From assembly GCF_947568905.1 (NCBI RefSeq), contig NC_079166.1:87420001-87484000 (forward strand): DNA of 64,000 nt, read 5' to 3'. Made by a program: the position numbers and the translations under genes. Of the stretch, positions 1 to 64,000 are shown piece after piece. Each line of letters opens with the position of its first letter. Within the stretch, counting starts at the first letter, position 1. This DNA comes from Ostrea edulis. Taxonomy: Eukaryota. The notes beneath the pieces were generated by a model that was given only the letters and a program-made list of their open reading frames with translations, had not been told where the DNA came from and did not search any database.

Positions 1-24974: not shown

Positions 24975-25214
24975 AATTTTACGATTTGAATATGAAAAGC
25001 CGAAGGCACTTGTTCACCTCCAAGATGGCGGAAGATTAGCATAACTATAATGCGTGACGTCACACGAAAACTATGTATAATAGCAAGGCATTCTATTATT
25101 AGAAGACAAAATAAATAGTGTTTGACTAGCGACGTGTGCTGTAAACGCCACGCCATCAAGCTGTATGTACACGGACTGTACGAGAACTGAACACGGTCAT
25201 AACATGTCAAACTG

Positions 25215-25388
25215 CAGGGGCGGACCCAGGAATTTTCGATAGAGGGGTTCTACCATTAATTTTGGCTTTCAAAGGGGGTAAGGTGGGGTTTCCACCCTCA
25301 GAATGCGTTATTCTTACATTTTTTAGTAAAATTTTCTAACGAAGGAGGGGGTGTCCGATCCCCGGAACCTCCTCTGTATCCGCACCTG
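25215..25388. mobile_element. Short MITE with GC-rich TIRs
   Basis: caggggcggacccagga ... ctctgtatccgcacctg; the same terminus (gtggcggatccag) is also seen at ~58402 and ~62131. Confidence 0.6.
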
Positions 25389-26214
25389 AGTTGGAGCATT
25401 ACATTGAATATGGAAAACTGTTGTCAAGATCGTAGGGTTGGGGAAAAGGGGGAGGGGAGGGGAGGGGAAGGGGAGGGGGAGGTGGTCCAGCAGTATCTAA
25501 TGTTTATTTCTGTCCAAATTGTAATACCAGGAACGTTGCATTGCATCGAGTGATTTTTTCTTTGTGTTTTTGTTTGTTGGTTTTTTTTCTCTCTCTCTTC
25601 TTTTTGTTTTCATTTTAAGGGGGCAGCCGGAGAAGAAGTTGGTTTTACAATTTTCTGAAAAGTCTTAACTTGCAAAATTCAAAAATTAAATCAAAACTCT
25701 AAATCCTAAATTTTGGGGGTAAGGTGACAAGGGTTCATCCTTTTTTTCAATTCTTCAGTTAACTTGATTACATTTCCACTACAATTCACTACTGCTATTT
25801 AAAACAAGGGTCAGGAACCAGCCTATAGATCGAACGTTGAAAATGGCCTGTATTAATGGAAAAAAGGAACGTCCAAAAAGTGTATGTCTAGTTTCCACCT
25901 CCACGCAATGCTACGTAACTAAATCCAAGTCGAGCTATTTAATGTTTCAAAAGTTGATTTAAAAAAAAATGAATTATTCAATTGCACATAAAAAACAAAA
26001 ACCAACCCAGACTTAAAGGGACAGATTGCACTAGAGAAGGATGCAATATACATATACATGAAGTTGACATTGTCCAGGCACTACCAAATGAGTAGTTATC
26101 TCATTTTGATAACGCAATTTATGGAAGACAAACGCATTTCGTTTCTTTTTAAATTCATTTTGAGGGTTATATTCTTCTTAAACATAGAGTGATACATAAC
26201 GTGAATTATCTTCT

Positions 26215-26450
26215 AAAACTATCACAGATAACTATCATAATGCATCTCTTTAAACTCTTATAGATAATGACGTATCTCTTCAAACTATTATTGATAATGA
26301 CGTATCTTTTTAAATTAATTAATCTTTACACTATCATAGATAATGATGTTATCTCGTTAAACTATTATAGATAATGACGTATCTCTTTAAACTATTATGT
26401 ATAGTCATGTGTCTTTTTAAACTATCACAAATAATGACACATTACAGACA
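26215..26450. repeat. ~30 bp minisatellite (aaactatyatagataatgacgtatctcttt)n
   Basis: About 6-7 diverged tandem units. Confidence 0.85.
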
Positions 26451-27051
26451 GTGATGTCATACTTACATATCCAGGACGCTGCTCTCTGTACGCCCCAGAC
26501 TTCTATTGTTTTGTGGATGAGGATGTCCATCTGTAATCGGTACACCAGGGAGGGATAGAGACCATCATCACAATAAACATGTTTTGAACTTCCACTTCCG
26601 ACCCTGCAGTACTTCCTCACTTTGGTCATACACAACGAAGTCAACATGTAACTGTGGTTAGAGAACTTTGAGTTTGTGCTCTCCCAGAGCTGGTACATCG
26701 CATCCTCGGCGTATTTTGTAGATGTAATTTTTAGATATTGGTCGTTATTTTGTATTAAGTTCATTCTCATCAGTTCATCAATATCATGTTTTGTATCCAT
26801 TACAGACACATTTTCGGCATAAAAGAGTTTTTCCCGGATAGTATTAAGTGATTTCAACCATTGATCACTTTTGCTCCAACTAATTTTGTTGTCGTCATAA
26901 CACAAAAGAGAGTACAAAATGGCTTTTTGGTTGTTTGGTAGGATTCCAATCTTCTCTGTATGAAAGGAGAGAAAGATAAATATGAATTACATGATAATGC
27001 ATCACAATACATAAACCGAAGGAACTGTTGGCCAGTCTTTAAATCGAACAT
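26417..27051 (-). pseudogene. Fragment of a probable bivalve nSTAND-NTPase-family protein (post-NTPase C-terminal region), frameshifted near 26900
   Basis: Two overlapping ORFs (65 aa + 166 aa): PFIQRRLESYQTTKKPFCTLFCVM...KVRKYCR...LYPSLVYRLQMDILIHKT, resembling my recollection of the C-terminus of expanded oyster nSTAND proteins; no NTPase motifs visible. Confidence 0.35.
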
Positions 27052-27684
27052 GTTAAGATATCACGTTTGAATGCATCTAACTATTTGAAGACTACACATG
27101 TAATATCAAGCACAACACGATGATTTGTAACGTCTTGAATAATTATGTTTTTACATCACATGCATCATGTAAGTCTGACGGGAATTTTATGAATGTAATG
27201 TTTACTACCGATACTGTAGATCGCGATATATTTCTAATATAAAATAGTAGGTACGTAAACGATTACCCTAGATCATATTTGCTTCAGGTGTTGAGCTATT
27301 AATATAACACCTTAAGAATTGTTGGGGTATTATTTTCCATTACATTACTACGCATTCCGTATTGATGGAATCGACAAAGATACTAATATGAAGATGTGCA
27401 CACCCTGCAGAGGTAAAATTGCAAGTTATCTTTGGCGTATAATTGGAATGTTTTATGTTACAAAAAACCTTAATCACATGTTGACCATGCTGATAACTTC
27501 AAAAAATAATCATGGTGAACATCCATTTGTTTTGTATATGTTCAATATATGATAACCATATGATACTGAGCAGGTGGTTAACGTATGTTATTGTTTCAAT
27601 ACAGGAGATGGCACAATACGGCCCATGAACTATAGTTATCCAATGTTAGCATGTCCTTGTATATTTGACTCACCTTTTAAATGT

Positions 27685-27850
27685 AAAACTTATACGGTAC
27701 CAATTTTGATGCACCAGATGCGCATTTCGACAAATACTGTCTCTTCAGTGATGCTCAACCGAAAGTTTTGACATCCGAAATAACAATAAACTTGTAAGAG
27801 CTATTTCATGGTAAAGCAGAGTGCCAAAAAACAGTCACCATGGACAAAAT
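27685..27850 (+). repeat. Partial unit of the 350 bp satellite-like repeat
   Basis: tgtaaaacttatacggtaccaattttgatgcaccagatgcgcatttcgacaaat..cttcagtgatgctcaaccgaaa. Confidence 0.85.
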
Positions 27851-29396
27851 TACACAACATCATTTACTAAATCAAAATGTTTATTAATAAGTATTAGTTT
27901 TAATATTTGGCATGTTCGAGTTTCAGAGGAATATGACAAAATTAATAAAAGATCCCAATTTACCATTTATTTTCTGGGCAGAAATAAACAGATTTATGAA
28001 TTTATTTCTTAAGGATGTGGTATCGTGGTAATTTTACCGCGAATGAGTCTCGATACTTTTTCGAGGTGACGTAAGTCAGCCTCGTATGTCAGACCCCAGC
28101 TTCAATGGCGCCCTGTTTTAATCACTACCATTTGCGAAATCACTTTGATTTTTAATATAAGAAATTTGTTGTCACATATGCTAATGCAACGTAAAAGCTG
28201 TCACAATTCACTTTGAGATTGATATAGGATCCATATGTTTACCCTCTACGATAAGCGAGTTAAATAAGAATTTATGAAATCGCAATTTTTATCCCTTCGA
28301 TATGAAACAAAGTCCACACATCAAAAGGAATCGCGAATTAGTGTTTAGGTGTGTAAACAAGATCAAAATTATTTGTCGTTTGCCAACATTTTATTCCACG
28401 ACCTTAGAAAAACAGAATTGGACTGTAGGAAACGATTTGCATTGTTTCTGTATTCATTCGCATTTTCACATATAGACGGGAAAAACATGGTCTATTTTTC
28501 TCTAGGAATTCTGGGTAAACAGCTGTCTCCTCTTATGTCTGAAAATTATGTTAATTAGCCGATTTATCGCCTATCAAAAAATAGTTCACATTGATACTAT
28601 GTTCCATTTTTATTAAACTGTTATATATAAATTCTGTTTTATGTCAGATTGAAGAAGTTTTCCTTGTATGTGATCTGTTGTATTTATCAAGCAGAAATTG
28701 TGTGTAATTAGAATTTTAATATTAAACTCTGTACTATTTCTCTGTATCCATACGTGCCACGCTATCCTGTTTATCAACAAGGAGAAAACGTCTTGCCTGA
28801 GAGAACTGATATATTCTTGCCAACGCATTAACTCAAGGTAATTATCTGAAACCCAATGTGTTAATTTCGTACAATTTTACCAAAATATTTCTTTTGGACG
28901 CATTTTTTGAGATTTTAATACTACATCTGGGTGTAAACATGTAATCTGCGATCGAAAGGGCCGAGCGCCATTTCCCGCGCTCTTTCATGGTCAAGTCAGA
29001 TAACTGTAAACATTGATTAAGAAATATAAATGAACATGTTTTTGTGAATATATTTGTTATTCAAGAAAAGAACTCTATTGGAAATAATATATTGGAAATC
29101 AAGTTTACATTTCTTTGTCACGAAATATGATTTATCTCAAGAGTTGAATGAATTATCTCAAGAGTTGACACTTGTTTTCAAGAGTTGATATTTCAAGAGT
29201 GGAAATTTTCTTGGACTGGTTTAACTTTGACTCAAGAATTGAATGAGTTATTTCAAGAGTTGACAGTTGTTGTCGTCATCAGATATGAAGGGTAGCAAAA
29301 AAAAGAAAAAATCATGATTTTGATAGTCATCAAAGGGAGAGCCCAAAATCTGTCAAAAAAAGAAAAAGTCACAATGTAAGAAAAGATCCCATAATT

Positions 29397-29945
29397 TTGA
29401 AATGCGTGTCTGCCAACTTTCATCAAGGGTCAGAAACTTTCTCAGAATATAGCAGAGGTAGACAATGTGTAGCAAATTCACTTGTGTGCATTTCATTTAA
29501 TGCAGTTAACCAAACATTGTTTGGAGATTGGGATGCGAATGATATTCATTTTGTTCTCGAAAAAGGTGATGTTTTATACAAGCATGCAAGACAGGCCTGT
29601 CCACATGAACATCTTAACCCAGAGGACTTGCCCAAAAATGTTTGCATTCAAAATCAGTTGCTTCATGTGTCTGCTTTACCAGTTTATGCAGGGGAAATAC
29701 AATCCACTTTTAAAGATAACGGCCCTTTCCTCTCTCTTGCTACAGCACTGAATTTATGCTTTGCAGATACCAAAGATGGAGGTATATTTATATGCAATGG
29801 CAGTTCTGCTGCTGTATTCTGCTCAGGCAATCTGTTCCATGTTTTCGATCCACATGCACGTGATGCAAACGAAAATGTTAAGGCAGACGGTTGCTCTGTT
29901 TTGTTGACAGTCAGTGGTTTTTTTTTCAACTTTACAAGCTCTTTT
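29397..29945 (+). pseudogene. Helentron N-terminal papain-like cysteine protease, herpesvirus large-tegument deubiquitinase (peptidase C76)-like
   Basis: SANFHQGSETF..RGRQCVANSL (catalytic Cys), WDANDIHFVLEKGDVLY, FHVFDPHARD (Asp-Pro-His motif); frame shifts at the poly-T run near 29930. Confidence 0.75.
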
Positions 29946-32630
29946 GAGAAAGCTCTTTGGGTGTGAAGAGGGTGCAGCTTTTGAATTGTATGTAGTTTCG
30001 ATGGCAAATGTAGAAATGATGCCTGTTGTCCAAAGACATGTCCAAAGACAAGCTGAAGATAGATGTTGTTTAACTATGGATAGTATACAACCAATTTCCA
30101 GTCTGTGCCATAAATGTCTTTCAGGAATTGGTCAGACTCAGAGCAACAATAATTATTTATCGAACAACTGTGATGAAGTAATAAAGCACTTTCATTCAGC
30201 TGTAAATACAGGCCCATCTTTTGTCTGTAAAAGTTGTTCTCGGGTTTGGTTTAAACACTCAGTTAGAAAAGCGACAGGAATAAGTGAAGATTTCTTGCAT
30301 CAGCATGGCTTTCAAAAGCAAGACATTATTTGTAACACCTGTCACAAATATTTAAAAGCAGGAAAAGTTCCTCCATGTTCATTCATGAATGGTTTAAAAT
30401 TCCCCTCCAAACCTCCTGAGTTGAACATTACACCCCTTGAAGAAAGACTCGTAGCTCCCAGAATCCCGTTTATGCAGTTATTCAAAGCAGAAGGTATCGA
30501 ATTGAATGAGTCTTGAAATTACCAAGATGTTGAATCAGAGGACGAAACTGAAATAAATTCTACATCGACCACAAATTCAGCAGAAGAGTCCATCATAGAA
30601 GCTTGGACAGAAGAAGGTAGTGTGGACGAAAGGCCAACGGGCAATATGGACACTCTAATGCAAAGTATTGACTTCCGAGAATTTAATCAGGTTTTGAGTG
30701 TTGCTCCAGGTGAAAACTTTAACCCTCCGAGTATATTTCAAGATAAAAATGCAGAATTTTTAGCATTTCCTACCATCTATTGTGGAGAAGAAAGACCAGA
30801 CAACACATTAAGAACTGTTCCTTTGCATTACAGTACTATTTGCAAATGGGAGTTGAGAAATGTTGATAGGAGATGTGCACAATGTGTTCCAAATCTATTT
30901 TACAAGTTGAAAAGAATACAAATTAAGCAAATCCAGGACAAAGTCATGCTTGCTATGCGGAAGTGCAAACTACAGGGTAAGAAATACACTGCGGCACAAA
31001 TACTTGACTCGCAAACTGCGGACTCCATTGTTCGATTGAATGAAGAATTTCATGTTCTCCGGAAATTACGAGGATCACCCCCTTACTGGGAAAAAGCTAA
31101 AAGGGACATTTTTGCCATGATCAGGCAACTGGGTTTACCTACTTGGTTCTGTTCATTTTCTGCAGCGGAAACGAAATGGACACCACTACTTAAAACACTT
31201 GGAGAGCTTTATAGAAAATGTAACCTACACAGAAGAGGAAATTATGAACATGAGCTGGGAACACAAAAGTAAACTAATTAGGTCTGACCCAGTAACTTGT
31301 GCAAGATATTTTGACTTCAGGTTTAACAAATTCTTTGCAGAGGTATTGGGCCACAAAATGAACCCTGTAGGTTTTATTGAAGACTTCTTTTACAGGATTG
31401 AGTTCCAGCAGCGAGGCTCTCCTCATGTGCATATGCTTCTTTGGATCAAAGATGCCCCCATCTGTTCAAACTCACTCATATGAAGAAGTGGCTCAATTCA
31501 TTGACAAGTATGCAACTTGTGAAAAGCATGGGGCAGATGATTTCCTGATAAATTACCAAACACATCCTCATGTTAGGACATGTATGAAAAAGAATAAACC
31601 CATATGTAGATTTCATTTTCCCATACCGCCAATGCCTCAGACTGTTGTTCTTGCACCTCTGGATGAAGATGATCAGAATTTCTCAACAGCTGTTATATCT
31701 TACTAGAAAATTGTAGATTACCTTAATTCATCAAAGTTCAGAGAGTCTGAAATTGAAATGACATTTCAAGAATTTTTATCAGAATTGCAGATCAATGTGG
31801 AATGCTACATCACGGCAGTGAGGTCATCTTTGAAACAAGAAAAAAATTTTCCTGAAGCGAAATCCAAATGAAGTGAGAATTAATGCATACAATAGTGTTC
31901 TACTAAAGAGCTGGCAAGCAAATATGGACATTCAGTTTATTTTGGATGCATATGCATGTGCCACTTACATTGTGTCCTACATTTCTAAAGGTCATAGAGG
32001 AATGTCGAACTTGCTGTGGCATGCTTGTAAAGAAGCAAGACAAAATGACTCTGATATTCGCCAACAAGTGAAACGTATAGGAAACAAGTTTCTCTCTCAT
32101 GTTGAGATAGATGCTCAAGAAGCAGTGTACCTGGTACTTCAAATACCACTGAGGCATTCATCAAGGTCCGTGACTTTTGTTAATACTGCTCCCATAGATG
32201 AGCATGCTGTTTTGTTGAAACCTAGGCATGTTTTAGAAGAACTGAAAGAAAGCAGTACAGATATTGAAGCTGGTAATATCATAAAAGTGTATCAACAACG
32301 ACCAAAAGTTCTTGAGGGAATCTGCCTTGCTGATGTTGTGTCCTGGTTTCAAGTTAAGTATCACAAGGAAAACATCAAACAGAACACTTCAGAGGAGTTG
32401 CCTGAAAATGAGCCAGAAGAAGAAATTTCAGAGGATGCAATTCCTGTCATGTCAAATTCCTGTGAATTTGCTCAGAGTTACATGTTTAGGAATGGTACAG
32501 AAATTGTCAAAAGAAAAAAGCCCATGGTTTTAAGATGGGTACATTTTGATATTGAAACAGATAGCGAGAAACATTATCGTGAACTTTTTATGTTGTTCAA
32601 TCCTTGGAGAAATGAAAAAAAAGGATTTGA
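29945..32630 (+). pseudogene. Helentron Zn finger + Rep (HUH endonuclease) region
   Basis: FVCKSCSR..ICNTCHKYL..LEERLVAPRIPFMQL; LRGSPPYWEKAKRDIFAMIRQLGLPTWFCSFSAAE; IEFQQRGSPHVHMLLW (HUH); INAYNSVLLKSWQANMDIQFILDAYACATYIVSYISK (catalytic YxxxY); stops at 30514 and 31704; frameshifts near 31210, 31478 and 31845. Confidence 0.92.
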
Positions 32631-34410
32631 TCAATAAATTCCAATCTTTTGAAGCAAAATACAAGTCATGTGAAAATCAAATTCAGCAGAAACTTTCTGA
32701 ATATCAACAAGGTGGAAAGGCTTTGAATGATATGGAAAACATGCTTCATAATGTAGATGCAGAGGATTTGTGTACAAATTTTGTTGCTCCAGGAAATGAA
32801 CATGAGGAAGAAATACACAGAGAAGAAGGATCAACTCTCTCAGAAAAATGGGGTTGTTTTGATCCTGGTAAACATGCACCAGACTATGACATAGGCCTTG
32901 AACTTGGAATTCAACGAAAACAACTTGATGAGGATATTTCGCAAATGGGTGAAATGAAGGACATTCCATACAGGGAAATGTTGAGAGACCTCAATCATCA
33001 GCAAAGGGAATTCTTTTATCATATACTACACTGGCTGAAAACTAAGAAAGAGCCTTTGTATGCTTTTTTATCTGGTGGAGCAGGAGTTGGAAAAGGTGTA
33101 CTTACAAGAGCCCTTTATCAAGCATTGTTGAAATATTACTCTCACCAAGTTCATGAAAATCCAGACAATTTGCATGTTCTTCTCTGTGCACCAACCGGAA
33201 AGGCAGCCCATAACATAAATGGTTCTACAATCCATGCAGCATTTTGTATTCCAGTTGGTAGAGGATTTGCTTACAAACCACTAGACATGCAACAATTAAA
33301 TACCTTGCAAACACGATACATGAGTTTAAAGGTCATTTTTATAGATGAAATTTCAATGGTAGGTTATGGCGTGTTTAATTTCATGAATCTCAGACTGCAA
33401 GAAATAAAAGGATGCACAATGTCTTTTGGTGGTGTAAATATTGTTGCAGTAGGTGATCTGTTTCAGCTAAAACCTGTCATGGATGGTTGGATTTTTTCTC
33501 CGCCTAATACAGGGTATGGTCCATTAGCAGCAAATCTGTGGAGAGACAATTTCAAGTTGTTTGAATTAACCATAATAATGCGCCAAAGGGATGACAGGAC
33601 ATTTGCTGAACTGCTGAACAGATTGCGAGAAGGAAATCAGACTGAACAAGACATCAGTCTACTATGTCAATGTGTGAAAGAAGAGACTCCAGAAATTACA
33701 AGTATACCCCACTTGTTCACTACCAGAAAGGAAGTACAATCTTACAATAACAAGATATATGAAATGGCAGATGAATCACAGAAAGTAAGCATTAATGCTC
33801 TTGACTGGGTTATTGGAACACCTGATGACGCTGTGAAATTAAAAGTGTTAACAAGAGTCCCTGATGATTGTGCAAAAACAATGGGGCTATCTTCCATGTT
33901 GTTCTTGGTTATTGGAGTTCCAGCTGAAATAACCAATAATGTTAATGTTCGAGATGGAATCACAAATGGTGCGTCATGCACTGTAAAACTCTTTGATTAT
34001 CGTGTGGAAGGATGAACAAGGTGTAGCATCATTTGGGTGCAATTTGATGATGAAAACATTGGAAAGGAGTTGCGCAAAGAATATACAAGGCTATTCAAAA
34101 GTGATATTGAGAAAACTTGGACACCAATTTTAGAAATTACAAGGCAGTTTAATATTCAACTGAATGGAACATATCATGTAAAACGAAGACAGTTTCCCCT
34201 AAGGTTGGGAGCTGCCAAAACAATTCACAAAGCCCAAGGCTCAACTATGAAATCAACAGTTATAAATTTTGGCTCCAGAAAAAATGACCATATGCTTTAT
34301 GTGGGACTAAGTAGGGTTGCCCATATCGAGAACTTGCACATCACCTATTTGAATGAAAAGAAGATATCATTATCACCAGCTGTGTTGGAAGAAATGAGCA
34401 GGTTTCGAAA
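32630..34410 (+). pseudogene. Helentron PIF1-family (SF1B) helicase
   Basis: FLSGGAGVGKG (Walker A), LCAPTGKAA..GSTIH, IDEISMVG, FGGVNIVAVGDLFQLKPV, MRQRDD..LLNRLREG, QFPLRLGAAKTIHKAQG, YVGLSRV; in-frame stop at 34013. Confidence 0.95.
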
Positions 34411-34479
34411 TGAGGGCAAAATGAGAGTCTGCATTGACAATTTGAAAGAGAAAGATCCTTGTACTACAGTTTTGACATC

Positions 34480-35110
34480 ATTTAACATCAGATCCCTTCA
34501 TAAGCACAAGGAAGATTTGGAAAAGGATTTAAACTTTATGTTTTCAGATGTATTAGCAATATCTGAGACAAGACTTGTTCAAACTGATGAAGATGAGACA
34601 TTCTCATTGTCAGGATATAGAATGTATAGGTTTGACTCTCCACAACATTGCACTCAAAGACCATCATATGGTCTTGCTTTTTATGTTAAAGAATCGCTAA
34701 CTGTAAAGAAAATCAACAAAAGGAGAGAACGAAATGTTCAATTTTTTTCCTTGGAAATAGAGATTCGCAGTGGAAAGTCAATTTCATTTATGTTATTGTA
34801 TGTTCCACCAAAGACAGATTTGTTGACAGTAAAGAAGTCTTTTTCAAGATTGTTTGGAAGATCTAAATCCTGTAGTATTGACCGGAGACTTCAATATTGA
34901 CAACCTTTCATCACAAACAGGAAATCTCATGACGTTCATGTCTGAATTTAATCTTAAATACCTGCCCACAGATTCTACCACTGACTATGGATCTGCACTT
35001 GACCACATATACACAAACATTTCTGATGCTCAAATTCAAAGTTGGGGGACACTTGAGTCTTACTTCTCAGATCATAAACCCCTGTATATTGCACTGAAAT
35101 TCATGACAAA
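34480..35110 (+). pseudogene. Helentron C-terminal apurinic/apyrimidinic-like (EEP) endonuclease
   Basis: FNIRSL, LAISETRL, LLYVPP, LTGDFNID, LDHIY, YFSDHKP motifs; frameshift near 34855. Confidence 0.9.
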
Positions 35111-35482
35111 AAAACTTGTTTATGTTATGCAATGTTTAAAAAAAGTACTTTCCCCGATGTGACTTTGGTTGCCAACACTTTATGATATAAATTCTCATTT
35201 GAAAAGACAATATTCATTCAGCTGTATTTAATTCATCTTGAAGAACATCCTACACTAAAATGGTAATAATTCACTTTCTTGCTACTTGTGAATACATCTA
35301 TCTACTTAAATTTAGATAAATATGACTCATTGACTGCAAAATCTAATTTTTTTTTCTTTCAAGAAAATGAACAATGAATTAGAACATTTTGCAACAGTTG
35401 GTTACAAAAATCATAGCAAGATACAAGATGGTGATCTCTTAAATTCACACTCAAACAAAATTTATGCATTTTTCAATTCCAG

Positions 35483-49223: not shown

Positions 49224-49550
49224 CAACTCGTGTGTTTGCAAACTATATTCCCATCAAATTCTATCCAGAAATGCCCATATTTTTTTATTTGTTGGCTTTG
49301 TATCGTACTTGACGTGTGTCAAAAAAGTGTGTACGTATGTGCGTTTGTAATGCAAAACAAACTTTATTACACATGAATGCACACACGCATACATAAAACA
49401 CACATGCACGTATACGCACATGCATATACACATACACGCGCGCACATACTCACACCGTCACTCAGGTACACACAGACATGCACGAACGAACACATACACA
49501 CATGAACACACACCCTTTTGCAAAACAAAAGCAAAGTTGGGGTTTGAGAG

Positions 49551-49689
49551 AGGGGGCTGCCGAGCGACGGCACGTGCGGCATGTTTGGTCGTGCCACACG
49601 AATGGTTGTCGGCGACCAAACGTGCCGCACGTATCGTCGCAGGGCGACCGAACGTGCCAAGGCGACCAAACGTAACGTAACACAGCCCT
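49551..49689. repeat. GC-rich palindromic element related to 46576-46668
   Basis: agggggctg ... cagccct ends; cgaccaaacgtgc units in mostly inverted orientation to the 46.6 kb copy. Confidence 0.7.
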
Positions 49690-50835
49690 CGTACATATTT
49701 CAACAGTCCGTGACTATCCGTGTTTTGTCAACCTCCCACTGCCCCGTGCTATGGGGACCGGTATGCAAGGAACTTCCCCAGTATAACATACCCTGTAAAT
49801 TAACTAAATGGGATTGATAGTTTTTGGACTCGCTTTGAAATTTGTCTAAATTTTGTTTTCTCCCTGACTTACACATTGACAAATATCAATATAGAGGATA
49901 AACTCCTCGCCAAACAGTCGTATCCAAACAGTCGTATCCAATCTAACAGGAAATACACACGGCAAAATCTACAAGCCAAGCACGGATAAACAACCATCGT
50001 GGATATATATTTTTGAATTTATAGTTTTAAGTTGTAGTATCGTTTCACTTTACGAAATATTGTACACACAAGTTTCTTATATTTGAACTTGGTCAGTAGT
50101 CATCGCTCAATTAGTATGTGACGGTGACCTAAGGCTGTTCTGTATATTATCCAGAGAGTTAACGAAGTGGTTTTCATTGTGTATTCTAATTTTCTTATGA
50201 CATTTTGAAATTTACTTCTCTATACCTGGACGAAGTCTATGACTGGCTCTGTTGCATGGTCTGCCATTTTTGTAACTATTAGATGTTTGGTTTTACATTT
50301 AGTCTTTTTTTTTTCTTTTTTTTTTAGTTTTTCATCATATAACTTTATTATTTTTACAATCAAATACAATAGTTACTTGTCTATATTTATGACAGTTGGT
50401 ATATTGCATGTTCATCGGTGCTTTAAAGTGCCTGTGATTGACAACATTCATATGATAGAGTTCAGTTAATATTATGGTGTTGAAATTACTTGGATTTCTT
50501 CAAACAATATATGTAAACTTCAATCGAACAGAGTAAAGTTTTGTGCAATTATGATGTGCACCCGTATAATTGTCTAAGGACGTTAGGTTAACGTGATTTA
50601 AGCGTGACATCATACATATTCGGAAATACAATACCTAGAATCCTGATACAGTGATGGTCTTGTTTTCTACGAAAAGGGGTGCTTTATGTTAAATTGTTTA
50701 AATGATGGTAAATTGTTTCTAGAGTAAACCCATTTAACAGTCAACCTGAATTTCGGATCGCCTTTTTCAGGTTGTTGTTCAGTATTAACGACGTTTACAG
50801 TGTAAGACCATCAAAATATCGTACTGATCTTCAAT

Positions 50836-51418
50836 ATTATAGGGTTATTGAACTTATATTGGTGAATATTGGCACGAGTTGGCTGTCAAAATGTACGAGC
50901 TTGCGAGTGCATTTTGACAGCCAACGAGTGCCAATATTCACCTATATAAGTTCAATAACCCTTTTATTATATAGCTAAAGTAGTTAGTTGTTACATTATA
51001 TCCCTTTTCACTCAAAATACTCCAGAATAGACGAGAATTCATCAATATTGGCAGTGTGCAATAACAGCATGCATTTCTTAACTGTTCAATATCTAACCCG
51101 CCATGAATGCATGAAGCAAACTGAATTTGTAAATGGGGACATCATAATTTATGTACAGTAAAACATTTTGCTTAAATAAATATCAAATACCGGCTCTGTC
51201 AGATTCGGAGGACCGTCGTCTGCCATTTGGCTTGTTTACGTCGTTACGGTAACGTCAATATTGAACGCTCATACTCGGAATGTTTCGGGCGCATACAATT
51301 TACGCAATGCAAAGTTAGCGTTCAATAAATGCTCAGGATATTGAACGCTAACGTTCTCCAGATTTTACGCAGATTTTATATTAGACTATTTATTAGCTGT
51401 ATAATAAAAATCTTATAC
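50836..51418. mobile_element. Non-autonomous hairpin-ended element inserted in copy X1
   Basis: ~54 bp arms forming a palindrome at 50841-50962; ttattatatagct (50964) is inverted with agctgtataataa (~51396); absent from X2 (~58960). Confidence 0.75.
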
Positions 51419-53934
51419 TGATTTAACAATTAACTTTAACTTTGGACGGTGTTCTCTAGACAGCTTCAGAGTCAACGAATGTTTGTACATGCGCATAGCA
51501 TATTATCCTAGCGTTTGAACTTAGGTTACATGGACACTACGTTTTTGTAACAGAAATGTCGTCTTGCAAAGTAGCAACTATGTACCTATGTTATTTCTTT
51601 AAGATTTATACCACAGAATGTGTAACTTTATTTTATTTTCTGATTAAAATAGTTCACACTCAAATATTCGTCACCATTGACATACCCCTGTATATCATCT
51701 ATAACTAAATTATAAACTTTTTTTTTCATTACCATTTTTATAAAACATCATGAAATATGTTCATGACGCTCAACAAAGACTTAAACATCATCCAAAAAGT
51801 GTGTCAATTGCTTCACCAATCACAACATTTGCTTTTCATTAAAACTGGTTATTTTCTCTTTAAACAGAGTAAACATGTGTAATGAATGACAATGCTTTCT
51901 GAAAAGATGTTACTTGCCAGAGGTATTTGTTTTCCATTTGGATCCATCCATGAATATTTGAAAAGCTGAAAAAAGTTAATATGATATATTAGAATAAATT
52001 CAAATGTATAAATATATATGTAAACCATATTGAACATCACTTTGATGTAATTATTGTTTATTGATATGCATGAATCATGCATTTATCAAGATTTTTTTTC
52101 AATATATTTCATGTTTTCTAAATCAATATTATAAGCATATCCTACAGAGGTAGTGGTGTTCAGTAATCAAGATAAAGTGTTAAAGAACCAGAGCCACGAA
52201 TAGCCAAAAATGGCCCTTAGTCAGAACATGATATTATTCTCGGGGACAGAAGCCAAGAATATATATTTTTCAAATATGTTGTCCTTTTCCCGATATCTTT
52301 TCAATTTTGTTTTAGTTATTGACGTTCAAAGTACCCATTGTTTTGGCCAGATGTTTATTGACGTCGCAATTTTGCAAAGTAATGTCACAATTTTACAACG
52401 TATCATGTACTTTTACGTGAAAGTTCTCGAGGTATAAAAGTGAAACAAAAACACTATTCAGTGCAATTTAATTATAATATTGTAAATATTTAAATCTGTC
52501 AATGTTAATTCTATATTAAAACACACACCTATATAGTATACTCGTACATCTCTTTCTCCTCTCTCTGTTTGTCTCCCTCCCTCTCTTTATATTTTTTTTT
52601 ATTTTTATTCATATGCAACATAATATAAACATTAATTTAAAGTTATATTAATTCAGTACCTCTTTACTTAGCTTTGTTATTTAAGTATGACATGAAGATA
52701 AACCCAATCCCAATATTTTAACTGTATAACCATTTATTGCACATGCCAATAGTTTTCGGGGGGGGGTGGAACTTAAAATGTACACGGAAAATCGGTGGGT
52801 CCAACCGTTGACTTACGAATACGATCTATTGACCTATGTATGTGCGTTTCAATATTACATGTAGTTTATGTTGCATATTGATCACTTCTTTTAACATTTG
52901 TTTTATAACTTTGCGGATTTTTATTTTTATTATTTGTTTGAGGGGGTGTTATTATTATCCTGCATGTACATGTAAACACGCCGAAAACAGTATTAGCCAG
53001 GCTTCGGACAGCGGCGCTATTTCAGACGCACGCTGCTACATGTACAACTTTCGACAGTGAGTAAACATTTTAATCCTAGGTTTCACACTTTATTTTGTGT
53101 TTTGTTATATAGGGAGTTACGTTTATGATGTGGGGGGTGGTGTGGGGGAACTGGTAGAAAAGTAGCCGCACATGTACAGTATAACACATGAACATTTAGT
53201 TTAATCATATGGAGATAATTTATTTTACATTAGGTTAAGAAAATGCTCAAGTGATTTCATCATCAGGTAAGCTATGTTCCATTTATCTAATTTCATTAGT
53301 TTCCTATCCGGATCATTTATTACAATAATATCTAGACCTGTGTGTATTTCAAAATGCCTTAATTATCATCATTAACTCCATAACATCTATGAAACGAATT
53401 CATTAATTAAAAAATCTTATTCTGATACAGCTACATATAATAGAACCAAACTCCCTCCTCGCATATATTTGGTTAGTGTGCAAACGAAAGTAAGCTGATG
53501 TTATTTTCACATGAATAGAAACTAGAATTTTATCAATCAAGAGGTTAACTCCATGGTGAATTAACACATCGGTAGTTTGGCATCCACCATAAAATTTGCT
53601 TAGTTTAACACTTTTACATTTCTTCCTACCATAAGGTTTAGTTCTTATCTTACATAAATGCATGAGGGAAACCTTTTTCCGTTATCAGTCACCTACTCCA
53701 TGTTCCAAGCACTCAAGCTAAATTAAGTAGGACAGTGTGGTTTAATAATGTGTTGAGTTCTTCCTTCTATAATGCTTATAAATATTTTACTTAATTATGT
53801 AGGATAATATATTTTTAAAATAGATACATGAACTTTTACTTCAGGAACGAGTGTCATTCATATGTTCACCTCTATTTTAATCAGTATTAATAATATATCT
53901 TCTTTTTTTTCCATTTGTCTTTTTTATTTTGTTA

Positions 53935-54440
53935 TTTATTTTGTTGGCACACTGTTTTTGCCTGTAATAGCTCTAAAACTTCATTGTTATTTCGGATTTC
54001 AAACATTTCCGTTGAGCGTCACTGAAGAGACACAATTTGTCGAAATGCGCACCTGGTGCATCAAAATTGGTACCGTATAAGTTTTATATCATGATCCCTG
54101 GGTCGAGGCCTCTGCTGGTGGACTGTTCGTCCCCGAGGGTCTCTACAACACAGTAGCTAAGTACTTCGTTACTAGCTTGAAAATACGGATGTATATTTGA
54201 TTGCTGTTATGAAATTTAGAAATTCATTTCAAAATTAAGGATTATCTCCCTCACACATAGCTCTTATCCTTGAACGAATTTGACTCCACTTTTTTGGCAC
54301 ACTGTTTTTGCCTATAATAGCTCTAAATCTTCATTGTTATTTCGGATTTCAAACATTTCGGTTGAGCATCACTGAAGAGACATAATTTGTCGAAATGCGC
54401 ATCTGGTGCATCAAAATTGGTACCGTATAAGTTTTACATT
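53935..54440 (-). repeat. 350 bp satellite-like repeat, ~1.5 tandem units
   Basis: taccgtataa at 54071 and 54421 (period 350). Confidence 0.9.
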
Positions 54441-54748
54441 ATAAGATTCGTGGTTTTGAATATTTGCTGCCGAGACTCAATTTTAAAAGATAAATATAAT
54501 TGAAATAATGAAATATACACTATTGTCGTTGACATTCTTTTTTTTAAAAAAATTTCATTTTCGAATTATTTATTACTATTATCCTTTTTTATTAACTGTC
54601 TTGTATTTTTGCTAATTAGATCAATGTAATTCTGTTTGTCAATGAATTTCATTTCAAAGCAAAACAAGATCCATATTGCTAGATATATTTTTCGTATTCA
54701 TATTTGTATGTATTTTTATATATTGATTTCTGACTGATGCAATATGCA

Positions 54749-54884
54749 ACAGGGGATGCTTACTCCTCCTAGGCACCTGATCCCACCTCTGGTGTGTTCA
54801 GGGGTCCGTGTTTGCCCAACTATCTATTTTGTATTGCTTATAGGGGTTATGAGATTGATCACTGTTCGTTATCTTCACCTTGCA
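54749..54884 (+). mobile_element. Short interspersed repeat, copy 6 of 6
   Basis: acaggggatgcttactcctcctaggcacctgatcccacc..atcttcaccttgca. Confidence 0.85.
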
Positions 54885-56086
54885 TGCAATGGGCCTGAAT
54901 ACCTGTGTGTCGAAATATAACGGTACCCGATGACGTATGTCCAAATAGGTTGACACGTAAATAACCGAACGAATGTTCTAGATAGCTCAGAGACTTGTAA
55001 CCTACAGTCTATCCTTTGTATTGCATGTTATGTAGACACATAATTTTTGTCTGGTACCCATATATTGTACTATAACTTTAGAAATTATTAAACAATACGG
55101 GATAGGCCAATATATCTTCGCATCTAAGTAGCCTATCGAGTTAGTAGACCAGTCGTTATAAAAATAAACCTCAAACAAATAGCAACAAAAACAAATTTTG
55201 TTATAATCAATTAAGTGTGTATATTTTGACAACATATCAAAAATCGACATCAATCGACCTAGGAGTTAATTTAGAAATTAATCAAGAGTATTCCGCATTT
55301 TACATGTAACAATAATGGCATACGCGGGGTATCGTACCTGAGAATTTGACTTCAACACGAAGCAGTCGGTGCAAAGTTTTCATAGTTTAGGAAAGTTTTT
55401 ATGTGTTTTGATGATTTGTTGAATAAGTAATGAATTTTAGAGTCCAGATGCATGATGGAATTTATTCTACTTCCTAATTAGGATATATAATTTGATGTTT
55501 GTTCATTTTAAAGTCGGGATGTTCTATCAATCTTAAAGTATCGGTCTGGTGTGTTATTTTTCAATATACAAGCATATTGAATATGTACATTTGATTTATA
55601 TACTTACTACAATGAATATAAGTCAAACCACTACCAAAAATATACACATTAAGAGAACAAATATATGAGATATAATATATATCAATACGTTTGAAGGAAT
55701 TGCATCACGTAAAAAAAGTATGGAACGCCGTTATGGTAAAAATTGCATAATAGTATTTTCTAAACTTCTAAAAGTGTATATAATCCAAAATATAAGTAAA
55801 TATCGACACAAGTATTAGAAAATTAAAGAAAAATTAGAACGACGAAAATAATTCAACCGGTTTCATTTTCAATTTTCAAGAGTTATGACATTATTGCTTA
55901 GTTACACATTATAGATTTAACTATGACGTCAAACCTGGCGGATTGTATTGACGCTTTAACAAAGATCATAATGACGTCATGATATCTATCTTGCACAGAC
56001 CAAAAGTCGGCTGTGTTCTTATTTCCTTTTTTTTTTCTCATGTATTATTTCATAACGTTTTATCATGACGTCATAATGATGTTTGT

Positions 56087-56088
<2 letters not shown>

Positions 56089-56137
<49 letters not shown>
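56089..56137. repeat. (TA)n microsatellite
   Basis: Perfect TA run. Confidence 0.98.
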
Positions 56138-56139
<2 letters not shown>

Positions 56140-56159
56140 TTATGACGTCATGATGATCT

Positions 56160-56360
56160 GTGTGTTATTGAGACGTCACCAGTTGTAGGTGAAATACCAC
56201 TCGTATTGATTCTTTATAGTCTTAACGCCTGCAGCGACACGGGATCTCCGTTTTTAGGGTCATATCCGAAAGACCTATTGTTTTCATTTCGAAATGTCGA
56301 GCGTTTGGTAAAAGTGTAAACGTATCTTAGGTTTGATACGGCCATGGGACACTGGATTTA
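56160..56360 (-). mobile_element. Diverged SINE fragment
   Basis: gagacgtcacc..gacacggg..ccgtttttagggtcatatccga..gagcgtttgg..cttaggtttga, parallel to 59890-60100. Confidence 0.6.
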
Positions 56361-57949
56361 TAAACAAGAAGGTCTAAGCTATTTCATAACATGATGAAAT
56401 TTTGGAATAAAGATACTTTATTTTACTCAAAATTACAAGGCCATATTTGGGTATTCGTGGCTTTTGTTCTTTGCAAAATAAAAAAAAAACACGTCGAGCA
56501 ACAATGTAAGACATTATGTAAAAGCTTTCATCAAGCTTCAAACAAATTCGTAGATATTTGTATAAATAAAAGCAGATCACATGCCGCCCTCATTTTTTTT
56601 AATATTACGTCTCCATACATAATGTACCGGTATATAAGATTGACAACTATGACGTCAGTTAATGAATCACATCAGGCCCCGACATTTTTTTAAAATACAT
56701 CTCCGTTCAGAGTGTTTGGCGATTGCGACGTCACTCACAAATCATATGACGCCCCAAAATTTCCATACACCGTCGCCGTGCACGGGTTTATTGGTCTGAC
56801 AGCTACAGTAACTTTAAATGTATGTCTGTATTCAGTCTCTATACGGCTATGGTGTTTTGATATTGTGATTACATGATGTTCCTCGTGATAAACGTTTAAA
56901 TGTGGTGTTCAATTTCATAATTCAATGACATTTATCAAATATGTTACTGAAATCTGAACACATTTCGTTAGTTGGTCAGGTTGAGACTTCGCCTCCCTCA
57001 ATGCAGATTTTTATTTCACACCCTGGATGACTCTGTATTTTGTTCAGAGCTGATTGTGTGATTAATAGTACTTCGTTAATCAGTTACCTGGAACGGGATT
57101 ATGGGTAGGATCAGATATCAATTGATATATTGAGAGAGGAAATAAAAGGATAATTCATAGCAGAATACGTTGTCCCATCATCCCTAATTTTTATTAACGT
57201 TGTTTAAAATCAACCAGTAAGGAAAATCAGTGATGTTGAATATTGATAATAGGGAATTCAAAATAAGCGTTTTCAACATCACAGAGTTACATTTATAATT
57301 ATGATAAACTTAAACCAATACTTTTAAATACCAGTAAATAGATAGCTCCTTCCCTGGTACATTTGTGTAAACAAACTGAGTTTCAAAGGATTATAATACA
57401 ATTCTTTTTATATCGTATTAGTATATGAAGAAGAAAATTAATAAACGCACAGCCCATTTCTCTCGCTTTACGACTATTGTCCATCCTTTCAAATGTACAC
57501 GATTTTGGTTTGGTTTCAACAGTTTTGATTGTTTCAAGAAAAGGCAGTTAGAAGAAGTACTTAAAACTGATAACATATTCTCCTATACGGTAGGAATTTT
57601 TACCTTAAAACGTGTTCGCATTGAAAGGTGAAGATAACGAACAACAATGTAAGAATTAGTAATGACCTAGTTGTGTAAAGATAAACACTCTCTTCGTGTC
57701 TTTAAACACAAAAAAACTTTAGTTATGATTAAAAAGGTAAAGATGATAAAAGTATCTCATTTTCCCGCTACTGCTGGGAGACTTCCTAAGTAAATCTACC
57801 ATGTGTAACATTTCAGTAAGTAGTAAATGAGAATGATCAATGGTCAGTTTTTCTTTTCAACTTTTGGAAGCAAACAACAGCATGTTGATCGTTTGGACTC
57901 GTGATTGTAGTCATGTAGCACAATTTTAGACAAAGTGCAGGTACTGAGG

Positions 57950-58145
57950 TAGGTTACTTTTTCTACCTCCAGGTTGTTTAAGATTTGACAGATAGTTTTG
58001 TTCACATGGGAGATTTCTGTTGTAGAATTTTAACGAAGACTTGCAGTGGCGCCCTGACATGGACATCGTAGTTCGAGCTTCAAAACCAGCTTCGCTTATG
58101 CCGAGTCATGCCCGTGATGACTGTTGTCTGGAAACAACAAATGAT
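57950..58145 (-). pseudogene. Crypton-like tyrosine recombinase C-terminal fossil (copy Y1)
   Basis: ..TTVIT(frameshift)SEAGFEARTTMSMSGRHCKSSLKFYNRN, matching the YR box II pattern (R)AT..T.L..AGF..R.IM..SGH....S...Y. Confidence 0.55.
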
Positions 58146-59824
58146 CATCATCATAAAATTCTGTAGAATTAACCCTGTCTCCATTTCTTCACTTCCAATA
58201 TCAAAATCAATGTATGATTTTGCCATGTTACAGAAGTTGCAGTTTTACGCACACCTATAATACTTGAAATGAAACAGCTGAACGGTTTGTTTAATGCTTC
58301 TGTTTTATTGGTGAAATGTTTGTCTGTTTAAAAAGTAAACTCCATAAATATTGTGGTGAGTTTTTTATTTAAAACTTATGTTTTGTTATGATGTCATTGT
58401 AGTGGCGGATCCAGGATCAAGGCAACATTCATATGATAAAGTTTAGTTTATATTATGGTGTTGAAAAATCCCATACTTTGATTTCTATAAACAACGTATT
58501 TAAACTTCAATCAAACAGATTAAAGTTTTGTGCGAATATGATGTGAACCAAATTGTCTAAGGGGGTTAGGTTACCTGTAACGTGAATTAAGCATGACATA
58601 ATACATATTTGGTCTTTTACATGAACGGTATCCATGACTGCGTTTCCGTCTTTGAGTATTTGGAAAGAGTCCCACCACATTCGCTTTATCATTGTGTGTA
58701 CTAGTCAAATTTCCCAGATCATATACATTATTATTGCATCTATATGGAAATACAGTGCCTAGAATTCTCATCCTGTGATGTTCTCATTCAGGATAATTTA
58801 GGTTGGATTGTTTGTATAATGGTAAATTGTTTCTAGAGTATAAATTTTAAACTCATTTAACAGTCAACTTGATATTCGGATCGCCTTTTTTAGATTGTTG
58901 TTCAGTGTTAACGAACATTTACCATGTAAGGCCATCAAAATATCGTACTGATCGTCAATATCAATCTCAAATTGATTCAACAATCACCTTTAACTTTGGA
59001 CCGTGTTCTCCAGACAGCTTCAGGGTCAACTAATGTTTGTACATGTGCATAACATATTATCCTAGCGTTTGAACTTAGGTTACATGGACACTACGTTTTT
59101 GTAACAGAAATGTCGTCTTGCAAAGTAGCAACTATGTACCTATGTTATTTCTTTAAGATTGATACCACAGGGTGTGTAACTTTGTTTTATTTTCTGATTA
59201 AAATGGTTCACATTCAAATATTCGTCACCATTTATTTTATTTTTCTGACATACCCCTGTACATCATCTATAACTAAATTATAAACTTTTTCATTACCATT
59301 TTTATGAAACATCATGAAATATGTTCATGACGCTCAATGAAATCCTAAACATCATTCAAAAAGAATTTTTGTGTCAATTTCTTTACTAATCACAACATTT
59401 GCTTTTCATTAATACTGGTTATTCCGTCTTTGAATAGGAGTAAATATTTGTATTGAAAAGGCGTTACTTGCCAGAGCAATCTTTTTTTCCTCCGGATCCT
59501 TTAATCGATGTTTCATAGTCTGAAAATGTGAAAATGATATGTTAGAAGAAATTCAAATGTAGAAATATATATGTAAATCATATTGAATATCACTTTGGTG
59601 TAAGTATTGTTGTCGTCTATTAATGCAAACAGATTGATATGCATGAATCATGCATTTATCAAGATATTTTTTTTCAATGTATTTCATGTGTTCTAAATCA
59701 ATATTATAAGCATTTCTTACAGACGTAGTGGTGTTCCGTAATCAATATAAAAGTGCTAAATTTGCAACTACAAAAACACTTATCGAGCAACAATGTACGA
59801 CACTATGTAAAAGCTTTTATCAAG

Positions 59825-60169
59825 TCTGATTGATTGATTGATAGTATCTTGCTTAACGTCTCGCTCGGTAATTTTTCACTCATGTGGGGACGTCACCAAG
59901 ACCGGTGAAGGGCTTCAAATTTAGGCCTATGCTCGGCGTTACGGCCATTGAGCAGTGAGGGTTCTTTAGCGTGTCACACCTACTGTGATACGGGTCATCC
60001 GTGTTTAAGGTCATCTCCGAGGACCCGTGACATTCAAACCTGATGCCGAGCATTTGGCAATAGAACTATCACTACCTATTTTAACGACTTAGGTCTGTCG
60101 CTACCGGTATTCGGACCCCGGCCTTCCGCATGCCGGACGAATGCTTTAACCTCTCGGCCACCGCGGCGG
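59825..60169 (-). mobile_element. Full-length tRNA-derived SINE with 10 bp TSD
   Basis: Reverse complement begins ccgccgcggtggccgagaggttaaagc..gggtccgaatacc (A/B-box-like) and ends in an (aatc)n tail; TSD ttttatcaag at 59815-59824 and 60170-60179; empty site in paralog at ~56525. Confidence 0.9.
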
Positions 60170-61659
60170 TTTTATCAAGACAAATTTGTAGATAATTGTT
60201 TGAATAAAAGCAAATCACATACCGCCCTGTTTTTTGTTGTTGTTGTTATATTACGTCTCCATACATAGTGTACCTGTATATTAGATTGCCTACTATGACG
60301 TCAGTTAATGAATCACACGAGGCCCCGAAATGTTTTATATACCATCTCTGTTCAGAGTATTTGGCAATTGTGACGTCACTCACAAATCATATGACGCCCC
60401 AAACTTTTCATACACCGTCACCGTGCAAGGGTTTATTGGTCTGACAGCTTCCGCAACTTTCAATGTATGTCTGTATTCAGGCTCTACATCCATTATTTTT
60501 TTATCTAATCTTATTGTTCATACGCCTATGATGTTTTGATATTGTGATTGCATGATGTTCCTCGTGATAAACATTTGTATCTAGTGTTCAAATTCATAAT
60601 TCAATGATATTTATCAAATATGTTACTGAAATCTGAACACATTTTCTAAAGGTCTTCAACGGGATAAATTCGTTAGTCGGTCAGCTTGGGATTTCGCCTC
60701 GCTCAATACGGATTTTCATCTCACACCCTTGATGACTCCGTATGATGTCCCGAGCTGATTGTGTAACTAATAGTACGTCGTTAATCAGTTACCTGGAACG
60801 GGATTATGGGTAGTATCAGATATCAATTGATATATTGAGAGAGGAAATAAAAGGATAATTCATAGCGGAATACATTGTCTCATCATCCCTAACTATTATT
60901 ACCGTTGTTTAATATCAACCAGTAAGGAAAACCGGTGATGTTGAATATTGATAATAGGGAATTCAAAATAAGCGTTTTCAGTATCACAGAGTTACATTTA
61001 TAATTATGATAAACTTAAACCAATACTTTTAAATACCAGTAAATAGATAGCTCCTTCCCTGGTACATTTGTGTAAAAAACACTGAGTTTCAAAGGATTAT
61101 AATACATTTCTTTTATTTCGTATTCGTATATGAAGAAGACAATTAATAAACGCACAGCCCATTTCTCTCGCTTTACGACTATTGTCCATCCTTTCAAATG
61201 TACACGATTTTGGTTTAGTATCAGCATTTTTGATTGTTTCAACAAAAGGAACTAAGAAGAAATTCTAAAAACTGATAACACACCCTCCTATACGGTAGGA
61301 ATGTTTACCTCAAAACGTGTTCGCATTGAAAGGTGAAGATAACGAACAACAATGTAAGAATTAGTAATGACCTAGTTGTGTAAAGCTAAACACTTTCTTC
61401 GTGTCTTTAAACAAAAAAACTTTAGTTATGATTAAAAAGGTAAAGATGATAAAAGTATCTCATTTTCCCTCTACTGCTAGGAGACTTCCTAAGTAAATCT
61501 ACCATGTGTAACATTTCAGTAGGTAGTAAAGGAGAATGATCAATGATCAGCTTTTCTTTTCAACTTTTCGAAGGGAATAACAGCATGTTGATTGTTCGGA
61601 CTCGTGGTTGCAGTCATGTCAGACAGATTTCGACAAAGTGCAGATACTGAGGTAGGTTA

Positions 61660-61850
61660 CTTTTTCTACCTCCAGCGTGTGTAAGGTCTGACAGATAGTT
61701 TTGTTCACATGGGAGATTTCTGTTGTAGAATTTTAGCGAAGACTAGCAGTGGTGCCCTGACATGGAGATAATATTTCGAGCCTCAAAACCAGCCTCGCTC
61801 ATGCAGAGTCATGCCCGTGATGACTGTTGTCTGGAAACAACAAGTGATCA
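61660..61850 (-). pseudogene. Crypton-like tyrosine recombinase C-terminal fossil (copy Y2)
   Basis: MSEAGFEARNIISMSGHHC*SSLKFYNRN, retaining the putative catalytic His (SGH) and Tyr. Confidence 0.55.
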
Positions 61851-62559
61851 TCATCATAAAATTCTATAGAACTAACCCTGTCTCCATTTCTTCACTTTCA
61901 ATATCAAAATCAATGTAAGAATTTACCATGTTGCAGAAATTGCAGTTTTAGGCCTACCTATAGTATTCAAAATGAAACAACTGAACAGTTTGTTTAATGT
62001 TTCTGTTTTATTGGTGAAACATTTGTCTGTTTAAAGAGTGAACTCTATAGATATTGTGATGAGGTTTTTAGAAATGTAAAACTTTTACGGTACCAATGAT
62101 AAACTTATGCTTTGTTATGATATCATTGTAGTGGCGGATCCAGAATTTCCGAAAGGAAGGAGATAGGTAGCATACAGAGTATCACTTAACATACTCAAGC
62201 ATTCAGGGAGCAAAGTTTGGAAATTTAATCGCATTATTTCTAATTTTTAATTTTATGACCAAAAAATGCCAATGACATTGCATTAGTAAGAAACAAGATG
62301 ATAGTACTTGAATTTTCAAGTGTGAATTTTATTCATACCCAAGAAAGGACAGATATCATGACCAATTTCATTATCTGCGAAATTCAATATCAATTTCATA
62401 ATTGACAAAGGTAAATATATACATGTAACATTTACATTTATCAAATCACAAATAAGAAATAGTATTGCACACTGTTTCGGAATGATCTTCCGTGATACTT
62501 ACCACTACAGGCATCATCTCTAAACACTAAAAACATATAAAAAGATACATGAACATTGG

Positions 62560-62561
<2 letters not shown>

Positions 62562-62608
<47 letters not shown>
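62562..62608. repeat. (TA)n microsatellite
   Basis: Perfect TA run. Confidence 0.98.
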
Positions 62609-62614
<6 letters not shown>

Positions 62615-63544
62615 TATTTATTTATGAAAACCCTAGATTTGGTACTTTGGCTAATATTTAACCCACACCCACCCCTGTAATCTTTGATCTACCTTTGAAT
62701 TTGACACATCACTTGTGTTTGATTTATTTATATGTTGCATTTCTTATGTTTTCATCATTGATTAATGTTAAAAAATTCTTGCTTTTCAATGTTCGTGGTT
62801 TGGAAGTTGGCGTATAGTTCCGTGGAAATTATAGTGCAGCTAAGCTCTTACAATTTTTCTGTATGATTTAAAGTAAGGCTAAGATTAAGGGAAAAAGTAT
62901 CGCACCTGTACATCCTCTTAAGGATGTACCTACACAAGAAGAATTCAGTATATAATACAGTAAATGTATACAATAATAAAAGTAAAAAACACAAGAAACT
63001 CAAATAACATTTTACTGCTAGGTCTTTCGGCCTTAATCTCTTTTCAAACAGTTATAAGATGAAATACAATTGCTAAGTAACGCCAACATATCTGGATAAG
63101 GCAGGTCATGAAATATATTACGTTTTCAGATTCTCATGCCATGTTGGAATTGGTTGTTGATTTTTTGCCTTATTGGATTTTTTTCTCTGCATTCCTCTAG
63201 ATGATCACATGCGATGCAACGGGAACCCCCATATTTTTTTCACGAACTTTGAATTGGACATGGTAGAATTCTCTTTAGATTAGGAGCCTGTATTTTGCTT
63301 ATTTGAGATTCTTTTATCAGTTGGTTTTTTCAGTTTTGGGACTGTTCTGATATAGGAAATAATCTCCTTGACGTTACAAAAATAATATGGTTGTGTGTGT
63401 TGTGTGTAATTACAAAAAAAGAAATCGTTGTTTACATTGGTTTTTCTTCGTGACTGGAGTTTCTTAAATCTAAAACAATAGAATAAAAGAAGCTGTAACT
63501 GACGACATTTTTTTTAACTAATTAACTCCTATCGGTATAACTGA

Positions 63545-64000
63545 AGTAAAACTTATACGGTACCAATTTTGATGCACCAGATGCGCATTTTGACAAATAA
63601 TATCTTTTCAGCGATGCTCAACCGAAATATTTGAAATCCAAAATAACAATGACGTTTTAGAGCTATTATAGGGAAATACAGTGTGCCAAAAAAGTGGAGT
63701 CAAATTCGTCTAAGAATAAGAGCTATGCGTGAGGGAGATAATCCTTAATTTTGAAATAAATTTCTAAATTTTATAACAGTAATCAAATATACATCCGTAT
63801 TTTCAAGCTAGTAACGAAGTACTTAGCTATTGGACTGTAGAGACCCTCCGGGACTAACAGTCCACAAGCAGAGGCCTCGACCCAGGGGTCATAATGTAAA
63901 ACTTATACGGTACCAATTTTGATGCACCAGATGTGCATTTCGACAAATTATGTCTCTTCAGTGATGCTCAACCGAAATATTTGAAATCCGAAATAACAAT
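63545..64000 (+). repeat. 350 bp satellite-like repeat, tandem array running off the window end
   Basis: acttatacggtacc at 63551 and 63901 (period 350). Confidence 0.9.

Follow-up and report, generated by a model that had tools for sequence, protein, structure and literature searches.

Deubiquitinase (DUB) domains of the VTD type (Herpes_teg_N, peptidase C76) are already in print as components of Helentron transposons. Erven et al. 2022 (PMC9741609) described VTDs in Helentrons of vertebrates, insects, cnidarians and molluscs, found most non-viral VTDs within Helentron reading frames, 121 of them also with an OTU domain, and proposed that herpesviruses had taken the domain from a Helitron. 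They solved a crystal structure, assayed activity on Ub-PA, Ub-AMC and di-ubiquitin, and made catalytic mutants: three zebrafish Helentron VTDs cleaved ubiquitin substrates with a preference for K48 and K63 chains, two of the three also cleaved K11 chains and NEDD8, and triad mutants of DrT1-VTD2 were dead. Li et al. 2024 (HELIANO, PMC11417382) reported Herpes_teg_N as a recurrent domain of HLE2 elements, located in the RepHel frame of subgroup b. A "tegument" match in a fungal Helitron gene (PMC4289320) is to PHA03247 and is not established there as a VTD. HINEs of 2–4 kb, finally, are abundant among oyster structural variants (bioRxiv 10.64898/2026.02.10.705023). We analysed a 64,000-nt stretch of the Ostrea edulis genome (hereafter the window; NC_079166.1, positions 87,420,001 to 87,484,000), in which an earlier note had singled out a tegument-type deubiquitinase fused to a rolling-circle transposase as an under-described system. 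Given PMC9741609 and PMC11417382, that claim of novelty falls: the window element adds a further, broken, case to a domain combination already published. We hold with good confidence that the domain is the N-terminal VTD of a dead Helentron transposase, forming one chain with Rep, helicase and endonuclease (EN) in intact relatives and likely deubiquitinating to spare the transposase, and that the short copies of the family are ordinary derivatives. The small twist beyond the published work is a ~2-kb mini-copy that spreads the VTD alone, likely as a passenger.

The motifs were where the earlier note had placed them: the frame at 29397 runs through 183 stop-free codons (29397–29945) that hold all of them, with the catalytic Cys and Asp-Pro-His intact (Table 1), and the spaced motif set occurred once in the window and in none of 30 base shuffles. 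Herpes_teg_N was the only Pfam family on the domain (E 3.3e-8, 33.8 bits against a cut-off of 25). The better of two PDB sequence matches was 8ADD, a zebrafish Helentron VTD (E 1.5e-9), the other being a herpesvirus large tegument protein (E 0.018). Cys24, Asp151 and His153 of the domain aligned to C322, D451 and H453 of 8ADD (offset worked out by hand) and Glu76-Asp77 fell at D376/E377, the pair for the R-x-R tail of ubiquitin; residues reported as important in zebrafish VTDs (PMC9741609) were thus present, acidic pair included, and the ubiquitin-binding hairpin loop was similar to that of 8ADD in length and poorly conserved in sequence. For fold prediction we used L010, a complete family copy 92% identical to the window domain, with a 14-row alignment. 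The resulting model (pLDDT 88.6, dropping below 50 at residues 106–108 in the hairpin loop, its least confident part) had the predicted M48-like alpha-beta-alpha fold and matched 8ADD with Foldseek E 5.6e-18 and TM 0.88 (Z 28.4, rmsd 1.9 over 197 aligned residues) and MCMV M48 (2J7Q) with TM 0.83 (Z 23.8, rmsd 2.6, 192 aligned), followed by a Waddlia VTD (Z 17.4) and AvrPphB (Z 12.8). OTU appeared neither in Pfam on the domain at E up to 1 nor among the fold matches listed. Thus, the proposed C76/VTD identity was upheld by Pfam, PDB sequence match and fold, and the profile and structure searches suggested as a check placed the domain with Herpes_teg_N/8ADD and not with OTU. The VTD assignment explains the whole domain; by homology to the zebrafish enzymes, the domain is likely to have had deubiquitinase activity.

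The zebrafish Helentron VTDs (DrT1-VTD1/2 and DrT2-VTD, the 8ADD structure) share with this family the fold (TM 0.88, rmsd 1.9–2.3), the Cys and Asp-x-His, an acidic pair for the ubiquitin tail and the position before Rep, helicase and EN in one frame. They differ in that identity is 24%, the acidic pair is Glu-Asp in the window element and Asp-Glu in the zebrafish VTD, DrT1 has two VTDs and DrT2 a VTD plus an OTU where the window element has one VTD and no OTU, and the window copy is broken, its activity being presumed by homology. HLE2 subgroup b, as described in PMC11417382, resembles the element by domains and termini: Herpes_teg_N and DUF6570 in the RepHel frame, an EN, a HIN-type extra gene, short terminal inverted repeats, a 3′ stem-loop and T-T insertion. 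Herpesvirus tegument DUBs (MCMV M48, 2J7Q; KSHV-type, 6PPB; C76) share the fold (TM 0.83, Z 23.8) and the arrangement of the catalytic residues but are 17% identical, and there the domain belongs to a capsid-bound tegument protein rather than a transposon.

The window copy is a decayed Helentron of ~13.2 kb that encoded VTD, DUF6570, HUH Rep, PIF1 and endonuclease, followed by a spliced OB-fold gene. Rep and PIF1 in one transposase (unbroken in the relative L031), a C-terminal EN and DUF6570 place it among the Helentrons (HLE2). In the partner copies the weaker domain calls gained strength: full DUF6570 scored E 1.7e-17 in L033, the EN of L031 exceeded the Pfam cut-off, and Pfam HIN gave E 1.8e-7 in L031 and E 1e-3 (below cut-off) in L033; the window EN was further identified by tblastn to the L031 EN (E 6e-15) and an SDH motif at 35067. 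All 29 top family copies matched the window solely within 28053–30058 and from 41208 to 41252–41262. The 5′ end had at least 80 exact copies in the genome, against 0 for a reversed control. In 40 of 41 copies TT lay directly 3′ of the right end, none of the 29 copies with both ends had an 8-bp flanking duplication, and the family copies accordingly conform to T-T insertion without target duplication; an empty-site joint for the copy L002 was seen in 4/4 runs, the site itself being repeated. The terminal repeats are a perfect 11-bp pair, the 3′ one 23 bp from the element end. Helitron2/HLE2 termini are described in PMC3627910 as short asymmetric inverted repeats, the 3′ repeat 20–30 bp from the end before a hairpin, with a hairpin also at the 5′ end. 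The termini and the T-T insertion are HLE2/Helitron2 features as in PMC11417382 and PMC3627910. The Lys/Arg-rich N-terminus ahead of the VTD may, judging from its composition, be NLS-like.

Table 1. Features of the decayed Helentron and its VTD (positions within the window).
Feature	Position	Strand	Basis
Whole decayed Helentron (HLE2), ~13.2 kb	28057..41253, ends ~28060 and 41251	+	family copies; flanked by host T residues
5′ 11-bp asymmetric terminal inverted repeat (28062–28072) in predicted hairpin	28062..28084	+	fold z −1.8 for 76-nt stretch, weak alone
Likely start ATG (29285) and Lys/Arg-rich N-terminus	29285..29396	+	ATG in frame with VTD in L033 and 17/32 short copies
VTD / Herpes_teg_N / peptidase C76 core	29397..29917	+	Pfam, PDB alignment, fold match
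FHQG motif	Gln codon 29424–26	+	sequence read
RGRQC motif	catalytic Cys codon 29466–68	+	sequence read
Acidic pair Glu-Asp	29622–27	+	aligned to 8ADD D376/E377
W..NDIHFVLEKGDVLY motif	within 29397–29945	+	sequence read
FDPH motif	Asp 29847–49, His 29853–55	+	sequence read
Poly-T run (T9; T5 in relatives) and VTD last helix and strand, other frame	29918..30009	+	comparison with relatives, model
Cys-rich segment and DUF6570 remnant	30163..30513	+	Pfam; remnant E 1.9e-5
HUH Rep (Helitron_like_N), motif 2 at 31400, tyrosine motif 31966	30517..32619	+	Pfam; frameshifts and stop inside
PIF1-type helicase, Walker A 33074, stop 34013	32624..34300	+	Pfam PIF1 E 4.8e-24
Apurinic-type endonuclease (EN), frameshifted near 34834	34478..35099	+	Pfam Exo_endo_phos E 0.002 (below cut-off)
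Three-exon HIN/OB-fold-type gene, broken; exons ~35483–35920, 37252–37464, 37721–37927	35483..37927	+	GT-AG, phase 0, frames read
3′ inverted repeat 41218–41228, palindrome 41233–41247, element end	41218..41251	+	fold z −2.9
Stretch deleted in ~2.04-kb type A derivative, whole VTD kept	30058..41208	+	family copy comparison
Stretch deleted in type B/C derivatives (~2.2–2.3 kb, Asp-x-His lost)	29702..40626	+	family copy comparison

A poly-T frameshift had been taken as the only separation between the domain and Rep, and comparison with the sister copy L033 showed many more lesions. Upstream of Rep motif 2 the window carries four additional T at 29918, one additional base at 31208 and a stop at 30514, and a 228-bp in-frame deletion at 30478 has removed most of DUF6570. 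Beyond these, length differences lie at 31455, 31840, 32615, 34211 and 34834, and stops at 31704 and 34013. Between the likely ATG and the domain, one extra A at 29297 shifts the start codon out of the domain's frame. The window copy is therefore dead, its lesions amounting to no fewer than seven frameshifts, three stops and the 228-bp deletion; some of the homopolymer slips may in part be assembly errors. The 4-base poly-T difference held against 32/32 short copies, L033 and sequencing run X8, from which one contig also lacked the window lesions at 29918, 30478, 31208, 31455 and 31840 and the 30514 stop. The 8ADD alignment extends to residue 189, and the helix 175–186 and strand 192–202 of the model are encoded past 29918 in another frame, so that the window's own frame holds a truncated VTD; the complete VTD in its own frame is absent from the window copy and present in 28 of the 32 short copies. 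A programmed frameshift between Rep and helicase was rejected: at one A-run the slips of the window (A8) and of L033 (A6) go opposite ways, the break in L034 lies a few codons from there, and L031, L043, L032 and L039 read through, leaving homopolymer damage or assembly error for these slips.

The postulated fusion of the VTD with Rep, by contrast with the window's own broken frame, was borne out in intact relatives, where family copies keep the domain in frame. L033, the sole other copy near-identical over Rep (98%) among 24 matches, has a 1112-codon frame from mid-VTD through Rep, with slips of its own at window-equivalent 29515 and near 32615, and L031, from another family (37% identity in the VTD), has an unbroken 2135-aa VTD-DUF6570-Rep-PIF1-EN frame. 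The Cys and Asp-x-His were kept in 11/11 genome rows of alignment A1 at 24–92% identity, and all four between-family VTD pairs gave dN of 0.27–0.78 with dS from 2.0 to saturated; the VTD is under purifying selection between families. As separate observations, L031:2029–8433 (G000:C3:49.41 Mb), with a HIN-type gene downstream, is a candidate active Helentron, and the 1-bp VTD deletion of L033 at window-equivalent 29515 is shared with one type A short copy (L035), through a recurrent slip or inter-copy exchange.

A genome search with the domain scored 150 of its 203 candidates, and 145 of these were matches. We then surveyed 59 loci covering all 60 DUF6570 matches, 58 of them re-detected, including sister copies and with an upstream reach of 2.9–8.1 kb. 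Among the 58 Helentron loci, 30 had a VTD only, 5 a VTD and an OTU, 8 an OTU only and 15 neither within 7 kb upstream; the 59th locus carried OTU and Rep. OTU had been named as the usual Helentron protease, and this genome does not bear that out, with a VTD on 35/58 and an OTU on 13/58 loci by profiles that were biased, both being partly trained on the surveyed loci and the OTU profile built from five sequences. The 15 loci with neither domain indicated that a DUB is not universally needed, and a Pfam scan covering 28 of the 40 frames upstream in these loci gave no third DUB class. Some Helentrons without VTD or OTU (L099:2548–2937, L101:3041–3463, L104:4932–5429, L111:5002–5406, L112:3969–4400) have a short coiled-coil-like frame 3–4 kb upstream of DUF6570, common to copies and with no Pfam match above cut-off. 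In a large protein library the VTD had 775 matches at E up to 0.001, and 11 of 32 hand-picked long ones contained DUF6570 or Rep domains, those named being from fish, beetle and ribbon worm. The genome is convenient material for studying the role of a transposon's own DUB in rolling-circle transposition, for which PMC9741609 puts forward a hypothesis, protection from degradation in general terms: L031 provides at least one unbroken VTD-Rep-helicase-EN frame, and the families variously have a VTD, an OTU, both domains or neither of them.

The VTD likely removes ubiquitin, which would prevent degradation of the transposase while the element is copied, and, being fused, it would act in cis. HUH Reps become covalently linked to DNA via tyrosine, and adducts of this sort are attacked by ubiquitin-driven protein-DNA crosslink repair, so that a tethered DUB would shield the intermediate. 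We give about even odds that the DUB acts mainly on the transposase itself or on its replication complex. A rather less probable function would be directed at the host instead, at ubiquitin on PCNA or chromatin, cullin NEDD8, germline silencing or innate signalling. Such targets would fit the cleavage of NEDD8-AMC by the zebrafish DrT1 VTDs, the action of viral homologues on signalling and cullins, and the expression of domesticated VTDs in the male germline (PMC9741609), and the basic N-terminus suggests nuclear import; however, no result here points to a host substrate, and the position of the domain in one frame with Rep across families fits action in cis.

At least 80 exact 5′-end copies were found in the genome, of which two long copies extend into Rep. 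Type A derivatives (32 copies, ~2.04 kb) join 30058 to 41208 (for example L002:160–2205 and L010:1321–2192), and an exact search for this junction gave 29 matches, all among the 32 by coordinate comparison. Their VTD core was open in 28/32, and the frame from ATG to stop (261–271 aa) in 17/32, the other 15 having no such frame; the stop is formed by the last three bases of the element, and any poly(A) signal must therefore come from flanking DNA. Types B and C (20 examined) have their breaks close to 29702 or 29597, are missing the catalytic His, and were about as abundant as type A (about 23 plus 7 matches). All are young, ~0.4–0.7% from their majority (type A ~0.5–0.7%). Since derivatives without the His spread comparably, an intact DUB is not needed for spread, and the VTD was likely carried along because it lies within 2 kb next to the 5′ end. 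Oyster Cg_HINEs (PMC7492417) have the same 5′ subterminal repeat with a complementary repeat, the same 3′ subterminal repeat and palindrome and likewise no transposase, but contain central tandem repeats where the window-family derivatives contain the parent's 5′ 1.6–2 kb and therewith the VTD, whole or partial. Likely, then, the short VTD-only copies are ordinary HINE-type non-autonomous derivatives with the VTD as a passenger. Literature searches for such elements listed PMC9741609, the HELIANO paper with its preprint and a plant DUB preprint, and the open-access text covered held no description of a VTD-only non-autonomous element.

It appears improbable that the 2.04-kb element is instead a selected and expressed mini-gene, a stand-alone DUB of 261–271 aa in 32 copies, apparently varying between individuals, that supplies activity in trans or is under domestication as a step towards free host or helper genes. 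A precedent of this kind has been proposed for testis-specific insect VTDs as transposon VTDs turned free genes, and an expressed and selected mini-element would represent domestication in progress. The 28 open cores, the 17 ATG-to-stop frames and the lack of any substitution at the three catalytic codons in any copy would agree with such a gene, but at ~0.5–0.7% divergence intactness is expected anyway, and chance alone would put only ~0.6 of the 37 non-synonymous changes in these 3 of the 173 codons. Distinct changes in the type A core comprised 18 synonymous ones, where neutrality predicts 14.4, and 37 non-synonymous ones, 1 of them nonsense, so that selection on the VTD of the 32 copies was not significant (omega ~0.73, p 0.17); the first 104 codons, a post-hoc slice, leaned to excess synonymous change (omega 0.51, p 0.047). 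Type B leaned likewise (omega 0.44, p 0.14; types B/C 0.44–0.68) with 12 changes only, indicating low power of the test. The stop at the very end of the element, with a poly(A) signal available only from the flanks, also argues against a mini-gene, as do the His-less derivatives, about as numerous and dominant in run X8, where depth at the type B joint was 508 versus 22 for the second half of the VTD. Contigs from three runs of RNA or presumed RNA covered 28900–29367 (X1), the type B joint (X3) and only the repeated 3′ part (X5); the Asp-x-His half lay outside this coverage, which speaks neither way on expression. Among the joints listed, the type A junction was absent from X8, X6 and X9, whereas X7 spanned it with 30 letters and X10 with 15, each short of the 31-letter threshold. 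Type A thus looks rare or absent in X8 and X6, and these data are a weak hint, no more, that it is polymorphic between samples. On balance, this evidence favours the passenger reading.

Processing of its own polyprotein, which the earlier note had offered as one function, found no support, and we consider cleavage by the domain at a ubiquitin-like di-glycine site very unlikely. DrT1-VTD2 does cleave RLRGG-AMC (PMC9741609), and L031, L033 and L034 all contain a (K/L)PRGG motif between the VTD and Rep. However, this motif is inside the conserved DUF6570, its second Gly is replaced in 8 of 26 aligned rows (RGRQ, RGNQ, KGQQ, KGQS, SEGQ), the Gln that follows is nearly fixed in the same rows, and no other di-Gly between VTD and Rep is common to the three copies. 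A variable second Gly next to a nearly fixed Gln suggests that the segment forms a structural turn and is not cut there, and PRGG was rejected as such a site for want of conservation of that Gly.

That the host's Helentrons recently acquired the domain from a large DNA virus infecting it is extremely unlikely. In a viral structure library, 26 of the 30 matches (E up to 0.001) have TM 0.68–0.87, nearly all of them herpesvirus tegument proteins, but identity to these viral proteins is 13–21%, which by sequence makes recent capture improbable, against 24–42% to other Helentron families of the same genome and 53–81% to database relatives. A search of viral contigs for close relatives gave none, 0 of 3 pattern matches being confirmed, and PMC9741609 argues for transfer from transposon to virus. 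The highest TM to the model among the viral matches, above the named herpesvirus proteins, belonged to Q06VS9 (810 aa; TM 0.87, rmsd 2.7). Its accession range we take to be possibly that of an insect ascovirus. If so, it would represent a non-herpes virus with a Helentron-like VTD; the literature matches listed held nothing on VTDs of ascoviruses or malacoherpesviruses. Small uncharacterised giant-virus proteins (Indivirus, Tupanvirus, Catovirus, Yasminevirus) matched the predicted fold with TM 0.54–0.58, and these are possibly distant VTD or YopT-like proteases.

Several other features were observed in the window. A decayed PIF/Harbinger-like element at 22500–25020 contains a minus-strand DDE_Tnp_4 gene (Pfam E 1.2e-32) with a THAP-like first exon, and an opposite-strand gene that, by its motifs, is presumably SWIM/PHD-like. 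A 189-codon minus-strand frame without a Pfam match (26420–26986) adjoins short tandem-like repeats at ~26240–26440. Within the 3′ part of the Helentron, 40528–40978 is a very high-copy repeat (depth ~13,000 versus 11 in run X8), into which the type B/C derivatives join; four type B copies have an extra 1.4-kb insert at 40818. A dispersed repeat of 130–200 bp occurs six times in the window (41690–41890, 4323, 8946, 42904, 47763 and 54748) and also in the flanks of several loci.
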